The notes under the pieces are model-generated. The model was not told the DNA's origin. It was given only the letters and a program-made list of their open reading frames with translations, and searched no databases. The position numbers were made by a program, and so were the translations under genes. Positions 1 through 29,037 of a stretch of DNA of 29,037 nucleotides are shown here, piece by piece; positions within the stretch are counted from its first letter, which is position 1; every line of letters begins with the position of its first letter. Location: the UHGV virus genome UHGV-0149439; one strand, given 5' to 3'. This DNA comes from a virus.

Positions 1-49
1 CGCCGCGGATTGTATCTTCCTGGCATGACGGATCAATGTGTTTTAAGTA

Positions 50-289
50 TTAATGCCACGTCTTTTTGCTCAGGCTTGTTATAGCTGAAATCGCATGTGC
101 TGAATCATCAAAAAGCCGGGTCAGTACAGGAACCCACTGCCTGTTTTTGTACTCAAGCACCTGATGTCCAGGCAGGTCTTTGCTGATGATGGCAAATGTC
201 CTGAGTTCAGGCGTTGGAACAGGGAGTTCGGTGCCAGGCGGGAAATATATTCTTACCCTGGCAATAATCATGTTGTCCATGCTCATCAT
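50..289 (-). CDS. Hypothetical small protein (79 aa from ATG at 289; ORF track opens at GTG 304), directly downstream of the dinI-like gene
   Basis: ATG at 289-287 overlaps the dinI-like stop in an ATGA arrangement (translational coupling); no family recognised. Confidence 0.45.
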   Translation of the reverse strand: MMSMDNMIIARVRIYFPPGTELPVPTPELRTFAIISKDLPGHQVLEYKNRQWVPVLTRLFDDSAHAISAITSLSKKTWH

Positions 290-525
290 TCGTTCACCAG
301 CCACATATCGGCTTCTTCAAACATCTCTTCCAGCATACGGTTAAGTCGTTCTTTTTCGGTCTTTGTGCTGTCGCTGTTTAATGCGTTAGCCTGCATTGGC
401 TTAACTCTCACGTCGGCGTCGGGGAAGATCCGGTGTACGCGCTTTGTCAGCTCGTTAAGAATGATGTTTCTTGCGCCCGGTAGCCCCTCGACATTACGCT
501 TGTCATAAACCAGTTCAACGAACAT
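286..525 (-). CDS. dinI: DinI-family protein (79 aa)
   Basis: Internal Met of track ORF 286..732; translation MFVELVYDK...EEADMWLVNE matches recalled DinI length and C-terminal acidic W-x-V-x-E ending; perfect LexA box 19-38 bp upstream. Confidence 0.8.
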   Translation of the reverse strand: MFVELVYDKRNVEGLPGARNIILNELTKRVHRIFPDADVRVKPMQANALNSDSTKTEKERLNRMLEEMFEEADMWLVNE

Positions 526-543
526 AAAAGCACCCCGGAAAAT

Positions 544-563
544 TACTGTGATTGTATACAGTA
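544..563 (-). promoter_or_regulatory. LexA (SOS) box TACTGTGATTGTATACAGTA upstream of the dinI-like gene
   Basis: Exact CTGT-N8-ACAG core with TA flanks, matching the enterobacterial LexA consensus. Confidence 0.75.
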
Positions 564-567
564 TTTT

Positions 568-587
568 TACTGTAAAAATAAATAGTG
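568..587 (-). promoter_or_regulatory. Possible second, imperfect LexA-like box (CTGT-N8-ATAG)
   Basis: tactgtaaaaataaatagtg; one mismatch in the conserved 3' triplet. Confidence 0.3.
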
Positions 588-645
588 TCAAGGTGAGCGG
601 AGCGCGAAAGGGGGATGTGTTTTTGTTACCCTTAGTTACAAATAG

Positions 646-679
646 AAAAACCCCAGACCGTGAGATCTGGGGTTCTTTT
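646..679. terminator. Bidirectional intrinsic terminator-like hairpin
   Basis: 7-bp stem ccccaga/tctgggg (651-657 / 666-672) flanked by an A-run upstream and a T-rich run downstream. Confidence 0.5.
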
Positions 680-835
680 AAAGTGCACGTGCACTTCACG
701 TGTATATTTTTGTCTTTTCTCGGTCTGCGCACTGTCTGGTCAGTGTCCTTAAGTGGCTGTTTTTATTGCCGCTGTCCGGTTGCAGTCCTATCAAAAGTGC
801 TGGCGGGAGTTGAACCAGCGTCCGTAATCATTTAA

Positions 836-1615
836 CTATCTGTTTTTGTTGAAATCATGTTCATCTATAAAATCCGCGTAGCTTTTGCGTATCCTTTGCT
901 GTATCTGCGCAGTCTTACTATTTTTTGATACTTGGAACATTAAAGCGCCGCGATAAGTATTTTCGTAGGGTTGCTTTCCGTACTCGCGTAGATGATATTG
1001 GCTTGAGTAACTTATAGAAAATTTCTTTCCCTTTGCATCTGAGAAAGTGATTTTTAATGACGGGCCATCAACAATTGTGGGTATTTCACCATTCATAATA
1101 CGTAATGAATTTAATTCGTTTAGCAATATAATTAGAAAAACTGGAGGAAGGATAGTTCTGATTGGTTTTTTTTCTATATTTATGGGTAGCAGATAATTAT
1201 GGGAGTAATAATTTTCTAAGCTATATGGAATGGTTATTCCACCCCCGGATATTTTTATTGATTTATTGTTTGAGTTTTTTCGAGTTTCATACTTTAAATC
1301 AAAAATCTTTGAAATGGAATTTAATTTTTCTTCGGCTGGATATTCCCAAAATAGCTTTACATTTATGGCAGTGCCTAACCCTGAGTTAACTAACTCAGGT
1401 TTGATATCATCTATGGGTATTCTAGCTAGTGGCATGGCTGAATAATGATGCTCATTCATTGAAACTGTGAGCAAATCCAAATCATTAATTAATAATTGTG
1501 GTCTAATTGATTCCTTTCTTTGAACTACTGTTTGCCTAATTGCAAGGTATGCCGCAATTGCTGATAATGTACTAGCAATCAATCCACCGTATGTAACAAA
1601 ACTAGTGTCTGCCAT
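836..1615 (-). CDS. Hypothetical membrane-anchored protein (259 aa), low-GC cargo gene next to the integrase
   Basis: Long ORF with clearly lower GC than flanking genes (by eye, not computed); N-terminal hydrophobic helix (GGLIASTLSAIAAYLAI); no recognisable family. Confidence 0.7.
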   Translation of the reverse strand: MADTSFVTYGGLIASTLSAIAAYLAIRQTVVQRKESIRPQLLINDLDLLTVSMNEHHYSAMPLARIPIDDIKPELVNSGLGTAINVKLFWEYPAEEKLNSISKIFDLKYETRKNSNNKSIKISGGGITIPYSLENYYSHNYLLPINIEKKPIRTILPPVFLIILLNELNSLRIMNGEIPTIVDGPSLKITFSDAKGKKFSISYSSQYHLREYGKQPYENTYRGALMFQVSKNSKTAQIQQRIRKSYADFIDEHDFNKNR

Positions 1616-1623
1616 GTTGTAGT

Positions 1624-1650
1624 ATTCCTGCCTAAAAATCAGGCAGGAAT
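1624..1650 (-). promoter_or_regulatory. Perfect 10-bp-stem hairpin between the integrase stop and the 259-aa gene start, covering its Shine-Dalgarno
   Basis: attcctgcct / aggcaggaat arms with a 7-nt loop; start codon 8 nt beyond the stem on the mRNA; no U-tract. Confidence 0.4.
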
Positions 1651-1656
1651 TATTTG

Positions 1657-2832
1657 TCAGTTAGTTTTTTTATTCAAGTGGGTAACAGATGTATTGTTAT
1701 CGTATGCTTTAAGATACCTACCGTAATGTCGAAAAAGCATCTCTGGCCCCTTATGCCCCATTTGCCCCGCCAGCCAGAAAAGGTTAACTCCTCGACTGAT
1801 TAGGCGTGTGGCATATGTGTGACGGGTCTGATAGGGATTGCGGTACCTGATACCGGCTTTCCGTAGCGTTGGCACCCACGCTTTTTTCCTTATTGCATCC
1901 GCGCTGGCCCATGGCTTGTATGTCTTTGGATCCTCAAAGACACAGCCATCTTTCATGAAAGTAAAGGGCTTTTGATCGTTAAGTGCGATTATCGCTTCCT
2001 CAGTTAATTCAACTTTGCGAGTTCCCGCCTTAGTTTTCGTACCTTTTGTCACGCCTGAAACACTGGCGCTCTGTACATGCGCCGTCTTCTCAATGAAATC
2101 AATATCCCTCCAGCGGAGTGCGCATAGTTCCGAGCTGCGAAGTCCTGTCTGGATCGCAAATCTGAATAAGTTCTTCCACTGCTTATTGCCTGTTGATGTT
2201 AACAGCGCGTTCACCTCAGCTGGTGACAGCGGATCAACCACATAACTACTTTCTGCCTCTGATTTATCACTTTGGTACCGTGAAGCTGTCACCAGTGATA
2301 CAGGGTTAATCTGAAGCACACCATCCGTCACCGCCTCATCCAAAGCTGAACGCAGGAATGACAGTTGGTTTCGGATAGTCTTTAATGTTGTTTTCTGGTT
2401 CTGGATCCATGTCTTCAGCGCGGCCGGCGTCAACTCACTTGCAGGAAAAATATGAAGTGATGACAGCGCGCTTCGGCATTTCTTATATCCACCAATTGTT
2501 GAAGGGGATAGTTTTCTCGTTTCACAGATAACCAGATACTCGTCCAGGTACATCTTCACCGTTTTGCCTGCGGCAGCGTTGCCGAAAATTTTTAACCGGG
2601 TAGAACGGGGAAAGTATTCTGCATAAACAAATGTCCCCCTCTCGATCTTGTTATGGATTTCGCCGAGTGTGCGCTCGGCGTATTTGATGTTTTTAGGAGT
2701 TACGTCCAGATTAGAAAGGGGCTCACGGCATTTAACCCCTTTATAAGTGAAAGTAATATTGATGGTTTCGCCGTTGCGGTGTTTCCTGATGGTTACGCCG
2801 CGCGGGAGCTTAGGCGATTCTGTCGTGCCCAT
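1657..2832 (-). CDS. int: Tyrosine site-specific integrase (lambda Int family), 391 aa
   Basis: Size and C-terminal catalytic region typical of tyrosine recombinases (R...H-x-x-R...Y arrangement, HTYATRL... context); GAGG Shine-Dalgarno 8 nt upstream; excisionase immediately upstream. Confidence 0.93.
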   Translation of the reverse strand: MGTTESPKLPRGVTIRKHRNGETINITFTYKGVKCREPLSNLDVTPKNIKYAERTLGEIHNKIERGTFVYAEYFPRSTRLKIFGNAAAGKTVKMYLDEYLVICETRKLSPSTIGGYKKCRSALSSLHIFPASELTPAALKTWIQNQKTTLKTIRNQLSFLRSALDEAVTDGVLQINPVSLVTASRYQSDKSEAESSYVVDPLSPAEVNALLTSTGNKQWKNLFRFAIQTGLRSSELCALRWRDIDFIEKTAHVQSASVSGVTKGTKTKAGTRKVELTEEAIIALNDQKPFTFMKDGCVFEDPKTYKPWASADAIRKKAWVPTLRKAGIRYRNPYQTRHTYATRLISRGVNLFWLAGQMGHKGPEMLFRHYGRYLKAYDNNTSVTHLNKKTN

Positions 2833-3011
2833 TTTGCAACCTCATTAAGATCAATCCATCTTTCCTTAACGCCGTCGACCTTTAGCACCTGAACCCCTTC
2901 ACGCCATACTCCACGTTGCACACGTTTGTTGATGGCATCCGGGGTTTCGCCAGTCTCTTTGCAATAAGTTGAGATGGGAACACAATCGAGGCTCAGCATA
3001 TATTTCTCCAT
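2793..3011 (-). CDS. xis: Excisionase-like small DNA-binding protein (72 aa; alternative start at 2999 has a better GGAG Shine-Dalgarno)
   Basis: Small basic protein directly upstream of and overlapping int (40 nt), the classic xis position. Confidence 0.65.
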   Translation of the reverse strand: MEKYMLSLDCVPISTYCKETGETPDAINKRVQRGVWREGVQVLKVDGVKERWIDLNEVAKWARQNRLSSRAA

Positions 3012-3062
3012 ACAATCCCGGCTGCACCCGGTAGTTTGATATTGTTTATTAGCTGGTTATTG

Positions 3063-3614
3063 TTAGTTGGTTTTCTTTAGTCCAAAGTAAAGTCCTGCGG
3101 CTATGCTTATTATGCCTGCAGCTAGAACACCAATAATCCAATAAAATAATGTTATAAATCGTTCTAACTGTTTGTCTGAGTAATCACTCATAACTTTTAA
3201 TGATGTGCTCAATGACTCCATATCTTTCTTCATGAGAGGTAAAGCCATTGCTTTTTCAGGACTATTTCCAAGTATATTATTAAGCGTGGATATCTTTTTC
3301 TGTATGTCATCAACTTTTACTTCCAACGCTTCTATTCGTATATTATCTGGGGTAAGGGTTGAAGTATTTTTTAAGGCACTTAACGTGTTTCTTACCTGAA
3401 ATATCTCATCCCTATAGGTGCTTATTTCGTTCATGAGATGATCTGTATCTATTTTTTTATCATAAGATGTAGGTAATGAAACATTTACTATTGAAGTGGC
3501 TTTATCTTTTATTTCTAAGGTCAAAGGAATGAGTATCGATCCCAAAGCGACCAGCATAAGAATAGGGGATAGTATTGCTATACTCTTTGCTAATGCGTTA
3601 CTTGTAAATGACAT
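3063..3614 (-). CDS. Hypothetical two-TM coiled-coil membrane protein (183 aa), low-GC
   Basis: Hydrophobic helices at both N- and C-termini with a charged heptad-like middle; GAGGGA Shine-Dalgarno before the ATG; TTGCAA -35-like element at 3651-3656. Confidence 0.7.
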   Translation of the reverse strand: MSFTSNALAKSIAILSPILMLVALGSILIPLTLEIKDKATSIVNVSLPTSYDKKIDTDHLMNEISTYRDEIFQVRNTLSALKNTSTLTPDNIRIEALEVKVDDIQKKISTLNNILGNSPEKAMALPLMKKDMESLSTSLKVMSDYSDKQLERFITLFYWIIGVLAAGIISIAAGLYFGLKKTN

Positions 3615-3801
3615 GAGTCCCTCTTCATAGTATTGTGTAGTACGTTTTTATTGCAACTTACTGTTATGGATAGTTTTTTGTTAAAGTCATTGAGAGATTA
3701 GCATGTTTTAGCGTTAATTCATTGCTTTAATGAGGCCAAAACTAATATTCCAAGCCCTGTCTCATTTGCTTAATGACACTATAGGCCAACAGACAATTTA
3801 A

Positions 3802-3900
3802 TCATGGCAGCGTCCAGTGTCGATTTGATTTATTCATAAACATACTCGTATCCAGTAAGCCAAGAAAATCTGGCACTACGGTCATGCGGTCATTACTCAT
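3802..3900 (-). CDS. Candidate small ORF (32 aa, MSNDRMTVVPDFLGLLDTSMFMNKSNRHWTLP), below the ORF-track size cut-off
   Basis: ATG preceded by GAGGG with a 7-nt spacer; same orientation as the leftward operon. Confidence 0.3.
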   Translation of the reverse strand: MSNDRMTVVPDFLGLLDTSMFMNKSNRHWTLP

Positions 3901-4209
3901 GGTTTTACCCTCGTTATGGCGGCTGCCACCGCCGAACTTTCTCCATACACAACAGAGAAGGGCATCTGCATTAGTCGGCGGCTTGCAGAGACCGCTTTCT
4001 TTTTGCCCGGGTGGATTGGGTTATGAGCCCGTCGCCCGGTGATGCCCTTTTCTGTTGTGCCCTGAAAAAGGCTGGCGGTTACCGGACAAGTGGGAAAACA
4101 CCGGGCCGCCAGAACAGGGAGTTACTTGTTATTGCTTTAGCCTGCTTTTAACCACATCAGGCGCGGTGGTATCCTTCTAAGTCGCTACAACCACGAAGGA
4201 ATTTTTTTT

Positions 4210-4449
4210 ATGAGCAATGTTACTTATCTCAACCATGCCAGGCTCGATGCCATTGAGTTGGCTATATCAAGGCTGGCTATTGCTATTACAGAGGCTGAAG
4301 GACCACATACTAAAGAGCTTGAAAGTTCTATCGCCCATTTCCGCGCGCTATTTGAAAAGCCTGATATCACTGAAAAAGAGCGCGAAACCTACCTCAGGAC
4401 GATAAGGTTGTTGGATCCATTAAATAGCGACCCTACCGAGCCGTTCTGA
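4210..4449 (+). CDS. Hypothetical protein (79 aa)
   Basis: ATG with AAGGA Shine-Dalgarno 9 nt upstream; its 3' end overlaps the convergent ORF 4420..4725 by 30 nt. Confidence 0.4.
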   Translation: MSNVTYLNHARLDAIELAISRLAIAITEAEGPHTKELESSIAHFRALFEKPDITEKERETYLRTIRLLDPLNSDPTEPF

Positions 4450-4725
4450 ATCGAGGCGTGCCGCTCTTTCCCTTCGCTCTAAAATCGCCTCAACAATTTC
4501 GACTCCATTGAGGCGCTTCTTTCCATTAATGTCCTGCTGGACCTCTTCTAATGCTGTTTGCGCAAGCTGAATGCGCGATTCAGTCCCGGAATTTGGCTCG
4601 AGCTGTTGAACTCGCTTAGCATCCTCCAGCAGTAGAGCAATGATGTGCTTCAGTTCGTTTGCGTCCACCGTGAACTCCTTTGAAATTTTAAGTGTTAGCG
4701 AATCATCCGGTTCTTCATATGCCAC
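4420..4725 (-). CDS. Hypothetical protein (101 aa), first ORF downstream of the left operator (lambda N position) but not N-like
   Basis: GTG start without a clear Shine-Dalgarno; charged helical composition; position immediately left of the OL-like repeats. Confidence 0.35.
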   Translation of the reverse strand: MAYEEPDDSLTLKISKEFTVDANELKHIIALLLEDAKRVQQLEPNSGTESRIQLAQTALEEVQQDINGKKRLNGVEIVEAILERRERAARLDSERLGRVAI

Positions 4726-4783
4726 CGACGGCTACTTCGTGGGCGTCCTGCCTGTTCGCTATGGAGTAGACAATAAAATTAAA

Positions 4784-4821
4784 TTGCGAATAACGCAAGT
4801 AAATAATTGCGAATTGCGCAA
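4784..4821. promoter_or_regulatory. Left operator candidate: two 15-bp sites TTGCGaataaCGCAA (4784-4798) and TTGCGaattgCGCAA (4807-4821)
   Basis: Perfect inverted half-sites TTGCG/CGCAA with 5-bp spacers, centres 23 bp apart; related sites recur between cI and cro. Confidence 0.5.
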
Positions 4822-4833
4822 TATTAGGTGCAT

Positions 4834-4858
4834 AAAAAAACCGCCATAAAGGCGGTTT
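4834..4858 (-). terminator. Intrinsic terminator downstream of cI
   Basis: Hairpin ccgcc-ataaa-ggcgg followed on the minus strand by a 7-nt U-tract. Confidence 0.6.
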
Positions 4859-4876
4859 CAACATTGATATGTAGCG

Positions 4877-5569
4877 TCAGGCGTGACGTTTGAATGATTG
4901 AGATTGGCTTATCATTACTTTCCCAAAAATGTAAAAACGGTGTTCGTTAGTCTTGTCCACGGACCATTCTCTATATTTTGGGTTATCCGATATCACCAAC
5001 AACTTATCAGGTATCATCTGTAATCGTTTGACGTAAATTTTATCATCAAAACCAAATACATAGATTCCATCACCATCGAACTCATGAATAGAGATATCAA
5101 CGAAGAGAAGATCACCAGGCTCGATTGTCTCAGCCATACTGTCGCCTCGAACGTTGATTACCTTTACTTGATCTGCCGTTCTTCCGCCGAACATCGCTAG
5201 CGCACGTTCATTGTTGTATTCGATTGACCTGATGACATCAATGATGTCGCTGCCTTGAATAAAGCCGCCACCAGCACTGGCACTAACATCAAGAATCTCC
5301 ACTCTAAACACAGATCCATCTCCAGAATGTGGATTACTACCACTGTATTCACATACAGTAGTTTTATTTCCACCTGGAGTAAATAGATCAGCAACGCTAA
5401 CGCCTAAAGCTTGAGCATATTTGCTAAGTGATTGTTCAGTAAATGACTTCTGCTTGCCAGTTTCTACACGCGAGATGTTAGCTCCGTCGACACCAACGGC
5501 TTCAGCAAGATCAGCGATTTTTAGACCCTTCGCAGTGCGAAGTTCTCTTATGCGGTTTCCTATGTTCAT
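4877..5569 (-). CDS. cI: CI-type prophage repressor: N-terminal HTH, C-terminal S24 LexA-like autopeptidase (230 aa)
   Basis: N-terminal HTH (IADLAEAVGVDGANISRVETGK); C-terminal region with GDSM (catalytic Ser) and a downstream Lys; divergent from cro. Confidence 0.9.
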   Translation of the reverse strand: MNIGNRIRELRTAKGLKIADLAEAVGVDGANISRVETGKQKSFTEQSLSKYAQALGVSVADLFTPGGNKTTVCEYSGSNPHSGDGSVFRVEILDVSASAGGGFIQGSDIIDVIRSIEYNNERALAMFGGRTADQVKVINVRGDSMAETIEPGDLLFVDISIHEFDGDGIYVFGFDDKIYVKRLQMIPDKLLVISDNPKYREWSVDKTNEHRFYIFGKVMISQSQSFKRHA

Positions 5570-5589
5570 GCGTCTATTACATGTTTTTT

Positions 5590-5652
5590 TTGCGTGATGT
5601 GCAAAGCAACTTGCGCAAGTCGTATGTTCTAATTAATATGCGTTTTACGCAA
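5590..5652. promoter_or_regulatory. Right operator/promoter region between cI and cro
   Basis: Operator-like sites TTGCGtgatgTGCAA (5590-5604), palindrome TTGCGCAA (5611-5618), ATGCGttttaCGCAA (5638-5652); candidate cro promoter -35 TTGCGC (5611-5616), 17-bp spacer, -10 TAATAT (5634-5639). Confidence 0.5.
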
Positions 5653-5666
5653 TTAAAGGAGGGTAT

Positions 5667-5912
5667 ATGCAATCACCGTTACGAATCTTGCGTAAATCGC
5701 AAGGTATGACTCTTTCCTATGTAGCAAAAGGGGTTGATATCGACCCGGGAAATCTAAGTCGGATAGAGCGAGGGCAGCAAATTGCTTCCCTAGATATTGC
5801 TGAACGTCTAGTCCGTTTCTTCGCGGGAAAAATCAATGAGCTAGAAATCCTTTATCCACACCGCTATTCGAACTGTACAGGCGCGAGTACAGACATAAAA
5901 CCACAGGAATAA
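5667..5912 (+). CDS. cro: Cro-like HTH regulator (81 aa)
   Basis: AGGAGG Shine-Dalgarno; HTH segment MTLSYVAKGVDIDPGNLSRIERG; divergent from cI. Confidence 0.8.
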   Translation: MQSPLRILRKSQGMTLSYVAKGVDIDPGNLSRIERGQQIASLDIAERLVRFFAGKINELEILYPHRYSNCTGASTDIKPQE

Positions 5913-5922
5913 GGGGTTAACC

Positions 5923-6474
5923 GTGGGTAACGAACCAATCTGGAAAGTCGAACGTCAGCCTAGTTGGCTGGTGGTAGCGATTAAAAAAACGATTACCGAT
6001 CTGCCTGGTGGATATTCTGAGGCTGCGGAATGGTTGGGCGTGACAGAGAACGCATTGTTTAACCGCCTTCGTGTGGACGGGGATCAGATCTTCCCTATGG
6101 GATGGGCGATGGTGCTACAGAAAGCCGCCGGTGTTAGCTACATAGCAGATGCGTTTTCTCGTCAAACAGATAACGGGATTCATATCCCTGGTGCAGCACC
6201 AGAAACAGAGAACGAAGAAATTGGCTTAAAGCTGGCTGAGCTGGTGGGCAGGCTTGGGGATCTGGTCAACGCATACCGTCGATACATCGATGATGGTGTA
6301 GTTGATAAAGGGGAGTGGGACAGTCTGAATGAAATCGCCTACCAGTTCCGGGTAACGCTTATGACGTTCCTGAACCTGATTTCACGAGTTTATTGTCTTC
6401 CTGAAAAGAGTGACGCCCGCGAGTGTGCAGCTCCGGGCGCCTTGGCGAACAAATCTTCGAGTATGGAGAAATAA
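5923..6474 (+). CDS. CII-like phage regulatory protein (183 aa); family assignment tentative
   Basis: Position immediately after cro; AAGGGG Shine-Dalgarno then GTG; HTH-like segment AAEWLGVTENALFNRLR. Confidence 0.45.
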   Translation: MGNEPIWKVERQPSWLVVAIKKTITDLPGGYSEAAEWLGVTENALFNRLRVDGDQIFPMGWAMVLQKAAGVSYIADAFSRQTDNGIHIPGAAPETENEEIGLKLAELVGRLGDLVNAYRRYIDDGVVDKGEWDSLNEIAYQFRVTLMTFLNLISRVYCLPEKSDARECAAPGALANKSSSMEK

Positions 6475-6646
6475 TCCGCATGAGCAGTTTAACGGCTTTT
6501 AACCGTCTACCGCAACTCAGGATGATCCCGGTTTCGGGTACTCCGTTGTTTCGGTATGAACGCAGATTATCAAACCGCTGGGTTCCGTGTAACCACAGTA
6601 GGGCGGTTTCAATTGTGGGGGTCTATAACCGGAGGGCAAAACGCCT

Positions 6647-6826
6647 GTGCGCGAACTTAACCGAAGGTTCAAAGACAACCGCGGAGTGCCAGTCCGTGTT
6701 ATCCGCTGGGAGCCAGAAACACAGCGCGTTATCTATCTGCGTGATGGCTACCCACACGAATGCTTCAGCCCACTTGAGCATTTCAGGCAAAAGTTCAGGG
6801 AGATAACGGACGATCATGAGCACTAA
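6647..6826 (+). CDS. Candidate small protein (59 aa, VRELNRRFKDNRGVPVRVIRWEPETQRVIYLRDGYPHECF...), missed by the 60-aa ORF cut-off
   Basis: GGAGGG Shine-Dalgarno 10 nt before a GTG start; ends 11 nt into the replication gene; more protein-like than the overlapping track ORFs 6423..6806 and 6623..6823. Confidence 0.3.
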   Translation: MRELNRRFKDNRGVPVRVIRWEPETQRVIYLRDGYPHECFSPLEHFRQKFREITDDHEH

Positions 6827-7673
6827 ATTAACCGGCTACGTATGGGATGGTTGCGCGGCGTCGGGCATGAAGTTGTCTAGTGTCGCGATCATGGCTCGCC
6901 TTGCTGATTTCAGCAGCGATGAGGGGGTGTGCTGGCCGTCCATTGAAACTATTGCTCGTCAGCTTGGCGCGGGGCCGAGCACTATCAGAACGGCAATCGC
7001 TAAGCTTGAAAAAGATGGCTGGCTCACGCGTACACAGCGCCGCAATGGTAACCGTAATGCGTCGAACGTTTACCGCCTGAATGTGGCGAAACTTCAGGCT
7101 GCCGCATTTTCTCAACTGTCAGATTCTGACACGTCAAAATCTGACGCATCAAAATTTGACGCCTCAAAAGCTGACCCGTCGAAATCTGGCAAAAACGGCG
7201 GTTTTGACCCGTCAGAATCTGGCGGGGATCCGTCAGTAAAATCAACACAAGATCCACAAGTAACTTCAAAACCCTCTTGTCCGGTTGCGGCGCAACCAGA
7301 CCCTGAAGTCGTGATTACTGACCAGGCGATCTTAGTTTTGTCCCATTTGAATCAGATCAGCGGATCCCGGTATCAGAAATCAAAAACATCCCTGGAGAAC
7401 ATTCGTGCCCGACTGCGTGAGGGGTACAGCGTTGCAGACCTGCAACTTGTTATCGACCTGAAGCATGAACACTGGCACGAGAACGACGAGCAGTACCAGT
7501 ACATGCGCCCGGAAACGCTGTTCGGCCCGAAGAAATTCGAGAGCTATCTGCAAAGCGCTACCCGCTGGGAGCAGAAGGGACGGCCTAAACGCGCTGACTG
7601 GGGTGCGAAAAATCGCGATGTGATGGCTTTTGGTCCGGTTGATACAAGGATTCCAGAGGGGTTCAGAGGATGA
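6816..7673 (+). CDS. Phage replication initiation/organiser protein (N-terminal winged-helix region, repeat linker, conserved phage C-terminal domain)
   Basis: N-terminal HTH-like region (SIETIARQLGAGPSTIRTAIAKLEKDGWLTR); C-terminal DLQLVIDLKHEHW...ETLFGPKKFESYL block typical of phage replication proteins; internal iterons. Confidence 0.7.
   Translation: MSTKLTGYVWDGCAASGMKLSSVAIMARLADFSSDEGVCWPSIETIARQLGAGPSTIRTAIAKLEKDGWLTRTQRRNGNRNASNVYRLNVAKLQAAAFSQLSDSDTSKSDASKFDASKADPSKSGKNGGFDPSESGGDPSVKSTQDPQVTSKPSCPVAAQPDPEVVITDQAILVLSHLNQISGSRYQKSKTSLENIRARLREGYSVADLQLVIDLKHEHWHENDEQYQYMRPETLFGPKKFESYLQSATRWEQKGRPKRADWGAKNRDVMAFGPVDTRIPEGFRG
7126..7218 (+). repeat. Iteron array (candidate origin) inside the replication gene: four tandem 15-bp repeats plus one offset copy
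   Basis: ctgacacgtcaaaat / ctgacgcatcaaaat / ttgacgcctcaaaag / ctgacccgtcgaaat in perfect 15-bp register (7126-7185), fifth copy ttgacccgtcagaat at 7204-7218. Confidence 0.6.
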
Positions 7674-8551
7674 CGTTAAACAAATATTGCCAGGCGCTGG
7701 TGGCACTACGTAGCCAACCAGCCCACGAATTGAAAGAAGTTGGCGATCAGTGGCGGACACCGGATCTGCTTTTCTGGGGTATCAACGCGCTATTTGGACC
7801 ATTAGTTCTGGACTTGTTTGCTGACGACGACAACGCGAAGTGCCCGGCATGGTACACCGCCGAAGATAATGCGCTGACGCAGGACTGGTCTGAACGTCTT
7901 GCAGAACTGGGTGGCGCTGGTTATGGCAACCCACCGTATAGCCGTTCGCAGTACCACGAGAAACAGGCGATCACCGGCATGACGCACATCATGAACTACG
8001 CAGCAGCCCAGCGCGAAAAGGGCGGGCGTTATGTATTCCTGATAAAAGCCGCGCCGAGTGAAACGTGGTGGCCGGAAGATGCCGATCACATTGTATTCAT
8101 TCGCGGGCGCATTGGGTTCGATCTGCCTGTGTGGTTTGTACCGGCTGACGAAAAACAGAAGCCCACCAGCGCGTTTTTTGCCGGTGCCATAGCTGTATTC
8201 GATAAGTCGTGGCGTGGTGAGCGGTTCAGCTATATCAACCGCACAGAACTTGAGGAAAAAGGGCGGGCATTTATGGCGTTGGCTCAATTCGCCGTTGGTA
8301 AAGAGCAAACAATTGCAATGCAGGCAGCCAGGGAACCAGCAGCAACACCGGAAACTGAGTCACGAATCTGGCCTCTCGAGGTTGGTCTGGTGTTTAACCA
8401 GGTGGAAGGCGTTGATGTATTGAGCGAGGCCCAGCAGAACAAACTGAAAGCCAACATCAATCAACTCTGGCTGGAACGAACGGCCACCAGCGAAATTATC
8501 ACAATTGCGCGTGGTCTTGTTGGCAGCATGCAGGGGGTAACCCATGCGTGA
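7670..8551 (+). CDS. DNA N6-adenine methyltransferase, phage Dam-like (293 aa); no adjacent endonuclease
   Basis: GYGNPPYS (DPPY/NPPY motif IV of amino-methyltransferases); start overlaps the upstream stop. Confidence 0.75.
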   Translation: MTLNKYCQALVALRSQPAHELKEVGDQWRTPDLLFWGINALFGPLVLDLFADDDNAKCPAWYTAEDNALTQDWSERLAELGGAGYGNPPYSRSQYHEKQAITGMTHIMNYAAAQREKGGRYVFLIKAAPSETWWPEDADHIVFIRGRIGFDLPVWFVPADEKQKPTSAFFAGAIAVFDKSWRGERFSYINRTELEEKGRAFMALAQFAVGKEQTIAMQAAREPAATPETESRIWPLEVGLVFNQVEGVDVLSEAQQNKLKANINQLWLERTATSEIITIARGLVGSMQGVTHA

Positions 8552-10478
8552 GATTATCGTTGATAACTTTGCTGGTGGCGGTGGTGCATCAACGGGTATT
8601 GAACTGGCGATCGGACGCAGCGTGGATATTGCGATCAACCACGACGAAAACGCCATTGCGATGCACAAGACGAACCACCCGGACACACTGCATTATTGTG
8701 AATCCGTATTTGACGTGGATCCTGTAGCCGCCACCGGAGGTAATCCAGTCGGACTGGCGTGGTTTAGCCCGGACTGCCGACACTTCTCGAAGGCAAAAGG
8801 CGCAAAGCCTGTGAAAAAAGAGATACGCGGTCTTGCCTGGATTGTTCTGCGTTGGGCACTGGCGAAGCGACCGCGTGTGATGATGCTGGAGAACGTGGAA
8901 GAGTTCAAAACGTGGGGACCGCTGCTGGCCGATGAAATGCGTCCGGATCCTGCCCGCACTGGCGAAACATTCAATGCATTTGTCGGCATGCTGTCCACTG
9001 GCATTCCTGCTGACCACCCGGCACTGTCAGAAGTTTGTGAGTTTCTGTCTATTGAAAGAGGTAGCGAGCAGGCGCAACTGCTGGTGGATGGGCTTGGATA
9101 TGATGTTGATTATCGCGAACTACGCGCGTGTGATTACGGCGCGCCGACGATCCGCAAACGCTTCTTCATGGTTATGCGCTGCGATGGCTGCCCAATCCAG
9201 TGGCCTGCTGTTACCCATGGGGATCCTAAGTCTCTGGAGGTGCAGAGCGGCAGGCTGATGCCATGGCGTACCGCTGCGGAATGTATCGACTGGAATGTTC
9301 CGGCCCTGTCCATCTTCGACCGCAAAAAACCGCTGGCGGAGAACACTCTGAAGCGGATCGCGCGCGGCATACAGCGCTTTGTTATCGAAAGTGCGTCGCC
9401 GTTTATCGTGAAGTGTAACCACACAAGCTCAAAAAATTCGTATGACGCTTTTCGCGGGCAGTCGCTGAATGAACCATTACAGACCATTACTAAAAAACTC
9501 GGCTACGCGTTAGCCGTTCCACACCTGACAAAATTCCGCACTGGCGCAACCGGGCAGCCCGTTACCGAACCTGTCCCGACGGTAACCGCTGGCACGTCAA
9601 AACGCCCGGGTGGGAATGGGCATGCTCTCGGGATTGTTGAGGCTGCACTGACGCCATTCCTGGCGGGTAATGGTGGTAGTGAATACCAGGCTAAACCGCG
9701 CCCGCTGGATAAACCTGCTCATACCATTCTGAAGCAATCCCGCGCCTGTCTGGTTGCGCCAGTGATAGCCCGCCAGTTTGGGGCCAGCGTTGGCCATCGG
9801 GCAGACGAACCGAGCGCAACCATAACCGCTGGCGGTGGCGGTAAATCTCAACTGGTAACGCCTACGCTGATCCAGATGGGTTATGGCGAACGACCTGGAC
9901 AAGAACCGCGTGTGCTGCGGCTGGATAACCCGCTGGGGACCGTTACTGCAGGCGGAAATAAATTTGCGACGGTGAGCGCGTTCCTGGCGAAACACTACGG
10001 CGGTAACTATACGGGGCCTGGTGTCAGTATGGATGAACCCGCGCATTCAGTGACCACTGTCGACCATCATGCAGTAGTTGCCTCTCATCTGGTGAAACTG
10101 CGTGGAACATGCCGCGACGGGCAACGCCTGGATGGGCCCATGCCAACAATCACCGCTGGTGGCCAACACGTGGGTGAGGTACGCACATTTCTCGAGACGT
10201 ATTGCGGGGAAAGTGACGATGAATGGCTGGTAACTATCGATGGGGTGAAATACCAGATCGTTGATATCGGAATGCGCATGTTGCAGCCGCATGAACTCTA
10301 CAAAGCGCAGGGCTTCCCCGATGGATACGTTATTGATCAGGACTACCGTGGAAATCGCTATGCAAAAGATAAGCAGGTAGCCCGCTGCGGTAATGCGGTA
10401 CCACCACCATTCGCCAGGGCGCTGGTGGAGGCAAATCTTCCGGAACTGTGTGCAGTGCAACAACAGGAGGTGGCATGA
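8544..10478 (+). CDS. DNA cytosine-5 methyltransferase with an unusually long variable region of repeated modules (644 aa)
   Basis: Motif I FAGGGG, catalytic SPDCRHFSKA (PC motif), ENV motif MLENVEEF, C-terminal CGNAVPPP; five T(I/V)TAGG-type repeats in the variable region. Confidence 0.88.
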   Translation: MREIIVDNFAGGGGASTGIELAIGRSVDIAINHDENAIAMHKTNHPDTLHYCESVFDVDPVAATGGNPVGLAWFSPDCRHFSKAKGAKPVKKEIRGLAWIVLRWALAKRPRVMMLENVEEFKTWGPLLADEMRPDPARTGETFNAFVGMLSTGIPADHPALSEVCEFLSIERGSEQAQLLVDGLGYDVDYRELRACDYGAPTIRKRFFMVMRCDGCPIQWPAVTHGDPKSLEVQSGRLMPWRTAAECIDWNVPALSIFDRKKPLAENTLKRIARGIQRFVIESASPFIVKCNHTSSKNSYDAFRGQSLNEPLQTITKKLGYALAVPHLTKFRTGATGQPVTEPVPTVTAGTSKRPGGNGHALGIVEAALTPFLAGNGGSEYQAKPRPLDKPAHTILKQSRACLVAPVIARQFGASVGHRADEPSATITAGGGGKSQLVTPTLIQMGYGERPGQEPRVLRLDNPLGTVTAGGNKFATVSAFLAKHYGGNYTGPGVSMDEPAHSVTTVDHHAVVASHLVKLRGTCRDGQRLDGPMPTITAGGQHVGEVRTFLETYCGESDDEWLVTIDGVKYQIVDIGMRMLQPHELYKAQGFPDGYVIDQDYRGNRYAKDKQVARCGNAVPPPFARALVEANLPELCAVQQQEVA

Positions 10479-10861
10479 AACTTGTGCTCCCGTTCCCTCC
10501 GAGCGTGAACACTTACTGGCGCGCCCCTAACAAGGGGCCGCTGGCCGGTCGTCACCTCATTAGCGCAGATGGTCGTAAATACCAGAGCGCTGCCTGCATG
10601 GCGATCATTGAGCAATTACGACGTCTCCCGAAGCCATCGACTGAACTGGCAGCGGTAGAAATCACTCTGTACCCGCCGGATGCGCGCCGCAGGGATATCG
10701 ATAATTACAACAAAGCCCTGTTTGACGCGCTGACTCATGCGGGTGTCTGGGAAGATGACAGCCAGATTAAGCGCATGCTGGTGGAATGGGGACCCGTAGT
10801 GCCGAAAGGTCGGGTAGAGATAACGATCAGCAGATATGAACCGGCGGGTGCAGCCGCCTGA
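10475..10861 (+). CDS. rusA: RusA-family Holliday junction resolvase (128 aa)
   Basis: AGGAGG Shine-Dalgarno; MKLVLPFPPSVNTYWR... and RRRDIDNYNKALFDALT closely follow the RusA pattern; ATG overlaps the upstream stop. Confidence 0.88.
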   Translation: MKLVLPFPPSVNTYWRAPNKGPLAGRHLISADGRKYQSAACMAIIEQLRRLPKPSTELAAVEITLYPPDARRRDIDNYNKALFDALTHAGVWEDDSQIKRMLVEWGPVVPKGRVEITISRYEPAGAAA

Positions 10862-10874
10862 TATGGAGAAAAGT

Positions 10875-11561
10875 ATGAGCCAGTTAATCGTGAATGGTGT
10901 AGTAACAATGTCCAGCCGTGATATTGCGGATCTGGTTCAAAGTAAACACAGTGACGTGAAACGCTCGGCTGAGCGCCTTGTTGCTGCGGGAATTTTAACC
11001 GCGCCGTTGGCGCAGTTCGATTTTGAGCATAACGGCAATATTTACCAGGAGTATCGTTTTAACAAACGCGACTCTCTGGTGATTGTTGCCAGACTGTCAC
11101 CTGAATTTACCGCCGCGGTCGTCGATCGCTGGCAGGAACTGGAAGAAGGGCAGAGTGTCAGTGTTCCCCGCTCATTGCCGGAAGCACTTCGCATGGCTGC
11201 TGATTTAGCCGAGCAGAAAGAGCAACTGACCATCCAACTGGCAGCCGCGGCGCCAAAAGTGGAGTTTGTTGACCGTTACTGCTCTGCAAAAGGCTCCATG
11301 TCATTCCGGCAGGTAGCCAAATTGCTCAACGCAAAAGAAACTGAGTTCCGCCTGTTCCTTATTGAACGCAATATCCTGTATCGCCTCGGCGGCACACTTA
11401 CCCCCATGGCGCAGCACATTTCAGCGGGAAGATTTGAAGTTAAGACGGGAACATCGAGCACATCCAATCACGCCTTCAGCCAGACGCGCTTCACTGCCAA
11501 GGGGGTACGCTGGATTGGTGGTTTGTGGGCTGAACATATTGCAGGGGGGCAGGCGGCGTGA
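10875..11561 (+). CDS. Phage antirepressor / Rha-type regulatory protein (228 aa; track ORF opens at 10836)
   Basis: GGAG Shine-Dalgarno before ATG 10875; N-terminal MSQLIVNGVVTMSSRDIADLV typical of Rha/antirepressor N-domains. Confidence 0.55.
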   Translation: MSQLIVNGVVTMSSRDIADLVQSKHSDVKRSAERLVAAGILTAPLAQFDFEHNGNIYQEYRFNKRDSLVIVARLSPEFTAAVVDRWQELEEGQSVSVPRSLPEALRMAADLAEQKEQLTIQLAAAAPKVEFVDRYCSAKGSMSFRQVAKLLNAKETEFRLFLIERNILYRLGGTLTPMAQHISAGRFEVKTGTSSTSNHAFSQTRFTAKGVRWIGGLWAEHIAGGQAA

Positions 11562-12553
11562 GGGCTTTGTTAACTCCTGAAGTCGCCCATCGCATGGGGA
11601 TTGTGTTGTTTCGTCCCGGCGCGGAATTAATGCACCTCTTCATGCGCGGTCGCGTTCTTCTCGAACCTGAACCAGAAGAAATGGCGTCATTCAGTACAGG
11701 GGCTGTTCCCGCCGCCATTCAGCCGCTGGCTGATGATCCGGTAATGCGGAAGGTCTTCGAGAATGAACGGGTTATTCAGCGTGCCGGCGGGCTTCCTTCC
11801 CTTGAGCAATGGTTGAGTAATCGGTTTGAATGCCAGTGGCCACATTCAACGTGGCACGACAAGAACTTCACAACAATGCGGCACCCACCAGGAAGCATTC
11901 GTCTGTGCTGGCATTGCGATCACACTTTGTCCGGGCAGCATACCGAACAGCTTGCAGGTATAGCGGCAGGAAACCTGGTATCCTGGATTCTGGAAGTTAT
12001 TCGTCGCGATTCTGGTTTTCCCGAGTCGCATGTACTGACGTTGCCGGAAATGTGCTGGTGGCTGGTCAGGAACGACCTGGCTGATGTTATTCCGGAAAGC
12101 GTTGCGCACAAGGGGCTACGCCTTCCGGATGAGAAGATCCGCTCTGTTATGAGGGAAAGCGACATTGTGCCTTCCGTGTCAGCAGCCAGCCTCGTGCAGG
12201 AGAAGGCTAAGAAGATCCTCACGCTCTCTGTTGATCCGGAGTCGCCAGAGTCTTTCATGCTCAGGCCAAAACGTCGCCGCTGGGTAAATGAGACGTACAC
12301 CCGCTGGGTTAAAACACAACCCTGTGAGTGTTGCCGACGGCCAGCAGATGATCCGCACCATATCGTAGGGCACGGTATGGGGGGGACAGCAACAAAAGCC
12401 CATGATCTCTTCGTGATCCCTCTGTGCAGAGAGTGCCACGACGAGTTACACGCCGATGTACCGGCATTCGAGCAGAAGCATGGTACGCAGCTTGAGCTGC
12501 TACTGCGTTTTATGGATCGGGCGCTGGCGATCGGCGTAATTGCGAAAGCTTAA
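11558..12553 (+). CDS. DUF968-like phage protein with a C-terminal Cys/His zinc-finger, HNH-like (331 aa)
   Basis: C-terminal CECC...HHIVGHGMGG...IPLCRECHDELH cluster; GTG start overlapping the upstream stop. Confidence 0.5.
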   Translation: MRALLTPEVAHRMGIVLFRPGAELMHLFMRGRVLLEPEPEEMASFSTGAVPAAIQPLADDPVMRKVFENERVIQRAGGLPSLEQWLSNRFECQWPHSTWHDKNFTTMRHPPGSIRLCWHCDHTLSGQHTEQLAGIAAGNLVSWILEVIRRDSGFPESHVLTLPEMCWWLVRNDLADVIPESVAHKGLRLPDEKIRSVMRESDIVPSVSAASLVQEKAKKILTLSVDPESPESFMLRPKRRRWVNETYTRWVKTQPCECCRRPADDPHHIVGHGMGGTATKAHDLFVIPLCRECHDELHADVPAFEQKHGTQLELLLRFMDRALAIGVIAKA

Positions 12554-12574
12554 GTGTATGGAGCGCAAAGAAGC

Positions 12575-13264
12575 ATGAATCAACAAGACCTGAATTTTGT
12601 AAGAATAGAATTGCGCCGCGCGCTACCTGACCTCTCTGGGGGAACAAAAGGGCAGCTTGAGGCTTTCAGTGAACACCCACCAGCAGACAAAAATGCCACC
12701 CCGCGCCGTGGTATTCATCTCGTCGAACTCGAAGGAGAGAAGGGGCCACGCTTTGTTAACTCGCTTTCCGCGCCACTGTATGTGCTGGAAACACGCAGCC
12801 GCCGCAGGCCAATGCCGCCGATAAAAGATGCGGAATTTGAGTCCGCGCCGTGGCGTAGGGCAGTGTCCGCGCTTAGTGGATACCAGCAGGCCTGGTTGCG
12901 GTACTGCTACGGTTTTGACCTTAGCTATAAGCACCAGGTGATGATGTGTGAATACGTCTGGAAAACTTATCAGAAATGCCTGGGTGAAAACTCGCTTCAG
13001 GAGCGCGTAGTAAAGAAACTGATAGGCCTGGTATGGCTGGCAGGGCAGGAAATTACCGCAACCCGAAACAATGAAACCTATAAAGACTACGCTGGCGCGG
13101 CGCTGGCCCGTATGGTTAGCGTTGACCGTTCGACTTGGTTGCGCGTCTATTCAGGGCACTGGGCAGGGTTAAAGGCTGCTTTTACCCAGCTTGATGAGTC
13201 TGCGCTGGTCATGGCTCTTGAATACTATGAGGATGAAGAAGCACTCAAAGTGGCAGAAATGTGA
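12575..13264 (+). CDS. Putative late-gene antiterminator (Q-like) (229 aa from ATG 12575; track ORF opens at GTG 12554)
   Basis: Called mainly from context: last early-region gene, followed by a promoter-like AT-rich segment and an intrinsic terminator ahead of the lysis genes. Confidence 0.45.
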   Translation: MNQQDLNFVRIELRRALPDLSGGTKGQLEAFSEHPPADKNATPRRGIHLVELEGEKGPRFVNSLSAPLYVLETRSRRRPMPPIKDAEFESAPWRRAVSALSGYQQAWLRYCYGFDLSYKHQVMMCEYVWKTYQKCLGENSLQERVVKKLIGLVWLAGQEITATRNNETYKDYAGAALARMVSVDRSTWLRVYSGHWAGLKAAFTQLDESALVMALEYYEDEEALKVAEM

Positions 13265-13356
13265 AGTAAATTTCACTATCTCCTTCAAACGCGCTTGCAA
13301 AATGCAACAAAATAAGCCATATTTGAAGCATATTTGATATGTTGCCAAAGTTTTAT

Positions 13357-13380
13357 AAACCCGCCTATGAGCGGGTTTTT
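13357..13380 (+). terminator. Intrinsic terminator downstream of the Q-like gene (tR'-like)
   Basis: Stem aaacccgc/gcgggttt with loop ctatga, then a T-run. Confidence 0.55.
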
Positions 13381-13391
13381 GCGTTATAATT

Positions 13392-13423
13392 CACCTATTT
13401 AAATCAATTGTTTTAAATAGGTG
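13392..13423 (+). promoter_or_regulatory. Perfect 12-bp inverted repeat CACCTATTTAAA-N8-TTTAAATAGGTG covering the Shine-Dalgarno of the 283-aa cargo gene
   Basis: Arms at 13392-13403 and 13412-13423; the AGGTG SD-like element lies inside the 3' arm; ATG at 13428. Confidence 0.45.
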
Positions 13424-13427
13424 AAGT

Positions 13428-14279
13428 ATGAAAATAGATAATCCCGAAAATCCACTTGAACGAAACGATTTTACGATGGATGACTTCCATCACTACTTAA
13501 GGGAGTTTGATAAAGCTGTATGTGAAGCGAATGCTGTAAGTCAGGGGGTTGGTGTGCGAATGGCTGAGGCTTTTAAAGGGTGGTCTACATACATTTTTTC
13601 ACGAATCTGCATTCATGCTTCAATAATGATTTCCAACGTACCAAGATCAAGATGGGCTAAGCGGGATTATGACTTTTGGGATTTTTCGGCGATTGCACCT
13701 CATGTAAGAGCGATTCTGGAAGCTGAGTTATTGTTTATGTATTTATCTGAGAATCCAGATTCAACTGAGGAGTGGTCAGCAAAGTTGAATGTCATGCACA
13801 TGAATGATTGTGTAAAGAGAATTGAGTTATTTACATCTAGTGATAATACGAAAGCATTGGATTTTTATCATGAACAAAAAGATATAATAACTGAGAGACT
13901 TAATAACAACCCTGTTTTTTTATCCCTTGAACAAGGAACCAGAAAACGTTGCTTGACTGGAAAAGCGCTTATGATTCCAAATCGAGATGAGTTATTGGTT
14001 AAACTGGGAAAAGATCCAAAGTCATTTAAAATAATGTTCGATTTTTTATCTCATTATACGCATATACTACCTATGTCATATTATAAAATGGAGCCAAACG
14101 GAAGGGGAACTGGTTGTTTTAACAACTATGACTTTGGCTATATGATTATGGGGATGATTATTTGTACTGAATCCTTGACTAAGTGTACAGATAGATTAGT
14201 AGAACTTTTTCCTGATGTTAGACGGTTGCGAAAAGGAACTAAATCAAAATTCACGTTAGGGCCTAAACCAACAAAATAA
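13428..14279 (+). CDS. Hypothetical protein (283 aa), low-GC cargo gene between the Q-like gene and the lysis cassette
   Basis: Long ORF with markedly lower GC than neighbours (by eye); no TM segment or family recognised. Confidence 0.75.
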   Translation: MKIDNPENPLERNDFTMDDFHHYLREFDKAVCEANAVSQGVGVRMAEAFKGWSTYIFSRICIHASIMISNVPRSRWAKRDYDFWDFSAIAPHVRAILEAELLFMYLSENPDSTEEWSAKLNVMHMNDCVKRIELFTSSDNTKALDFYHEQKDIITERLNNNPVFLSLEQGTRKRCLTGKALMIPNRDELLVKLGKDPKSFKIMFDFLSHYTHILPMSYYKMEPNGRGTGCFNNYDFGYMIMGMIICTESLTKCTDRLVELFPDVRRLRKGTKSKFTLGPKPTK

Positions 14280-14468
14280 CAATGAGTAGCTTGCTGTTAT
14301 TTTAAAGGCTTCCAAATGGAAGTCTTTTATAATTTCAGGCTTTGCAAATTATACTAATCTTCACATTTTCATAATAGCTCATAAGCCTGCCCCCCTTCCA
14401 TCAACCACAGCGCTGCATAATCTGCTCGGCTCTATACTATCTGCTTAGTATCGCGAAGGAATGTATGT

Positions 14469-14585
14469 ATGAAAGAAGGGGATTACTGGATTCAGCATGT
14501 GTGTGTTGTACAGGTGGCGTTTTACACCGATGACACTGTAGATGACCTGAAATGGGGAAAACAATCAAAGGAGTCTGGCACCTAA
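14469..14585 (+). CDS. Candidate small ORF (38 aa, MKEGDYWIQHVCVVQVAFYTDDTVDDLKWGKQSKESGT)
   Basis: GAAGGA a few nt upstream of overlapping ATGs; terminator-like hairpin downstream; weak support. Confidence 0.2.
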   Translation: MKEGDYWIQHVCVVQVAFYTDDTVDDLKWGKQSKESGT

Positions 14586-14674
14586 CCAGAGTCGATGATA
14601 TTTGCCATAACAGAGAGGCCGAAGTGCTTGAAGGTCCTCTCGCTCCATTAATGTAAGTAACCGTTCATACTTCG

Positions 14675-14700
14675 AGGCTGCCAGATGGCGGCCTTTTTTA
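14675..14700 (+). terminator. Intrinsic terminator upstream of the lysis cassette
   Basis: Stem aggctgcc / ggcggcct (one G-U pair), loop agat, followed by TTTTTT. Confidence 0.5.
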
Positions 14701-14745
14701 TTCCCCTCGTTCTGAGAGGACTCACAGCAATTAAGAGGGGGCTAA

Positions 14746-15138
14746 ATGTCCGATCCTGTAACTGGCTCTGGTGCTATGCTCGGAGGTGGGCTGGTGGGTT
14801 CCGTAATTTACGGAATTTTCACTCATACCGATTTTGGCGTTGTATTTGGCGCGTTTGGCGGCGCGGTTTTCTACGTCGCAACGGCTGCAAATCTTACCCG
14901 TGGTCGTCTGGCTGCATACTTCATGACATCGTTCATTGTTGGTGTGCTTGGGGCCGGATTATTAGGTTCAAAACTCTCAGCCTGGACAGGCTACAGTGAT
15001 CGCCCGCTTGATGCGCTCGGTGCCGTGATTGTATCTGCCATCACTATTAAGGTGCTGACATTCATCAACAGTCAGGATCTGAACAGCCTGTTCGGTATGC
15101 TTTCGCGTCTGCGCGGAGGAGGGGGCAATGTTAAATGA
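14746..15138 (+). CDS. Holin-like membrane protein (130 aa)
   Basis: GAGGGGG Shine-Dalgarno; glycine-rich hydrophobic segments; first gene of the lysis cassette. Confidence 0.6.
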   Translation: MSDPVTGSGAMLGGGLVGSVIYGIFTHTDFGVVFGAFGGAVFYVATAANLTRGRLAAYFMTSFIVGVLGAGLLGSKLSAWTGYSDRPLDALGAVIVSAITIKVLTFINSQDLNSLFGMLSRLRGGGGNVK

Positions 15139-15406
15139 TCCTTCTGCATTCTTTAATGCGTTAATTTGTGGGGTGATCGTGGTTGCGCTGATGTTCTACC
15201 AGCGCGGCGGCGCGAGACATCGCCCTTTGATATCTCTGATGGCTTATTTTACGGTGCTGGTATACGCCAGCGTCCCATTCCGCTACCTGTTCGGCCTGTA
15301 TCACGAATCACACTGGTTTGTGGTGCTGGTGAATATCCTGATCTGCGCCGCCGTGCTATGGGCCCGGGGAAACGTGGCGCGTTTAATCAACATTCTTCAG
15401 AAATAA
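15128..15406 (+). CDS. Second small membrane protein of the lysis cassette (holin/antiholin-like, 92 aa)
   Basis: GGAGGAGGGGG Shine-Dalgarno; about three hydrophobic segments; overlaps the upstream stop. Confidence 0.5.
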   Translation: MLNDPSAFFNALICGVIVVALMFYQRGGARHRPLISLMAYFTVLVYASVPFRYLFGLYHESHWFVVLVNILICAAVLWARGNVARLINILQK

Positions 15407-15411
15407 AAAAA

Positions 15412-15436
15412 GGGAAGCGCGACATCTCCGCTTCCC
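15412..15436. promoter_or_regulatory. 8-bp-stem hairpin in the spacer between the holin genes and the endolysin
   Basis: gggaagcg / cgcttccc arms, 9-nt loop, A-run upstream (would read as a terminator only on the minus strand). Confidence 0.3.
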
Positions 15437-15563
15437 TGAAAGTTCGAGGCCTGGTGTTGTTCTAATGAGGTGGAGTATCGACTTTAGTCAAACTCTGTTT
15501 CGCATTTATTACATCACACCTTGTCAGTAGTTTTTTGTCCTGCCTCAATATCGGGTTAATCAC

Positions 15564-29037: not shown

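Follow-up and report, generated by a model that had tools for sequence, protein, structure and literature searches.

The window, by which we mean the whole stretch of 29,037 nucleotides analysed here, carries at 544–587 two 20-mers that lie 4 bases apart and resemble LexA boxes. Box 1 (TACTGTGATTGTATACAGTA, 544–563, no strand) is a perfect CTGT-N8-ACAG element with TA flanks, and box 2 (TACTGTAAAAATAAATAGTG, 568–587, no strand) is degenerate. The CTGT-N8-ACAG pattern occurs three times in the window, as compared with 0.26 expected occurrences, and none of 100 shuffled windows reached three. Scoring was carried out using an approximate LexA weight matrix, which was symmetrised and derived from 27 SOS boxes of E. 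coli taken from the literature. Box 1 scored 20.1 bits, which is the median of the training sites, and ranked second among 29,018 positions; box 2 scored 16.0 bits and ranked third, and the top score in 100 shuffled windows was 15.9 bits. The pattern counts and the matrix scores bear out the original prediction that a consensus LexA box and a second, imperfect one precede a DinI-family gene.

A consensus scan found one predicted sigma-70 promoter for the operon that follows (563–591, minus strand), with a -35 hexamer TTGACA at 591–586, a 17-nt spacer and a -10 hexamer AAAAAT at 568–563, matching the consensus at 10 of 12 positions. Box 2 occupies the -35/-10 spacer, and box 1 extends from the last base of the -10 hexamer across the expected transcription start to about +13, stopping 18 nt before the ATG of dinI. 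This distance matches that of the Gifsy dinI homologues of Salmonella, whose LexA boxes lie 19 nt from the ATG (PMC8072944). In comparison with the LexA regulon operator (CTGT-N8-ACAG / TACTG(TA)5CAGTA), box 1 is perfect in both half-sites, lies over the predicted promoter and transcription start, and is conserved in related promoters, namely the copies of LMessi, E. coli DX6, E. coli O157, PhiR12 and Atlantibacter. Box 2 reads CACTATTTATTTTTACAGTA on the gene strand, with one half-site showing CTA instead of CTG. Since the homologous cassettes of E. coli phage LMessi, E. coli DX6 and Atlantibacter hold an intact CACTGTTTATTTTTACAGTA at the same position, box 2 is a point-mutated copy of an ancestral good box, and because the mutation affects the critical CTG, repression may depend on box 1 alone.

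A CTG-N10-CAG box was found within 150 nt upstream in 78 of 80 related dinI loci, representing several dozen named enterobacterial species, mostly at about 35 and/or 59 nt from the start. The Gifsy dinI homologues are known to be LexA-controlled and to rise 14–23 fold with nalidixic acid (PMC8072944), and the Gifsy LexA boxes are needed for SOS induction of the dinI operon (PMC3121763). From the sequence and these homologues we infer that the dinI operon described here is under LexA control. An intrinsic terminator with a 14-bp stem and a U run (646–677, minus strand) is located between the ssrA end and the dinI promoter. Read from 677 to 646, it is predicted to insulate the promoter from transcription upstream, and in strains without an inserted island it would probably end ssrA transcription. 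The cassette of the Citrobacter phage phiNP has a terminator at the matching place.

The dinI-like gene (286–525, minus strand; ATG 525–523, stop 288–286) encodes 79 aa and belongs to the MFVELVYDKRNV ('MsgA-like', phage-type) DinI subfamily; this MFVEL subtype is common to phi80, HK225 and mEp237. Its family assignment, as originally proposed, was confirmed by Pfam DinI PF06183 (E 2.4e-23; 82.6 bits against a cutoff of 24.2; profile positions 3–63 of 63), and the product also matched PHROG 189, 'RecA filament binding protein DinI' (E 2.1e-21). In contrast, the score against the canonical DinI equivalog, NCBIfam NF007893, was 43.6 bits compared with a cutoff of 111. Alignment with E. coli DinI (1GHH; RecA-DinI cryo-EM structure 7YWA) gave E 2.2e-7 and placed residues 15–79 of the query on residues 13–81 of DinI, with the acidic C-terminal stretch RLNRMLEEMFEEADMWLVNE aligned to RISEILQETWESADDWFVSE of 1GHH. 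The C-terminal acidic amphipathic helix of DinI acts as a DNA mimic in the RecA groove (PMC3121763, PMC9945995), and according to the literature DinI steadies RecA filaments at stoichiometric levels, whereas large amounts of it inhibit coprotease activity. The two proteins thus have in common the Pfam family, the acidic C-terminal helix and LexA regulation (predicted in the case of the window protein), whereas the window protein differs from E. coli DinI in its N-terminus, its genomic context and its coupled partner gene. A LexA-boxed phage-type dinI module is, as such, of a kind already known.

Directly behind dinI lies a second ORF of 79 aa (50–289, minus strand; 84 aa when started from the GTG at 304). 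Since its ATG overlaps the dinI stop (ATGA), this partner is probably translationally coupled to dinI. The two-gene nature of the operon had been missed in the original prediction. The partner ORF had no match in Pfam, NCBIfam or PHROG, and a tblastn search of 50,697 phage records with the 84-aa version gave no match. A word-indexed protein search retrieved only Citrobacter sequences and one Klebsiella sequence, and the wider family surfaced only by exhaustive HMMER search together with inspection of the ORFs downstream of dinI genes. The family is small, is found in Enterobacteriaceae and has the consensus MDNMIISGVRIYFP..LP.P....TFA.....W.....F....AI.A....W. All members whose context was seen follow a LexA-boxed dinI of the MFVEL subtype, the two genes either overlapping at stop and start or lying no more than 6 nt apart, and the settings comprise prophage ends, the ssrA relic of the window, positions divergent from umuDC-like operons, and the Serratia phage OS31. 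A partner is present at about 10 of the 80 related dinI loci, and its AlphaFold model has a pLDDT of 86. The partner represents an uncharacterised family that was seen only behind LexA-boxed dinI genes.

The architecture of this operon resembles that of the LexA-controlled dinI-antirepressor-irsA operons of the Salmonella prophages Gifsy-1, -2 and -3 (Lemire, Figueroa-Bossi & Bossi 2011, PMC3121763), in which a terminator and a LexA-boxed promoter are likewise followed by a phage-type dinI and a small second ORF. One may therefore suppose that the 79-aa partner, rather than DinI, controls induction by inactivating prophage repressors in trans. The match in layout to Gifsy dinI-gftA (LexA box, dinI, small coupled ORF), the occurrence of the partner family only after dinI in every context seen, and the like pairing in Serratia phage OS31 all speak for this explanation. 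However, the partner has no detectable homology to GftA/GfoA, and relationship to the GftA/GfoA/FsoA type of antirepressor was rejected, as hhalign against Gifsy-2 GftA returned a probability of 0.2%; tblastn likewise detected no likeness to anything in the left arm of Fels-1. Gifsy repressors are not cleaved but inactivated by binding, whereas the CI encoded beside the window locus is of the cleavable (S24) type, so that neither a GftA/GfoA/FsoA homologue as the second gene nor a non-cleavable cognate repressor was found. The Gifsy operon lies mid-prophage after the replication genes and includes irsA; the window operon lacks irsA and is a chromosomal relic. SOS induction is established for the Gifsy operon and predicted from sequence for that of the window. 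A tblastn match to Gifsy-2 turned out to be a truncated dinI at its right end, not the dinI-gftA operon. We consider an antirepressor function of this kind unlikely, and keep the likeness as a positional analogy only.

A similar pair occurs in Serratia phage vB_SspS_OS31, whose authors remarked on the pairing of p60 (DinI-like) with p59; a din-like gene is also described in Klebsiella phage phiKO2 (PMC7556043). In OS31 a LexA box lies 14 bp upstream, and an orphan ORF of 79 aa has its start overlapping the dinI stop, as in the window. The p59 protein aligns with the partner family at conserved positions, although it is only 18% identical to the partner and the pairwise BLASTP is not significant. 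The OS31 pair follows tail genes in the opposite orientation. Unlike the window copy, those of OS31 and phiKO2 reside in functional phages. Tum of coliphage 186 is another SOS-controlled protein with a DinI-like C-terminal half and a tie to prophage induction; it is a LexA-controlled fusion in which the antirepressor half does the work, whereas the window DinI has no such domain.

Sequence comparison within and between the copies also bears on the question of whether the boxes are merely a non-functional fossil in a decaying cassette that is no longer regulated or expressed. Such decay would fit the loss of CTG from box 2, as well as the behaviour of the resident partner alleles among C. koseri strains, which showed, in small numbers, a dN/dS of about 1.3, near 1, and one nonsense allele in a single strain. 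These values hint that the partner half of the operon may be decaying. Between paralogues, dN/dS was 0.15 for the partner and 0.02 for dinI, the latter indicating strong purifying selection. Moreover, a comparison of 10 strains showed no difference in box 1, in the promoter hexamers or in the dinI frame, all of which are intact, whereas the flanks vary; as the loci had been chosen because their DinI proteins are identical, the informative point is solely that the gene lacks synonymous changes. A mere fossil thus seems to us quite improbable.

The cassette as a whole is shared with phages. The ssrA-downstream spacer (588–798, minus strand) is 85–92% identical to phages LMessi, PhiR12_x and phiES15, and the non-coding segment 545–828 shows the same 85–92% identity to the ends of several phage records; the LMessi match (85% identity) extends through dinI, in the order tail fibre, dinI, boxes, spacer, ssrA core, int. 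The Citrobacter phage phiNP is known to integrate at a 25-bp core in the ssrA 3' end, and its ORF1 is DinI-like (PMC6456863). Its att core is GGTTCAACTCCCGCCAGCTCCACCA (PMC6456863 and the phiNP sequence), followed by spacer, terminator, TTGACA, two LexA boxes and a dinI-family gene. The window shares this cassette order with phiNP, along with xis-int-cargo at the other end and integrase DNA that is 84% identical; it differs in that phiNP encodes the other DinI subtype (MRVEISIAKEK...), has hicAB next in place of a partner ORF, and carries the cassette inside the phage, whereas the window copy has been left behind in the chromosome. In phiNP, O157 and PhiR12, all with the different subtype (MRIEI...), homology to the window ends exactly at box 1, which suggests that one promoter cassette drives interchangeable DinI alleles. 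The ssrA-proximal arm of such phages, that is, ssrA core, spacer, terminator, TTGACA, tandem boxes and dinI, is thus present in the window in full order, with 70–92% identity to LMessi, PhiR12, phiES15, phiNP, E. coli DX6 and E. coli O157.

Window positions 1–835 were matched in 693 of 5,426 complete E. coli genomes, adjoining ssrA in the matches listed, indicating that the cassette is a variable element in E. coli. In E. coli DX6 and O157:H7 EC4115 the order is smpB, ssrA, spacer and a DinI-like gene, then tail-fibre assembly genes. In C. koseri, convergent tail-fibre genes do not come next; a DUF1440 gene and methionine-salvage genes follow instead, which argues that the C. koseri cassette is a relic and not the end of a live prophage. 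C. koseri has two further prophage ends that begin with a paralogous dinI-partner cassette. The first (L105), in the window's own genome, adjoins ybjQ and an Amidase_2 gene, with hicAB and tail fibres next, and shares 88.7% identity with the window copy across 630 nt, starting exactly at the -35 hexamer TTGACA. The other (L110 and L111), seen only in other assemblies, adjoins a yejM-like sulfatase gene and then a cloacin/pyocin-S bacteriocin. Two of the 80 related dinI loci adjoin ssrA.

These comparisons weigh against the view that dinI is a canonical core-genome SOS gene of the host without a phage history. The gene is indeed fixed at one chromosomal site in the species and is LexA-boxed like E. 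coli dinI. However, its product falls far short of the NCBIfam DinI equivalog cutoff (see above), its nearest relatives are phage genes (phi80 dinL, HK225, mEp237 and LMessi, 78–87%), the whole cassette including the non-coding spacer is common to phages and variable E. coli prophages, and paralogous cassettes head other prophages in the same genome. We regard a purely chromosomal origin as very improbable.

The position of the operon was defined in relation to ssrA and to the prophage that fills the adjoining part of the window. Over 10,525 nt the window matches CP017665.1 of C. koseri with 100% identity and is itself C. koseri DNA; looking up the exact DinI protein yielded 24 long contigs. 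The context downstream of dinI was the same in all 24, comprising the 79-aa ORF, the DUF1440 gene and the methionine-salvage genes. In at least 12 of them (L004 with 10 similar places, and L012), smpB-ssrA is followed after 272 nt by dinI, with no insertion; the tmRNA lies at 9366–9728 in L004. In other strains, at least five unrelated ssrA-inserted elements adjoin the dinI, and what lies between it and ssrA includes P2-like prophages (L003, L008), a P4-like satellite (L006), CP4-57-like islands (L005, L009, L010) and a mobilisable element with a relaxase (L007), as well as the window's own prophage type (L011).

The window is 97.7% identical over 834 nt to the island-free chromosome, and the homology starts at 828, inside a displaced ssrA 3' fragment (799–828, minus strand) that constitutes the attR core. 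As compared with the intact ssrA end, this fragment has a G-to-T change and lacks the 6 bp TCCACC; the copy of the ssrA 3' end at 823–799 reads GGACGCtGGTTCAACTCCCGCCAGC, without the last TCCACC. In the window, ARAGORN detected no tRNA or tmRNA, and Rfam (E-value mode, window 1–6000) returned only sub-threshold noise plus a 12.7-bit tmRNA trace, which is the attR fragment. On the other side of attR lies the attR-proximal end of a phiNP-like prophage (836–3011, minus strand), with a cargo ORF of 259 aa (836–1615, minus strand), a tyrosine integrase (1657–2832, minus strand) and an excisionase (2793–3011, minus strand). The integrase/xis DNA is 84% identical to that of phiNP, and the order xis-int-cargo-attR is common to both.

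Since dinI is kept in island-free strains and beside unrelated islands, it is not part of the window prophage; it does not lie between attL and attR, and it is not absent where the prophage is absent. The notion that it is a cargo gene ('moron') moving in and out with this prophage, suggested by its distance of about 310 nt from the prophage end and by the fact that phages of this type do carry dinI, has next to no probability left and can be taken as refuted, since the gene lies beyond the attR ssrA fragment, is present at 97.7% identity in strains without an island (L004, L012) and beside unrelated islands, and in this phage family occupies the opposite end, beside attL and the tail fibre genes, not int. 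The original prediction had left undecided whether the gene belongs to the prophage or to the flanking chromosome, and had named conservation in prophage-free strains, together with unchanged induction after deletion, as what would refute its proposal. The first of these two, conservation, was found, at 97.7% over 834 nt. The gene does not belong to this prophage, lying as it does beyond attR (799–828), nor is it ordinary chromosome, as it appears to be the relic of a phage arm.

Taken together, these results make it quite probable, in our judgement, that the resident cassette is a relic, namely the ssrA-proximal arm of an earlier ssrA-integrating phage that became fixed in C. koseri, and that it constitutes a LexA-repressed two-gene operon. 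The direction of transfer, a phage relic as opposed to phage capture of chromosomal DNA, we infer from the finding that only some E. coli genomes have the cassette, together with the paralogous cassettes at other att sites.

On the basis of the sequence and of the homologues, the history and working of the operon may be pictured as follows. Phages integrating in ssrA would deliver, beside the tmRNA gene, a cassette laid out as ssrA 3' end, spacer of about 120 nt, terminator, TTGACA promoter, two tandem LexA boxes and dinI(-partner), and C. koseri would have kept only the ssrA-proximal arm of one such old phage. A later phiNP-like prophage would then have entered the ssrA 3' end and displaced the resident cassette to the attR (integrase) side, very probably setting its own dinI-partner(-bacteriocin) copy beside ssrA. 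In an undamaged cell, the promoter is expected to be occluded by LexA dimers, which would bind box 1 (-10 to about +13) and, with less strength, the mutated box 2. Upon formation of RecA*, LexA would cleave itself and the dinI operon would be transcribed, the partner being translated by coupling. The DinI-like protein may then insert its acidic C-terminal helix into the groove of the RecA filament and thereby modulate filament stability and coprotease activity.

The prophage repressor gene cI (4877–5569, minus strand) encodes a protein of 230 aa with an HTH domain and a Peptidase_S24 domain (E 2.6e-20). The original claim that this CI carries an S24 autocleavage domain holds, as the Ala-Gly site and the Ser/Lys dyad are intact; none of 61 homologues deviates at the Ala-Gly site, at the Ser of GDSM or at the Lys of KRL. 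It had been proposed on this basis that the dinI gene could tune the induction threshold of the prophage. Since DinI, LexA, UmuD and lambda CI bind common elements of the RecA filament (PMC9945995), competition of DinI with CI for RecA* is conceivable, and an effect of dinI on cleavage of the neighbouring CI is mechanistically possible. Non-polar deletions of dinI in Gifsy-1 and Gifsy-3 are known to leave induction unchanged (PMC3121763); they are not decisive for a cleavable CI, because Gifsy induction proceeds by antirepressors and not by repressor cleavage. The role of dinI as a tuner of prophage induction is therefore neither supported nor refuted. If dinI affects CI at all, it would do so in trans and in a general way, as one among several DinI paralogues of the cell, and not through a dedicated prophage circuit, given that this dinI is not dedicated to the prophage, that several DinI paralogues exist, and that the Gifsy deletions had no effect.

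One of these paralogues very probably belongs to the prophage itself. At its far end, followed via the sheath protein, the prophage carries tail fibre, assembly protein, immunity and bacteriocin genes, and the stretch ends inside the bacteriocin gene. An IMG/VR contig that is 100% identical over the last 1,024 nt continues to the bacteriocin, a partner ORF, dinI and LexA boxes. This overlap suggests that a prophage of the window's type very probably has its own dinI copy at the far end.

The top-scoring LexA box of the window (22.4 bits; 5341–5360, no strand) lies not at dinI but within cI, in the part encoding the HTH-S24 linker. We compared 61 distinct cI homologues from IMG/VR with 70–100% amino-acid identity, and found ACTGTAT-N7-CAGT at CDS position 211 in all 61. 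The protein sequence of the linker is hypervariable, yet Thr is always encoded by ACT, Val by GTA and Ser by AGT, and the variable codon ahead of the box always has C as its third base. Among 104 amino-acid-invariant degenerate codons of cI, only seven have an invariant third base; three of these are inside the box, and 17 nt upstream of it comes a fourth, Phe63 (TTT). Outside this set, the same codons hold the box in phiNP, Flotzy, a Klebsiella phage and two E. coli prophages, and even in Fels-1 FsoR, with its identity of only 51.5%. Since the box is invariant across immunity types, a site for a host factor is favoured over a phage operator.

An invariant TTTAC lies 17 nt upstream of TACTGT, and the arrangement TTTACn-17-TACTGT suggests a weak sense promoter that LexA would occlude. 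During SOS, such a promoter inside cI could give rise to a C-terminal CI fragment that lacks the HTH; another possibility is that bound LexA is a roadblock to transcription of cI. A strict consensus scan found no promoter at the box on either strand, and a conserved in-frame start for a C-terminal CI fragment was not found. Two other candidates were rejected, namely an antisense promoter at the box, as the would-be -35 region is not conserved, and a role in driving a conserved downstream gene, as the genes after cI differ across the family. Our search of the searchable literature retrieved no description of an intragenic or cI-internal LexA box, which is weak evidence of novelty.

Given this operator in cI, the SOS input to this prophage family is perhaps not solely RecA-stimulated CI cleavage, a suggestion that we put forward tentatively and rate at slightly less than an even chance. 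Induction of Fels-1 is known to be independent of LexA cleavage (PMC3121763), so any role of the cI box would be modulatory. If the suggestion is true, LexA would be a direct regulator of a 'lambda-type' repressor gene, in a prophage flanked by at least two LexA-controlled DinI paralogues and the partner.

The original description of the dinI locus was accurate, but its reading as a prophage-linked tuning device is not supported. A LexA-boxed dinI beside an integrase gene does not show that the prophage has an induction circuit of its own; in the present case the gene is a relic that was already resident, and the phage that came in later very probably brought a second copy. Programs that call prophage boundaries are apt to put the ends of such elements in the wrong place. 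The partner family and the cI-internal LexA operator deserve more attention than the dinI locus itself.

In lysogens of ssrA-integrating phages, SOS-induced DinI paralogues build up in number. C. koseri has at least three paralogous cassettes; two were observed directly in the window's genome, and the far end of the prophage is inferred to carry one more. With several such genes induced, the ratio of DinI to RecA could become higher during SOS, and the thresholds for cleavage of LexA, UmuD or CI could rise with it. In addition, the prophage would be bracketed by the old and the new cassette as direct repeats, about 630 bp long and about 88% identical, which would be a substrate for RecA-dependent prophage loss or exchange.

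The highest LexA-box score in the whole window, 22.4 bits with an approximate matrix from 27 E. coli SOS boxes, was found at 5341-5360, within the linker-coding part of the prophage repressor gene cI (4877-5569, minus strand). All 61 distinct cI homologues carry ACTGTAT-N7-CAGT at nucleotide 211 of the coding sequence, unchanged even at synonymous positions, and 17 nt upstream of the TACTGT of this box there is a TTTAC that does not vary either. The cI-internal box is also present in phiNP, Flotzy, one Klebsiella phage and two E. coli prophages, as well as in Fels-1 FsoR, which is 51.5% identical; in the searchable literature we found no account of this box. In the public annotation the repressor (L011 5215-5649, in the strain with this prophage; compared with window 5311-5569) is called as no more than a 144-aa S24 fragment, starting from a GTG at window position 5311, 30 nt downstream of the internal box. 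The reading frame is open over the full 230 aa, including the HTH domain.

We found that one ssrA-spacer-promoter-LexA cassette serves two DinI subtypes, as seen when loci L019, L002 and L101 were compared. The subtype beginning MFVELVYDKRNV follows the cassette in C. koseri, LMessi and DX6, and that beginning MRIEI in O157, PhiR12 and phiNP. The breakpoint of DNA homology between the cassettes is at window position 544, exactly at LexA box 1 upstream of dinI, which looks like a modular swap of dinI alleles downstream of the operator.

In C. koseri the ssrA gene is a very heavily used hot spot for integration: across different strains (L003-L012), unrelated elements of at least five types are found at this site, and the dinI relic has been left in place beside every type seen in them. 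Downstream of the relic, a DUF1440 gene is flanked by short patches of prophage-arm homology (L011 10729-10743 and 11522-11593, against 73-90 and 973-1044 of the IMG/VR contig L112, which overlaps the far end of the window's prophage). Because of these patches, the old phage remnant may reach beyond dinI-ORF79, with DUF1440 as former cargo.

At attR (799-828), the copied ssrA 3' end is missing 6 bp (TCCACC) present in the 25-bp phiNP-type att core and also carries a G-to-T change; judging from this damaged core, excision of the prophage might be impaired. Between attR and the integrase lies an AT-rich cargo ORF of 259 aa (836-1615, minus strand), assigned to PHROG 7259 (unknown function) and without a Pfam match. 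In phiNP an AAA ATPase occupies this position. The slot may be a site for accessory or defence genes.

The genome carrying the window's prophage (CP017665.1) contains a second prophage at about 549-578 kb (L014, L105), at a different site with a ybjQ/Amidase_2 flank. Its structural proteins equal those of the window's prophage in length and order, the sheath protein is identical, and the second prophage carries a dinI-partner-hicAB-glycosyltransferase arm of its own. Together the two amount to large repeated segments on a single chromosome.

The LexA-controlled dinI-partner pair carried by the prophage is followed immediately downstream by the gene for a cloacin/pyocin-S-type bacteriocin (about 760-775 aa), accompanied by small immunity genes, both at the far end of the window's prophage (L013 20203-21470; L112 1130-3406) and in L110 (6853-10056), where the cassette lies at a yejM-like flank in another assembly. 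Colicins are SOS-expressed. Since it directly follows this pair, the bacteriocin may likewise be SOS-expressed, from the dinI-partner promoter, in a colicin-like manner.

Follow-up and report, generated by a model that had tools for sequence, protein, structure and literature searches.

Genes and features of the locus

The window, by which we mean the whole stretch of 29,037 nucleotides analysed here (viral genome UHGV-0149439), opens on the left with a short module around a DinI-family gene; the rest of it is a lambdoid prophage. The DinI-family gene (286..525, minus strand; Pfam DinI, 2.4e-23) has beside it an 84-aa open reading frame (50-304, minus strand) that gives no Pfam or PHROG match. 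This frame is found with 97.7% nucleotide identity in the related locus L048 and occurs on Klebsiella plasmids too (window 1-232, about 95%). A LexA-box-like inverted repeat, TACTGTGATTGTATACAGTA, can be read directly from the sequence at 544-563; it overlaps a promoter-like site (591-563) of the DinI-family gene and is kept in all aligned relatives. There follows a bidirectional intrinsic terminator at 646..677, whose 14-pair stem is followed on the minus strand by TTTTTCTATTT and whose fold z ranges from -5.6 to -6.9. This terminator stands at the outer end of an attachment-site arm that we assign below to a relic element. The palindrome block with which we are concerned comes next, and a fragment of the 3' end of the tmRNA gene ssrA (798-828) lies about 100 bp from it.

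Beyond this fragment the resident prophage has a cargo open reading frame of 259 aa (836-1615, minus strand), which belongs to PHROG 7259, a family of unknown function, and has no Pfam or PADLOC match. The same slot is occupied by other genes in relatives, for example an AAA ATPase in phiNP and an 816-bp open reading frame in LLS. The tyrosine integrase (1657..2832, minus strand) has an N-terminal arm-binding domain (Pfam Arm-DNA-bind_2, PF12167, 2e-23, residues 10-77) together with a Phage_integrase domain (2.6e-17), and it is 92%, 90% and 68% identical to the integrases of phiNP, LLS and LMessi, respectively. PF12167 is recognised in the integrases of the window, of LMessi and of the locus L146 with E-values from 2e-23 to 2e-19. 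Further along are an excisionase (2793..3011, minus strand; PHROG 2917, 3.7e-42), a CI-like repressor (4877-5569, minus strand) and, from about 18.7 kb, the terminase and head genes. A 183-aa open reading frame at 3063-3614 (minus strand) has predicted membrane-like ends; its weak PADLOC matches (PbeC, 2e-4; LmuB, 4e-3) fall over a coiled-coil-like stretch and are probably not meaningful.

The palindrome block

An earlier note on this DNA had pointed to a 14-bp perfect palindrome at 682-695, followed by a CACGTG copy at 697-702, between the bidirectional terminator and the cargo gene. Direct reading of the window confirms both elements, the first being AGTGCACGTGCACT, and also their placement between the terminator at 646-677 and the cargo frame at 836-1615. 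The perfect palindrome is in fact 16 bp long (AAGTGCACGTGCACTT, 681-696), and the sequence across the whole block is GGGGTTCTTTTAAAGTGCACGTGCACTTCACGTGTATATTTTTGTC.

The first question is whether such a palindrome is unusual. Palindromes of at least 16 bp occur on average 0.52 times per dinucleotide shuffle of the window, with 41.5% of the shuffles having at least one, and those of at least 14 bp occur 2.26 times per shuffle. The 16-bp perfect palindrome by itself is within chance expectation, and with 41.5% of shuffles matching it we have dropped palindrome statistics as sole proof of function. The functional case therefore rests on context and conservation. The 14-mer AGTGCACGTGCACT has a single occurrence in the window, even when two mismatches are allowed, and CACGTG is seen three times in 29 kb against 7.3 expected, two of these three copies being in the block, 11 bp apart.

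Perfect palindromy is lineage-specific. The majority of relatives have AAGTGCACGTGCATTTCACGTGCATAT instead, and the perfect form is limited to a few of them (L048, L146 and L155). The conserved core of the block across relatives is GTGCACGTGCA together with a second ACGTG 11 bp downstream, and this core is invariant in nine sequences that were retrieved without the motif and have 81-92% overall identity. Most of the P-arm examples were retrieved by searching with the block itself, which makes their conservation partly a matter of construction. In the nine sequences retrieved otherwise the conservation of the block is 0.95 versus 0.86 overall, a value no higher than that of the rest of the arm up to the core. 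As to whether the motif is absent from related elements and common by chance, the outcome by which the earlier note proposed to judge its function, the results favour function: the motif is found in 56 viral contigs, 12 species genomes and several sequenced phages, and in the window it is not common by chance, whether judged from the mismatch search, the CACGTG count or the matrix scan described below.

The attachment-site core and the rest of the arms

The ssrA fragment at 798..828 (minus strand) is the core of an attachment site (att). It aligns to the annotated ssrA genes of E. coli DX6 and CP-1639 and is without 6 bp, GGTGGA, of the acceptor end; it is not a functional gene. ARAGORN finds no tmRNA in the window, and the Rfam tmRNA match to the fragment reaches 10.3 bits, below the gathering score of 47. 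The fragment amounts to no more than about 30 bp of the 3' end, and GGTGGA, a part of the acceptor/CCA end, is deleted, so that a complete tmRNA is not encoded here. A search with Rfam at permissive thresholds returns only sub-threshold matches over the terminator and the block besides the 10-bit tmRNA fragment, and no known RNA family fits.

On its integrase side the core adjoins an IHF-like site (829..850, plus strand; CATTTAACTATCTGTTTTTGTT), in the position that H' has in lambda. It is the top match in the window of the IHF-like matrix obtained below by expectation maximization (EM), and the IHF consensus is matched at 833 with one mismatch. Between the block and the core are four phased TGTC(T/C) repeats (709..752, plus strand) with an 11-bp phase, which we regard as candidate Xis sites from their sequence. 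Their GTC[CT] starts are at 712, 723, 734 and 745, exactly 11 bp from one to the next and in phase with the arm sites described below, and there are two further starts, at 774 and 785. The stretch 709-752 ranks with the best-conserved parts of the arm; in an LLS-type arm the corresponding place is taken by three of these repeats. Both the IHF-like motif at +13 and the TGTCY repeats at 709-752 are matches at the level of a consensus only.

A matrix from the integrase-side arm

Can the block be recognised from sequences that do not contain it? For every fetched locus we take the 130 bp next to the core on its integrase side, remove ssrA bodies and unrelated elements, and dereplicate the set to 37 sequences, which represent the P' arm. 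A first EM run returns the IHF-like motif, at +13 from the core in 32 of the 37 arms, rather than arm sites, and EM was then repeated on the interval from +40 to +105. The second run gives two tandem 11-bp sites in 37/37 arms, at +60 or +61 counted from where the 17-bp core match ends, with the consensus GCGTATCTTTT GCGTATCCTTT (n=37), in which C2, G3 and the T tract are nearly invariant.

A 22-bp matrix made from these P' arms only (n=37) was scanned along both strands of the window, 58,000 positions in all. Rank 1 goes to 876-897 with a score of 32.0. This is the resident prophage's own P' pair, two predicted tandem arm-type sites (GCGTAGCTTTT GCGTATCCTTT, plus strand) inside the last codons of the cargo frame. 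Rank 2, with a score of 15.8, is 687-708, the palindrome block. The third-best match scores 10.4, against a background of -32.4 +/- 10.1. Over all fetched loci (2.54 million positions) 149 of 149 matches that score at least 15 fall in att arms. Discrimination comes only from the tandem arrangement: a single-site matrix is weakly specific, with 47 matches of at least 8 bits in the window. The interval 670-900 has six such single-site matches against an expectation of about 0.4; they correspond to five distinct sites, of which two overlap. It may be added that the last 20 or so codons of the cargo frame run through both the IHF-like site and the P' arm sites.

Predicted arm-type sites in the block

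The site unit is 11 bp long and has the form R-C-G-K-n-n-n-Y-T-T-T. Three predicted integrase sites of this kind can be placed in the block. The first direct copy (687..697, plus strand; ACGTGCACTTC; single-site score 9.4 bits) is the right half of the palindrome, and the identical 11-mer serves as a P' site in the locus L119. The second direct copy (698..708, plus strand; ACGTGTATATT; 9.6 bits) starts 11 bp after the first and contains the second CACGTG; relatives have ACGTGCATATT at the same place. The third predicted site is inverted (680..690; ACGTGCACTTT on the minus strand; 11.3 bits) and overlaps the first direct copy by 4 bp. The palindrome is thus accounted for, because the inverted copy overlaps the first direct copy and the local site has the self-complementary ACGT/GTGCAC. 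Other attP types are also palindromic at the position of the inverted copy, with different sequences: GGAGCCGCGGCTCC in LLS, GGAGTCGCGACTCC in L102 and AAATGCACGTGCATTT in L143. Since these sequences differ and yet are palindromic, the palindromy is kept by paired changes. The distance from the start of the direct pair to the core is 118 bp in both attP types and 112 bp in the window, where the 6-bp deletion makes the difference.

We therefore consider it likely, from the sequence comparisons, that the block is a cluster of predicted integrase arm-type sites in the P arm, the one remote from the integrase gene, of an attP that targets the 3' end of ssrA. We infer that the ligand of these predicted sites would be the N-terminal Arm-DNA-bind_2 domain of a heterobivalent tyrosine integrase, and that the block would still have some role in this genome. 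The block is predicted to be an element of a known kind, apparently undescribed in this integrase family. Of the two readings that the earlier note had offered, a regulator site or a recombination boundary, the one that invokes recombination comes close, in view of the arm-type position, the repeats, the occurrence on both arms and the att core about 100 bp away. The boundary itself lies elsewhere, the block being in our prediction an accessory protein-binding cluster within an att arm, and a site for a regulator of transcription finds no support. If lambda is a guide, integrase monomers would be anchored both on the P-arm sites and on the matching P' pair and from there bridge to the core; bends of the IHF type and Xis would assist, and the intasome so formed would carry out integration or excision.

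Related phages with an intact attP

In sequenced phage genomes the left module is continuous with the integrase side, so that the true attP is visible. LMessi has ACGTGCATTTC ACGTGCATATT on its P arm and AAGTGCATTTT AAGTGCATATC on its P' arm. In phiES15, which is circular and has an annotated attP, the P arm reads ACGTGCATTTC ACGTGTATATT and the P' arm TGGTGCACTTT GCGTGCATATT. The same two-arm pattern is found in PhiR12_1 and in the viral contigs L010 and L030. LLS, with an annotated attP that includes a tmRNA pseudogene and with the integrase that is 90% identical to that of the window, shares the layout but has a different version of the motif, GCGGCTCCTTT GCGTATCCTTT, on the P arm at an identical distance from the core (-118 to -97); GGAGCC stands before this pair and completes a 14-bp palindrome together with the first site. 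With L146 added, the motif occurs on both arms of one attP in LMessi, phiES15, PhiR12_1, L010, L030, L146 and LLS. In L146 the integrase is of the Arm-DNA-bind_2 kind, the core is tRNA-like and the flanks are unrelated, yet GTGCA pairs are found on both arms.

How closely does the sequence of the sites follow the type of the integrase? All LMessi-type integrases pair with GTGCA(T/C) sites. At the same time, integrases of the window's type that are identical over residues 1-110 adjoin P' sites that range from GCGTAGCTTTT to GCGTGCATTTT, with GTGCAT in L123 and ACGTGCACTTC in L119. A strict covariation of integrase and site ('type 1' GTGCAT versus 'type 2' GCGTAnC) was considered and rejected, given identical N-terminal domains with varied sites and the intermediates L119, L123 and L101. 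Site type is not strictly coupled to integrase type, and the argument on specificity therefore rests on a loose consensus. This tolerance suggests, as far as sequence can tell, that the resident integrase could bind the sites on the relic side of the junction.

The interval 5248-5900 of L146 (an Enterobacterales MAG) contains its tRNA-like 3'-end core three times in 500 bp, with a CACGTG block on the far side and a GTGCAT pair beside the integrase gene. It looks like a set of stacked att remnants at a different target.

Origin of the junction

We turn to the left side of the junction. Its module has the order DinI, terminator, block, a conserved spacer of about 96 bp, and the ssrA 3' end. In E. 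coli DX6 and CP-1639 the module abuts the intact annotated ssrA, and in both it is the outer end of a prophage. The locus L048 is 97.7% identical to window 1-828 but to the right comes another element, P2-like, with an integrase and a CI repressor; leftwards, the arm is separated from a DUF1440 membrane-protein gene by no more than DinI and the 84-aa frame. Most loci with an integrase of the window's type have ordinary bacterial DNA from downstream of ssrA on that side, as is expected for the integrase-side junction of a single prophage, while the window, L036/L126 and L143 have a CACGTG-type arm there instead. The two sides of the junction are thus independent of each other. Since L048 shares the left module with a different right element and most loci of the window's type are without it, the left module is the relic of an earlier phage; the palindrome side being the relic end, the junction is a hybrid of two elements. 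The earlier note, right about the interval between terminator and cargo gene, had missed that the block belongs to the neighbouring relic element and not to the prophage that bears the cargo.

The course of events that we propose is as follows. An earlier phage integrated in ssrA would have left its outer end behind, that is, the DinI gene, the terminator, the arm sites and the ssrA 3' end that the phage had supplied. The present prophage (integrase at 1657-2832) would then have integrated into ssrA beside this relic, and in the resulting hybrid junction the core would have the older element's P arm on one side and the newer element's P' arm on the other. The loss of 6 bp from the displaced ssrA end fits a non-functional copy, and small losses of a similar kind are found in L012, L128, L133 and L145. 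We also asked whether the window could be the genome of a free phage, its own attP being intact. This is disfavoured by the damage to the ssrA end and by L048, in which another element follows the left module.

A more far-reaching combination of ideas appears doubtful to us. It would make the overlapping inverted and direct sites a designed P-arm feature of Arm-DNA-bind_2 systems, kept by compensatory change and bound alternatively as a switch between integrative and excisive states; and it would make the relic P arm, the core and the resident P' arm a complete hybrid attP, probably bindable by the resident integrase, whose site tolerance includes ACGTGCACTTC. If such a hybrid attP did exist, excision of the resident prophage could be altered, or the neighbouring relic could be captured or mobilised.

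Alternative explanations

Could the palindrome act as a nucleic-acid hairpin and not as a protein site? It might be a second plus-strand terminator (683-705 plus ATTTTTGTCTTTT) that backs up the one at 646-677 and stops prophage transcription antisense into ssrA, or else a structure of the ssrA 3' trailer. A terminator scan does report a stem of 9 pairs around a 5-nt loop, together with a T run, at 683-705 on the plus strand, although the stem has only four G-C pairs, and the predicted RNA fold is -11.2 kcal/mol (z -3.55) on the plus strand and -9.2 kcal/mol (z -2.66) on the minus strand. The palindromy is moreover kept through G-C, G-T and A-T states (window, majority and L143, respectively), with GGAGCC/GGCTCC versus GGAGTC/GACTCC. 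Yet the same motif pair on the P' arm is often not self-complementary and then unable to fold into a hairpin, as in AAGTGCATTTT AAGTGCATATC or GCGTAGCTTTT GCGTATCCTTT, and the second direct copy lies outside the palindrome and is equally conserved. The window has no plus-strand gene upstream of the block, and a strong terminator already stands 6 bp before it. We judge the hairpin explanation unlikely; a secondary terminator-like role alongside function as arm sites is possible.

The block could also bind some other protein. This might be a recombination directionality factor such as an excisionase, a nucleoid protein of the host, or one that regulates the neighbouring dinI-like gene. Tandem 11-bp repeats in the P arm are typical of Xis-type factors as well, for example X1/X2 of lambda. 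The TorI sites of KplE1 offer a parallel of the Xis type (PMC2951348), and the block is upstream of the dinI promoter region, at a distance of about 120 bp. Against this, the motif occurs on both arms, where Xis-type sites are normally on one, and the four phased TGTCY repeats at 709-752 are a better candidate for Xis. As for a dinI regulator, the LexA-box-like operator at 544-563 is already in place, the terminator separates dinI from the block, and LMessi has the block with only the conserved box region and no annotated dinI. In L146, too, the left flank of the block is unrelated. Binding of another protein in place of the integrase thus seems very unlikely.

That the palindrome is a functionless product of chance in an AT-rich intergenic spacer is barely credible: 41.5% of the shuffles do have a 16-bp palindrome and the perfect form is present in few relatives (L048, L146, L155), but GTGCACGTGCA and the second ACGTG are invariant in the nine motif-independent sequences, the block is present in L146 with unrelated flanks, and a matrix from other sequences picks it out.

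Comparison with known systems

We now compare the predicted cluster of arm-type sites with described att systems. The arm-type sites of lambda attP are P1/P2 and P'1-P'3 (Ross & Landy 1982, cited in PMC2951348), and a structure of the intasome is available (PMC4880445). As in lambda, short sites lie outside the core on both arms and are in tandem on the integrase side, and a separate N-terminal domain of the integrase is of an arm-binding type. A candidate IHF-like site separates the core from the P' sites, and the phased repeats, as candidate Xis sites, fall in the interval from the P sites to the core, as the Xis sites of lambda do. The lambda arm motif is C/AAGTCACTAT, whereas the motif here is R-C-G-K-n-n-n-Y-T-T-T; the N-terminal domain is of another Pfam family (PF12167), and the target is the 3' end of ssrA. 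The layout differs from that of lambda as well, with two direct sites and one overlapping inverted site on the P arm and two sites on the P' arm, a layout predicted here from the sequence.

The IntS/TorI module of KplE1 (CPS-53), at argW, is likewise an E. coli prophage module at a tRNA-type gene (PMC2951348). Its P' arm-type sites and its recombination directionality factor sites, which overlap the int-proximal arm, have been mapped, and this system shows that each integrase family has its own arm motif (PMC2951348). The P' sites of IntS share a TAAA motif (PMC2951348), unlike the CG...TTT seen here, and the target gene and the integrase subfamily are different. In the literature searched, arm sites are described neither for Arm-DNA-bind_2/DUF3596 integrases nor for the related phages.

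As in tandem prophages, successive integration at ssrA joins the end of an older element to the integrase-side arm of a newer one, here as well as in L036/L126, L143 and L048. Tandem prophages that share one att site are reportedly treated by Williams (2003) in 'Traffic at the tmRNA gene'. A general account of them is available (PMC8112680). Unlike usual tandem prophages, the older element here is a short relic, with DinI and a small open reading frame if L048 is a guide, and the displaced ssrA end has lost 6 bp.

An odd-looking palindrome is in our prediction a routine part of a phage attachment site and an ordinary component of integration machinery, and no new mechanism is indicated. The comparison does provide a usable consensus and layout for a widespread family of enterobacterial phages that target ssrA, whose arm sites have seemingly not been mapped before: tandem 11-bp R-C-G-K...TTT pairs at -118 and +60, an IHF-like site at +13, and phased TGTCY repeats. 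Such a layout is of practical help in drawing prophage borders exactly, in spotting stacked or relic elements at the tmRNA gene and in the design of attP substrates.

Other junctions in related genomes

The acceptor-end sequence TGGTGGAGCTGG (window 798-799; also L012, L128, L133 and L145) has small deletions of 6, 5 or 1 bp. These losses recur at the same few bases, in junctions with a displaced, non-functional copy of ssrA.

In L008, L012, L020, L058 and L062 shortened cores connect a CACGTG-type arm with integrase-side arms of other kinds that have tandem repeats of their own, for example CGTGTACCTAAACGTGTACC, which suggests that several integrase types stack at this locus.

A last observation comes from L002 / L046 (E. 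coli Rb-23), where the DinI/arm module, with TGGTGGAGCTGGCGGGAGTT, is joined to DNA beside torT and not to ssrA; this junction may be a secondary attachment site for a phage of the ssrA type.

Follow-up and report, generated by a model that had tools for sequence, protein, structure and literature searches.

Lambdoid phages carry morons, also described as lysogenic-conversion cassettes, a concept associated with HK97 and HK022. In prophages of the SfV and CPS-53 type, gtrABC sits between int and att. The lambda tI/sib element retroregulates int; sib lies beyond attP and is part of the int regulatory circuit. Membrane Sie proteins include P22 SieA, T4 Imm, and HK97 gp15. In 1985, Davis, Simons and Kleckner reportedly described how fold-back inhibition blocks the translation of transposase from read-through transcripts of IS10/Tn10. 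In an arrangement of this type, the only sequence with which the RBS can pair is found upstream of the point where the element's own transcription begins, so externally initiated transcripts are translationally silent. Phages also have cargo slots of fixed position, flanked by conserved phage genes, in which unrelated AT-rich systems interchange (PMC9122126, 2022; PMC13586616), and in E. coli the tmRNA integration hotspot is numbered #9 (PMC10121019). Likewise, prophages encode single-gene Abi or exclusion proteins that spare their own phage, such as BstA (10.1101/2020.07.13.199331) and Tha (PMC11087260).

We analysed a 259-aa cargo gene in a 29,037-nt stretch of the virus genome UHGV-0149439 (the window, which means this whole stretch). 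The gene would be a self-contained accessory cassette of the moron type, located in a variable slot that, in this lambdoid temperate phage, runs from int to an attP core of the ssrA type. We give roughly even odds (about 0.5) to the whole reading, that is, an insulated moron cassette encoding a membrane-tethered and likely anti-phage protein. The coordinates are collected in the table.

Table. Features of the cargo cassette and related elements in the window.
Feature	Position	Strand	Remarks
Other attP arm	618..770	.	Two more TGTTTTT[AG]TT copies, 618-630 and 758-770
Intrinsic terminator, 14-bp stem and T run	646..677	-	Terminator scan
attP core, copy of the ssrA (tmRNA) 3' end, 26 nt, CGGACGCTGGTTCAACTCCCGCCAGC	799..824	-	
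259-aa cargo gene	836..1615	-	ORF list; ATG start, stop at 836-838
C-terminal helix, codons 234-259, RIRKSYADFIDEHDFNKNR	839..916	-	Overlaps presumed attP arm
Soluble part, codons ~40-232	920..1498	-	Predicted Ig-like beta-sandwich, then beta-alpha-beta-beta-beta unit
N-terminal membrane-anchor helix (predicted), codons ~6-26	1538..1600	-	Small-xxx-small motifs abundant; followed by conserved juxtamembrane motif Q-x3-QR-x2-S-x-[KR]-P-Q-L
SD core AGGA	1626..1629	-	10 nt upstream of ATG; pairs with 1645-1648
RNA hairpin, 12 bp, 3-nt loop	1624..1650	-	SD within 3' arm
-10-like hexamer AATAAT	1649..1654	-	Promoter scan; last two bases are the stem base
-35-like hexamer TTGAAT	1672..1677	-	17 nt from the -10, within last int codons
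Tyrosine integrase (int), 391 aa	1657..2832	-	Pfam: Arm-DNA-bind_2 and Phage_integrase
Second AT-rich cargo gene, 283-aa ORF, ATG at 13428	13385..14279	+	TATAAT at 13385-13390
Stem of the 13428 gene	13391-13404/13413-13426	+	14 bp, perfect; AGGTGA in 3' arm

The original prediction described an AT-rich gene next to the integrase, and the ORF agrees with it (34.1% GC vs 47.4% in int and 51.2% in the window). It was also called the most AT-rich stretch. The lowest-GC interval of 780 nt lies indeed at 825-1604 (33.5%), but two further cargo ORFs, 3031+ (33.7%) and 13605+ (34.1%), come almost equally low. The DN/DS values of the gene were 0.25 and 0.11. These codon comparisons show a real gene on which purifying selection acts. 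We rejected pervasive positive selection; DN/DS stays well below 1 without any signal of it (0.11-0.25), and DS is saturated, with an ancient divergence. Alternatively, the ORF might be a gene remnant in decay, or an AT-rich spacer that codes for nothing. Its GC is low, and it is annotated nowhere beyond "hypothetical protein". However, the ORF is full-length in all the relatives, the DN/DS values are low, 686 profile matches share its conserved motifs, and the AF2 model is confident (pLDDT 92.3, pTM 0.80). These conservation data contradict a degraded remnant, which the original prediction had named as an outcome that would refute it, and effectively refute both possibilities. The gene is genuine and intact.

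The protein belongs to an unnamed family of ~250 aa, defined here by the alignments A1-A3. It matches phrog_7259 over its full length (residues 4-259, E=1.6e-48) and has 11 close clusters. The A1 profile found 686 representatives at E<=1e-3 with matching length and architecture, each one a cluster at 50% identity. They share the N-terminal hydrophobic helix and the motifs QR-x2-S-Y-K-P-x-L, N-[IV]-G-x-G-x-A, W, D-Y-x-L-P, and Y-x-D-I-x-G. Among 143 family sequences, N77, G79, and A83 are invariant; Q32, R33, P39, G81, W90, P144, P157, and D193 are conserved in at least 90%.

The soluble domain had been considered of unknown family, and the remote homology searches agree. Scans of the 259-aa protein and divergent members against Pfam, NCBIfam, and PADLOC gave no match, and the PDB sequence profile search with the family was empty. 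In PADLOC-DB v2, no family of known defence or exclusion proteins matched the 259-aa protein (0 at E<=1) or the E. coli and LLS alleles. A single, weak Mycobact_memb match, in one of 40 family members, was disregarded. The family also seems structurally unmatched. Longin/roadblock and Ig-like (CARDB/LEA-2/TMEM106B-like) folds were compared as possible counterparts, and the BFVD matches consist of two ~250-aa viral proteins without names.

A tblastn search with the 259-aa protein gave zero matches against plasmids, and LLS gp31 was the sole match against phages. A term search in the text of the LLS paper found no mention of gp31. A first scan of genome contigs with A1 yielded no confirmed relative. 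The phiES15 gp01 protein, the slot occupant in that phage, does not belong to the family (hhalign probability 0.4%). Fifty complete genomes carry the E. coli allele at 99% identity or more, with intermediates absent; an O25b:H4-ST131 strain is among them. Literature searches on the family, its accession numbers, and hairpin-insulated morons returned nothing relevant.

A single N-terminal TM helix was expected from the sequence. It is borderline in this member (Kyte-Doolittle score of 1.48) and clear in the family (mean of 2.04). The N-flank has a K+R count of 0.29 and the C-flank one of 3.7, and 98.6% of the 143 members have this bias. Following the positive-inside rule, this predicts an N-out/C-in topology. 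The anchor and the juxtamembrane segment are the best-conserved part of the family, and the soluble part in the centre of the cassette is strongly divergent.

To describe the slot, we used 73 assessable IMG/VR prophages whose int is 87-92% identical. A homologue of the gene is present in 31 of them. The remaining 42 contain other cargo or an empty slot of 80 nt, with at least six length classes. The alternative cargo includes DarT+NADAR, a PtuA/AriA/GajA-like ABC ATPase with its partner, a ParA-like set, and DUF4760, always with a GC of 33-42%. The unnamed family is the commonest occupant. This comparison shows that the slot is variable and that, in sister prophages, defence systems occupy it. 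The idea of an integrase-proximal cargo hotspot is thus sustained, and the gene varies while int is conserved. Moreover, deep and discrete alleles are shuffled among nearly identical integrases. Between the window and one related locus, DS is 0.28 in the cargo gene and 1.05 in int. Two traits of a moron are present: patchiness among close relatives and deviant base composition. A promoter and terminator of its own are predicted from sequence signals, with a conserved -35/17/-10 upstream and, downstream, the 646-677 terminator or, in the lysogen, that of the native ssrA.

The end of the cargo gene is 11 nt from the attP core. In all the related loci, similarity to the window ends at 799. Past the core, integrated relatives continue with ...CCAGCTCCACCA and then host DNA; the window presents ACTTTTGA instead. 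The record of phage LLS has attP and a tmRNA pseudogene annotated at the corresponding site, and ssrA is also the attP location given in the LLS paper (see also PMC12315714). The phage records of PhiR12 and phiES15 have ends that match the region 608-828. The window has no tRNA or tmRNA genes, only the 26-nt ssrA 3' copy. At 914-919, divergent alleles become similar in DNA again, and they remain so as far as 799. In the region of the C-terminal helix, DS is only 0.27-0.43, vs 0.7-1.05 in int. The repeat TGTTTTTGTTG at 841-851, which codes for FNKN, lies in this region. These data suggest that the gene overlaps putative arm sites. Neither this overlap nor the proximity of the core was noticed in the earlier reading.

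On the other side, the last ~10-12 int codons belong to the exchangeable cassette, and the C-terminal tails of int co-vary with the type of cargo. The cargo-swap junctions are within the last int codons and within the attP arm, so part of the C-terminus of the cargo protein would be dictated by recombination-site DNA. From the geometry, the 646-677 terminator would end the cargo transcript in the attP configuration; in the lysogen, this terminator would come after the reconstituted ssrA.

A perfect 10-bp hairpin containing the SD was proposed between the int stop and the start codon. It has 10 perfect Watson-Crick pairs plus a G-U and an A-U pair, begins 6 nt past the int stop, and ends 8 nt short of the ATG; its 3' arm is AGGCAGGAA. 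The 85-nt region folds with an MFE of -20.1 kcal/mol (z = -4.5), and none of 200 shuffles folds as well. Over the two strands of the whole window, inverted repeats that are perfect for 9 bp or more and have loops of 3-10 nt number just four: two T-tailed terminators, this hairpin, and the hairpin in front of the 13428 ORF. The hairpin exceeds chance expectation.

The hairpin is also conserved between loci. We found 26 distinct sequences with 20 distinct arm pairs, and all of them fold. Eight of the 12 pairs present double (compensatory) changes, and 89.5% of the cells in the hairpin alignment are paired, vs 39-51% when the alignment is slid. The covariance model matches only loci carrying the 259-aa gene family, and 13 loci that combine the same int with other cargo gave no match. 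Comparison of the loci thus shows that the hairpin travels with the cargo gene, not with int, and is conserved with covariation. An RNA thermometer was rejected, the stems being perfect and stable (-10 to -22 kcal/mol).

The inverted repeat could act at the 3' end of the int mRNA in the manner of lambda tI/sib, whether as a terminator, as a stabiliser, or as an RNase III site, or else it could be an operator in the DNA. It lies immediately past the int stop, it is followed by a T-rich tail flagged as terminator-like on the opposite strand, and it forms a perfect palindrome overlapping a promoter-like site. Nevertheless, the sister prophages with 87-92% identical int and other cargo lack it, so it shows no association with int. 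The stem tails (ACUACAAC, AUCAAG, and similar) have no U run on the gene strand, which is also the int strand. A sib-type element on the int side of attP could not tell prophage from phage transcripts. In all the variants, the purine-rich arm is the 3' arm and ends 5-9 nt before the start codon. Finally, there are at least 11 different stem sequences, and an operator would need as many cognate DNA-binding proteins. We consider this explanation very improbable.

The promoter was called on consensus hexamers. The element [AG]ATAAT is present in 28 of 28 distinct upstream regions. More precisely, 12 of 13 loci have TTGAAx, an exact 17-nt spacer of variable sequence, and AATAAT abutting the stem. 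In sister prophages that carry other cargo, the int tail lacks TTGAAx with this spacer. Promoter-like sites are not enriched in the region (8 observed vs 8.8 in shuffles). The alignments show conservation of the hexamers, and the cassette apparently has its own promoter. Since the -10 abuts the stem, transcription is predicted to begin within the 5' arm. With the -10 ending at 1649, a start at least 5 nt past it would remove the bases that pair with AGGA; at 7 +/- 2 nt, the start would fall in the 5' arm with those bases upstream. Consequently, the SD would be masked on the read-through int mRNA only. A hairpin-masked SD had been predicted; the hairpin is real, conserved, and covarying, but, given the conserved -35/-10 abutting the stem, which the earlier reading had overlooked, a constitutive masking seems unlikely. 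It is likely that the mask is active only on transcripts entering from int.

Two kinds of transcripts can be envisaged under this arrangement. Those from the own promoter would start in the 5' arm with a free SD, giving a steady low expression, also in the lysogen. Read-through RNAs from int, made in infection or induction, would carry the whole hairpin and bury the SD. The hairpin thus probably silences the cargo gene on read-through transcripts, and the gene would be translationally insulated from the early-left transcription of the phage, by the same logic as IS10 fold-back inhibition.

A different outcome would arise from translational coupling. Here, without an effective promoter, the SD would stay closed until the ribosome finishing int melted the stem, and the protein would be made only with the integrase. 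It would then serve the phage in lysogeny establishment or excision, not the lysogen. The int stop lies 6 nt (range ~6-15) upstream of the stem in all the loci, within reach of a terminating ribosome, which could open the hairpin, a counterpoint to insulation. Likewise, the xis-int-gene order and the 40-44 nt gap of family-bearing loci are invariant down to ~25% identity. Conversely, the -35/17/-10 is conserved and cassette-specific with a variable spacer, sister prophages with the same int lack the cargo gene, and distant homologues do not adjoin integrases. In addition, the hairpin at 13428 has an identical layout and follows a terminator, not the end of a translated ORF. We regard coupling as unlikely.

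The same design had been noticed at 13428, and the geometry coincides: the -10 abuts a stem with the SD in its 3' arm. The ATG is 2 nt after this arm, and the z value is -5.4. The 283-aa protein has a weak DUF5677 match and zero tblastn matches at E<=1e-5 in the phage collection.

Returning to the proposed insulated cassette, its order would be the last int codons with the -35, the -10 abutting the hairpin, the SD in the 3' arm, and the 259-aa ORF running into the attP arm. The N-terminal helix of the product, conserved and rich in small residues, may tether it to the inner membrane on the cytoplasmic side. This anchored protein would carry the divergent Ig-like and alpha/beta soluble part. 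Judged from the gene's context, the most likely role would be to protect the lysogen at the membrane from infection by other phages, either through exclusion or through an abortive response. The variable soluble part could be the recognition module, and the conserved anchor with the juxtamembrane segment the acting module. Insulation, membrane topology, and action against phages are, like the start site, inferred here, and the gene is a good candidate for a new prophage-encoded protective function.

With the same cassette and regulation, the protein might also be a factor of lysogenic conversion or envelope physiology, a membrane-tethered adaptor modifying a host membrane process. The distant members, known from Leptothrix, Methylomonas, Halomonas, Gallionella, and an alphaproteobacterial MAG, occur singly amid housekeeping loci, without a recurrent neighbour, so the family in general gives no indication of defence. 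Catalytic motifs are absent from the family, and the invariant residues (N, G, A, W, and P) are typical of a binding scaffold. Selection is purifying rather than diversifying. On the other hand, the alternative slot occupants in the phage lineage are defence-type systems, and deep discrete alleles are exchanged between nearly identical integrases. One distant member adjoins an R-M system, and another is near AbiEii. This role is possible, although we hold it rather unlikely.

We also propose, tentatively and with considerable doubt, that the gene is the founding case of a new family of single-protein membrane prophage immunity, and that promoter-abutting hairpins, masking the SD only on read-through transcripts, are a general silencing device of temperate phages. 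The oligomerising anchor helix would be the effector, and the exchangeable Ig-like/alpha-beta module the phage sensor. The hairpins would keep potentially self-harming cargo silent in lytic transcription, with two independent examples in the genome. If the cargo protein is protective, a widespread family, the commonest slot occupant in enterobacterial ssrA-integrating lambdoid prophages, would join the prophage defence repertoire. Whatever the function, the promoter-hairpin layout is a simple and directly testable answer to how, in lytic growth, the over-expression of accessory genes is limited in strongly transcribed phage operons.

Compared with known systems, the cassette resembles morons in being an extra gene of deviant composition, patchy among close phages, beside int/att, and with an apparent promoter and terminator of its own. 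It differs in its uncharacterised family, in a promoter fused to a hairpin predicted to silence read-through translation, and in an ORF that runs into the attP arm. As in the known phage defence slots (PMC9122126), known defence systems (DarTG and ABC-ATPase systems) are among the occupants. However, this slot belongs to a lambdoid group whose Arm-DNA-bind_2 integrase inserts in ssrA, has the int 3' end and the attP core as its limits, and has an unnamed family as its main occupant. Lambda sib is likewise a stable hairpin just past int; the hairpin described here is before attP, is absent with other cargo, and holds the SD of the next gene.

BstA, Tha, and the Sie proteins are also products of single temperate-phage genes, and share a predicted membrane location with the 259-aa protein, without similarity in sequence or fold. 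Their own lytic cycle must be spared, and the hairpin would serve this purpose here. Self-sparing would be translational, in place of a DNA element (aba) or a life-cycle timing mechanism. Finally, as in IS10 fold-back inhibition, the RBS would pair only with sequence upstream of the element's own start. In contrast with IS10, the start is predicted, the gene is a phage cargo gene and not a transposase, and the stem abuts the -10.

The gene for the 259-aa, predicted membrane-anchored protein lies downstream of the tyrosine integrase gene (int), and a small xis-like ORF is found upstream of int. Its GC content is 34.1%, compared with 47.4% in int and 51.2% in the window. The original prediction considered it the most AT-rich stretch. 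The lowest-GC 780-nt segment (825-1604) does coincide with the gene, but two further cargo ORFs are practically equal in AT-richness. A third AT-rich ORF (183 aa) looks coiled-coil-like in the middle, with hydrophobic segments at either terminus. Its matches are only non-significant, of coiled-coil type (PbeC, LmuB).

Features of the window around the integrase, the attP core and the second cargo gene
Feature	Position	Strand	Remarks
DinI-like gene	286-563	-	Pfam E=2.5e-23; opposite side of attP
TGTTTTT[AG]TT repeats, 3 copies	618-630, 758-770, 841-851		both sides of attP core
Strong terminator	646-677	- (ssrA-sense)	~120 nt beyond attP core
259-aa cargo ORF	836..1615	-	
Tyrosine integrase, 391 aa	1657..2832	-	Arm-DNA-bind_2 and Phage_integrase domains
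Third AT-rich ORF, 183 aa	3063-3614	-	33.7% GC; upstream of xis
283-aa AT-rich cargo ORF with leader	13385-14279	+	ATG 13428; between Q antiterminator and lysis region
isrI (Hfq-binding sRNA), Rfam match	14564-14660	+	47.5 bits; gathering score 45

The window sequence at 824..799 (gene strand), CGGACGCTGGTTCAACTCCCGCCAGC, is the 3' end of ssrA (tmRNA). Similarity to the window stops exactly at 799 in every related locus. What follows this core in integrated relatives is TCCACCA and host DNA; in the window it is unrelated sequence. Positions 608-828 match two phage records, PhiR12 and phiES15, at their ends; the latter is circular and begins with an annotated attP. In the phage LLS record, the homologue of the 259-aa gene is followed, 20 nt on, by an annotated attP and 'tmRNA pseudogene'. 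The LLS paper puts the integration site at the ssrA 3' end (PMC12315714). Because the core is the ssrA 3' end followed by phage rather than host sequence, and given the LLS and phiES15 records, the window is in the phage (attP) configuration. The 259-aa gene thus occupies the slot between int and the attP core.

DNA similarity among otherwise unalignable alleles returns ~80 nt before the stop of the gene and extends to the core. Synonymous divergence at this 3' end is 0.27-0.43, below that of int. The TGTTTTT[AG]TT copies are, by analogy, candidate integrase arm-type sites, and the one at 841-851 encodes a conserved F-N-K-N within the last codons of the gene. Considering this repeat and the low synonymous divergence, Int arm-type sites probably determine some of the conserved C-terminal peptide, as the lambda attP would suggest. 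The terminator at 646-677 would follow the reconstituted ssrA after integration, so it probably acts as its replacement terminator. The DinI-like gene is preceded by a consensus LexA box, TACTGTGATTGTATACAGTA, at 544-563.

We surveyed the slot in 80 IMG/VR prophage loci with integrases 87-92% identical to that of the window; 73 were assessable. Whether the gene varies among related prophages while int is conserved was a check suggested at the outset, and it does vary. A family member directly follows int in 31 of the 73 loci, and 42 have other cargo or nothing. In these 42, the distance from int stop to core is 80 (empty), ~1440-1490, ~1636, 2047, ~2230-2270 or ~2840-2850 nt. The alternatives include DarT with its NADAR antitoxin, a 595-aa ABC ATPase (PtuA/AriA/GajA-like matches) with a 293-aa partner, a ParA-like three-gene set, a DUF4760 protein and several unknowns, all with 33-42% GC. 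Among annotated records, phiNP carries the ATPase and E. coli H2 carries DarT/NADAR. The slot of E. coli AZ146 holds a family member of 259 aa, only 25% identical to that of the window. Two IMG/VR loci with the same integrase (L046 and L055) have an empty slot, the ssrA core lying 80 nt past the int stop, so the integration module needs no cargo. Downstream of the gene in loci L007-L011, L021 and L024, from several enterobacterial genomes, a P4-type integrase island shares the ssrA site with the prophage in tandem. Defence-like genes on these islands are Mrr_cat, a reverse transcriptase with STM3845, AAA ATPases and HerA/DUF87.

The compared loci have integrases with 84-93% identity to that of the window, and in most of them the centre of the adjacent protein (aa 46-232) has only 23-36%. 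Conservation is highest in the anchor and juxtamembrane segment; the soluble domain is the most divergent part. The dN/dS of the gene is 0.25 against locus L007 and 0.11 against L012, and it is barely credible that the ORF is a gene remnant. Synonymous divergence of the centre is saturated in more distant pairs. This saturation and the dN/dS of 0.11-0.25 rule out rapid adaptive change of the centre. Between the window and L007, dS is 0.28 in the gene and 1.05 in int. In this pair the gene is much younger than int, so cassettes move between integrase backgrounds. Besides, the last ~10-12 int codons (window 1657-1695(-); loci L034-L113) differ between prophages and co-vary with the downstream cargo type, which places one cargo-exchange recombination junction within the coding sequence of int. 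Of 5426 complete genomes, 50 have the E. coli allele at ≥99% identity, and no intermediates occur. Overall, deep, discrete alleles have been shuffled by recombination.

A word-indexed search found only 11 clusters (Enterobacter, Yokenella, Citrobacter, Salmonella). The exhaustive profile search gave 686 representatives at E≤1e-3, of which 159 reach E≤1e-10. Among the 150 matches listed, nearly all have 220-290 aa, with a few shorter fragments, and share one architecture. From the N-terminus, it consists of a short tail, a hydrophobic helix with many small residues, the motif Q-x3-QR-x2-S-Y-K-P-x-L and a soluble part that carries N-[IV]-G-x-G-x-A, W, D-Y-x-L-P and Y-x-D-I-x-G. The family has no sequence match in Pfam, NCBIfam, PADLOC or PDB, in agreement with a soluble domain of unknown family. 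The sole label of the protein is phrog_7259 (function unknown), and sources say 'hypothetical protein'. The predicted N-terminal TM helix is clear across the family (mean KD 2.04) but borderline in the window member (1.48). Basic residues are nearly absent before the helix (mean 0.29) and abundant after it (3.7), a pattern seen in 98.6% of members; the soluble part is therefore predicted to be cytoplasmic. Distant members (Leptothrix, Methylomonas, Halomonas, Gallionella, an alphaproteobacterial MAG) stand alone among housekeeping genes, and no neighbour recurs. A BsuBI/PstI R-M system lies next to one metagenomic member, and AbiEii lies near one locus. That the same cassette encodes a product with a non-defence membrane role is possible, although doubtful.

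The intergenic stretch of 41 nt contains, on the gene strand, the hairpin AUUCCUGCCUGA-UUU-UUAGGCAGGAAU. As originally predicted, it has 10 perfect pairs; G-U and A-U pairs add to these, and the Shine-Dalgarno (SD) AGGA lies in the 3' arm. The region gives z = -4.5 against shuffles. The hairpin begins 6 nt past the int stop and finishes 8 nt ahead of the ATG. The window has just four perfect inverted repeats of 9 bp or more: two ordinary terminators, this hairpin and the one before the 13428 ORF. Every family-bearing locus keeps the hairpin with differing stems, among them CCTGCC/GGCAGG, CCCTTC/GAAGGG, CCCTAC/GTAGGG, CCTCAC/GTGAGG, CTCTGC/GCAGAG and CCCCG/CGGGG. In an alignment of 12 sequences, both sides have changed in 8 of 12 pairs, pairing holds in 89.5% of cells (39-51% with the partner slid), and no shuffle reached the observed covariation. 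The 44 loci comprise 26-28 distinct upstream regions and 20 distinct arm pairs, every one of which folds (-10 to -22 kcal/mol). It is invariably the 3' arm that is purine-rich, and this arm stops 5-9 nt ahead of the start codon. A covariance model matches 29 of 30 family-bearing loci searched (exception L039) and none of 13 with the same integrase but other cargo. The hairpin thus belongs to the gene and not to int, and an int-mRNA or DNA-level element is very unlikely.

An invariant [AG]ATAAT lies directly 5' of the stem, its last bases being the stem bottom. In 12 of the 13 loci first examined, TTGAAx precedes it by exactly 17 nt, with a spacer that varies in sequence. The int tails of prophages with other cargo lack this predicted -35. 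If transcription began 7 ± 2 nt past the -10, the start would fall within the 5' arm (~1644-1640), so the bases pairing with AGGA (1645-1648) would be missing from the gene's own mRNA. For this reason, we read the hairpin as a putative insulator that would close the SD solely on transcripts entering from int. Translational coupling to int, whose stop is 41 nt from the downstream gene, is an unlikely alternative to this insulator.

The design was also claimed for the second cargo gene, and it recurs there. TATAAT (13385-13390) abuts a 14-bp stem with AGGTGA in its 3' arm, and the ATG is 2 nt past the stem (z = -5.4). A terminator (13357-13380) separates this gene from the Q antiterminator gene; the source of read-through would be Q-antiterminated late transcription. 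The 283-aa protein has a weak DUF5677 match (E=2e-4); tblastn against the phage collection finds nothing for it at E≤1e-5. The isrI match lies just downstream of this ORF.

Taken jointly, we give a probability of about 0.5 to an autonomous, insulated accessory cassette protecting the lysogen. In the lysogen, its own promoter would drive low expression, and it would be shielded from early-left read-through of the phage itself. The product would be tethered to the inner face of the membrane and, judging by context, give the lysogen protection from other phages. Its divergent soluble part may be a recognition module and the conserved helix an acting module, which would explain the avoidance of over-expression in lytic growth.

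In the fold-back inhibition of IS10, the SD is closed only on transcripts from outside. The proposed insulator follows the same logic. A moron or cargo gene in a prophage hotspot is of an already known kind (PMC9122126, PMC10121019). What is new is a large unnamed family without a clear structural neighbour, the fact that it dominates the int-attP(ssrA) slot of this phage lineage, and a conserved, covarying hairpin that abuts the predicted promoter and whose design is repeated at a second cargo gene.

Follow-up and report, generated by a model that had tools for sequence, protein, structure and literature searches.

Does the small membrane protein encoded beside the excisionase and integrase genes of the virus genome UHGV-0149439 exclude superinfecting phages? 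The window, by which we mean the whole 29,037-nt stretch that was analysed, carries its gene on the minus strand. An earlier note on this DNA had proposed that the gene may be an analogue of sieB, which encodes the membrane exclusion protein of lambda and P22. We find that the gene is a moderately interesting, uncharacterised member of a family rather than an established exclusion gene, and that its one homology signal leads to a holin component rather than to any exclusion protein.

The gene and its predicted protein

The ORF at 3063–3614 on the minus strand is a real gene under purifying selection. The features of the gene and of its product are as follows.

3063–3614, minus strand: gene for the 183-aa two-TM membrane protein, stop codon included; supported by the ORF, its homologues and dN/dS
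3619–3623, minus strand: Shine-Dalgarno sequence GAGGG, 5 nt upstream of the ATG, visible in the sequence itself
3516–3584, minus strand: TM1, about residues 11–33 (Kyte-Doolittle 19-mer maxima 2.46; AF2 helix 5–40)
3210–3275, minus strand: signature 1, residues 114–135, ILGNSPEKAMALPLMKKDMESL, from conservation over 144 family members
3129–3170, minus strand: signature 2, residues 149–162, QLERFITLFYWIIG, a juxtamembrane helix entering TM2 (pLDDT 94–96)
3078–3158, minus strand: TM2, about residues 153–179, then the basic tail KKTN, from hydrophobicity

The start codon is the ATG at 3614–3612, with GAGGG read at 3623–3619. At 33.7% GC, where xis-int have 47.3% and the window 51.2%, the ORF is indeed the low-GC gene for a 183-aa protein that had been described. 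The TM helices placed at both ends of the protein also stand: hydrophobic 19-mers are confined to residues ~5–37 and ~150–180. The charged coiled-coil middle holds in part. The 120 residues between the hydrophobic ends are 30% charged, and this region is predicted to be all-helical (H57–84, H90–117 and H124–181); the coiled coil, however, comes from helix prediction and weak matches to coiled-coil proteins, not from a dedicated predictor.

A search of 5.8 billion proteins returned 19 clusters of homologues at 46–99% identity, all of them 180–188 aa long, all named 'hypothetical', and originating from Citrobacter, Enterobacter, Escherichia and Klebsiella. The exact 183-aa protein is present on 59 contigs, mainly of Citrobacter. 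Conservation among the close homologues is high over the C-terminal two-thirds, whereas the first ~60 residues vary, TM1 and the linker 34–56 being the fastest-evolving part of the protein. Codon alignments of homologue pairs with unsaturated dS gave dN/dS values of 0.08 (L002/L030), 0.11 (L005/L024) and 0.14 (L001/L002), with no sign of positive selection and with dN in codons 1–60 ~3.5-fold that of the remaining codons. Conservation and these dN/dS values together rule out a chance ORF.

Searched with the window protein, Pfam, PHROGs, PADLOC and NCBIfam gave sub-threshold coiled-coil noise only, and none of 50,697 phage records was matched by tblastn. Sequence profile matches in the PDB (P22 gp26, GCN4 fusions, Lpp) are to generic, often trimeric coiled coils and were not taken as homology. 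Structure searches returned nothing informative, and Rfam over 1–6000 found nothing within or near the gene. The literature on the family, on xis-adjacent hotspots and on integron defence cassettes does not describe the protein.

A mobile cassette in a variable slot before xis

The surroundings of the gene are made up of the following elements.

2793–3011, minus strand: excisionase (xis), TorI-like, phrog_2917 (E 3.7e-42), the next gene downstream on the same strand
1657–2832, minus strand: tyrosine integrase (int), Arm-DNA-bind_2 plus Phage_integrase
3018–3031, minus strand: conserved 14-nt hairpin CCGGGTGCAGCCGG at the xis junction, on the xis side and outside the cassette, with no T-run after it
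3035–3828: low-GC (34.0%) cassette of the gene plus 214 nt of upstream non-coding DNA, delimited by the edges of similarity to E. coli prophages
3829–4173: remnant of the yfdP 5' end and upstream intergenic region, 91–95% identical to E. coli CPS-53/KplE1-like prophages

The gene thus lies just upstream of xis and int, as had been noted, these two coming next on its strand. Similarity to E. coli prophages ends at 3034, just beyond the xis start, and comes back at 3829, in the yfdP 5' region. In E. coli R18, where the same TorI-like xis and int are found, yfdP-yfdQ-yfdR and a 288-aa gene (hyp288) take the place of the gene. This comparison and the edges of similarity imply that a 0.8-kb cassette (3035–3828) replaced ~2.9 kb of early-left genes, and the yfdP remnant implies that the early-left operon was truncated on arrival of the cassette. 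Megablast of the cassette region against complete E. coli genomes found no match, and the E. coli variant of the gene is absent from 5,426 complete E. coli genomes.

All close homologues examined lie directly upstream of xis, yet the xis genes beside them belong to three unrelated families (TorI-like, DUF4224 and lambda Exc), and the integrases also differ. Their upstream neighbours vary as well, being an IbrA/IbrB-like pair of PAPS-reductase and ParB genes, unknown genes, or nothing. In Enterobacter prophages (L002–L004 and L030), the homologue is preceded by the ParB-like and PAPS-reductase pair (3683–5937 in L002 coordinates), which we take to resemble IbrB/IbrA. The gap between the pair and the homologue is 63 nt, suggesting that they may be co-transcribed. 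Most related phages with the same xis are without the gene.

The conserved part of this arrangement is the hairpin CCGGGTGCAGCCGG. The gap between the gene and xis measures 36–64 nt, and the hairpin is always present in it, followed by the xis Shine-Dalgarno sequence, usually as N2–4 AGTGGAG right after the hairpin. It was found in L001–L015, L024–L030, L008 and more than 120 IMG/VR contigs (L056 onward), and it stands 5' of xis also in prophages without the gene (L008). In the 119 IMG/VR contigs analysed, five unrelated xis families follow it and at least 19 gene families precede it. A hairpin that is shared by so many xis and upstream gene families marks the slot as a variable cargo position bounded by a conserved junction; the hairpin itself might serve as a recombination junction or module boundary, or act as an RNA element that controls xis. 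The gene is a rare occupant of this slot directly before xis, and its accessory, horizontally mobile and stand-alone character is established. The earlier note's reading of it as a membrane-protein gene of the leftward operon is supported to this extent: it encodes a membrane protein and is accessory to the early-left/xis region.

Transcription signals

The gene had also been credited with promoter-like elements of its own. A consensus promoter scan returned no minus-strand site between 3615 and 3790, and over 2700–5000 the number of sites found (5) equals that expected from shuffled sequence (5.0). The one candidate in the span covered by the earlier note, TTGCAA (3656–3651) and TACTAT (3632–3627) with an 18-nt spacer, matches at 8 of 12 positions and would place the transcript start within the Shine-Dalgarno sequence. 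With sites no commoner than chance and a sole candidate of this kind, the claim is not borne out.

Downstream, no terminator was found between the gene and xis, where the 36–64-nt gap holds only the hairpin. Lacking a T-run, the hairpin is not an intrinsic terminator, and a constitutive transcript of the gene would run into xis. This read-through arrangement fits co-transcription with xis on induction better than it fits a classical exclusion gene expressed in the lysogen.

Other features of the window

Several further elements of the window were recorded. Between cI and the cassette lie two small convergent ORFs, at 4210–4449 (plus strand) and 4420–4725 (minus strand), which overlap by 30 nt. 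One of them encodes 79 aa and matches phrog_28250 (E 1.2e-17); the other encodes 101 aa, matches phrog_30817 (E 1.5e-16) and stands where a related prophage has a 'ClpX C4-type zinc finger' gene. The plus-strand ORF at 4210–4449 breaks up a simple leftward operon.

A low-GC (34.1%) cargo ORF for a 259-aa protein with a hydrophobic N-terminus lies at 836–1615 on the minus strand, between int and the prophage end. It matches phrog_7259, of unknown function (E 1.6e-48), and has no match in Pfam, PADLOC or NCBIfam. In close Citrobacter relatives, the same slot holds DarT-DarG (L009–L011 and L026) or other cargo (L029), and this slot has the look of a hotspot for defence-type cargo. At ~795–830 on the minus strand there is a tRNA/tmRNA-like 3' fragment, GGACGCTGGTTCAACTCCCGCCAGCAC; Rfam gave a weak tmRNA match at 802–880 (E 0.051) and ARAGORN found no complete gene. 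This fragment is probably the duplicated att core, which would mark the prophage's left end. Finally, a 283-aa ORF at 13428–14279 (plus strand), in a low-GC stretch (13.0–14.5 kb, 36–43% GC) between the late regulator region and the lysis genes, is possibly a further moron.

A family defined by a two-part signature

A family profile built from the close homologues was scored against 1.84 billion representatives, at least 707 of which matched at E ≤ 1e-3 and 63 at ≤ 1e-10. The members are mostly 170–210 aa long and align end to end with the profile. Exactly two TM segments are present in 153 of 168 sequences. The loop between them measures 125 ± 8 aa, and the C-tail, with about 2.5 K/R, has a length of about 10 aa. 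The window protein, with a loop of 123 aa, fits this layout of a TM, a helical loop of ~125 aa and a second TM followed by a short basic tail.

Conservation is concentrated in a two-part signature. The first part reads [IL]xx[SN]PEKAL[AS][LIV]PL[LM]R[KR]D[IL][DE]xL; the second, [EQ][ILV][DE]R[VI]YD[LQ]xKW[FIL][IL]G, follows 13 residues later and enters TM2. The spacing is fixed in 130 of 167 sequences. Over 144 members, P119, P126 and D131 are at least 90% conserved, as are the W and G of the second part, in which the frequencies are R 83%, Y 80%, W 94% and G 90% at fixed spacing from the first. Membership was defined by the motif P-E-K-A-[LM]-x2-P-[LM]-[LM]-[RK]-[KR]-D, then [DE]-R-x-[YI]-x3-W-x2-G at fixed spacing, and the window protein carries both halves, PEKAMALPLMKKD at 119–131 and ERFITLFYWIIG at 151–162.

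To find loci, a hand-made degenerate DNA pattern for the first motif was used. All 13 of the IMG/VR contigs that it picked out hold true members, as do 10 of 19 stretches from species genomes, where ~8 random hits are expected; these come from Acidobacteriota, Sphingomonas, Pseudomonas, Dyella and Vibrio. Neither Pfam nor NCBIfam has a family covering these two-TM proteins. By its profile and signature, the protein belongs to a previously unannotated family that is spread across phyla.

Relationship to SieB, SieA and RexB

The suggested relationship to SieB was examined with profiles that detect their own families. Pfam SieB (PF14163) scores lambda SieB at 1e-29 and P22 SieB at 4.3e-29, and Pfam RexB (PF15968) scores lambda RexB at 8.5e-92; neither matches the window protein even at E ≤ 1. 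Compared by hhalign, the family profile reaches 0.2% with lambda SieB and 1.5% with P22 SieA. The HMM comparison thus speaks against any relationship to SieB, and a SieB homologue is rejected at the sensitivity of profile-profile comparison.

Gene position leads to the same view. The earlier note had placed sieB in the leftward operon of lambda and P22. In the records of both phages, however, sieB (34482–35036 in lambda, 29758–30336 in P22) is annotated on the strand opposite the pL operon, beside N/24, and is therefore not carried by the leftward transcript; the P22 record also gives sieB its own annotated promoter and an internal start for esc. The window gene, on the other hand, runs in the direction of xis and directly adjoins it, so that the positional analogy, too, is a loose one. 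What the two share is that each encodes a small membrane protein of a temperate phage from the early-left region; they differ in having no sequence or profile similarity, in the opposite strand of sieB next to N/24, and in the mapped promoter of P22 sieB.

Could the protein nevertheless be a divergent homologue of SieB, SieA or RexB? Only a similar size (183 aa vs 184–192 aa), the membrane character and the general early-left location would favour it. We consider it highly improbable, given that the Pfam SieB and RexB models detect their controls and not the target, that the hhalign values are as low as those above, and that strand, position and promoter arrangement all differ. By analogy, SieB may still serve as one possible functional logic, not as a homologue.

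Distant likeness to XhlA and gp24.1

A different relationship emerged when each of 144 members was scanned against Pfam: 39 of them match PF10779 (XhlA) at E ≤ 0.01, the best at 2.4e-8, with every other Pfam family matching at most 8. In each of the members that were inspected individually, the match lay in the last ~45 residues, against model positions 21–67. The PHROGs agree, with 27 members matching phrog_689 'holin' (best 4e-8) and 12 matching phrog_1193 'hemolysin'. In proteins that consist of TM helices and coiled coils, composition can inflate such E-values. The likeness is visible at family level only: the window protein itself has no match to PF10779, and the gathering score of 34.7 bits is not reached in the member scores seen (31.0 bits for P0138).

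For a profile-profile comparison, we aligned eight Bacillus phage proteins of the XhlA/gp24.1 type, each encoded beside a holin or endolysin. Against this alignment, hhalign of the family gave 72.6% (E 3.2e-5) over 69 columns, pairing residues 90–179 of the target with XhlA 13–81 and superposing the invariant Trp residues; with respect to XhlA, the PEKAL..PLLRKD block comes out as an insertion of 21 aa. With the shallower profile of close homologues the value was 36.5%, and against a lone gp24.1 sequence it came to 2%, too weak a signal. The part of the protein that runs from helix 3 through TM2 is thus probably a distant relative of XhlA/gp24.1, and XhlA and the 'holin' PHROGs, rather than any exclusion protein, are the only homology signal.

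Each of the holin components XhlA and SPP1 gp24.1 has one TM, at its C-terminus; on their own they are harmless, and in combination with a two-TM partner holin they become lethal (PMC6316719 section 3.6; PMC5589764). The proteins from Bacillus phages and PBSX resemble the target in the coiled-coil helix, the juxtamembrane helix with its invariant Trp and the C-terminal TM, and the aligned region covers nearly the whole length of XhlA. They differ in being about 80–100 aa long with one TM; the target, at 183 aa, has an extra N-terminal TM and helix as well as the 21-aa insertion. XhlA genes, moreover, sit beside holin or endolysin genes, whereas the target, found in Gram-negative bacteria, adjoins xis and never a holin or endolysin. 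Two lysis roles were discarded, that of a lysis-cassette holin, as no member was found in a lysis cassette at the loci examined, and that of a spanin, for want of an outer-membrane partner and by its wrong location.

Topology, nuclease fusions and distant contexts

Some distant relatives carry N-terminal extensions before TM1, and these are nuclease-type domains: HNH (1.7e-13; P0081), GIY-YIG (3.5e-9 and 3.3e-6; P0088 and P0096) and HsdR-N/PD-(D/E)xK-type (HSDR_N_2; 2.8e-7 and 5.9e-6, P0072 and P0145). Three types of nuclease domain have thus been fused independently to the same two-TM module, and several of the resulting proteins are integron cassettes. The window protein itself has no nuclease domain by Pfam.

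The fusions bear on topology. Since nuclease domains work in the cytoplasm, an N-terminal nuclease puts the N-terminus inside, which leaves the 125-aa helical segment in the periplasm and the basic tail inside; the K/R counts agree modestly with this orientation (5.3 inside vs 4.3 outside). For the window protein we infer, from the sequences of these relatives, a short cytoplasmic N-terminus, TM1, ~120 periplasmic residues in three helices, TM2 and a short, basic cytoplasmic tail.

The distant members occur in varied settings. In Rahnella, the member sits in the early-right nin region, with a DNA methylase on one side and the Q antiterminator on the other. The Agarivorans and Vibrio members belong to arrays of integron cassettes, and in the Agarivorans locus an attC-like site immediately precedes the gene. 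One GIY-YIG-fused member is the first cassette beside an integron integrase, and another adjoins DUF5677 and a Trypco1-trypsin-AAA_5 set. On Pseudomonas-like viral contigs, the gene is near C5 methylases or int/xis. Among 112 neighbouring ORFs from 16 distant loci, no partner gene recurs; the neighbours are phage genes, an AIPR protein, HicAB and DUF7662, and also housekeeping genes.

A membrane-tethered nuclease has a precedent in SNIPE. This GIY-YIG protein, anchored in the membrane, cuts phage DNA while it is being injected; its single TM is N-terminal, its DUF4041 is cytoplasmic and its nuclease is C-terminal (10.1101/2025.11.03.685801). The nuclease-fused relatives P0088, P0096, P0081 and P0072 would likewise tether a nuclease to the inner membrane. 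In the family, however, the nuclease is N-terminal and is followed by a TM, a periplasmic coiled coil and a second TM. SNIPE and HK97 gp15 together are a precedent for cutting or blocking of entering DNA at the membrane (10.1101/2025.11.03.685801).

Function

The topology, expression and function of the protein are all matters that we infer. For function, our best guess, held tentatively and at somewhat short of an even chance, is that the protein would be a single-gene anti-phage factor acting at the inner membrane. An exclusion or defence role is plausible in view of the variable slot, the integron cassettes and the nuclease-fused relatives in conflict-system neighbourhoods. The periplasmic helical module would be placed where it could meet the DNA-entry machinery or the holin of a superinfecting phage. 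It might block genome entry, as HK97 gp15, P22 SieA and T4 Imm do, or it might permeabilise the membrane at an untimely moment, with an abortive outcome like that of SieB or RexB; the nuclease-bearing relatives would cut DNA at the membrane.

P22 SieA and T4 Imm are small phage-encoded inner-membrane proteins that act alone to block DNA entry. The window protein resembles these two and HK97 gp15 in being a small inner-membrane phage protein whose periplasm-facing part could meet the injection machinery. It differs from SieA by the hhalign value of 1.5%, and to our knowledge none of the three has the two-TM-plus-coiled-coil layout. Counting against the anti-phage reading is that no similarity to a known exclusion or defence protein was found (Pfam SieB and RexB, hhalign SieA, PADLOC), PADLOC-DB 2.0.0 (library of 2023) giving only weak SMC-like coiled-coil matches (LmuB, PbeC and JetC). 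The same holds for the lack of a promoter above chance, for the apparent read-through into xis, and for the several distant members that lie among housekeeping genes.

Having raised the possibility of an anti-phage factor, we would note two other readings. The protein could be an XhlA-like holin cofactor or regulator, made early with xis after induction and tuning the timing of permeabilisation or lysis together with the phage's own holin. XhlA and the 'holin' PHROGs are, after all, its sole homology signal; the gene is co-oriented with xis at tight spacing and with no terminator after it; the Rahnella relative lies in the early-right nin region; and the SPP1 holin system is partly made early (PMC6316719). 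On the other side, the gene was never found in a lysis cassette at the loci examined, and the window phage has, at about 14.7–16.6 kb, what looks like a complete lysis block of its own, which matches that of Citrobacter phage Chris1. The gene is missing from most related phages that share this xis, and the integron-cassette and chromosomal copies have no phage to serve. We regard this role in the phage's own lysis as unlikely.

A generic accessory envelope protein without an anti-phage role, such as a membrane scaffold, a stress or envelope-remodelling factor or a host-physiology moron, seems to us slightly less unlikely than that. It would be in keeping with a family that spans Proteobacteria and Acidobacteriota, with copies that sit beside housekeeping genes and show no mobile-element signature, and with the failure of any defence model to match. 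It is harder to square with the sparse and patchy distribution, the E. coli variant being absent from all 5,426 complete E. coli genomes and the cassette region unmatched there at megablast sensitivity. The recurrence of the family in prophage variable slots and integron cassettes, and its independent fusions to three nuclease classes, likewise speak against it.

If the protein is instead an anti-phage factor at the inner membrane, a wider proposal can be made for the whole family, one that we consider doubtful. The two-TM XhlA-like module might be a widespread, holin-derived periplasmic sensor or blocker of genome entry, which alone would serve as an exclusion or abortive factor and, fused to a nuclease, as an injection-sensing cutter. 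In the fused form (HNH, GIY-YIG or PD-(D/E)xK), injection would be detected from the periplasm and the DNA would be cut as it emerges on the cytoplasmic side.

Regardless of function, the analysis defines a sizeable unannotated family, which has no Pfam, NCBIfam or PADLOC model and is seen by the PHROGs only as weak holin/XhlA-type matches in some members. It also identifies the slot directly before xis in enterobacterial lambdoid prophages as a variable cargo site with a conserved 14-nt hairpin as its boundary. Were the protein anti-phage, it would be a compact one-gene defence at the membrane level, with an unusual origin in a holin component and a modular nuclease-bearing form, and it would provide a handle on the least understood step of infection, the passage of the genome through the inner membrane.

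Follow-up and report, generated by a model that had tools for sequence, protein, structure and literature searches.

The window analysed here, which is the whole stretch of 29,037 nucleotides from the virus genome UHGV-0149439, contains a region between two open reading frames (ORFs; 3063-3614 on the minus strand and 4210-4449 on the plus strand) that the first-pass annotation had singled out as unusually long for a phage. The gap is real, since no ORF of at least 60 aa is found between 3615 and 4209 in any frame. The description of it as a single unusual gap of 600 bp holds only in part: about 270 bp stand as a conserved leader, while about 215 bp are a mosaic junction or moron upstream region. 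The gap is made up of three parts, an AT-rich spacer, the stub of a broken gene, and a conserved, folded leader RNA. The GC-rich segment pointed out in the same annotation is also evident in the base composition, with a GC content of 0.52-0.56 over 3850-4150 against 0.31-0.37 over 3025-3850.

The AT-rich spacer (3615-3828, minus strand; GC 0.31-0.37) lies upstream of the 183-aa ORF at 3063-3614, at a mosaic junction. No near match to 3615-3828 was found in E. coli genomes or phages; the matches start at 3829. A promoter-like TCGACA-17-TAAATT runs from 3823 to 3795 on the minus strand, and the spacer probably holds the promoter and the 5' UTR of the 183-aa ORF.

The gene stub is the 32-aa micro-ORF (3802-3900, minus strand) that was noted earlier, together with its GAGGG Shine-Dalgarno (SD) sequence at 3908-3912, seven nucleotides 5' of the ATG. 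In a BLASTP comparison with a WP_001515608-type YfdP, the micro-ORF matched with 20 of 24 identities (E = 2e-13); it covers residues 1-24 of a family whose full-length proteins have 123 aa, and YfdP is annotated at the equivalent position in relatives. The homologous part is 3829-3900. The prophage homology ends at about 3829, and the final eight codons of the micro-ORF are unrelated AT-rich DNA. As read from the sequence, the micro-ORF is a gene remnant that retains the first 24 codons of yfdP and its own ribosome-binding site, the SD of the former gene. The suggestion of a small leftward protein similar to cIII or Kil does not survive this comparison: an intact and conserved small ORF, as expected for a small early-left protein, is not what the truncated YfdP N-terminus with its unrelated tail represents.

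The remaining part, 3901-4173 (minus strand), forms a conserved leader that is not translated and precedes the first early-left gene, which is now the 24-codon yfdP stub. In the 5' to 3' direction, it consists of a predicted intrinsic terminator, a three-way-junction RNA of about 125 nt (the core), and a small hairpin. An optional conserved 5' module, CCACCGCGCCUGAUGUGGUUAAAAGCAGGC (4140-4169, minus strand), occurs in 36 of the 129 distinct contexts upstream; phage LLS has it just 3' of the predicted pL. We considered a fixed promoter just 5' of this module and rejected it, because the -10 and -35 elements were inconsistent by eye across types and the module itself is limited to those contexts. 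Directly 5' of the core, a G+C-rich hairpin (4072-4112) followed by the U-tract CCUUUUUC (4064-4071) has the makings of an intrinsic terminator on the transcribed minus strand, and the hairpin is predicted in the minus-strand minimum free energy (MFE) fold. In relatives the letters of the stem differ with the pairing kept, five to six U residues always follow, and the distance to the core is fixed. An RfaH ops-like GGCGGTA in the terminator stem was dropped, since it is without the C3:G8 feature expected of ops.

The core is closed by P1, a 20-bp helix with its 5' strand at 4041-4060 and its 3' strand at 3947-3966 on the minus strand. The conserved segment AUGGAGAAAG (3937-3946) that follows is complementary to the U-tract of the terminator and extends P1 to 27 bp; its GGAGAAA is kept in nearly all relatives, and RNAalifold pairs the segment with the U-tract. 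P1 together with this extension is A/U-rich and has one habitually mismatched position (columns 17-111). The GGGCATC...GATGCCC inverted repeat given as an example in the first-pass annotation is present, as the inner portion of a far longer repeat with arms of 39 nt each (3928-3966 and 4041-4079; 77% complementary). P2 is a variable hairpin (3968-4006, minus strand) of 39 nt here and of 14-16 nt in SfV-type relatives, a difference of about 25 nt that is not a multiple of three; the base of its stem covaries among GC, AU and CG. The irregular 33-nt arm P3 (4007-4039, minus strand), and not P1, is the most conserved part of the RNA. Its outer stem covaries both within and between the two architectures, and its tip, GGGCUCAUAACCC (4018-4030), reproduces the initiator-tRNA anticodon stem-loop. 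The small hairpin P4, GGCGGUGGCAGCCGCC (3918-3933, minus strand), sits between the core and the SD. In relatives, the letters of its stem vary with the pairing kept, and the loop is mostly UGGCAG, UUGCAG or GUGCAG. The core is always located 35-60 nt 5' of an SD and a start codon, with the covarying P4 between them.

A structured or regulatory RNA was the other possibility raised earlier, and here the evidence both supports and extends the proposal: the GC-rich segment is a conserved RNA whose helices are backed by covariation. The region 3900-4200 folds far better than its shuffled counterparts (z = -5.8 for the plus strand and -4.5 for the minus strand); the SfV-type core alone reaches z = -7.3, and the MFE structure of this isolated core is the same three-way junction. 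In the alignment, 94.9% of the cells are paired, compared to 90.2% in shuffles, and 75 cells have changed on both sides, compared to 24; none of 500 shuffles reached either value. Structures shifted by 1-3 columns have at most 54% of the cells paired. The compensatory changes are found in P1, P2 and P3, and 3829-4173 is kept among other prophages while both flanks change. A fold better than that of shuffled sequences, combined with conservation amid changing flanks, places the signal in 3615-4209 much beyond chance.

The same alignment tells the strand. Four positions in P1 are G·U on the minus strand only, such as the U·G at columns 25-103, seen in 40 of 46 sequences; P1 is paired at 94.9% on the minus strand versus 88.6% on the plus strand, and the P1 extension at 90.9% versus 49.4%. 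In addition, the orientation of a sister form, the K type described below, is set by the tRNA array in which it resides. The compensatory changes, the one-strand G·U pairs and the K-type orientation together indicate a minus-strand RNA. Taken by itself, P3 gives no preference for this strand, because it has two invariant C·A oppositions that would be U·G on the plus strand. These two positions, the slightly better overall folding of the plus strand, and the small plus-strand ORFs annotated in some records (mEp460_036, for example) would fit an antisense sRNA that is made from the plus strand and targets the leftward transcript, just as the good SD of the micro-ORF would fit a functional small early protein. 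We give these two alternatives hardly any credence, however: the micro-ORF is the truncated stub discussed above, the minus strand is the better choice at the variable positions of P1 and of its extension, the orientation of the K type settles the sense strand, the P2 indels of about 25 nt break ORFs across the core, and no convincing promoter was seen on the plus strand. The variable G·U positions and the K-type orientation led us to reject a plus-strand RNA. Protein coding across the core was rejected as well, since the lengths of the P2 indels cannot be divided by three and the core hardly varies at any codon position. Two other candidates were set aside. An upstream ORF starting from an AUG or GUG just 3' of P1 has ACG in the Kp4866 type, has no SD there, and would encode a peptide that is not conserved; pairing between the CAU loop and the downstream start codon extends beyond the AUG in some yfdP types only and is therefore not general.

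The element is widespread. Among 5426 complete E. coli genomes, 306 have the window type and 2494 the SfV type, and prophages in about half of the complete E. coli genomes carry the element. It is also present in 71-85 phage records, and the enterobacterial genera with a name in which it occurs number 13; a further contig with the element bears the label Chryseobacterium and is probably contamination. There is a window-type copy in Nissle 1917 and an SfV-type copy in CFT073, the SfV-type core is present in Stx2a and Stx2c phages, and the culturable carriers include SfV, mEp460, LLS, ST64B, phiNP and Chronis. Each phage has one copy, on the left side only, and a search of the window's rightward and late operons gave no second copy. 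The gene downstream of the element varies (yfdP, rdgC and others), and so do the genes upstream.

P3 links the element to the initiator tRNA. The 14-mer CGGGCTCATAACCC at 4018-4031 (minus strand) is identical to a stretch of E. coli metY tRNA-fMet; in tRNA numbering, the 14 nt CGGGCUCAUAACCC shared with metY and metZWV correspond to positions 28-41 and include the G-C run that marks an initiator as well as the CAU anticodon loop. The P3 tip has a GGG/CCC stem and the 7-nt loop CUCAUAA with the anticodon CAU, and thus has the U33 and the purine 37 of an anticodon arm; GGG-CUCAUAA-CCC is that of tRNA-fMet. In a search that left the CUCAU free, 146 of 148 E-type loci had it unaltered. Scans with anticodon variants returned 2, 0 and 0 contigs, compared to more than 120 for the canonical form. 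High conservation is seen at every position of P3, so that of CAU does not point to the anticodon in particular. In overall shape the element departs from the tRNA cloverleaf, with three arms and neither a D arm nor a T loop, and the window form is closed by a 20-27-bp helix with no CCA end, unlike tRNA-fMet. The E type, moreover, has two mismatched stem pairs below GGG/CCC, which counts against mimicry. ARAGORN made no call in the window or at the element in L003, L010, L151 and L152, and the Rfam tRNA model RF00005 matched neither the window form nor the K type at E ≤ 10.

The K type is a short-stem relative of about 70 nt that resides in the tRNA arrays of Klebsiella-type phages, and the covariance model built on the E type finds it at E ~1e-8. 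It keeps P2 and P3, has an acceptor-like P1 of just 6 bp, and has no adjacent start codon. A tRNA ends 6-7 nt upstream in 26 of 29 K-type loci, and one copy is located between two tRNAs. The loop is invariant in all 97 copies from a search in which the anticodon stem-loop was left free, while pair 31-39 varies as G·U, A-U and G-C. An RCCA end is present in 67 of 69 distinct copies. The combination of an acceptor stem, a discriminator and CCA is found only in these K-type relatives, as the helix of the window form runs into AUGGAGAAAG; having neither RCCA nor an acceptor-like terminus, the window form cannot be subject to tRNA-type processing.

The 14-nt identity could be the relic of a captured tRNA gene fragment. 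A stronger version of this idea, in which the element matters as DNA and is either a piece of a gene for tRNA-fMet or a former site of attachment or recombination at a mosaic hotspot, with no selection on the RNA, has some appeal, given that phage attachment sites are frequently inside tRNA genes and that the element sits at the boundary of exchanged flanking modules. We nevertheless find it very improbable. The compensatory double changes in P1, P2 and P3 and the tolerance of G·U on a single strand are a signature of RNA, the pairing in P2 is maintained despite its length variation, and int and att are far away from the element in the window.

Upstream of the leader, the window has the operators TTGCGAATAACGCAA and TTGCGAATTGCGCAA of OL (4784-4821, minus strand) with a pL-like promoter, and the cI terminator (4836-4860, minus strand). 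The TTGCG-N5-CGCAA operator motif recurs between cI and cro, at 5590-5652. The leftward transcript running through the leader likely originates here, at the putative pL-like promoter. In the relative L093, the core starts about 40 nt 3' of a pL-like promoter with TTGCG-N5-CGCAA operators, and in phage LLS it is inside the 628-nt cI-yfdP leader. The core is downstream of pL in every case examined, and the only clear terminator is upstream of it; no convincing terminators were found downstream of the core.

The position close to pL is what one would expect if the nascent core acted like the putL RNA of HK022 by binding RNA polymerase, so that early-left terminators are read through in phages without N. 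The LLS authors found no N homologue and suggested the same mechanism for their phage (PMC12315714). Conservation of the sequence across genera would fit a conserved host machine, and a single left-side copy is seen in HK639 as well. In general terms, the element shares with the put RNAs a structured, cis-encoded form, a place in the early-left leader of lambdoid phages without N, and independence from the neighbouring genes; for put, the action requires the zinc-binding domain of the beta-prime subunit of RNA polymerase. The likeness does not extend to the molecules themselves. A by-eye comparison with HK022 putL and the HK639 putL-like RNA gave only a common 8-mer, and the two were taken as unrelated; the covariance model R1 found nothing at E ≤ 10 in L006, L007 and L147, the HK022/HK639 put comparison loci. 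The put RNAs are two adjacent stem-loops (PMC9378689), whereas the element is a three-way junction. Its nearest terminator is 5' of the core rather than downstream, where a nascent RNA could still act on it, and a sister form with RCCA in tRNA arrays fits a processed, free RNA and not one bound to polymerase. We therefore regard put-like antitermination as distinctly unlikely. A look for nut sites by eye gave no boxA-like sequence; the P4 loop is semi-conserved, and no candidate binding protein was seen. The first genes after pL (a 101-aa protein here, a zinc-finger protein, and SfV orf33) belong to differing PHROGs of unknown function and are not arginine-rich.

A different and purely local role could be assigned to the leader: P1 would be an RNase III site at which the leader is cut away from the mRNA and, together with P4, would set the output of the first gene by affecting processing, stability or translation in cis, and the tRNA likeness would have no function. 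RNase III sites are established in phage early leaders (the lambda N leader and the T7 early region), and a helix of 20-27 A/U-rich bp with one habitual mismatch, followed by a covarying P4 and a start site at the 35-60-nt spacing, would suit such an element. Yet cleavage by RNase III does not call for an invariant arm of 33 nt, and it is P3 and not P1 that is conserved the most. The K type keeps P2 and P3 with a P1 of 6 bp and no neighbouring start codon, and the differing downstream genes make gene-specific translational control unlikely. On balance, this cis-only explanation appears unlikely to us.

Our best guess, made from sequence comparison, is that the element works as a tRNA mimic and that its reader is a factor with specificity for the anticodon arm of the initiator. 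The explanation that we find best as a whole, a leader with a terminator and a three-way-junction RNA that is recognised as the anticodon arm of initiator tRNA, is held tentatively, at a little under an even chance. The fold, its strand, the conservation, the tRNA-fMet identity and the RCCA-ended sister form in phage tRNA arrays are observed, and the steps that follow are inferred. The RNA would be transcribed from pL upon induction and probably released or stabilised via the long P1 duplex, which has the appearance of an RNase III-type substrate; the idea of RNase III cleavage comes from the helix length alone. The sister form would instead be released by RNase P and 3' trimming. The action of the RNA would then come from its recognition as an initiator-tRNA anticodon arm. 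The reader we would guess at first is an anticodon nuclease specific for tRNA-fMet, of the enteric VapC type, with the RNA serving as a decoy; the 30S P site with IF3 and MetRS would be the next candidates. The enteric VapC is known to cleave tRNA-fMet, and phages have been proposed to counter tRNA-targeting defences with tRNAs of their own (PMC10264068). The predicted intrinsic terminator directly 5' of the core, which transcripts would have to pass, counts against the mimic explanation.

A more ambitious version considers the element an undescribed family of initiator-tRNA mimics in temperate enterobacterial phages, built on two chassis, the leader hairpin and a free RCCA-ended mini-tRNA, acting as a nuclease decoy or on initiation. 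This we consider rather doubtful as a whole. In one option, the RNA would be a decoy for tRNA-fMet anticodon nucleases, such as VapC/MvpT toxins and defence systems, and would protect phage translation; in the other, it would sit in the 30S P site or titrate IF3 and in this way affect initiation directly. MetRS might even charge the RCCA form.

If a mimic of this kind is confirmed, an unannotated structured RNA imitating the initiator anticodon arm would be among the commonest elements of E. coli prophages, and early-left expression in lambdoid phages without N would have an RNA player. It would also bear on why phages carry tRNA-like genes and on how they respond to host nucleases against initiator tRNA. 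The family can be modelled by annotators, for whom the region is now left blank or filled with spurious small 'hypothetical proteins'. As a short, single-copy element in culturable phages, it makes the hypotheses directly testable.

It is useful to compare the element with the RNAs that are already known. Rfam 15, with families that include AgvB, AsxR, C4, IsrK and STnc, gave isrI alone in the window at the gathering threshold, at a different location, and at E ≤ 10 it gave four chance-level matches only in 3550-4300. A full-text literature search with the conserved sequence, in both DNA and RNA spelling, found it in no paper. The AgvB, AsxR and Pas sRNAs are in the Q/lysis region, are covered by Rfam and are different elements; Lambda PreS/LPR1 is a separate, lambda-specific sRNA; and the M3-like RNA of phi80/HK639 does not resemble the element, being just a simple hairpin in the HK639 annotation. 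The phi80 M3 RNA, the P4 CI RNA and the T4 species 1 and 2 RNAs are all RNase P substrates, and the K type resembles them in that its slot in the array, 6 nt behind the CCA of a tRNA, and its RCCA end fit RNase P cleavage and 3' trimming; none of these RNAs is known to have an initiator anticodon arm. The thrS operator is the textbook example of an anticodon-arm mimic in an mRNA leader, and the element is similar in having such mimicry within a leader; with no synthetase gene nearby, autoregulation in the manner of thrS does not apply. Finally, the lambda N leader, sib and the T7 R sites resemble the element in that a long, mostly A/U duplex, interrupted by a mismatch, is found shortly before a ribosome-binding site in an early leader that is not translated. 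They are, however, simple irregular hairpins, while the duplex of the element encloses a three-way junction with an invariant arm.

The interest of the region 3615-4209 rests on its GC-rich segment rather than on the micro-ORF remnant beside it, and it exceeds what the first-pass annotation had expected. That annotation described a single ORF-free gap of some 600 bp. It is true that no ORF of at least 60 aa overlaps the region, but the region falls into three unlike parts: 3615-3828, the micro-ORF, and 3901-4173. AT-rich DNA makes up the first part, for which 5426 complete E. coli genomes and 50,697 phage records yield no close match; other prophages are homologous only from 3829 on. It lies upstream of a membrane-type, AT-rich (33% GC) ORF of 183 aa without a PHROG family (3063-3614, minus strand), and a promoter-like site in it is directed at that ORF. 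The part probably represents both a mosaic junction and the DNA upstream of a cargo gene that was acquired. The 183-aa ORF itself takes the place that early-left genes usually fill between xis and the yfdP stub; this ORF and a 259-aa ORF beyond the integrase (836-1615, minus; phrog_7259, of unknown function) look like cargo genes.

The 32-aa ORF of the second part (AUG at 3900, minus) does have the GAGGG Shine-Dalgarno sequence ascribed to it, at 3912-3908. The proposal of a cIII- or Kil-like small protein is not supported. Of the first residues of the micro-ORF, 20/24 are identical to the N-terminus of the 123-aa YfdP-family proteins, and yfdP is found at exactly this position in related prophages; on these grounds the micro-ORF is, as judged by sequence comparison, a truncated gene that has retained its ribosome-binding site. 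The third part, 3901-4173, is conserved DNA that is annotated as RNA in no record, and that bears small “hypothetical protein” calls in some. It is GC-rich and holds inverted repeats, as had been noticed, and it folds far more strongly than shuffled sequence. This segment is a member of a very widespread and apparently undescribed family of phage RNAs, which carry an arm like that of initiator tRNA.

The window is a lambdoid prophage. On the minus strand are the integrase (1657-2832), the excisionase (2793-3011), a 101-aa ORF (4420-4725; phrog_30817 and relatives) and an S24/LexA-type cI (4877-5569), and on the plus strand are a 79-aa ORF (4210-4449; phrog_28250) and cro (5667-5912). A cII/YmfL-like gene is also present, and the Q antiterminator gene (12554-13264), holin and large terminase lie in the right part of the map. 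TTGCG-N5-CGCAA operators occur at 5590-5652 between cI and cro and again at 4784-4821, so that the OL and OR of this prophage share one motif. Since the second set adjoins the strong cI terminator (4836-4860) on its left, the leftward early promoter pL is most likely located at about 4780-4830. The SfV layout is alike, with TTGACA-16-CATAAT immediately past its cI terminator. An unrelated viral contig (L093, about 2219-2306) has the same operator type, and its core starts directly after a pL-like promoter, at a distance of ~40 nt. The 79-aa and 101-aa genes are convergent with a 30-nt overlap (4420-4449), and a pL transcript would need to pass antisense through the 79-aa gene before the leader. 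Elsewhere in the window, a 293-aa ORF (7670-8551, plus) and a 644-aa ORF (8544-10478, plus) stand one after the other in the replication region, in the position that a gene annotated as phage N-6-adenine methyltransferase takes in relatives, and an Ivy-family lysozyme-inhibitor gene (17205-17627, plus) follows right after the lysis genes.

Conservation across related prophages, the lack of which formed part of the refuting condition in the first-pass annotation, is borne out. The window type is present in 306/5426 complete E. coli genomes; the SfV type is commoner (2494/5426, mostly one per genome). The segment was found in SfV, SfII, SfIV, mEp460, cdtI, 2H10, ST64B, phiNP, LLS, and Stx2a and Stx2c phages, and, among species-representative genomes, in Escherichia, Shigella, Citrobacter, Klebsiella, Enterobacter, Kosakonia, Buttiauxella, Pseudescherichia, Mixta and Erwinia. 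A typical enterobacterial copy on a contig labelled Chryseobacterium sp. (L017), which is attributed to a Bacteroidota genome, is probably contamination or mis-binning. No second copy of the element was found within the window. Its position is constant, with the cI side on one flank and the first leftward-operon gene on the other; that first gene differs (two yfdP types, rdgC, others), and so do the cI-side genes. In phage LLS the 628 bp between cI and yfdP are mostly taken up by it.

Read on the minus strand, the leader begins with an optional 5' module (4169-4140; in 36/129 contexts), followed by a predicted intrinsic terminator directly upstream of the core, whose hairpin (4112-4072) has a stem that covaries among relatives and whose U-tract is CCUUUUUC (4071-4064). 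The core is a three-way junction of about 125 nt, with the P1 strands at 4060-4041 and 3966-3947 enclosing an invariant arm, P3 (4039-4007), and P2 of variable length (4006-3968). After it come AUGGAGAAAG (3946-3937), which with its conserved GGAGAAA is complementary to the U-tract, and the P4 hairpin (3933-3918). UUGCAG-type loops recur in P2 and P4. In the SfV-type leader L003 (about 3090-3150, minus) and many relatives, a conserved G/U-rich AUUGCUGUGUGUAGUCUUGGCGG leads into the terminator hairpin that precedes the core; this stretch, absent from the window, resembles the 3' terminus of an Hfq-type sRNA. Phage LLS has a second long hairpin in its leader (about 1800-1900, minus) closed by CACAAC...GUUGUG, with its own terminator before it; the window-type leader appears to have lost the DNA between the two CACAAC repeats.

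A DNA relic is an unlikely alternative reading of such a segment, and it is the covariance analysis, a check suggested earlier along with the structured-RNA reading, that speaks against it. In 46 representatives less than 95% identical to one another, 94.9% of the cells form pairs vs 90.2% after shuffling, and 75 cells are changed on both sides vs 24; 0/500 shuffles were as high on either measure. Shifting the structure by 1-3 columns leaves at most 54% paired. Four pairs of P1 covary (C-G/A-U, G-C/C-G, A-U/G-C, G-C/A-U), as does the base of P2, although P2 differs in length by ~25 nt. The SfV-type core folded alone gives exactly the same three-way junction (z = -7.3).

A plus-strand RNA, against which the strand signals speak, or a micro-protein is a further, unlikely rival. 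At variable positions, G·U pairs occur on the minus strand only, and the plus strand would have A·C mismatches at these sites; in P1 these include U·G in 40/46 at one position and G·U in 12/46 and 10/46 at others. P1 is 94.9% paired on the minus strand vs 88.6% on the plus, and its extension 90.9% vs 49.4%. There is a contrary sign: two C·A oppositions, invariant in P3, favour the plus strand, but in the sister form described below and in one E-type (leader-embedded) variant a U-A pair replaces one of them. The minus-only G·U pairs, the direction of the operon, the terminator, the Shine-Dalgarno sequence and the way the sister form is oriented together lead us to assign the RNA to the sense of the leftward operon.

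The tip of P3 (4031-4018), CGGGCUCAUAACCC, matches positions 28-41 of E. coli initiator tRNA (MG1655 metY) without a difference, over three G-C pairs and the CUCAUAA loop, in which CAU is the anticodon. A run of G-C pairs in the anticodon stem is a hallmark of initiator tRNAs. The window contains 1 exact match, vs a chance expectation of 0.03 even with one mismatch allowed. Because the initial homologue searches imposed the tRNA-like sequence, they were rerun with those 13 nt free. In 148 E-type loci CUCAU is constant, bar two contigs from targeted anticodon-variant searches, while positions 37 and 38 vary.

A distant BLAST search with the core uncovered a second architecture, the K type, in phages of the Klebsiella type (Chronis and GZ7 among them) and in 98 IMG/VR contigs. 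It is only ~70 nt long (2509-2578, plus, in L152 and 2509-2574, plus, in L151, both carrying the K type), with P3 and P2 as in the E type but with compensatory differences, and a P1 of 6 bp (GGCCUG/CAGGCC). With the 13 nt free, its loop is invariant in 97 copies, the top stem pair being G·U in 91, A-U in 4 and G-C in 2. A covariance model derived solely from the E type detects it with E of about 1e-8; neither ARAGORN nor Rfam calls it. RCCA follows P1 in 67/69 distinct copies despite differing sequence further downstream. At 26/29 loci examined it starts 6-7 nt past the CCA of the last tRNA of an array downstream of Q, and at one locus a copy lies between tRNA-Asn and tRNA-Ser. The K type has the look of a small-RNA gene whose tRNA-like product would be freed by tRNA-processing enzymes. 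One viral contig, L143, bears both the leader-embedded form (6041-6168, plus, upstream of yfdP) and the tRNA-like form (14615-14681, plus), 8.5 kb apart on the same strand, which is unexpected on a lambda-like map.

The element is thus a conserved three-way-junction RNA of leftward sense with an initiator-like anticodon arm, kin to an RCCA-ended gene of tRNA arrays. It would be transcribed from pL upon induction, and its long P1 duplex may turn it into a discrete or stabilised species; a rival account of these features is a plain element for RNase III or translation. Antitermination in the manner of the put RNAs, which act in early leaders of phages without an N protein, is another, and on direct comparison the HK022 and HK639 put sequences are unrelated. 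AgvB, the Pas sRNAs, PreS and M3 are likewise unrelated, the element matches no Rfam family, and the conserved sequence was absent from the papers in a full-text literature search. Across the window, the sole Rfam match to reach the gathering threshold is the Hfq-binding RNA isrI (14564-14660, plus; 47.5 bits vs 45), in a late-leader position downstream of Q, between a DUF5677 ORF (13428-14279) and the holin gene (14746-15138). As to what might read the anticodon-like arm, the 30S P site with IF3, or MetRS, are speculative candidates; we favour, also speculatively, a decoy for anticodon nucleases specific for tRNA-fMet. Cleavage of tRNA-fMet is the activity of enteric VapC toxins, and a role against such tRNA-cleaving enzymes has been proposed for phage tRNAs (PMC10264068).

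Follow-up and report, generated by a model that had tools for sequence, protein, structure and literature searches.

Do two convergent open reading frames (ORFs) that overlap by their 3' ends beside the left operator of a lambdoid phage represent one gene or two, and, if two, how are they related? We addressed this in virus genome UHGV-0149439, for which the whole stretch of 29,037 nt was analysed (hereafter, the window). The ORF list contains a plus-strand ORF of 79 aa with an ATG start (4210..4449) and a minus-strand ORF of 101 aa with a GTG start (4420..4725), and these coordinates, as well as the convergent overlap of 30 nt, are exactly as the original prediction gave them. That prediction had placed the pair where the N gene would be expected and suggested that only one ORF may be real, or that both form an antisense-regulated pair such as a toxin-antitoxin-like or exclusion module. 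ORFs of such size are common by chance, with 63 of at least 40 aa overlapping the first 9 kb of the window, so their presence proves nothing by itself. The reality of both frames was thus judged from comparative data and not from the ORFs alone. The features discussed below are collected in Table 1.

Table 1 Positions of the features of the locus within the window.
Feature	Position	Strand	Basis
tL1-like intrinsic terminator of the immediate-early PL transcript, CTGGCGG..CCGCCAG then CCTTTTTCA	4064..4112	-	fold
Nearly invariant 33-nt core GCCTGCTTTTAACCACATCAGGCGnGGTGGTAT, 5' of every cargo gene	4140..4172	+	comparison across loci
Predicted sigma-70 promoter of the plus gene	4148..4175	+	-35 TTAACC 4148-4153, 16-nt spacer, extended -10 TGgTATCCT 4167-4175
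Hairpin H2 (CCTTC/GAAGG), from the 3' half of the -10 to the plus-gene Shine-Dalgarno	4173..4199	.	compensatory stem changes
Plus ("cargo") gene, 79 aa, acidic, predicted three-helix protein, phrog_28250	4210..4449	+	homologues, dN/dS, AlphaFold2
3' overlap of both coding regions, 30 nt	4420..4449	.	ORF coordinates
Corrected minus gene, 82 aa, first of the PL operon	4420..4668	-	homologue starts, YmfJ similarity, dN/dS
Plus-gene intrinsic terminator, CGCCTCAA / TTGAGGCG then CTTCTTTCC	4486..4524	+	hairpin 4486-4515 and T-rich tail
Shine-Dalgarno AAGGAG of the corrected minus gene	4675..4680	-	6-nt spacer to GTG 4668, read from sequence
Conserved structured leader RNA, from about the PL transcription start	4694..4762	-	conservation, covariation
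PL promoter, -35 TTGCGT 4798-4793, -10 TATTGT 4775-4770	4770..4821	-	read from sequence, aligned to related PL regions
Two PL operators	4782-4798, 4805-4821	-	operator repeats D1
cI-like S24 repressor	4877-5569		

The minus-strand ORF exists, but its start had been mis-assigned, an error that leaves the overlap unaffected. All 17 full-length aligned homologues (78-91 aa, most of them 82 aa) begin at the residue aligned with V20, that is, at GTG 4668, and in the ymfJ gene of prophage e14 an in-frame TAG lies immediately 5' of the corresponding start. GTG 4725 sits within the inner hairpin of the conserved leader RNA (4762-4694), and the comparisons indicate that bases 4669-4725 are structured leader and not coding sequence. 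Consequently, the weak Shine-Dalgarno originally attributed to this ORF concerns a codon that is not a start. The corrected protein carries an N-terminal domain of about 44 aa (ELKHxIALLLEDAKRxQQxEPNxGTExRI), a motif that is invariant in the alignment, followed by a variable C-terminal tail. It shares 58% identity with K-12 e14 YmfJ over residues 1-50 (BLASTP, E 7e-19), and its gene occupies the same position as e14 ymfJ, adjoining a cI-like repressor. Both domain and locus position thus assign the gene, by sequence comparison, to the YmfJ family. A profile of the N-domain recovered 107 representative clusters, mostly small proteins in which the domain is usually N-terminal and the tails vary. 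The protein had no significant Pfam, PHROG-function or NCBIfam match, and its structure model reached a pTM of 0.30.

The plus protein matches phrog_28250 with an E value of 1.2e-17. Its homologues form ten clusters at 51-97% identity, plus one in Yersinia phage YeP1 at 37%, and the AlphaFold2 model (pLDDT 85.5, pTM 0.70) has three helices. Homologues across both genes come from Salmonella, Enterobacter, Leclercia, Citrobacter, Klebsiella, Yersinia and Ewingella, and in YeP1 the same gene pair is annotated. The dN/dS ratio was 0.05-0.07 for the plus gene, and the remaining five frames lay close to 1 or higher, the mirror antisense frame excepted; for the minus gene it was 0.16-0.26, the other frames of the region being at about 1 or more, again excepting the mirror antisense frame, which carries stops. 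The codon-substitution comparison by frame therefore found both frames constrained and not one alone, and with protein homologues of both in distant hosts, the comparative evidence marks both frames as real genes and refutes the suggestion that only one might be real. For both proteins, nothing significant was found in Pfam, NCBIfam or PADLOC (DUF4363, at E 0.045, lay below threshold), nor in profile searches against PDB sequences. Fold searches gave no specific match.

Selection is not spread evenly along the minus protein. Its N-domain has a pN/pS of 0.20, and the RLNGVEIVEAIL motif of its KKRLNG-type tail a value of 0.23, which indicates amino-acid selection. Its final 10 codons stand at 1.02, the value of neutral evolution, which argues that the last 10 residues are not selected. 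For the overlap (4420-4449) the ratio is 0.15 in the plus frame versus 1.02 in the minus frame, so that within it only the plus frame is constrained. The overlap is probably a by-product: the minus frame would simply extend into the plus-strand cassette up to the first stop codon, with a tail free of selection.

Upstream of the minus gene, the leader RNA is conserved at 78-92% in SfV, SfII, ST64B, ZF40 and YeP1-3, and e14 has it as well. Six of its pairs covary, with 23 cells changed on both sides, a result matched by 0 of 500 shuffles, and its covariance model scores 94.5 bits at a single copy within the 29-kb window, without a copy on the PR side. The fold of the single sequence is unremarkable (z 0.25). 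In Rfam, neither the leader nor the core nor the GC-rich region matched a family, whether across the whole window at the gathering threshold or across 3700-4900 at E up to 10. The sole Rfam match in the window is isrI at 14564. We considered an HK022-type put RNA and ruled it out, as the leader has an unremarkable single-sequence fold, is single-copy and has no HK022 match; in HK022 22000-33500, an interval with nun, cI, PL and PR, the best score of the leader model was 7.9 bits. The leader is nearly invariant while the first PL gene behind it is swapped for unrelated proteins, among them a ClpX zinc-finger protein and a 93-aa family.

On the other side of the pair, the 33-nt core was located in 68 viral contigs; E. 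coli prophages have it as well, e14 in a diverged copy, and its flanks are unrelated on both sides. Behind this core, about 70 prophage and phage loci carry 15 unrelated small ORFs, YmfI itself being one such cargo. The front has a fixed order before all 15 cargo clusters: core, H2, Shine-Dalgarno and ATG at constant distance. When a 14-base pattern was searched against genome contigs, nearly all matches were attributable to chance. The core reads as a putative extended -10 sigma-70 promoter, from which a plus-strand transcript would be expected to start near 4181-4183. In 53 loci T-12, A-11 and T-7 are constant and -9/-8 are free, the constant positions being those critical to a promoter; the search pattern itself prescribed TG and TAT, but left the last three positions free. 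The predicted promoter has only 4 of 6 matches per hexamer, plus the TG, and is missing from the list of a generic promoter scan. A boxA-like TGCTTTTAACCA within the core was dropped as a candidate, being on the wrong strand for PL and not kept in YeP1.

The H2 stem changes in a compensatory manner across cassettes, as CCTTC/GAAGG, ACTGG/CCAGT, CTTGG/CCAAG, TCTGG/CCAGA and GCTGG/CCAGC; this covariation was read directly from the cassette fronts and not by a formal pair count, for which the alignment was structurally inadequate. Summed over 34 variants, H2 is more stable on the minus strand (-321 versus -251 kcal/mol on the plus strand), as it is in the window (-19.0, z -1.95, versus -11.8, z 0.08). 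Because H2 overlaps the -10, would not fit within a transcript begun from it and folds better on the minus strand, the core is likely to have a second role beyond that of a promoter.

The plus gene also has its own terminator directly downstream, embedded in the minus-gene codons for RLNGVEIVEA. Its fold of -10.3 kcal/mol (z -3.57) is equalled by 0 of 200 shuffles, and it is kept in all loci with a KKRLNG-type partner by compensatory changes, with a C-G to U-A exchange in L018, a G.U pair in L014, GGCC in L009/L010 and a T-rich tail. Its weak points are a 14-nt loop and, in the window, a modest T tract; the hairpin folds on the minus strand too (-14.6 kcal/mol, z -2.85). Other cargos have terminators of their own, for example in L001. 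The tL1-like terminator of the opposite transcript folds at -24.9 kcal/mol (z -1.99) and shows compensatory changes in L009/L010.

Both sides of the pair exchange partners. In nearly all loci with a callable partner, the cargo faces the first PL gene with a 3' overlap of 12-168 nt. The plus-gene family occurs opposite at least four partner types: a YmfJ-type protein carrying the KKRLNG tail; in L018, that tail on another N-domain; in YeP1, a YmfJ-type protein whose tail is short; in L006/L007, the ClpX zinc-finger gene; and the 93-aa family, which elsewhere stands opposite an unrelated 148-aa cargo. The YmfJ-type N-domain, in turn, faces at least four cargos, namely the plus gene, YmfI and two cargos of 95 and 78 aa. 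This variation among the partners of the plus gene argues against a cognate toxin-antitoxin pair. At the same time, cargo type is strongly linked to the C-terminal region of the partner: among the sampled loci, L018 included, 11 of 11 plus-gene cassettes face a KKRLNG-type tail. Since this tail is linked to the plus gene and its motif is selected, a relationship at the protein level is possible; only part of the association between cargo and tail is accounted for by their physical linkage and by the embedded terminator. When ten other cargo proteins were compared with Pfam, only two gave a match, one to DUF1883 and the other, below threshold, to a Lar-like zinc ribbon.

We favour, as rather probable, an explanation in which the locus holds two real, independently transcribed tail-to-tail genes, an early YmfJ-type gene and a moron-like cassette, joined in what would be an excludon-type switch. 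The minus gene would be the immediate-early first gene of the repressor-controlled PL operon of an e14/ST64B/SfV-type lambdoid prophage, placed between the structured leader RNA and the tL1-like terminator. The plus gene would form an autonomous moron-type cassette, made of a core promoter, a Shine-Dalgarno, the ORF and a terminator inside the coding sequence of the minus gene. In the lysogen, PL would be repressed and the cassette promoter able to fire. Upon induction, strong PL transcription would run antisense through the whole cassette to tL1 and silence it as polymerases collide and the RNAs form duplexes; cassette transcripts, in turn, may counteract leaky PL expression. Mutually exclusive convergent transcription is, from the arrangement of the sequence, the most likely mode of operation. 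The comparisons themselves show two real genes, a shifted start, a cassette architecture that holds, exchanged partners and the terminators; promoter activity, expression timing and the antisense effect are the parts of this model that we infer.

Could the two proteins instead form a cognate module, toxin-antitoxin-like or made of an exclusion factor and its antagonist, in which the plus protein of the lysogen meets the minus protein of the induced cell through a cargo-specific tail? Cargo and partner clusters correspond almost one-to-one in about 70 loci, the KKRLNG..EIVEAIL tail stays with the plus gene in L018, although another N-domain precedes it there, its motif is under selection, and opposite regulation of the two genes would fit antagonists. 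However, a one-to-one pattern is also what physical overlap and the sampling of close relatives would be expected to give, and distant plus homologues (37-52% identity) face partners lacking the tail, such as the ClpX zinc-finger protein, the 93-aa family and the short-tailed YeP1 protein. The 93-aa family, moreover, is not tied to this cargo, as its pairing with the 148-aa protein illustrates. Neither protein matches toxin, antitoxin or defence models, fold searches return nothing specific, and both proteins are soluble, helical and acidic, with neutral residues in the overlapping tail. We consider such a module unlikely. The proposal of an antisense-regulated pair is thus plausible in its general form, given that the layout recurs in about 70 loci with 15 unrelated cargos and that an excludon is listed for e14 at this place, but its toxin-antitoxin-like or exclusion version gains no support from partners that swap on both sides. 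Far less probable still is that the minus gene replaces N functionally, as a protein antiterminator acting on the conserved leader. The position assigned to N is topographically apt: the minus gene is the first after PL and the only one before the tL1-like terminator, no N homologue is found among the six ORFs of 3063-6474, and a conserved structured RNA lies at the expected nutL/putL place. In lambdoid phages, N and nut sites co-vary; an invariant leader with a swapped first gene is the opposite of this behaviour. As the original prediction held, the protein is not N-like, as it has no arginine-rich motif and its N-terminus (MDANELKHIIALLLEDAK) is acidic and hydrophobic, and relatives of it lie downstream of a bona fide annotated N in Stx phages. 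The minus gene is therefore not an N-type antiterminator.

The alternative to which we give somewhat more weight, while still regarding it as improbable, is that the core and H2 are mainly an RNA element of the PL transcript, either a processing or stability site or a 3'-derived sRNA ending at tL1, with the promoter look being secondary. The plus genes would then be translated from some other transcript, and RNA and promoter roles can coexist. H2 covaries and takes in bases of the proposed -10, so that it cannot lie inside a transcript begun at that promoter. Like H1, it is more stable on the minus strand; where A replaces G in H1, the pair becomes G.U on that strand and A.C on the plus strand. 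Along the minus strand of the window, tL1 follows the core after about 30-100 nt. In contrast, invariance falls precisely on TG, T-12, A-11 and T-7 (TG and TAT having been fixed by the search), with -9 and -8 varying, and a Shine-Dalgarno and a start codon follow at fixed distance in 15 unrelated cassettes. Upstream there is no other conserved promoter candidate, and the neighbouring genes are all on the other strand. In many loci, moreover, the stretch that separates the core from the next minus-strand terminator is much longer and of unrelated sequence.

The reading of two independently transcribed genes has close parallels. The layout is already known from e14 ymfI/ymfJ (b1143/b1144), and the present pair joins the same architecture. 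There too the pair lies directly left of a cI-like repressor (ymfK/cohE) and after the same leader, and ymfI stands behind a diverged copy of the core and H2, convergent with ymfJ and overlapping it by 63 nt at the 3' ends. The cargo, however, is unrelated (YmfI, of 113 aa, against a 79-aa helical protein), as are the C-terminal halves of the YmfJ-type proteins, so that the comparison carries over architecture and not biochemistry. The e14 ymfI-ymfJ pair is listed as a convergent excludon from RNA-seq by ExcludonFinder (PMC12288877). In the late SOS response, ymfJ reaches a log2 value of 4.8 with its protein detected, and ymfI only 1.98 (PMC11002266). This slight rise of ymfI, instead of a fall, is unlike simple exclusion, and array or RNA-seq signal may include antisense read-through. 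The gene list of the YmfT iModulon includes ymfJ, ymfH, intE and xisE, and ymfI is absent from it (PMC12132413). On ymfI/ymfJ function, the literature yielded expression lists only.

As in excludons, the genes are convergent, their transcripts would necessarily overlap, and each promoter is expected to fire in the state in which the other is silent. Judging by where promoters and terminators lie, PL transcription is predicted to traverse the entire cassette, and cassette transcription to cover about 105 nt of the minus gene. Unlike in excludons, the overlap here includes coding sequence and not only long untranslated regions. Morons are autonomous promoter-gene-terminator units of temperate phages of the HK97/lambda type, and the classic ones are known from positions between late genes. 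Like them, our cassette is a small accessory gene among essential phage genes, preceded by a sigma-70-type promoter (here a predicted one) and closed by a factor-independent terminator of its own, and its content varies at a fixed site of otherwise syntenic phages, in this case as 15 unrelated cargo clusters behind one core. It differs in being antisense to the early PL operon, where it overlaps the 3' end of the first gene, and in that one shared, nearly invariant promoter region serves many cargos.

With lambda N/nutL and HK022 Nun/putL the locus shares a first PL gene that precedes a tL1-like terminator; unlike lambda, it has a minus protein without an arginine-rich motif or a Pfam N match and a leader in which no boxA/boxB was recognised. 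Its structured RNA of approximately 69 nt begins at about the PL transcription start, which is also where putL of HK022 begins (PMC9378689). Type II toxin-antitoxin systems differ in that the present genes are convergent and not operonic, gave no specific fold match and no Pfam, NCBIfam or PADLOC match, and do not co-occur strictly. Type I systems set a non-coding antisense RNA against the mRNA of a small hydrophobic membrane toxin; here, purifying selection acts on both products, which are soluble and helical, and neither strand is non-coding.

For phage biology, insertion has recurred at this site: at least 15 unrelated small genes lie there behind one shared promoter-like sequence. Should they be expressed in lysogens, the slot would offer a compact region in which to search for new prophage functions in host benefit or exclusion, and a simple natural model of convergent-transcription switching. 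A broader proposal, that e14/ST64B/SfV-type prophages keep a dedicated cargo slot for lysogen-expressed proteins of host protection or exclusion, silenced by PL at induction, the 79-aa helical protein among them, and that the leader is a new class of cis element standing in for N-dependent antitermination in these N-less phages, seems doubtful to us. For annotation, the mis-called start of the minus gene is now fixed, and both overlapping frames should be kept. The fault is systematic: many E. coli prophages have no cargo ORF called at this site, and the gene opposite is over-extended.

An overlapping convergent pair, with 30 nt in common, was borne out by the ORF listing: a plus-strand ORF (4210..4449, 79 aa; the plus gene) and a minus-strand ORF first drawn as 4420..4725 (the minus gene). 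As chance ORFs of this size are common in the window, comparative evidence was used. dN/dS was 0.05-0.07 for the plus gene (Nei-Gojobori, unsaturated pairs) and 0.16-0.26 for the minus gene; the other five frames of the plus-gene region gave ~0.9-2.4, the one exception being the mirror antisense frame (0.26), in which stops occur. Thus, the original suggestion that only one ORF may be real was wrong, as purifying selection acts in both frames, and by this measure both are genes. Within the minus gene, pN/pS was 0.20 in the N-domain, 0.71 in the linker, 0.23 in the motif RLNGVEIVEAIL and 1.02 in the ten overlap codons, while the plus frame across the same overlap bases gave 0.15. Therefore, only the plus gene constrains the overlap, through which the minus frame continues until its first stop; the proposed codon-substitution check supports both genes overall, and the plus frame alone within these 30 nt.

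The start placed at GTG 4725 did not hold. In the 17 full-length minus-gene homologues aligned (78-91 aa, most 82), the protein begins at the residue aligned with V20, and in e14, the E. coli K-12 cryptic prophage, an in-frame TAG immediately precedes the equivalent start. In the window, AAGGAG and a 6-nt spacer precede GTG 4668, and GTG 4725 falls inside one of the hairpins of the conserved leader RNA. Judged by its homologues, the minus ORF as first drawn is too long and corresponds to 4420..4668.

Features mapped in the window, in order of position
Feature	Position	Strand	Remark
Integrase	1657-2832	minus	
tL1-like terminator	4112-4064	minus	-24.9 kcal/mol, then U tract; downstream of minus gene
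Core (33 nt)	4140-4172	plus	GCCTGCTTTTAACCACATCAGGCGnGGTGGTAT; upstream of plus gene
Hairpin H2	4173-4199		from 3' half of predicted -10 to cargo Shine-Dalgarno; same position in ~50 loci
Plus-gene terminator hairpin	4486-4515		T-rich tail; downstream of plus gene; z -3.57
Leader RNA	4762-4694	minus	69 nt, from about PL start
Predicted PL (leftward early promoter)	4798-4793; 4775-4770	minus	-35 TTGCGT; -10 TATTGT
Operator repeats (n=2)	4782-4798; 4805-4821		overlap leftward promoter
S24 repressor, LexA-like	4877-5569	minus	
Cro-like HTH protein	5667-5912		
CII/CP76-like protein	5923-6474		
Excisionase			present in window
O-like replication protein and DNA methyltransferases			encoded in window

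The window is an e14/ST64B/SfV/CPS-53-type lambdoid prophage. Since the operators overlap the leftward promoter, the ORF pair lies directly downstream of PL, and, given the position of the tL1-like terminator, no complete leftward gene other than the minus gene precedes the first terminator. Its N-terminal 50 residues match e14 YmfJ (58% identity, E 7e-19), whose gene adjoins the repressor gene ymfK; ymfJ induction comes late in the SOS response, and its protein has been detected (PMC11002266). An N-domain profile found 107 clusters in a search of 1.84 billion representatives; these are mostly small proteins in which the 44-aa domain is usually N-terminal and the tails vary. Relatives occupy the first PL position in Cronobacter phage phiES15, and in Stx phages they lie two genes downstream of an annotated N. 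This coexistence with N and the acidic N-terminus both speak against an N-like role.

The plus gene matches phrog_28250 and has 10 homologue clusters (51-97% identity) in Salmonella, Enterobacter, Leclercia, Yersinia and Ewingella, as well as a 37% identical homologue annotated in Yersinia phage YeP1. Its product is acidic, with three confidently predicted helices (pLDDT 85.5, pTM 0.70); sequence and fold searches found no informative relatives. Upstream lies the core. It hardly varies across 68 viral contigs and among E. coli prophages (the e14 copy has diverged), even though the flanking DNA on either side is unrelated between groups. The core reads as a predicted promoter in which 16 nt separate -35 TTAACC from an extended -10, TGgTATCCT. 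TG and TAT were set by the search pattern, which left the last three -10 positions free; across loci, T-7 is invariant, any of the four bases occurs at -9, and -8 is either C or T. At a fixed distance come a Shine-Dalgarno and start codon, followed by one of 15 unrelated clusters of cargo ORFs (57-148 aa), YmfI itself being one. Relatives keep the plus-gene terminator hairpin via compensatory changes, one of which combines a synonymous Arg change with an Ala-to-Thr substitution in the gene on the opposite strand, and other cargos, for example in locus L001, also have their own terminators. With its predicted promoter and its terminator, the plus gene would therefore form a self-contained cassette.

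Across ~70 loci with the core, a 3' coding overlap between the cargo and the first PL gene recurs in unrelated gene pairs. The antisense layout that had been proposed holds: the two are convergent, with a coding overlap of 12-168 nt, in nearly every locus with a callable partner, and in no sampled locus were they set apart by an ordinary intergenic spacer carrying a shared terminator. From the mapped signals, the PL transcript would be antisense to the whole cassette, and the cassette transcript would extend over ~105 nt of the minus gene. As PL would be kept repressed in lysogens and become very active once they are induced, this arrangement predicts mutually exclusive expression of the cassette and the PL genes. 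The window pair belongs to the e14 ymfI/ymfJ-type arrangement; the e14 pair appears in a list of convergent excludons drawn from RNA-seq coverage (PMC12288877), and the YmfT iModulon gene list includes ymfJ and neighbours, ymfI being absent (PMC12132413). The interest of the pair rests mostly on the generality of the cargo slot and on the RNA features nearby.

Could the two products instead be partners at the protein level? Cargo type and partner type correspond nearly one-to-one in the sampled loci, and the KKRLNG..EIVEAIL tail stays with the plus gene despite a different N-domain (L018). However, this link is explained in part by the physical overlap and in part by the plus-gene terminator being encoded within the tail. 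Moreover, distant plus-gene homologues lie opposite a ClpX zinc-finger gene (L006/L007) or a 93-aa family (L008, L019, L020) that elsewhere faces a 148-aa cargo, and in YeP1 the homologue faces a YmfJ-type gene whose tail is short and unrelated. With several other partners faced in this way, the suggested toxin-antitoxin pair was a misreading, and we consider a protein-level partnership an improbable, minority possibility.

In L001 (3380-3580) and 14 other sampled loci, all on viral contigs, the cargo slot holds an unannotated 65-67 aa zinc-ribbon ORF with a clear terminator. An annotated 121-aa "ClpX C4-type zinc finger protein" on the opposite strand overlaps it by 168 nt, its frame passing through the terminator hairpin. 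In many genomes the zinc-ribbon gene has likely been missed by gene calling, and the opposite gene may be over-extended.

The H2 stem covaries across cassettes (CCTTC/GAAGG, ACTGG/CCAGT, CTTGG/CCAAG, TCTGG/CCAGA, GCTGG/CCAGC), and the pair at the -9 position takes four different forms. As its 5' arm lies outside any mRNA begun at the predicted cargo promoter and its fold is more stable on the minus strand, the core may also act within the PL transcript; H2 may be an element of that transcript, a DNA-level site or something else.

The leader, present once in the window, is conserved in e14, SfV, SfII, ST64B, ZF40, the Yersinia phages YeP1-3 and many prophages, regardless of unrelated promoters upstream and unrelated first genes downstream. 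It comprises a closing stem, a small 5' hairpin and an inner hairpin. Six pairs show compensatory changes (23 cells), which 0/500 shuffles reach, and sliding the partners collapses the signal. No Rfam family matched, and comparison with HK022 put gave no detectable relationship and no match in HK022 positions 22000-33500. The leader may represent a new cis-acting RNA family of N-less lambdoid prophages.

In the stretch from the tL1-like terminator to the yfdP start, a long conserved stem (3945-3966 with 4041-4062) lies inside the inverted repeat 3928-3966/4041-4079 and encloses ~74 nt. Conservation is 94-96% among E. coli prophages, and YeP1 keeps the stem with inner bases changed; its GGCGGT/ACCGCC segments might instead pair with the terminator stem. 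Only the first ~23 codons of the yfdP-like gene remain (3829-3900, minus). In related prophages yfdP is followed by yfdQ and yfdR; the early-left operon of the window is truncated, and a 183-aa coiled-coil/membrane ORF of no known family follows (3063-3614). A 16-nt direct repeat, 81% identical, links the minus-gene interior (4558-4573, TTGCGCAAGCTGAATG) with the PR/operator region (5611-5626, TTGCGCAAGTCGTATG); it contains the TTGCG half-site found in the operators, and could be chance or an additional weak repressor site. Finally, Rfam matched the Hfq-binding small RNA isrI at 14564-14660 (plus; 47.5 bits against a gathering score of 45).

Follow-up and report, generated by a model that had tools for sequence, protein, structure and literature searches.

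An orphan phage N6-adenine methyltransferase gene in a Citrobacter prophage and the C-terminal module at its junction with a C5-methyltransferase gene

Two DNA methyltransferase genes of different chemistry, one for N6-adenine and one for C5-cytosine, lie one behind the other in a prophage of the Citrobacter freundii group. Their arrangement raises the questions of whether the adenine enzyme has a restriction partner, what it does for the phage, and what ties it to the C5 gene that it overlaps. To place the pair in its context, we analysed the whole 29,037-nt stretch of viral DNA (hereafter the window). Annotation of the window with Pfam, PHROG and PADLOC identifies it as a temperate prophage. 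First come a DinI-like gene, an integrase and an excisionase, followed by a LexA/CI-type repressor, Cro and a CII-like protein. These are succeeded by rep, the two methyltransferases, RusA, a KilAC/Rha antirepressor (Ant), DUF968 and Q. After a low-GC ORF come a holin, a GH19 endolysin and an Ivy homologue, followed by the terminase and portal, which are lambda-type, by a ClpP-capsid fusion and by a tail sheath. The early-right operon comprises cro, the cII-like gene, rep, the adenine methyltransferase, the C5 methyltransferase, RusA, Ant, DUF968 and Q. The coordinates of the features discussed below are collected in Table 1.

Table 1. Features at and around the adenine methyltransferase gene, numbered from the first nucleotide of the window
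Feature	Coordinates	Strand	Details
Replication initiation/primosomal-type gene rep (HTH_36 and Phg_2220_C)	6816..7673	+	PF09524, PF13730, phrog_11896/phrog_428
Predicted phage N6-adenine DNA methyltransferase ORF, orphan; core, linker and C-terminal module	7670..8551	+	293 aa; PF05869, TIGR01712, phrog_111, PDLC03332
PF05869 catalytic core, residues 19-199	7724..8266	+	Pfam envelope; invariant blocks in 28- and 47-sequence alignments
D48-L-F-A51, presumed equivalent of AdoMet-binding motif I	7811..7822	+	D48, L49 and F50 invariant
N87-P-P-Y90, catalytic motif IV	7928..7939	+	Invariant in all alignments
Variable P/A/Q/E-rich linker, about residues 206-228	8285..8353	+	Length and sequence vary across homologues
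C-terminal three-helix module, about 65 aa	8354..8548	+	W234-P-x-E-V ... Q-x-K ... I-N ... L-E ... I; module HMM 8354-8539
Overlap of the adenine methyltransferase stop with the C5 start, 8 nt	8544..8551	+	Junction sequence ATGCGTGA
C5-cytosine DNA methyltransferase, 644 aa	8544..10478	+	PF00145, phrog_116/phrog_23072

According to the ORF list, ORF 7670-8551 runs from an ATG to a TGA on the plus strand. The Pfam family PF05869, 'DNA N-6-adenine-methyltransferase (Dam)', matches it with an E value of 8.5e-44 and 149.6 bits (cutoff 28.1 bits), and the NCBIfam equivalog TIGR01712, 'phage_N6A_met' (phage N-6-adenine-methyltransferase), with 203.3 bits (cutoff 97.05 bits), both scores lying above the curated thresholds. 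The ORF is also matched by phrog_111, and the PADLOC MTase_II model PDLC03332 covers its full length with 530 bits. Alignments of 28 and 47 sequences reveal the invariant blocks GDQW, LDLF-D, NPPY, TGM, GGRY, WWPE-ADH and RGR in the core. L47-D-L-F50 and N87-P-P-Y90 do not vary in any of three alignments (14, 28 and 47 homologues), and both motifs are intact in the 293-aa protein. From general knowledge of amino-methyltransferases, we take D48-L-F-A51 to be the counterpart of AdoMet motif I. The product is predicted to be an AdoMet-dependent DNA N6-adenine methyltransferase of the phage type (PF05869/TIGR01712). The preliminary description, which was made from the DNA letters and their translations, had called this gene an NPPY-motif adenine methyltransferase, and the two family models together with the NPPY at N87-Y90 bear this out. 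The epithet 'Dam-like' holds for the chemistry but not for the family: Pfam returns the phage family PF05869 only, and not the canonical Dam family PF02086 of the alpha class, with its FxGxG ... DPPY order and target-recognition domain. Sequence and profile searches of the PDB found no relative of the 293-aa protein, Dam structures included. In the full-length AlphaFold2 (AF2) model the core is poorly predicted, with a mean pLDDT of 59.5.

The gene is interlocked with both of its neighbours, as had been noted earlier. At the upstream junction, the rep stop codon TGA (7671-7673) overlaps the methyltransferase start codon as ATGA. At the downstream junction, the C5 start codon lies in a different frame, 8 nt ahead of the adenine methyltransferase stop (8549-8551). 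Shine-Dalgarno-like purine-rich runs precede both the adenine and the C5 start. The overlaps suggest that translation of the adenine methyltransferase is coupled to that of rep and of the C5 gene. An overlap of -8, -4 or -1 at the C5 start is kept in nearly all related loci, and the order of rep followed by the methyltransferase recurs in L001, L002, L142 and many other loci. Positions 5400-14400 were scanned with promoter and terminator consensus patterns. Over the whole scanned region the counts of both signals were at or near the shuffle expectation, and nothing convincing separated the adenine methyltransferase from rep or from the C5 gene. The lack of such signals between the three genes fits a single early-right transcript, consistent with the proposal that both methyltransferases belong to one operon. 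The C5 methyltransferase itself carries the motifs FAGGG, PDC, ENV, TIRKR and GNAVP, and its variable region of about 300 aa contains five T[IV]T[AK] repeats, four of them as P-x-x-T-[IV]-T-A-G.

We then looked for a restriction partner. Among the window ORFs of 90 aa or more, Pfam, PHROG and PADLOC detected none that belongs to a restriction-endonuclease family, so the hunt for a cryptic endonuclease agrees with the preliminary description, which had likewise found none. The sole nuclease-type domains among the sizeable window ORFs are RusA, the nuclease domain of the terminase and a weak HNH-like signature in DUF968. None of the three is a restriction enzyme. A type II restriction-modification system has its cognate endonuclease adjacent; the neighbours here are rep, the C5 methyltransferase, RusA, Ant, DUF968 and Q. 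As no restriction partner was detected, the adenine methyltransferase is an orphan, and this status stands with one reservation: a few window ORFs have no assigned function, and there is a small chance that one of them encodes a novel nuclease. It is very improbable that the gene belongs to a cryptic restriction-modification or toxin-like pair whose nuclease would be the DUF968/HNH-like protein (11558-12553) or an unannotated ORF. The DUF968 protein does resemble HNH enzymes weakly (HNHc_6, E value 1.6e-4; phrog_96, 'HNH endonuclease'), and the window ORFs at 836-1615, 3063-3614 and 13428-14279 are functionally unassigned. However, DUF968 lies 3 kb from the adenine methyltransferase, past RusA and Ant, and the restriction models of PADLOC and Pfam gave zero matches to window ORFs. 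Moreover, in a set of 56 loci gathered through the adenine enzyme from one-genome-per-species contigs (the Dam-seeded set), at least 12 carry the Dam homologue without DUF968 (for example L020-22, L034-37, L041, L044, L047 and L049). In its genomic setting the locus resembles the orphan anti-restriction type: it shows a phage genome, a position in an early transcription unit and no endonuclease, within a prophage whose gene set runs from integrase and CI/Cro through Q and lysis genes to terminase, head and tail.

The likely target was approached through characterised relatives. GATC is methylated by M.EcoVT2Dam (933W/VT2-Sa), by M.EcoT1Dam and by M.Btr190III, the last with off-target activity. 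PamA from the Staphylococcus aureus prophage mPhi11, a small NPPY adenine methyltransferase of 141 aa, also targets GATC and requires its NPPY motif for activity. Like the window enzyme, these four are small phage-borne orphan m6A enzymes, with the NPPY motif confirmed in PamA only. PamA differs from the 293-aa protein in its length and in having no C-terminal module, and it is likened here by its published description. The 933W-type and T1-like phage genes are core homologues at only about 25-32% identity, and staphylococcal phage 'dam' genes at 35%. By analogy, our best guess for the target is GATC, perhaps with relaxed fidelity, a guess that we hold to be somewhat better than even. Transfer of specificity is uncertain, because the aligned characterised relatives are only about 25-32% identical. 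The window itself contains 129 GATC sites against 146 expected, an unremarkable number, and other palindromes are likewise not clearly depleted or enriched, so that site counts give no pointer to the target.

Kinship with non-specific enzymes, which would imply relaxed specificity, was also considered. M.EcoGII, Hia5 and M.EcoGIX resemble the window enzyme in being orphan m6A enzymes borne on prophages or plasmids, and they are broad anti-restriction tools that are silent in lysogens. M.EcoGII, however, is a beta-class enzyme with DPPY; the closest structural homologues of Hia5 are canonical Dam enzymes, with DPPY; and M.EcoGIX is a plasmid-borne, strand-specific enzyme. As none of the three is a PF05869 protein, their lack of specificity cannot be transferred to the window enzyme.

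What, then, does the adenine enzyme do? The use of orphan methyltransferases by phages against restriction is well recognised, and multi-domain C5 enzymes and P1 dmt are established anti-restriction or life-cycle devices (PMC12707154). By analogy with these systems, an anti-restriction role for the adenine methyltransferase is plausible. We consider it probable, for the reading as a whole, that the gene encodes an orphan phage adenine methyltransferase, built as a two-part protein, which protects phage DNA together with the C5 enzyme. The two enzymes would be made together on prophage induction or phage infection, whereas in the lysogen the adenine methyltransferase would be largely silent, as comparable E. 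coli prophage methyltransferases are. Once made, the adenine enzyme would mark the replicating phage DNA, and the progeny DNA would then be shielded from adenine-methylation-sensitive restriction in the current or the next host, with the C5 enzyme supplying cytosine protection in addition. Enterobacterial hosts normally have their own Dam. A GATC enzyme would be partly redundant with it, which weakens a simple protection story.

Two other roles were weighed against protection. An epigenetic regulator would require at least low expression from the prophage, and promoter-proximal methylation would alter host or phage expression, so that the lysogen would gain in fitness or virulence. The precedent is PamA, an enzyme of prophage origin that targets GATC and increases both fnbA expression and virulence; the staphylococcal phage 'dam' genes mentioned above share homology with the core. 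We regard this role as unlikely here. The gene sits far inside the early lytic operon, after cro and rep, and the scan showed no separate promoter for it, a setting that the epigenetic reading fits less well than the anti-restriction one does. In addition, the E. coli counterparts are silent in lysogens, and if the target is GATC, its sites would already be saturated by the host Dam. Less likely still is a life-cycle function, in which methylation would serve phage replication, packaging or the avoidance of repair, comparable to the action of P1 Dmt at pac sites. The adenine gene overlaps and directly follows the replication gene in most related loci, and P1 dmt is a precedent (PMC12707154). 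Against this, the same phage backbone carries varied versions of the gene in close relatives (the core only, the core with other extensions, with or without C5), and this modularity suggests a dispensable accessory gene. The window terminase, moreover, is of the lambda gpA type. Terminases of this type are not known to depend on methylation.

The comparison with P1 also bears on the architecture of the pair. P1 Dmt, like the window pair, provides phage adenine and cytosine methylation, is an orphan and has a role in phage DNA methylation (PMC12707154). The window pair differs from it in consisting of two overlapping ORFs in different frames. In P1 Dmt the adenine and cytosine activities reside in a single polypeptide. 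No such fused m6A/m5C protein was found at the window locus, and none of the 27 representative module-bearing clusters contains a fusion of the module or core with C5.

The two-methyltransferase arrangement set out in the preliminary description is not unusual. The public protein cluster P0001 is 100% identical to the 293-aa protein, and dozens of proteins with 98-99% identity, annotated by NCBI as 'phage N-6-adenine-methyltransferase', are found in the Citrobacter freundii complex, Salmonella and E. coli. The adenine methyltransferase is therefore an ordinary, previously annotated member of a common kind; in a set of about 50,700 phage records, 1,150 contain a homologue of its catalytic core. 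The gene order, too, is annotated in Citrobacter phage phiNP (OR565852), which shares with the window the order rep-mtase-met, a 293-aa mtase and the 8-nt overlap. Neither the phiNP mtase nor the prophage entries of the C. freundii complex, all annotated by similarity, differ substantively from the window enzyme. Salmonella phage ST64B Sb44 and the E. coli Nissle 1917 prophage encode methyltransferases with the same core and C-terminal module, placed as in the window after the replication genes and before RusA. Unlike the window, they have no C5 gene next, and the Nissle 1917 protein (439 aa) has an insert of about 150 aa between core and module. In E. coli C3728 the backbone is the same and the C5 gene is absent. 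Phage orphan methyltransferases, mixed-chemistry pairs included, are a well-known form of counter-defence, and the finding as first stated adds little. It does imply that the phage released from lysogens of this prophage may carry both m6A and m5C marks, and such dual marks would bear on host range, on the design of phage therapy and on the interpretation of methylomes after induction.

The part that could be new is the association of the C-terminal module with the C5 gene. ORF 7670-8551 had been treated as one unit; this view gave way to that of a catalytic core and a separate C-terminal module, the latter tied to the C5 gene by comparative data. The core ends near residue 205, and AF2 assigns a pLDDT below 50 to linker residues 210-231. 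In other lineages an insert of about 150 aa occupies the linker site, which is also a mosaic boundary, the match to Nissle 1917 stopping at nt 623 of the ORF. When predicted alone by AF2, the module folds into three helices with a mean pLDDT of 83 and 45 residues at 90 or above, and in the full-length model it reaches a pLDDT of 74-87. Its residues W234, P235, E237, I263-N264 and L268-E269 are invariant. No Pfam family covers the C-terminal module, while phrog_16025 spans residues 230-286 of the protein. A Foldseek search of the PDB with the confident module model returned only generic three-helix bundles, none of them significant (best E value 0.7), and no helix-turn-helix DNA-binding match. 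Of 1.8 billion cluster representatives only 27 contain the module, always at the C-terminus, and it is conserved at the protein level down to 31-40% identity. A search of the literature, whose coverage is incomplete, found no description of the module or of the adenine/C5 methyltransferase pair.

The distribution of the module was followed in two sets of loci. In the Dam-seeded set, the homologues fall into four classes: the core only (210-229 aa), the core with the module (281-308 aa), the core with the insert of about 150 aa and the module (about 440 aa), and the core with a different extension of about 190 aa. Scored with the module HMM, 27 of these loci have both the module and C5, 6 the module only, 3 (Shewanella) only a distant C5-like gene, and 20 neither (Fisher p 3.5e-7, uncorrected for shared ancestry). 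This C5 gene is never directly downstream of a Dam homologue that lacks the module. The Shewanella loci have their distant C5-like gene behind Dam, and a search of them with the module HMM revealed no diverged module. The second set, gathered through the C5 enzyme, comprises 80 viral contigs, of which 79 could be assessed, and in 79 of 79 the ORF that bears the module ends at the C5 start. Different proteins carry the module. It is attached to a PF05869 core in 54 loci, to an MT-A70 core in L113 and L140, and to a class-I SAM methyltransferase core with DPPH in L114, L116, L117 and P0186; elsewhere it is a standalone ORF of 85-91 aa, which mostly overlaps the C5 start codon as ATGA. The module, and not the adenine enzyme, is the constant partner of the C5 gene. 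Conversely, 6 of the 33 module-bearing genome loci have no C5 gene, and the module is found without it in E. coli Nissle 1917, ST64B Sb44, phage LLS, E. coli C3728 and Klebsiella phage ST13-OXA48phi12.4. Since it occurs without C5, the module cannot serve the C5 enzyme only.

Two explanations of this adjacency were compared. The exchange of the carrier among three unrelated methyltransferase families, with the junction left intact, suggests that the module serves the C5 enzyme as an accessory or docking element and in the window protein would tether the two enzymes to each other; judging from the sequence comparisons, we rate this as possible but somewhat short of an even chance. In its fuller form, which we put forward more tentatively, the module would be an accessory subunit or docking domain dedicated to the large multi-repeat phage C5 methyltransferases, needed for their activity, stability or loading onto DNA. 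It would have been fused repeatedly to the C-termini of PF05869, MT-A70 and class-I DPPH enzymes, forming a tethered complex on replicating phage DNA. To the alternative, that adjacency reflects inheritance of a single mosaic block without intergenic space and without functional partnership, we give an even chance. The loci are related prophages that share ancestry, and with zero distance between module and C5 gene, tight linkage alone could yield the co-occurrence. The survival of the module without a C5 gene in several lineages is in line with such inheritance, as is the loose tracking of module and C5 identities (in L064, 79% for the module and 99% for C5). On the other hand, block inheritance has to accommodate an N-terminal carrier that was exchanged, for three unrelated families and for the standalone form, with the junction intact in every assessable C5-seeded locus, as well as a module with a confidently predicted fold that is retained at the protein level across the divergence given above. 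If the module is indeed required by the C5 enzyme, an accessory subunit would be defined for a widespread methyltransferase of enterobacterial phages, and the presence of the same tail on adenine methyltransferases from three unrelated families would be explained. An annotated example of the standalone form is found in Klebsiella phage 5 LV-2017, where the module lies directly ahead of a large 'putative methylase'.

The C-terminal module of the Dam protein, the PF05869 N6-adenine methyltransferase, also terminates MT-A70 cores and a class-I SAM methyltransferase core (DMCCGS...FDPPH). As it is carried by PF05869, MT-A70, and class-I SAM cores, the module is therefore a tail common to three unrelated methyltransferase families. 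The C5-cytosine methyltransferase gene lies immediately downstream of each MT-A70 or class-I SAM fusion. In relatives without the C5 gene, the Dam/module ORF is followed directly by RusA, so that the C5 gene behaves as a cassette that is cleanly gained or lost. The RusA ORF of the window is listed with a GTG start at 10448, giving a 31-nt overlap with the end of the C5 gene (10448-10478). Because of this overlap, the true RusA start is uncertain.

Some Dam variants reach ~440-460 aa, with an insert of ~150 aa, for which no Pfam match was found, separating the core from the module. They occur at loci L142 (E. coli Nissle 1917), L016-L019, L053, L058, and L129. The DNA match between Nissle 1917 and the window stops at nt 623 of the Dam ORF, which places a mosaic boundary at the core/linker junction.

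The PF05869 core matches genes labelled 'phosphoadenosine phosphosulfate reductase' in several relatives, including phages SfII (H42), Flotzy, and Eeyore. Sb44 of ST64B bears the same label in RefSeq, yet it has just 297 aa and consists of core and module. In phrog_33262, a profile of 495 positions, the Dam protein of the window aligns to positions 284-490; this points to a PAPS-reductase-like domain fused N-terminally to the Dam core in such relatives.

The 644-aa C5 enzyme contains all catalytic motifs and a variable region of ~300 aa. Five T-[IV]-T-[AK] repeats were found in this region (residues 314, 346, 426, 466, and 535), four of them in the form P-x-x-T-[IV]-T-A-G, and a degenerate SVTT near residue 505 represents a sixth copy. 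In spacing and motif, the repeats resemble the target-recognition domains that are arranged in tandem in multispecific C5 methyltransferases of Bacillus phages, so the enzyme may methylate several different sites.

Coordinates of features in the window and of module fusions in related loci
Feature	Position	Strand	Remarks
DinI-like ORF	286-732	-	accompanies 259-aa ORF
259-aa ORF	836-1615	-	low GC (~0.38); phrog_7259; beside integrase
C5 variable/repeat region	residues ~300-560, within 8544-10478		
283-aa ORF	13428-14279	+	low GC (~0.41); moron slot between Q and holin
Ivy (inhibitor of vertebrate lysozyme) homologue	17205-17627	+	PF08816, E 1.3e-19
755-aa ORF	22387-24654	+	ClpP-type protease and major capsid domains
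Module fusions to MT-A70 or class-I SAM core	L113:3144-4001; L140:3153-4001; L114:3195-4001; L117:3252-4001		also protein cluster P0186

The 259-aa ORF probably represents cargo carried at the end of the prophage. For the 283-aa ORF, the sole match was a sub-threshold one to DUF5677, with none in PHROG or PADLOC, and a strong terminator-like hairpin lies 3' of it (14304-14327). Located downstream of the lysis cassette, the Ivy homologue could serve in lysogenic conversion or protect against lysozyme, either that of the phage itself or that of a host. The single 755-aa ORF is a prohead protease-capsid fusion.

Follow-up and report, generated by a model that had tools for sequence, protein, structure and literature searches.

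Gene context and domain organization

The window analyzed here is a 29,037-nucleotide stretch of the virus genome UHGV-0149439 and covers part of a prophage, not the whole. A gene at positions 6816..7673 (plus strand), which encodes a protein of 285 amino acids and contains a candidate origin of replication, forms part of the early-right operon in a lambdoid prophage of the e14/SfIV/SfII type. The gene order runs from the integrase through a cI-type repressor (4877-5569, minus strand), cro (5667-5912), and a YmfL/CII-like gene (5923-6474) to a DUF4222 gene (6647-6826) directly before the initiator gene. A Dam-type methyltransferase gene (7670-8551) lies directly after it, followed by a C5 DNA methyltransferase gene (8544-10478) and then by RusA, Ant, DUF968, and Q. 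A P-type loader gene is absent directly downstream of the initiator gene, where the two methyltransferases are found instead, and no helicase or helicase-loader gene was recognized among the early-region ORFs scanned. A homologue of lambda P was found in one of 73 related loci.

The N-terminal region of the protein (amino acids 1-97, encoded at 6816..7106, plus strand) matches the winged-helix families HTH_36, GntR, MarR, and DnaD_N and is the presumed iteron-binding module, with the HTH_36 match at amino acids 23-70 scoring 47.1 bits in Pfam (E 2e-12) against a cut-off of 25. The presumed partner-recruiting module is the C-terminal Phg_2220_C domain (amino acids 174-246, encoded at 7335..7553, plus strand), recognized by Pfam with E 7e-24 and 84.1 bits against a cut-off of 27. 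The whole protein scores 67.8 bits with TIGR02220 (cut-off 66.65); its PHROG matches, with E values of 1e-50 to 1e-81, are to families named 'replication initiation protein', 'replication initiation O-like', and 'primosomal protein', while the Phg_2220_C region matches the PHROG 'DnaD-like helicase loader' family (E 4e-8). With both domains above the curated thresholds, the protein belongs with the phage initiators that combine HTH_36 and Phg_2220_C (PHROG 428 and 11896, TIGR02220). It ends in the tail IPEGFRG (7650..7670, plus strand), and a comparison of 75 relatives demonstrates a tail ending GFR(G/S) on 50 of them, with both kinds of C-domain; any docking function of this tail peptide is guesswork.

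Forty-five contigs carry an identical protein (Citrobacter koseri, according to one naming source), and 2828 proteins match the initiator at E values up to 1e-5. The gene was matched in 2749 of 5426 complete E. coli genomes and is commonly carried by prophages of Citrobacter, Salmonella, Escherichia, Klebsiella, and many other Enterobacterales. Its usual public names are 'conserved phage C-terminal domain-containing protein' or 'GntR family transcriptional regulator', and some GenBank records of such genes already carry the label 'replication protein O'. The initial annotation of this DNA had placed a set of repeats inside a replication initiator gene, and the gene does look like one, given the combination of HTH_36 and Phg_2220_C domains, the PHROG initiator families, and a position after cI, cro, the cII-like gene, and DUF4222.

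The repeat array and adjoining segments

Tandem Repeats Finder together with repeat and motif searches delineates an array of five abutting 15-bp units at 7117..7191 (consensus nGTCAaAATCTGACn), with unit starts at 7117, 7132, 7147, 7162, and 7177. In the register that begins at 7117, the unit TGTCAGATTCTGACA is a perfect palindrome (7/7 symmetric pairs), units 2 and 3 have 6/7 symmetric pairs each, and units 4 and 5 are degenerate (3/7, counted directly from the sequence). A sixth site, CGTCAGAATCTGGCG at 7210..7224, is the best-conserved copy (6/7 symmetric pairs) and lies 3 bp out of the 15-bp register, so that at least 6/7 pairs are symmetric in three units and the offset site. The spacer between array and offset site contains a palindrome of its own (AAAAACGGCGGTTTT, 7191..7205; 6/7 symmetric pairs) under moderate synonymous constraint.

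The repeats had originally been described as four perfect-register copies of CTGAC-N-C-N-TCAAAAT plus a fifth, offset copy. The spacing of the four is indeed exactly 15 bp, but the copies are not identical: those at 7126-7140 (CTGACACGTCAAAAT) and 7141-7155 (CTGACGCATCAAAAT) are exact, whereas those at 7156-7170 (TTGACGCCTCAAAAG) and 7171-7185 (CTGACCCGTCGAAAT) carry two mismatches and one mismatch, respectively. The offset copy is present at 7204-7218 (TTGACCCGTCAGAAT), with two mismatches and a start 33 bp past that of the fourth. Tandem Repeats Finder reports 7125-7188 with a period of 15, 4.3 copies, 79% matches, and a score of 79; a repeat search gives six copies at spacings of 15, 15, 15, 15, and 33 bp when a weaker upstream copy (7104-7128) is included. 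The motif TGACNCNTCRAAA, allowing at most one mismatch, occurs eight times in the 29-kb window compared with 1.18 +/- 1.10 (maximum 4) in 100 shuffles. Six of these eight matches fall within 7127-7217, two of them being the offset copy read on both strands, and no second cluster of such sites is present elsewhere in the window. The repeats occupy approximately codons 101-136 of the 285-codon gene, between the N- and C-terminal domains, and, as had been noted, encode a repetitive linker, SDSDTSKSDASKFDASKADPSKS, in the frame of the ORF at 6816-7673.

Downstream of the offset site lies an A-rich segment (7226..7275), a candidate unwinding region on the grounds of its base composition and its conservation in 73 loci, with two invariant GATC sites (7227-7230 and 7251-7254) spaced 24 bp apart. 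The segment coincides with a local GC minimum and a strong strand skew: the 43 bp at 7233-7275 have a GC content of 0.35 (A 20, T 8, G 3, C 12) compared with 0.53 for the gene, a bias weaker than that of the lambda tract. Repeat and symmetry searches identified a further palindrome, GGTTGCGGCGCAACC, at 7283..7297 (extended arms 7279-7301), which marks the right edge of the element and a module junction. The pattern GGTTGC-nnn-GCAACC is retained in most relatives sharing this palindrome segment, as well as in the Salmonella phage F1055, and compensatory changes in the arms were observed in the relatives L079 (GGTTCC/GGAACC) and L051 (GGTTTC/GAAACC), with two amino acids altered at once. No DnaA box with at most one mismatch was detected in 6600-7900. 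A candidate at 7249-7257 (AGATCCACA) was rejected, having two mismatches to the consensus and reading CATCAG in most relatives.

Selection on the DNA itself

Relatives of the gene were collected using only the N-domain (amino acids 1-98) as the query, yielding 77 loci from different bacterial species with N-domain identities of 67% to 99%, a sample that is therefore unbiased towards the repeats. Codon usage was compared in 251 repeat units from 70 genes, the units having been chosen by peptide pattern and not by DNA. The serine before aspartate is encoded by TCT in 87% of the units (versus 9% of serine codons elsewhere in the same genes), and the serine before lysine by TCA, likewise in 87% (versus 16.5% elsewhere in the same genes). 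Lysine is AAA in 99.5% of units compared with 61% elsewhere, and aspartate is GAC in 82% compared with 47%. Conserved serine columns of the N-domain, by comparison, use two to six different codons, with a mean frequency of 0.55 for the commonest.

A profile of top-codon frequency across 58 aligned genes from Enterobacterales demonstrates the same difference: 0.56 for the N-domain (74 columns) and 0.59 for the C-domain, versus 0.91 for the array, 0.95 for a core block (codons 125-150), and 0.84 for the palindrome segment (codons 151-165). The array and the core block both exceed the two domains (Mann-Whitney p = 4e-10 and 1.5e-8, respectively). The whole zone of synonymous-site constraint spans codons 98-162, or 7107..7301, which is the proposed extent of the origin. 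The interval first reported, 7126-7218, falls short of the larger constrained element of approximately 7107-7301. Within this element, the run TTT GAC CCG TCA GAA TCT GGn GGG GAT CCG TCA GTA AAt TCA AAA caa GAT CCA TCA is near-invariant in 73 loci, where the offset-site codons (TTT GAC CCG TCA GAA TCT) are 88-100% identical and the third positions of GAT CCG TCA GTA and of GAT CCA TCA are 92-100% identical.

The core TCARAATCTGA persists through amino-acid changes. Providencia units encode the peptide SKSV and yet retain TCAAAATCTGT, while in the Trabulsiella relative L079, with the peptide SERS/DSEG, the units are perfect or near-perfect 15-bp palindromes (GTTCAGATTCTGAAC). Relatives carry between three and nine sites per gene, and 242 of the 294 pairs of neighboring sites show the 15-bp periodicity described at the outset. 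The step from array to offset site measures either 33 or 48 bp (always n x 15 + 3), and 369 of 370 sites lie within the linker, with one outside. The codon patterns show that the repeats are under selection as DNA and not only as codons. Any other function at the level of DNA or RNA would account for frozen synonymous sites equally well. The DUF4222 protein was considered as a binder of the repeats and rejected, since the repeats are also present in loci without a detected upstream DUF4222 homologue; the upstream gene is thus not an obligatory partner of the repeats.

Co-variation of the repeats with the N-terminal domain

Phages that encode a different N-domain carry different repeats at the equivalent position (e.g., dyad repeats GGGGCAGGAGCTGCCC with a period of 22-24 bp in Stx2a_F451 and SI5, GTGCA-n5-TTCAC repeats in ST64B, and GGTCAAATTCCGACC repeats in Vibrio phage Va_PF430). 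Natural mosaics are also found. SfIV-type phages are similar to the window over 6405-7255 and divergent beyond, and the SfIV initiator consists of the N-domain and repeat array of the window joined to a lambda-O-type C-domain (BLASTP E 1e-25). The converse arrangement is seen in the Salmonella phages F1055 and 118970_sal3, which share the C-domain of the window from 7268 at approximately 90% nucleotide identity and have an unrelated N-domain together with about four copies of a 23-bp palindromic iteron (AGATTGCGGnnAnCCCGCAAACA). Among the relatives compared, the repeat sequence therefore changes along with the N-domain, and the two are passed on together, independently of the C-domain; the mosaics indicate that the N-domain and repeats form one module and the C-domain another. 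The N-domain/repeat module occupies the slot that in lambda belongs to the origin-binding module.

Comparison with known origins

In lambda, four annotated 18-bp iterons spaced 20, 24, and 23 bp apart lie at codons 117-145 of gene O and are followed by an A-rich tract; the in-gene arrangement and the function of the iterons are experimentally established (PMC7466680). The candidate origin resembles the lambda origin and the six-iteron Stx origins in its mid-gene location, with a DNA-binding domain encoded on the N-terminal side and a partner-binding domain on the C-terminal side, in its several dyad-symmetric sites followed by a stretch that is here modestly A-rich, in an iteron number that varies between relatives, and in the exchange of N-domain and iterons as one module. 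The likeness to lambda that had been proposed for this locus consequently extends to position (codons ~101-136 versus 117-145 of O), dyad symmetry of the unit, co-variation with the N-domain, and modular exchange. The iteron geometry differs, with abutting 15-bp units here and units of 18-19 bp spaced 20-24 bp apart in lambda and Stx phages, as do the extra site 3 bp off register and the invariant GATC pair.

The proteins themselves could not be connected. Pfam Phage_rep_O (PF04492) has no match in the window protein at E values up to 0.01 (lambda O, E 5.7e-36), BLASTP against lambda O gives no significant match (best E 0.81), and Pfam finds no Phg_2220_C domain in lambda O. The legend of an HHpred figure suggests remote homology between the Phg_2220_C-type and lambda O C-domains (PMC5509034), a suggestion that was not reproduced when 59 Phg_2220_C-type and 9 lambda-O-type C-domains were compared with hhalign (probability 1.7%). 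To the eye, the lambda origin's right arm (CGTCAGAGAATTCTGGCG) strikingly resembles the offset site, but the likeness is at chance level, 214 of 500 shuffles reaching the local alignment score of 18. With an N-domain outside Phage_rep_O, the system shares an architecture with lambda rather than a demonstrated homology.

Comparative work on the origins of phi80, 82, 21, and P22 gene 18 (Grosschedl and Hobom; Moore and colleagues, 1979) reportedly found that iteron sequences are particular to each lambdoid phage and lie within that phage's O-like gene, and the N-terminal part of the initiator is said to set origin specificity in hybrid lambdoid phages. The natural mosaics described above match this pattern; those origins were mapped genetically and biochemically, whereas the one proposed here is inferred from sequence comparison alone. 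The Bacillus phage SPP1 likewise has its oriL, with initiator-binding repeats, within the gene of its origin-binding protein (gene 38; replisome organizer G38P). G38P belongs to the DnaD-like/replisome-organizer class, to which the PHROG matches of the window protein also point, but SPP1 encodes a helicase loader and a helicase of its own beside gene 38 and differs in host, repeat sequence, and repeat layout.

Iteron plasmids (e.g., pSC101, R6K, RK2, and P1 oriR) also have repeated initiator sites adjoining an AT-rich region, and the invariant GATC pair recalls P1 oriR and oriC, where GATC sites in the AT-rich part bring initiation under Dam/SeqA control. In plasmid Rep proteins the winged helices come as a WH1-WH2 pair, DnaA boxes are usually required, and plasmid iterons are typically ~17-22 bp long and about two helical turns apart. 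The window system falls outside this group, with no DnaA box in 6600-7900 and no plasmid Rep family above the Pfam threshold (the best, RP-C, scores 18.3 bits against a cut-off of 24.4).

Function of the constrained element

The 15-bp repeats most likely serve as binding sites for the initiator in a prophage origin located inside its own initiator gene, and there is good reason to regard 7107-7301 as the replication origin of this e14/SfIV-like lambdoid prophage. The constraint on the DNA, its co-variation with the N-domain, and the modular exchange all favor the origin-in-gene assignment made in the initial annotation.

It is improbable that the sites bind the initiator mainly for control (autoregulation, titration/handcuffing, or exclusion of related phages) while the true start of replication lies elsewhere. 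Co-variation and synonymous constraint demonstrate no more than a DNA-level function of some kind linked to the N-domain, and plasmid iterons act in initiation and in control alike. However, a role limited to control leaves aside the other origin-like parts that adjoin the array and are also constrained (i.e., the A-rich stretch and the palindrome), as well as the match of position and module logic to the experimentally proven lambda origin. Moreover, neither a second site cluster nor any other candidate origin is found in the 29-kb window, which covers part of the prophage.

Highly improbable is the proposal that the repeats are only a coding linker, in which a pentapeptide was expanded by slippage and the codons are uniform as a result of recent duplication or concerted evolution. 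The copy number does vary in 15-bp steps, as slippage produces, giving the three to nine sites per gene, and the peptide resembles a flexible low-complexity linker. Nevertheless, distinct TCT and TCA codons are kept at the two serine positions despite the scrambled synonymous sites of the N-domain, and the non-repeated block 7202-7265, which concerted evolution cannot explain, is even more invariant. The DNA core is retained where the peptide changes, and the unrelated peptides of other families are all encoded by palindromic repeats at the equivalent position. The initial annotation had named a mere coding linker among the outcomes that would overturn it; instead, dozens of species share fixed, position-specific synonymous codons within the repeats, whereas codon choice in the flanking domains varies freely.

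Hardly credible, finally, is constraint from a second product, either a small antisense or alternative-frame ORF (81 amino acids at 7024-7269 on the minus strand; 52 amino acids at 7081-7239 on the plus strand) or a structured RNA: 42 of 73 relatives have no stop codon in the minus-strand frame anywhere in the 180-nt region and the single-strand fold is better than that of shuffles (z = -3.9), but an open antisense frame is an automatic result of the repeat unit and is broken in the other 31 of 73, a palindrome array alone gives a good fold, no Rfam family matches within 6400-7900, promoter- or terminator-like sites there are no more frequent than in shuffles, and both the different palindromic repeats of unrelated families and their travel with the N-domain would be left unexplained.

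Proposed mechanism of initiation

Under the origin assignment, dimers of the N-terminal winged-helix domain would bind the abutting 15-bp iterons at 7117-7191 and the site at 7210-7224, and the nucleoprotein complex formed in this way, a counterpart of the lambda O-some, may strain the adjacent A-rich GATC segment (7226-7275) and lead to its opening. The Phg_2220_C domain, possibly together with the GFRG tail, would then recruit the host replicative helicase, and rightward transcription from a promoter on the cro side would presumably cross the origin, as in lambda. The Ser/Asp/Lys peptide may be a tolerated by-product of the DNA signal, as the linker looks flexible by composition. A spacing of 15 bp places neighboring sites ~1.4 helical turns apart, so the geometry of such a complex must differ from that of the phased sites of lambda. 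The other arrays compared here share lambda's wider 20-24 bp spacing. Against the scheme, no helicase loader was found among the early-region ORFs scanned and no DnaA box in 6600-7900.

A more ambitious proposal is that of a self-sufficient 'solo' initiator system, which combines a dimer spiral, loader-free recruitment through the GFRG tail, and Dam/SeqA control; that all three hold jointly is doubtful. Abutting palindromic iterons would let dimers coat the DNA as a continuous spiral, not as a phased, bent O-some. The host helicase would be brought in directly by the GFRG tail, without any loader of phage origin. This tail is found on two unrelated types of C-domain and is missing from a phiP27 relative, in which the phage's own DnaC and DnaB genes adjoin the initiator gene. 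The invariant GATC pair would make firing subject to Dam/SeqA control, perhaps by way of the Dam-type methyltransferase that the phage encodes in the following gene.

Implications for prophage replication

An origin inside the initiator gene is textbook knowledge for lambdoid phages, and the arrangement is therefore an expected one; what is gained is annotation and detail rather than a new concept. What is new is a candidate origin delimited by synonymous constraint, with an abutting 15-bp geometry, an invariant GATC pair, and no recognized loader gene. A literature search, with subscription journals largely outside its scope, found no published origin for the HTH_36 plus Phg_2220_C initiator family.

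The pair of initiator and putative origin is compact and testable, has no dedicated helicase loader, and offers a clear example of a protein linker whose sequence is dictated by a DNA signal. The assignment would also explain the replication-dead state of e14, because only 79 residues of its initiator are kept and the repeats have been lost. Recognition of the initiator and of its probable origin at ~7107-7301 would provide these prophages with a defined replication module.

Conserved Sites in the Proposed Origin Block and Adjacent Methyltransferase Genes

The block of the proposed origin that follows the iterons (7226-7275) contains two GATC sites (7227-7230 and 7251-7254), both of which are invariant across 73 loci. 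The aspartate codon is always GAT at these two sites, versus GAC in the repeats. The two genes that follow the initiator gene (7670-10478) encode a Dam-type N6-adenine methyltransferase and then a 644-aa C5 cytosine methyltransferase, in overlapping reading frames, and a Dam-type gene lies no more than 2.5 kb downstream in 34 of the 73 loci. It is possible that methylation is linked to origin firing.

A palindrome (GGTTGCGGCGCAACC; 7283-7297, arms 7279-7301) is located at the junction of the separately exchangeable N and C modules of the initiator. The element is kept as GGTTGC-nnn-GCAACC, and compensatory changes in its arms have occurred in two lineages, forcing paired amino-acid changes. 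Possible roles for the palindrome are as part of the origin or as a hotspot for recombination.

C-terminal Tails of the Initiator

The initiator tail (7650-7670) ends in GFR(G/S), as do those of two-thirds of the related initiators (50 of 75); this ending often follows D-Y-S-x-I-P. This tail is found with both types of C-domain (Phg_2220_C-type and lambda-O-type), as is another C-terminal extension of ~45 aa ending in W-x-x-I-W-K/Q. The phiP27 initiator lacks the GFR(G/S) ending, and phiP27 carries its own DnaC and DnaB genes. One possible role for the GFR(G/S) tail is as a short motif that docks onto a replication protein of the host.

Annotation of Homologs and Additional Observations

Public annotation of the initiator (6816-7673) and its homologs varies between sources and seldom reflects the role in replication, with names that include "GntR family transcriptional regulator", "conserved phage C-terminal domain-containing protein", "primosomal protein", and "putative transcriptional activator". 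In the relative 118970_sal3, the annotated gene extends to a 437-aa product with an additional C-terminal part. Assemblies labelled Vagococcus, Chryseobacterium, and Martelella (loci L023, L028, and L053) contain this enterobacterial prophage gene, with amino-acid identities of 80-91%; the contigs in question probably reflect contamination of the assemblies. A 34-bp tandem repeat (GCTGACCTGCCAGGTCAAATTCTATGGCATCGAT; 28915-28992) close to the window's right end is present in 2.3 copies with 97% identity, and the surrounding ORFs look like late-region genes.

Overlapping Upstream Frames and a Probable Initiator Remnant in e14

A 59-aa DUF4222 ORF (6647-6826) overlaps the start of the initiator gene by 11 nt, and an ORF of this family directly precedes the initiator in 63 of the 73 related loci. 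A YmfM-like ORF (6423-6806) overlaps the DUF4222 ORF in a different frame. At the E. coli e14-type locus L077, the DUF4222 frame (2332-2511) is overlapped by a 112-aa ORF (2153-2491), which we take to be YmfM. The DUF4222 frame is retained in 40 loci, and in only 11 of these is the YmfM-like frame also open. SOS-inducible filamentation has been attributed to YmfM (bioRxiv 10.1101/2020.11.19.390815), and given the overlap of the two frames, which of them is responsible may merit a check.

At L077 and a second E. coli locus, L083, a 455-aa ORF (2501-3868) begins with approximately the first 79 residues of the initiator family, fused to a remainder that looks like terminase; this ORF is presumably YmfN of e14. 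Both loci have lost the iterons along with the remainder of the proposed origin, a deletion that would explain the inability of e14 to replicate.

Follow-up and report, generated by a model that had tools for sequence, protein, structure and literature searches.

Temperate phages of Bacillus array multiple target-recognition domains (TRDs) in one polypeptide, an arrangement that provides protection against many restriction-modification (R-M) systems (PMC12707154, a 2025 review). Members of this group include M.SPRI, M.Phi3TI, M.Rho11sI and M.H2I, along with MtbP of SPbeta, and each combines one core with an enlarged region between motifs VIII and IX. When compared as a control, the SPR, rho11s, H2 and phi3T enzymes were 72–81% identical and differed by indels of ~33–55 residues, every one of which contained a T[LI]T/S-Gly core. 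To our knowledge, the multi-TRD strategy has so far been documented mainly in SPbeta-like phages of Bacillus, and we know of no solved structure that shows several TRDs sharing one active site. The DNA described here, a 29,037-nucleotide stretch of virus genome UHGV-0149439 (referred to as the window), encodes a C5-cytosine DNA methyltransferase (C5-MTase) built to the same plan of one core plus an enlarged VIII–IX region. The literature searched contained neither a study of the enterobacterial family to which it belongs nor methylation data on any member.

The open reading frame that the original prediction assigned to this enzyme is real and has exactly the boundaries predicted (Table 1). 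It starts with ATG, preceded 7–12 nt upstream by an AGGGGG ribosome-binding site, and an identical protein is on record as 'DNA cytosine methyltransferase [Citrobacter koseri]'. The catalytic motifs were all said to be present, and motifs I, IV, VI, VIII, IX and X were indeed located, in canonical order and including the Pro-Cys nucleophile of motif IV, ENV and GN(A/S)V. The protein matched the Pfam family PF00145 (E 7e-20; 72 bits, with the cut-off at 22); a match to TIGR00675 fell below the cut-off of that family. Foldseek matches of the model included 3g7u, DNMT1, M.HhaI and M.HaeIII (E 1e-12 to 1e-10), and AlphaFold gave the catalytic core a pLDDT above 90. As modelled, the large domain has an AdoMet-dependent methyltransferase fold. 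By motifs, Pfam and fold, the protein is a complete, phage-encoded, orphan C5-cytosine methyltransferase of predicted activity.

Neighbours of the gene encode an O-like replication protein, a Dam-like methyltransferase, RusA, Ant, a DUF968/HNH-like protein and Q. The C5-MTase gene shares its strand with the replication and Q genes, is part of the block expected to be transcribed from a lambdoid pR, and occupies the early-right block of a probable Citrobacter koseri prophage. Its start is overlapped by 8 nt by the stop of the Dam-like gene, and given this overlap the two genes may be translationally coupled. No adjacent gene for a cognate restriction endonuclease was found among the window neighbours, and none of the seven neighbours whose presence was checked in 80 related loci, where the flanks vary, is a nuclease. 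The enzyme is an orphan, and a Type II R-M system was ruled out for want of a nuclease partner gene.

Table 1. Position of the C5-MTase gene, its upstream neighbour, its conserved motifs and its modules in the window (aa, residues of the C5-MTase unless a Pfam match is given).
Feature	Coordinates	Strand	Details
Dam-like N6-adenine methyltransferase, directly upstream	7670..8551	+	PF05869 aa 19-199, E 8.5e-44; phrog_111
C5-cytosine DNA methyltransferase gene	8544..10478	+	644 aa; PF00145 match, Foldseek, ORF list
Motif I, DNFAGGGG, AdoMet binding	8562..8585	+	aa 7-14; invariant in alignments A1, A2, A6
Motif IV, SPDCRHFS, catalytic Cys78	8766..8789	+	aa 75-82; P76, C78, S82 invariant (91 sequences)
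Motif VI, ENVEEF	8889..8906	+	aa 116-121; E116, N117, V118 invariant (91 sequences)
Motif VIII region, RACDYGAPTIRKRFF	9123..9167	+	aa 194-208; aligned to 3g7u residues 138-168
Module M1, type A, core PLQTIT	9426..9512	+	aa 295-323; HMM 26.4 bits; dN/dS 0.10
Module M2, type B, core PVPTVTAGT	9513..9650	+	aa 324-369; HMM 14.2 bits; dN/dS 0.06; missing from P0063
Module M3, type C, core PAHTIL	9651..9755	+	aa 370-404; HMM 11.1 bits; dN/dS 0.055; missing from P0041, P0067
Module M4, type D, signature RQFGxSxG...TITAGGGGK	9756..9857	+	aa 405-438; HMM 26.9 bits; dN/dS 0.025
Module M5, type E, signature ERxGQxPR...PLGTVTAGG	9858..9974	+	aa 439-477; HMM 29.5 bits; missing from 605-aa variants, e.g. 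P0021
Module M6, type F, core DEPAHSVTTVDHH	9975..10079	+	aa 478-512; HMM 27.2 bits; weak blastp match to DEPAFTVNTIDRHGVA
Module M7, type G, signature LRGTCxDGQ...PTITAGGxH	10080..10181	+	aa 513-546; HMM 17.1 bits
Motif IX, RMLQPHELYKAQGFPDGY	10275..10328	+	aa 578-595; aligned to DNMT1 and 3g7u motif IX
Motif X, CGNAVPPPF	10386..10412	+	aa 615-623; G616, N617 invariant (91 sequences)

The variable region between motifs VIII and IX, predicted to be several hundred residues long, measures 369 aa. It had been described as holding about five repeats of a module that ends in T[IV]TAGG. Tandem repeats are present, but they number seven rather than five: the region is made up of contiguous modules of 29–46 aa each (M1–M7), of which only three have the exact ending, with TVTAGT and TITKK completing the five first counted. 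A wider core, P-x-x-[TS]-[IV]-[TL], occurs seven times (aa 311, 343, 391, 423, 463, 499 and 532) at spacings of 32–48 aa, compared with a mean of 0.12 and a maximum of 3 occurrences in 5000 composition-preserving shuffles. A module HMM likewise found all seven modules (11.1–29.5 bits, against a top score of 5.4 in 200 shuffles), although it was trained without the window's own modules (the first nine A3 rows were excluded) on a set in which a few close-homologue rows may remain.

All modules share a frame in which P-x-x-T-[IV]-T is followed by a Gly-rich turn and a hydrophobic strand. Types D, E and G, for instance, align over a common frame of 26 columns (hhalign probability 96–98%, E 4e-9 to 7.5e-13), but their N-terminal 8–10 columns are type-specific and cannot be aligned between types. 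The type-specific N-terminal loop has many Arg, Gln, Lys, Gly and His residues. Judged by these sequence comparisons, the seven modules are discrete, mutually homologous and statistically real. At the DNA level, repeats within positions 9400–10250 are limited to the short motif core, at 64–84% identity, and recent tandem duplication of the modules was therefore ruled out.

The dN/dS ratio, computable for M1–M5, was 0.025–0.099 compared with 0.071 for the catalytic core, figures that come from aligned modules at least 50% identical, a filter that biases dN downward, and from dS values near saturation. Across all seven modules pN was 0.045–0.233, in each case matching or close to the core, at 0.116. 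By these estimates, each module is under purifying selection. The modules are not of low complexity, as judged by HMM scores against shuffles and by type-specific conservation; this conservation, together with low dN/dS, also ruled out the reading of the region as a low-complexity linker.

Comparison with relatives shows natural gain, loss and shuffling of modules within the family. Near-identical relatives differ by clean insertions or deletions of whole modules, and whole modules also account for the differences between the 14 architectures represented in 121 proteins that share at least 79% identity. A-B-C-D-F-G was present in 36 of them and A-B-C-D-E-F-G in 28; others have an extra module or are without B, C or E. 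For example, an extra module '1' or '2' is present in P0112 and P0002, and variants without E, C or B are 605, 633 and 599 aa long, respectively. Single-module gain and loss variants are abundant and conserved, and occur in widely distributed enzymes that are otherwise >85% identical. Since gain and loss are clean at this level of identity, the modules appear to be structurally autonomous rather than parts of one cooperative surface.

Window module types are also found reordered in distant representatives, with P0124 reading 38-E-F-D-G-15, P0246 reading B-E-3-D, and P0200 containing G-E. Type D occurs in 15 such representatives, type E in 32 and type G in 21. Clustering at 50% identity splits the family into at least 2570 groups, its proteins carry from one to nine modules, and ~298 module clusters were found across 271 proteins. 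The family could even represent a natural combinatorial library, in which self-contained DNA-recognition modules of ~35 residues would function in any order on one shared catalytic core and one enzyme could have seven or more independent specificities, an idea offered tentatively and one that we consider doubtful.

The explanation towards which we lean is that of a seven-module C5-MTase that marks several different short targets as an anti-restriction measure in the lytic phase. An ordinary ten-motif Rossmann catalytic domain would be joined to seven autonomous modules in tandem, each of ~30–46 residues and acting as alternative TRDs. The modules would take turns in bringing a DNA site to the active site that they share and, provided that more than one module is active, several short sequences would be methylated. 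The gene would presumably be silent in the lysogen and expressed in lytic growth, and together with the Dam-like enzyme its product would pre-methylate progeny DNA against Type II restriction in future hosts. Multispecificity is plausible, and the enzyme is a good candidate for protecting phage DNA at several targets at once, as the original prediction suggested. In favour of this reading, the modules are discrete, related to each other and each under purifying selection, come and go singly in relatives at least 79% identical, stand in new orders in distant ones, and carry a T[IV]T-Gly-rich core like the TL-GGG core of M.HhaI and the TRDs of the SPR, phi3T, rho11s and H2 enzymes. Some TRDs of rho11s are reportedly inactive pseudo-TRDs (Lange et al. 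1991), and by analogy some window modules could be inactive as well. A separate point against the multispecific reading is that a phage with heavily m5C-modified DNA would become open to McrBC-type Type IV restriction.

A rather unlikely alternative is that the enzyme is essentially monospecific. Here only M7, next to motif IX, perhaps with one neighbour, would read DNA, and the other modules would be structural repeats (e.g., a beta-hairpin scaffold or a spacer), or inactive pseudo-TRDs left from recombination. No confident module fold was obtained from two AlphaFold2 runs, a point against the multispecific reading, in which likeness of the modules at the fold level and their docking on the core are predictions. 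With a diverse alignment of 91 sequences (A2), pLDDT was below 50 over most of residues 294–512, and an alignment of 146 sequences, many of them from close homologues (A6), performed worse, leaving residues 290–561 below 50. M7 was the best-predicted module (pLDDT 66–77 in the A2 run), and the fact that it alone reached moderate confidence, packing with the strands preceding motif IX, favours this alternative. Ordinary C5-MTases, as seen in the M.HaeIII and M.HhaI sequences, also have one T[LIV] core in an M7-like position, and the pseudo-domains that exist in Bacillus multispecific enzymes fit the same explanation. However, purifying selection on the modules is as strong as on the core (dN/dS for M1–M5, pN for all seven), and loop signatures remain type-specific even between proteins whose catalytic cores are only ~60% identical. 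A single type may, moreover, be terminal or internal: F is the last motif-detected module in P0135, where a degenerate KDRFGLV-type terminal module follows, and precedes G in the window. Nor are ~300 discrete types expected of a spacer.

It is less probable still that the enzyme is a 'hypermethylase' of relaxed specificity, the m5C equivalent of M.EcoGII, an adenine enzyme from a prophage; the modules would then form one extended DNA-binding surface that recognizes a very short or degenerate context (e.g., GC, CG or CC). Prophage orphan methylases of degenerate specificity are known (PMC12707154), as are phage C5-MTases with GpC-type dinucleotide specificity, some with extra TRD inserts (PMC8256090), and the low AlphaFold confidence would suit a flexible region that wraps DNA. 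Against this, the clean loss or gain of single modules in enzymes >85% identical indicates autonomy of each, and the strong conservation of loops within each type suggests discrete sequence readout. It is very improbable that the gene is a prophage remnant, inactive or in decay: a homologue from Enterobacter wuhouensis (L006) does stop at residue 452, and 444-aa products annotated as N6-adenine methyltransferase share a 90% cluster with a close homologue, but the window copy is full-length and retains all catalytic residues, 46 contigs carry the identical protein, its own 90% cluster has 1124 members, and dN/dS is ~0.07.

If the modules are independent TRDs, the multispecific reading would extend multi-TRD anti-restriction to lambdoid prophages of the Enterobacteriaceae, on a larger scale than in Bacillus. 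If true, packaged DNA broadly marked with m5C would have consequences for phage host range, phage therapy design and horizontal transfer. Independent modules would also make the family well suited to decoding how short peptides specify m5C targets and useful for the design of targeted methylases; if they are self-contained, the natural single-module indel variants would amount to a direct module-to-motif dictionary for m5C targeting. In addition, the family is widespread in Enterobacteriaceae and may be a convenient subject for learning how TRDs share an active site.

Among known systems, M.EcoGII-type orphans resemble the window enzyme in being prophage-encoded and having no partner nuclease, and both presumably shield exported phage DNA from many restriction systems (PMC12707154). 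They are N6-adenine (amino) methyltransferases that owe their breadth to lost specificity, whereas the window enzyme has an array of recognition-like modules. The window enzyme is of a different lineage from M.BatI (PMC8936443) and from the TET-linked GpC methylases (PMC8256090).

The Bacillus multispecific enzymes and the window enzyme are alike as phage-borne orphans with contiguous units of ~35–50 residues, each containing T-[LIV]-[TS] and a Gly-rich core, and in both groups natural relatives differ by whole-unit indels. The Bacillus unit DEPAFTVNTIDRHGVA, for example, reads like the window unit DEPAHSVTTVDHHAVV of M6, and blastp between M6 and that unit gave one 24-residue match (E 0.009 in a database of four sequences); other matches between the window and Bacillus enzymes were marginal (E 0.4–5). 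With this one match and module HMM scores below zero, sequence kinship to the SPR and phi3T enzymes was not found, and by sequence the resemblance is one of architecture, not lineage, the window enzyme representing a different C5-MTase lineage. The core motif is P-x-x-T-[IV]-T in the window but (S)P-T-[LI]-T-T preceded by R-V-Y in the Bacillus enzymes, and units number seven in the window and up to nine in its relatives, compared with two to four in Bacillus. Unlike the Bacillus phage enzymes, the window enzyme has a Gram-negative host, and multispecificity is experimentally proven for the former, whereas for the latter it is predicted.

Likeness of the modules to known TRDs is at the motif level and statistically not significant. 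The module profile matched no methyltransferase among PDB sequences, its best matches being two unrelated chains (E 0.71 and 1.4), and the module HMM scored negatively on M.HhaI, M.HaeIII, SPR, rho11s, H2 and phi3T, with no hit in M.HhaI and rho11s. Its best placements fell on the T-[LIV] core in M.HaeIII (EPAFTVQASGRQ) and SPR (PTITTNKG) and out of register in H2 and phi3T; as all scores were negative, these placements were dropped as evidence of homology. In view of these scores and the lack of a significant PDB match, it is a short motif that links the modules to proven TRDs. M.HhaI, M.HaeIII and the prophage CP-933R enzyme 3g7u have the same catalytic fold and motif order as the window enzyme. 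Its T-I-T-A-G-G-G-G resembles I-T-L-S-A-Y-G-G-G of M.HhaI, a segment reported to be a recognition loop in the Klimasauskas 1994 structure of that enzyme, and its E-P-A-H-S-V resembles E-P-A-F-T-V of M.HaeIII (both sequences were checked). These three enzymes have one such element in a variable region of ~80–100 residues, whereas the window enzyme has seven in 369.

The 644-aa C5-cytosine methyltransferase (C5-MTase) of the window is predicted, with near certainty, to be an active phage enzyme. Its open reading frame lies on the + strand at exactly the coordinates predicted, an AGGGGG ribosome-binding site is found immediately 5′ of the ATG, and the ATG falls within the final codons of the upstream gene. 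The catalytic motifs originally attributed to the protein were all located, and motifs I, IV, VI, VIII, IX, and X are present. The protein matches PF00145 (Pfam, E 7e-20), and its closest solved sequences are 3g7u, a methylase of E. coli prophage CP-933R, and DNMT1/MET1. The core of the AlphaFold model has a pLDDT >90 and was matched by Foldseek to 3g7u, DNMT1, M.HhaI, and M.HaeIII. An identical protein, annotated as a DNA cytosine methyltransferase of Citrobacter koseri, occurs on 46 contigs, and the 90% cluster to which it belongs numbers 1124 proteins from Salmonella, Citrobacter, and E. coli.

Features of the window and of its C5-MTase (aa, residues of the C5-MTase)
Feature	Position	Strand	Remarks
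Integrase	1657-2832	-	
Low-GC ORF, 183 aa	3063-3614	-	next to integrase
CI-like repressor	4877-5569	-	
Cro-like gene, then CII-like gene		+	first of + strand order
O-like replication gene	6816-7673	+	after CII-like gene
Dam-family N6-adenine methylase	7670-8551	+	PF05869
Conserved upstream element	8357-8548		directly before C5-MTase gene
C5-MTase	8544-10478	+	then RusA, Ant
Motif I	aa 7-14		DNFAGGGG
Motif IV	aa 75-82		SPDCRHFS, including Cys78
Motif VI	aa 116-121		ENVEEF
Motif VIII	aa 194-208		RACDYGAPTIRKRFF
Modules M1-M7	9426-10181 (aa 295-546)		contiguous
Terminal-module remnant	10181-10275 (aa ~547-577)		GESDDEWLVTIDG
Motif IX	aa 578-595		RMLQPHELYKAQGFPDGY
Motif X	aa 615-623		CGNAVPPPF
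DUF968/HNH-like protein, 331 aa	11558-12553	+	PF06147 E 2e-77; weak HNHc_6 E 1.6e-4
Q	12554-13264	+	
Low-GC ORF, 283 aa	13428-14279	+	between Q and lysis genes
Holin, endolysin, terminase, head genes, tail sheath		+	in that order after Q

The window is a prophage in which the genes from cro to Q, all on one strand, abut or overlap one another, and no convincing promoter or terminator was found beside the methylase gene. From the analogy to lambdoid phages, we infer that the C5-MTase would be transcribed from pR, and thus repressed in the lysogen and expressed during lytic growth. The enzyme is an orphan, since its immediate neighbours include no restriction gene. A Dam-like protein, or something similar, precedes the C5 gene in 65 of 80 related loci. 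In the window, the orphan m6A and m5C methyltransferases stand in tandem (7670-10478) with an 8-nt stop/start overlap, suggestive of coupled translation and of combined use against restriction.

The conserved element of ~55-60 residues directly upstream of the C5-MTase gene is, in the window, the C-terminal ~64 aa of the Dam-like methylase, past the PF05869 domain (which ends at aa 199); phrog_16025 matches aa 230-286 of the same protein. In ~35 of the 80 loci only this tail of the Dam-like protein is found, and in Citrobacter murliniae (L013, 2732-3004) it stands alone as a 90-aa ORF, lying between the C5 gene and a different amino-methylase (DPPY). It would thus seem that the C5-MTase is accompanied by a small protein or domain. 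The DUF968 protein, two genes downstream of the methylase, is a common nin-region protein and probably not a restriction partner; 24 of the 80 loci also have it close to the C5 gene. The two low-GC ORFs (0.37-0.41, where the early and structural genes around them have ~0.55) had no match in a PHROG search and only sub-threshold Pfam matches (DUF5677; DUF2730/MG280), and may be morons or defence cargo.

The variable region, anticipated to be several hundred residues long, spans 369 residues between motifs VIII and IX; the same stretch of M.HhaI is about one quarter as long. The original prediction of about five T[IV]TAGG modules was right as to tandem repeats but not as to their number, since exact T[IV]TAGG occurs only three times, five requires a looser count, and there are seven modules (M1-M7). 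A wider core, P-x-x-[TS]-[IV]-[TL], occurs in seven copies (aa 311, 343, 391, 423, 463, 499, and 532) spaced 32-48 residues apart, against a mean of 0.12 and a maximum of 3 in 5000 shuffles. Pairwise local alignments of the modules gave z-scores of 6-9 for many pairs, and a profile built without the window's own modules matched all seven at 11-29.5 bits, the best of 200 shuffled copies reaching 5.4 bits. The pairings suggest two flavours, TITAGG-like (M1, M2, M4, M5, and M7) and PAH[ST][IV]-like (M3 and M6). Because DNA-level repetition is limited to a short core of 64-84% identity, the modules are old, diverged units, and recent duplication is ruled out.

The array of most family members closes with a terminal module that is strongly conserved, with the sequence EPLHT[IV]xT[KR]DRFGLV, directly before Y-x-I-V-D-I-G-M-R-M-L. 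In the window's clade this module is reduced to a remnant ~19 residues shorter. In other close relatives, M7 is followed by a helix-like insertion of 17 residues (TLAVxEYDExRAQQ).

At 50% clustering, the family comprises 8413 representatives at E <=0.001 and 2570 at E <=1e-30; the best 150 listed are 403-1113 aa long with 0-9 core motifs each, mostly 2-6. Among 120 homologues at least 79% identical, lengths go in steps from 575 to 700 aa, since in the alignment a module is either there in full or cleanly missing. Among these homologous proteins, P0063 lacks M2, P0041 and P0067 lack M3, and the common 605-aa form lacks M5, while one extra module lies between M6 and M7 in P0002 and P0071 and a different one in P0013 and P0112. 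Clustering of 1602 anchored 36-residue module windows gave ~298 clusters, with M1-M7 each in its own (types A-G; numbers denote other types). Close homologues show 14 architectures, the commonest being A-B-C-D-F-G (36 proteins), followed by the window's A-B-C-D-E-F-G (28) and A-B-C-D-E-F-1-G (27). The window's types recur in distant representatives in other orders and combinations, such as 38-E-F-D-G-15 (P0124), G-E (within P0200), B-E-3-D (P0246), and E-D-66-G (within P0130).

Full-length relatives 47-53% identical occur in genomes of Firmicutes (Paenibacillus, Sporomusa, Anaerospora, and Oscillospiraceae) and of Pseudomonas (L070-L084), so the multi-module family is not restricted to enterobacterial prophages; the Dam-like neighbour is absent from these loci. 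The homologue in Enterobacter wuhouensis (L006, 3001-4932) reads through only to residue 452, owing perhaps to a sequencing error or to decay into a pseudogene. Proteins of 444-448 aa annotated as phage N-6-adenine-methyltransferase share the 90% cluster of P0010 with a C5-MTase of 645 aa, a hint that products of Dam::C5 fusion or of truncation may exist.

Constraint on the modules was estimated from pairwise Nei-Gojobori counts over 42 homologous genes from species-representative genomes. The dN/dS of M1-M5 was 0.025-0.099 versus 0.071 for the catalytic core, with the count limited to aligned modules of 50% identity or more, which biases dN downward; dS was near saturation and hence not computable for M6 and M7. 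Over M1-M7, pN was 0.045-0.233 versus 0.116 for the core. For types with more than one example, the window's modules share 0.56-0.61 identity with those of distant representatives, about as much as the cores do (0.60-0.68), and each type keeps its own signature across proteins with cores only ~60% identical: RQFGxSxG...TAGGGGK (D), ERxGQxPR...PLGTVVAGGxKHA (E), and LRGTCxDGQ...PTxTAGGxHxGEVRAFL (G). In profile-profile comparison of these three types, the C-terminal 26 columns align (probability 96-98%, E 4e-9 to 7.5e-13), while the first 8-10 columns form a type-specific loop that does not align between types. A module thus combines a shared frame with a polar, Gly-rich loop of its own, and the possibility that the repeats are low-complexity is ruled out.

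A strand-loop-loop-strand unit would tentatively fit the first of two AlphaFold2 models. In this model, pLDDT is <50 for most of residues 294-512 (57-63 in M5, 66-77 in M7), short strands are predicted at module boundaries (327-330, 362-365, 441-444, 474-477, 511-518, and 543-550), with coil for the P..TITAGG cores; in the second, pLDDT is <50 across 290-561.

The putative recognition region is made up of seven arrayed modules, which evolve in the manner of the target-recognition domains (TRDs) of Bacillus phage multispecific enzymes. That at least two modules confer distinct specificities is somewhat favoured. An essentially monospecific enzyme, its modules structural or pseudo, has perhaps half that standing, and a cooperative enzyme of relaxed specificity is less probable again. 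An inactive gene is very improbable. The multi-TRD concept is itself old; the novelty lies in the scale, with as many as nine modules, in the combinatorial shuffling, and in a deletion series that nature already provides, which together make an attractive, directly testable system. A literature search found no paper describing the enterobacterial C5-MTase family, and in a review from 2025 the Bacillus phages are the only ones cited as using the multi-TRD strategy (PMC12707154).

The genes of four enzymes of proven multispecificity, from the Bacillus phages SPR, rho11s, H2, and phi3T, were recovered and aligned as a positive control. They are 72-81% identical and differ by whole indels of ~33-55 residues, in each of which glycines come after a T[LI]T/S core (IATTLTSQSVGG, SPTLTTMGGGH, SPTITTNKGEG, and VSHTLSASDWRG), and all share DEPAFTVNTIDRHGVA just ahead of motif IX. 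They therefore vary like the window's family and serve as a control for architecture. By blastp against this four-sequence database, only M6 (DEPAHSVTTVDHHAVV) matched, to DEPAFTVNTIDRHGVA (E 0.009). The best placement of the module HMM fell on a T-[LIV] core in M.HaeIII and SPR only, all scores being negative, with no match on M.HhaI or rho11s; a PDB search with the module profile gave no significant match and no methyltransferase. The ITLSAYGGG segment of M.HhaI (sequence verified), a base-contacting recognition loop in the M.HhaI-DNA structure, resembles the window's TITAGGGG. With a shared indel pattern and weak direct similarity, the window enzyme is of the SPR type in architecture only, and is not related to these enzymes in sequence.

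Follow-up and report, generated by a model that had tools for sequence, protein, structure and literature searches.

A gene of the DUF5677 family occupies the slot between the Q-like antiterminator and the lysis genes of a lambdoid prophage in the window (the whole stretch of 29,037 nt analysed here, from the UHGV virus genome UHGV-0149439). It lies between two terminators and behind a perfect hairpin that covers its Shine-Dalgarno (SD) sequence, and hairpins over the SD recur in the leaders of relatives. The terminator, a -10 box, the leader hairpin, the ORF and the ORF's own terminator are best read together as one self-contained moron. At a probability of about 0.4, this moron is gated, i.e., its leader would work like that of T4 gene e, and the gene would be expressed in the lysogen and silent in the late phase, with the cassette promoter, the on/off outcome and the function in defence as putative elements of the reading. 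The slot type and the DUF5677 family were known before; new are this member of the family and the recurrent geometry of -10 box, anti-SD and SD, which is a variation on a known regulatory trick.

The cargo gene and the DUF5677 family

The ORF begins at the earliest possible start, position 13428, because an in-frame TGA lies at 13422-13424. Its GC content is 0.360, versus 0.512 (~0.52) for the window, or 0.518 once the cassette is taken out, and the AT-rich ORF in the Q-to-lysis slot that had been reported in a preliminary description was found with all of its features where they had been placed. The dN/dS values against relatives were 0.17, 0.09 and 0.04, and the ORF is a real gene under strong purifying selection (dN/dS 0.04-0.17).

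According to the preliminary description the protein matched no family, which was wrong. It is a divergent member of DUF5677 (PF18928), and its E. coli homologue (80.5% nucleotide identity) is labelled "DUF5677 domain-containing protein" in RefSeq. The PF18928 HMM matched residues 84-219 of the 283-aa protein at 21.7 bits (E 2.4e-4), a score below the gathering cut-off of 27.1 bits. Many of the 72 homologues found carry PF18928, including 31 of the 38 that were aligned (best E 3e-7), and distant relatives reach 35-46 bits on the same model. Judged by transitivity through these homologues, the assignment of the window protein to a divergent DUF5677 subfamily holds. The family is large, with 1,255 clusters at E <= 1e-3 in a profile search of 1.84 billion representatives (clustering at 50% identity). 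The Pfam model has 166 positions, compared with ~280 aa in the family of the window protein, in which N- and C-terminal parts beyond the model are also conserved. Invariant among the homologues are C61, H124, D127, C128, H212, an ExNGRGxG loop and, in the C-terminal part, the basic tail GxKSKFxxGPK; a metal or catalytic site is possible on the basis of these residues.

Of the profile and structure searches that had been proposed as a check, the former led to an uncharacterised family and the latter gave no fold match. The AF2 model of the protein is all-alpha (pLDDT 89.2, pTM 0.88), and Foldseek returned no fold match for it in PDB or BFVD. The profile of the 38 homologues gave noise only against PDB sequences, and searches of the window protein in PHROGs and NCBIfam gave no match. 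No PADLOC-DB v2 HMM matched the window protein, and the 38 homologues gave four isolated one-member chance hits. No convincing HEPN (Rx4-6H) or HD motif was seen among the invariant residues in an informal inspection by eye, and the ~200-aa N-terminal extensions of ~450-aa relatives contained no Pfam domain except for one weak MtlR-like match. The protein is predicted to be soluble (maximum 19-residue hydropathy 1.19), with an acidic N-terminus, and no transmembrane segment, signal peptide or lipobox was found in its 283 residues. A membrane-type (Sie) exclusion protein was ruled out for this reason.

Relatives outside phages sit in variable regions, where their 104 neighbour genes are heterogeneous (HsdM, TIR, PLD and SMC_N twice each, and AIPR, AAA_13, AAA_15, Zeta toxin, IS66 and MobA). 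Several of these relatives lie directly 3' of genes for TIR (L026, L022), AIPR/MzaE-like (L036) or DUF4365 REase-TPR (L069) proteins. The TIR-DUF3298 partner overlaps the DUF5677 relative by 7 nt in Stenotrophomonas, with a related case in Luteimonas/Lysobacter; the AIPR/MzaE-like partner is separated from its DUF5677 relative by a 5-nt gap; and the DUF4365 REase-TPR partner is found in Vibrio. One relative, P0178, is fused to a RES domain. A fixed operon partner was also considered and rejected, the Vibrio DUF4365-TPR neighbour being lineage-specific and the 104 neighbours heterogeneous. In Bacillota, DUF5677 is enriched beside serine recombinases, and a distant DUF5677 ORF assayed there, the one experimental datum on the family that the literature gave, is absent from the reported protective ORFs. 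It is plausible from these neighbourhoods that the family belongs to the gene pool of phage-host conflict, with which the roles of sensor, regulator, effector and neutraliser would all be compatible. The gene associations suggest a defence role for the prophage protein, and an advantage to the lysogen, for instance through defence against phages, appears to be its most likely role.

The cassette in the Q-to-holin slot

The features of the cassette and its surroundings are given in Table 1.

Table 1. Features of the DUF5677 cassette and its flanks, in window positions
Feature	Position	Strand	Remarks
Q-like late-gene antiterminator (backbone, outside the cassette)	12554..13264	+	phrog_304 "anti-termination protein Q-like", E 8e-72
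Candidate late promoter pR'	13295..13323	+	TTGCAA, 17 nt spacer, CATATT; recognised by eye, putative
Cassette extent by homology breakpoints	13357..14413	+	
tR'-like terminator-type hairpin	13357..13380	+	AAACCCGC-N6-GCGGGTTT + T run; -12.1 kcal/mol, z = -2.7
-10-like hexamer TATAAT, candidate cassette promoter	13385..13390	+	abuts anti-SD arm; function putative
Hairpin 5' arm TTCACCTATTTAAA	13390..13403	+	contains anti-SD TCACCT
Hairpin 3' arm TTTAAATAGGTGAA	13412..13425	+	contains SD AGGTGA at 13419-13424
DUF5677-family cargo gene	13428..14279	+	ATG start, 283 aa
Cassette's own intrinsic terminator	14304..14327	+	found by scan, 10-bp stem; -13.1 kcal/mol, z = -4.0
Holins (two), downstream	14746.. 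and 15128..		
Endolysin, downstream	15564..		

A moron, in the definition of Juhala and Hendrix, is an autonomous add-on gene in a phage operon. The ORF is supported as such add-on cargo by its presence or absence between homologous neighbours, its deviant base composition and the terminator of its own downstream. Positions 13265-13380 are ~97% conserved beside the same Q gene in 66 E. coli genomes (Nissle 1917 among them), and the sequences diverge after 13380. The Q gene itself has 89% DNA identity to the "bacteriophage antitermination protein Q" of the E. coli Nissle prophage, whose slot contains a serine protease and a DNA methyltransferase instead of the DUF5677 gene. A Citrobacter prophage with a backbone 95-96% identical has another Q and a 58% allele of the cargo gene.

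Homologues at 48-100% identity are the first ORF past the antiterminator, and before the holin, in every enterobacterial locus. They were found in the Q slot of Hafnia (86%), Enterobacter (82%), Citrobacter (58%), Yersinia (57%), Pantoea (58%) and Raoultella (50%), in addition to E. coli. The antiterminators beside the cassettes are of at least four kinds (PF06530, DUF1133, PF03589 and an unannotated 200-aa type) and the holins of at least three. In the tblastn panel, the Q-to-holin context was present for every relative above ~55% identity and for one clade at 48-50%. The gene is carried by 17 of the 5,426 E. coli genomes and by nine plasmids; a tblastn search against 50,697 sequenced phage records gave no homologue, and megablast against phages detected similarity in the holin only.

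The GC content of the ORF is 0.35-0.38 in 29 of 29 Q-slot loci, whose proteins are as little as 49% identical, versus 0.49-0.55 in the flanks. Low GC therefore characterises the family in a lasting way and does not indicate that the gene arrived recently. The acquired cargo of the preliminary description stands as an add-on gene, as other cargo follows the same Q and terminator in the Nissle prophage, but a simple recent acquisition does not agree with the low GC kept in all of these loci.

The limits of the cassette are set by homology. The hairpin at 13357-13380, which escaped the terminator scan as its T run forms part of the stem, is kept in all close relatives and forms the left edge of the DNA homology between cassettes. 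On the right, the closest relatives (L037 and L044, 99%) are homologous up to 14413 and divergent beyond, and in Hafnia-type relatives homology is limited to 13357-14279. A terminator lies 16-27 nt past the stop codon in 13 of the 19 representative cassettes, and the sequences of these terminators are unrelated.

The candidate pR' was not listed by the promoter scan because it has 8 of 12 consensus positions, which is under the threshold of the scan; analogous promoters also lie 5' of the terminator in L066 and L077. Directly 5' of the gene, the two-hexamer scan found no promoter in the window, L066, L048 or L077, and neither a -35 nor a TGn (extended -10) precedes the TATAAT. The hexamer is nevertheless conserved, in that TTAYAAT is invariant in 11 aligned clade leaders, hairpin-less members included, and the sequence 3' of it diverges. 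It is missing from the Nissle prophage despite the same Q and terminator.

The leader hairpin in the window and in relatives

The preliminary description had reported a perfect 12-bp inverted repeat that buries the SD. This repeat is exact, i.e., CACCTATTTAAA (13392-13403), N8 and TTTAAATAGGTG (13412-13423), and it is also longer than had been stated, extending to perfect 14+14-nt arms around the 8-nt loop (TTCACCTATTTAAA and TTTAAATAGGTGAA). The SD ends 3 nt 5' of the ATG. The leader RNA folds at -19.1 kcal/mol (z = -4.1), none of 200 shuffles being equally stable, and the pairing probability of the SD in the predicted fold of the full leader is 1.00. No other perfect hairpin-type repeat in the 29 kb is as long as this one of 14 bp, the runner-up having 10 bp, and it exceeds chance: in 200 block shuffles 14 bp was never reached, and arms of at least 12 bp numbered 0.02 on average. 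The extended helix comprises 5 + 14 bp (~19 bp) and its stem is A/U-rich. An Rfam search with the leader gave no family, the weak matches to Phe and Trp leaders being far under the threshold.

Two other identities of this element were tried. As an intrinsic terminator it was rejected because of the A/T-rich stem (4 of 14 pairs are G-C) and the lack of a T run (GTATGAAA follows the stem); it is also absent from the terminator scan. An operator of the prophage repressor was rejected as well: elsewhere in the window no copy of the half-site with two or fewer mismatches was found, and matches with three mismatches occurred at chance level.

In relatives, the SD is sequestered in about ten of 17 distinct leader types, and this is done by unrelated sequences. 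The leader z-scores were -3.98 in L080, -4.92 in L077, -3.30 in L048, -2.73 in L052, -2.32 in L073 and -2.22 in L053, the last five being more distant cassettes with leaders unrelated in sequence in which the SD is again paired. The median z of the 17 types, which are partly interdependent, was -2.4 versus -0.36 in 125 control leaders of genes from the same loci, mostly intragenic (Mann-Whitney p = 3e-6), and a pairing probability of the SD above 0.8 was found in 41% of the family leaders versus 6% of these controls. The length of the helix varies (8 bp in L080, 5-11 bp in L052, L053 and L073, ~21 bp in L077). In seven leader types (window, L080, L052, L058, L073, L053 and L048), a -10-like hexamer lies 0-1 nt ahead of the anti-SD arm.

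Among closer relatives, four that are 99% identical keep the leader with one uncompensated T-to-G mismatch in the stem (-13.5 kcal/mol). The L080-82 clade (89-90%) keeps TCACCTGT/ACAGGTGA, a double change from A-T to G-C with respect to the window. Between L080 and the window the ORF dS is 0.54 and the loop and inner stem have diverged, with the SD/anti-SD stem retained; the symmetry in L080 is limited to the 8 bp complementary to the SD, and its inner arms are divergent. In the clade alignment, a small sample with the structure taken from one aligned row, 83% of the cells pair versus 33-55% in slid controls, and two pairs have changed on both sides. No SD hairpin was found in the Hafnia, E. 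coli and Enterobacter clades (82-87% identity), and the leaders of chromosomal, non-phage homologues showed no structure masking the SD.

Pairing of the SD is thus conserved and the DNA motif is not, which fits a translational block at the RNA level better than an operator, and the recurrence of gene plus hairpin in many enterobacterial prophages points to deliberate translational control. Comparative support for control of translation by the leader hairpin is available from aligned sequences and predicted folds. Of the translational or operator control that had first been suggested, the translational part is favoured by the SD hairpins in unrelated leaders and by one compensatory change, while an operator is unlikely given a half-site without a second copy.

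Proposed transcript-specific translation and its alternatives

In the gated reading of the moron, transcripts entering from upstream (from pR', antiterminated by Q) would contain both arms, TCACCT would pair with AGGTGA and the loading of ribosomes would be blocked. A weak cassette promoter with the TATAAT at 13385-13390 would start transcription at about 13397, ~7 nt after the hexamer and just past the anti-SD. RNA initiated in the cassette would lack the anti-SD, could not form the stem that masks the SD and would be translated. The DUF5677 protein would then be present in the lysogen, and its synthesis would stop in the late phase of the phage's own cycle. A start ~7 nt past the hexamer would exclude TCACCT; RNA beginning at 13397 is predicted to fold at only -3.2 kcal/mol (z = +1.07). 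A terminator after the ORF matters only for polymerase not modified by Q, as it would be in transcription starting inside the cassette. The chance that the gating step is really transcript-specific is put at somewhat less than even. Against the gated reading as a whole, it was also observed that the TATAAT has no -35 or TGn, that the hairpin is not universal and that the 99% relatives carry the T-to-G mismatch.

The closest parallel is found in the T4 genes e (lysozyme), soc, 49 and I-TevI, whose initiation regions are masked in long transcripts and accessible in those that start at a promoter lying within the 5' arm (PMC3014915). As in these genes, a leader helix is predicted to sequester the SD and start codon of the cassette gene; a candidate promoter element is located just 5' of, or inside, the 5' strand of the helix, and a short transcript would lose the inhibitory strand; and the structure is conserved among relatives as the sequence drifts. 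However, the embedded promoter of T4 belongs to the late class (TATAAATA); its starts have been mapped, and it is the early transcripts that stay silent (PMC3014915). In the prophage cassette, silence would fall on the late, Q-dependent RNA, and the translated RNA would come from a sigma-70-type -10 without a -35.

The same features could also be explained without any promoter in the cassette. The gene would then simply head the late genes, with Q-modified polymerase starting at pR' as its only source of transcripts; the hairpin would be a fixed attenuator holding down translation of a very abundant late mRNA, and the protein would have its function during lytic growth, e.g., in host takeover, the timing of lysis or counter-defence. 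The position of the gene as first ORF past Q and the terminator in every enterobacterial locus would agree with this, as would the failure to find a canonical promoter directly upstream in four loci and a hairpin stable enough for repression in any transcript containing it. On the other hand, a terminator after the stop codon, as in 13 of the 19 cassettes, has no use in a purely Q-antiterminated unit, and the invariant -10-like hexamer is placed so that a start would exclude the anti-SD and is kept in hairpin-less clades; a fixed attenuator is considered somewhat less likely than the gated reading. In another possible explanation, the leader helix (5 + 14 bp) would serve RNase III processing or mRNA stability or act as an RNA thermometer, and would not discriminate between transcripts. 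The stem is A/U-rich, and the extended helices of the window (~19 bp) and L077 (~21 bp) are near the size of RNase III substrates, but it is the involvement of the SD that is conserved and not the length, which falls to 8 bp in L080 and to 5-11 bp in L052, L053 and L073. A perfect helix of -19 kcal/mol, moreover, is more stable than typical RNA thermometers, which counts against the thermometer; either function is improbable as the explanation of the leader.

Still less probable is that the palindrome is a DNA operator at which a dimeric repressor shuts off the cassette promoter. The first base of the perfect 14-bp palindrome is also the final one of the TATAAT, and the palindrome extends across the position where transcription would be expected to start; the compensatory change in L080 preserves the DNA symmetry as well. 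However, the half-site without a copy of two or fewer mismatches elsewhere in the window cannot belong to the operator of the prophage repressor, and the cassette encodes no regulator. Moreover, the symmetric part in L080 is reduced to the 8 bp complementary to the SD, its inner arms having diverged, and the other leaders are unrelated in sequence, yet each pairs the SD, which fits RNA and not a shared DNA-binding protein. As for the protein, it could be a counter-defence factor: the phage would carry, without an effector, the partner that regulates or neutralises TIR, AIPR, REase and RES effectors, and would disarm such systems with it. This would agree with the family being the constant partner beside variable effectors in non-phage genomes (TIR, AIPR and DUF4365 REase-TPR, with the RES fusion P0178) and with the phage copies being always solo. 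It is nevertheless quite unlikely: the partner cases are few and most non-phage neighbours heterogeneous or unassigned, pairs of effector and DUF5677 were not seen in Enterobacterales, the home of the phage copies, and a late-operon position would be poor timing for such a factor.

Under the gated reading, the cassette can be compared with other prophage cargo. It resembles the lambdoid Q-to-S morons (stx and others) in being an extra gene of deviant composition, inserted among conserved genes of the late region and followed by its own terminator, which a sister prophage lacks although its Q is the same. What sets it apart from the usual lambdoid morons is that the DUF5677 family recurs in a single slot, in at least seven genera and beside four Q types, and that the cassette has a leader hairpin and, as candidate promoter, only a -10 box. 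With the defence moron Tai of phi80 and BstA of BTP1 it shares the form of a single prophage gene at a mosaic hotspot; the moron concept is also cited in PMC8585504. Tai is expressed constitutively and reduced on expression of Q (PMC11364771), and the outcome predicted for the DUF5677 cassette is the one measured for Tai (PMC11364771). The means of self-sparing differ, since Tai is accompanied by an anti-Tai gene in a non-contiguous operon (PMC11364771) and BstA by an anti-BstA DNA element (PMC8585504), whereas translational self-sparing is proposed for the DUF5677 cassette. The DUF5677 protein is also unrelated to Tai or BstA in sequence or fold, and a function in defence is suggested for it by association only. 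The wider proposition, that DUF5677 represents a structurally unprecedented class of conflict factors (defence or counter-defence) combined with a transcript-specific self-sparing switch in lambdoid prophages, is considered unlikely in its full form.

If only the ordinary part of these results holds, what is left is a moron with clear boundaries, from an uncharacterised family and equipped with a translational attenuator. If the gated reading is correct, it would be a cheap and general way for a prophage to express a potentially self-harmful gene in the lysogen only, different from the anti-BstA element or the anti-Tai protein. The order of terminator, -10 box abutting the anti-SD, SD, ORF and terminator would then provide a search signature for lysogen-only cargo in late operons. 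It would also give a concrete candidate function to DUF5677, a family of >1,200 clusters repeatedly linked to TIR, AIPR, REase and RES effectors.

Apparent exchange of Q and its cargo

In the Citrobacter freundii prophage (loci L061-L065), the backbone is 95-96% identical to positions 6385-12563 of the window; the Q-like late-gene antiterminator there is of another type than the window Q (131 aa, PF06530), and the DUF5677-family gene is just 58% identical to the window copy. It seems that Q and the cargo downstream of it were swapped together, as a single unit. An N6/N4 DNA methyltransferase comes after the DUF5677 cargo in the Citrobacter loci. The block directly following the window Q was conserved at 97% in 66 E. 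coli genomes, Nissle 1917 among them, where it always adjoined the same Q type. Transcription from its candidate late promoter, pR', to its terminator would yield a transcript of roughly 50 nt.

Both prophages and contigs of uncultured viruses commonly carry the DUF5677 gene; tblastn found no match to it among all 50,697 deposited phage genomes. Across 29 loci carrying it between Q and the holin, its GC content was constant (0.35-0.38) over a range of 49-100% protein identity.

Additional and probable cargo in the window

The Rfam search returned a match to the Hfq-binding sRNA isrI (47.5 bits against a gathering threshold of 45, E 4e-8), located after the terminator of the DUF5677 cassette and before the holin. 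The 99%-identical relatives do not share the surrounding block, 14414-14700, which is therefore a second, separate cargo module.

In comparison with the Citrobacter and Nissle prophages, the 644-aa ORF, whose N-terminal part is the cytosine methylase domain, is an insertion, the flanking backbone being matched at 95-96% on both sides; its neighbours are a Dam-like methylase and RusA. The Ivy homologue directly follows the lysis cassette within the second low-GC region of the window (16600-17800, GC 0.41-0.44) and is probably another moron.

Features of the window and of loci with distant DUF5677 relatives
Feature	Position	Strand	Family, E-value	Remark
116-nt block	13265-13380			candidate pR' and terminator; directly after Q
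isrI match	14564-14660	+	RF01392	
38-aa ORF	14469..14585			inside 14414-14700
Terminator	14674-14695			inside 14414-14700
644-aa ORF, C-5 cytosine DNA methylase domain	8544-10478	+	PF00145, 7e-20	
Ivy (inhibitor of vertebrate lysozyme) homologue	17205-17627	+	PF08816, 1.3e-19	
TIR-DUF3298 gene	L026 4773-5972			DUF5677 relative directly downstream
AIPR/MzaE-like gene	L036 3921-5990			DUF5677 relative directly downstream
DUF4365 REase-TPR gene	L069 4012-5934			DUF5677 relative directly downstream

Partners of distant DUF5677 relatives

One distant, non-phage relative (P0178) is fused to a RES domain. Because of this fusion, and the adjacency of other relatives to TIR-DUF3298, AIPR/MzaE-like and DUF4365 REase-TPR genes, the evidence suggests that the distant DUF5677 relatives are a shared partner module serving varied effectors.
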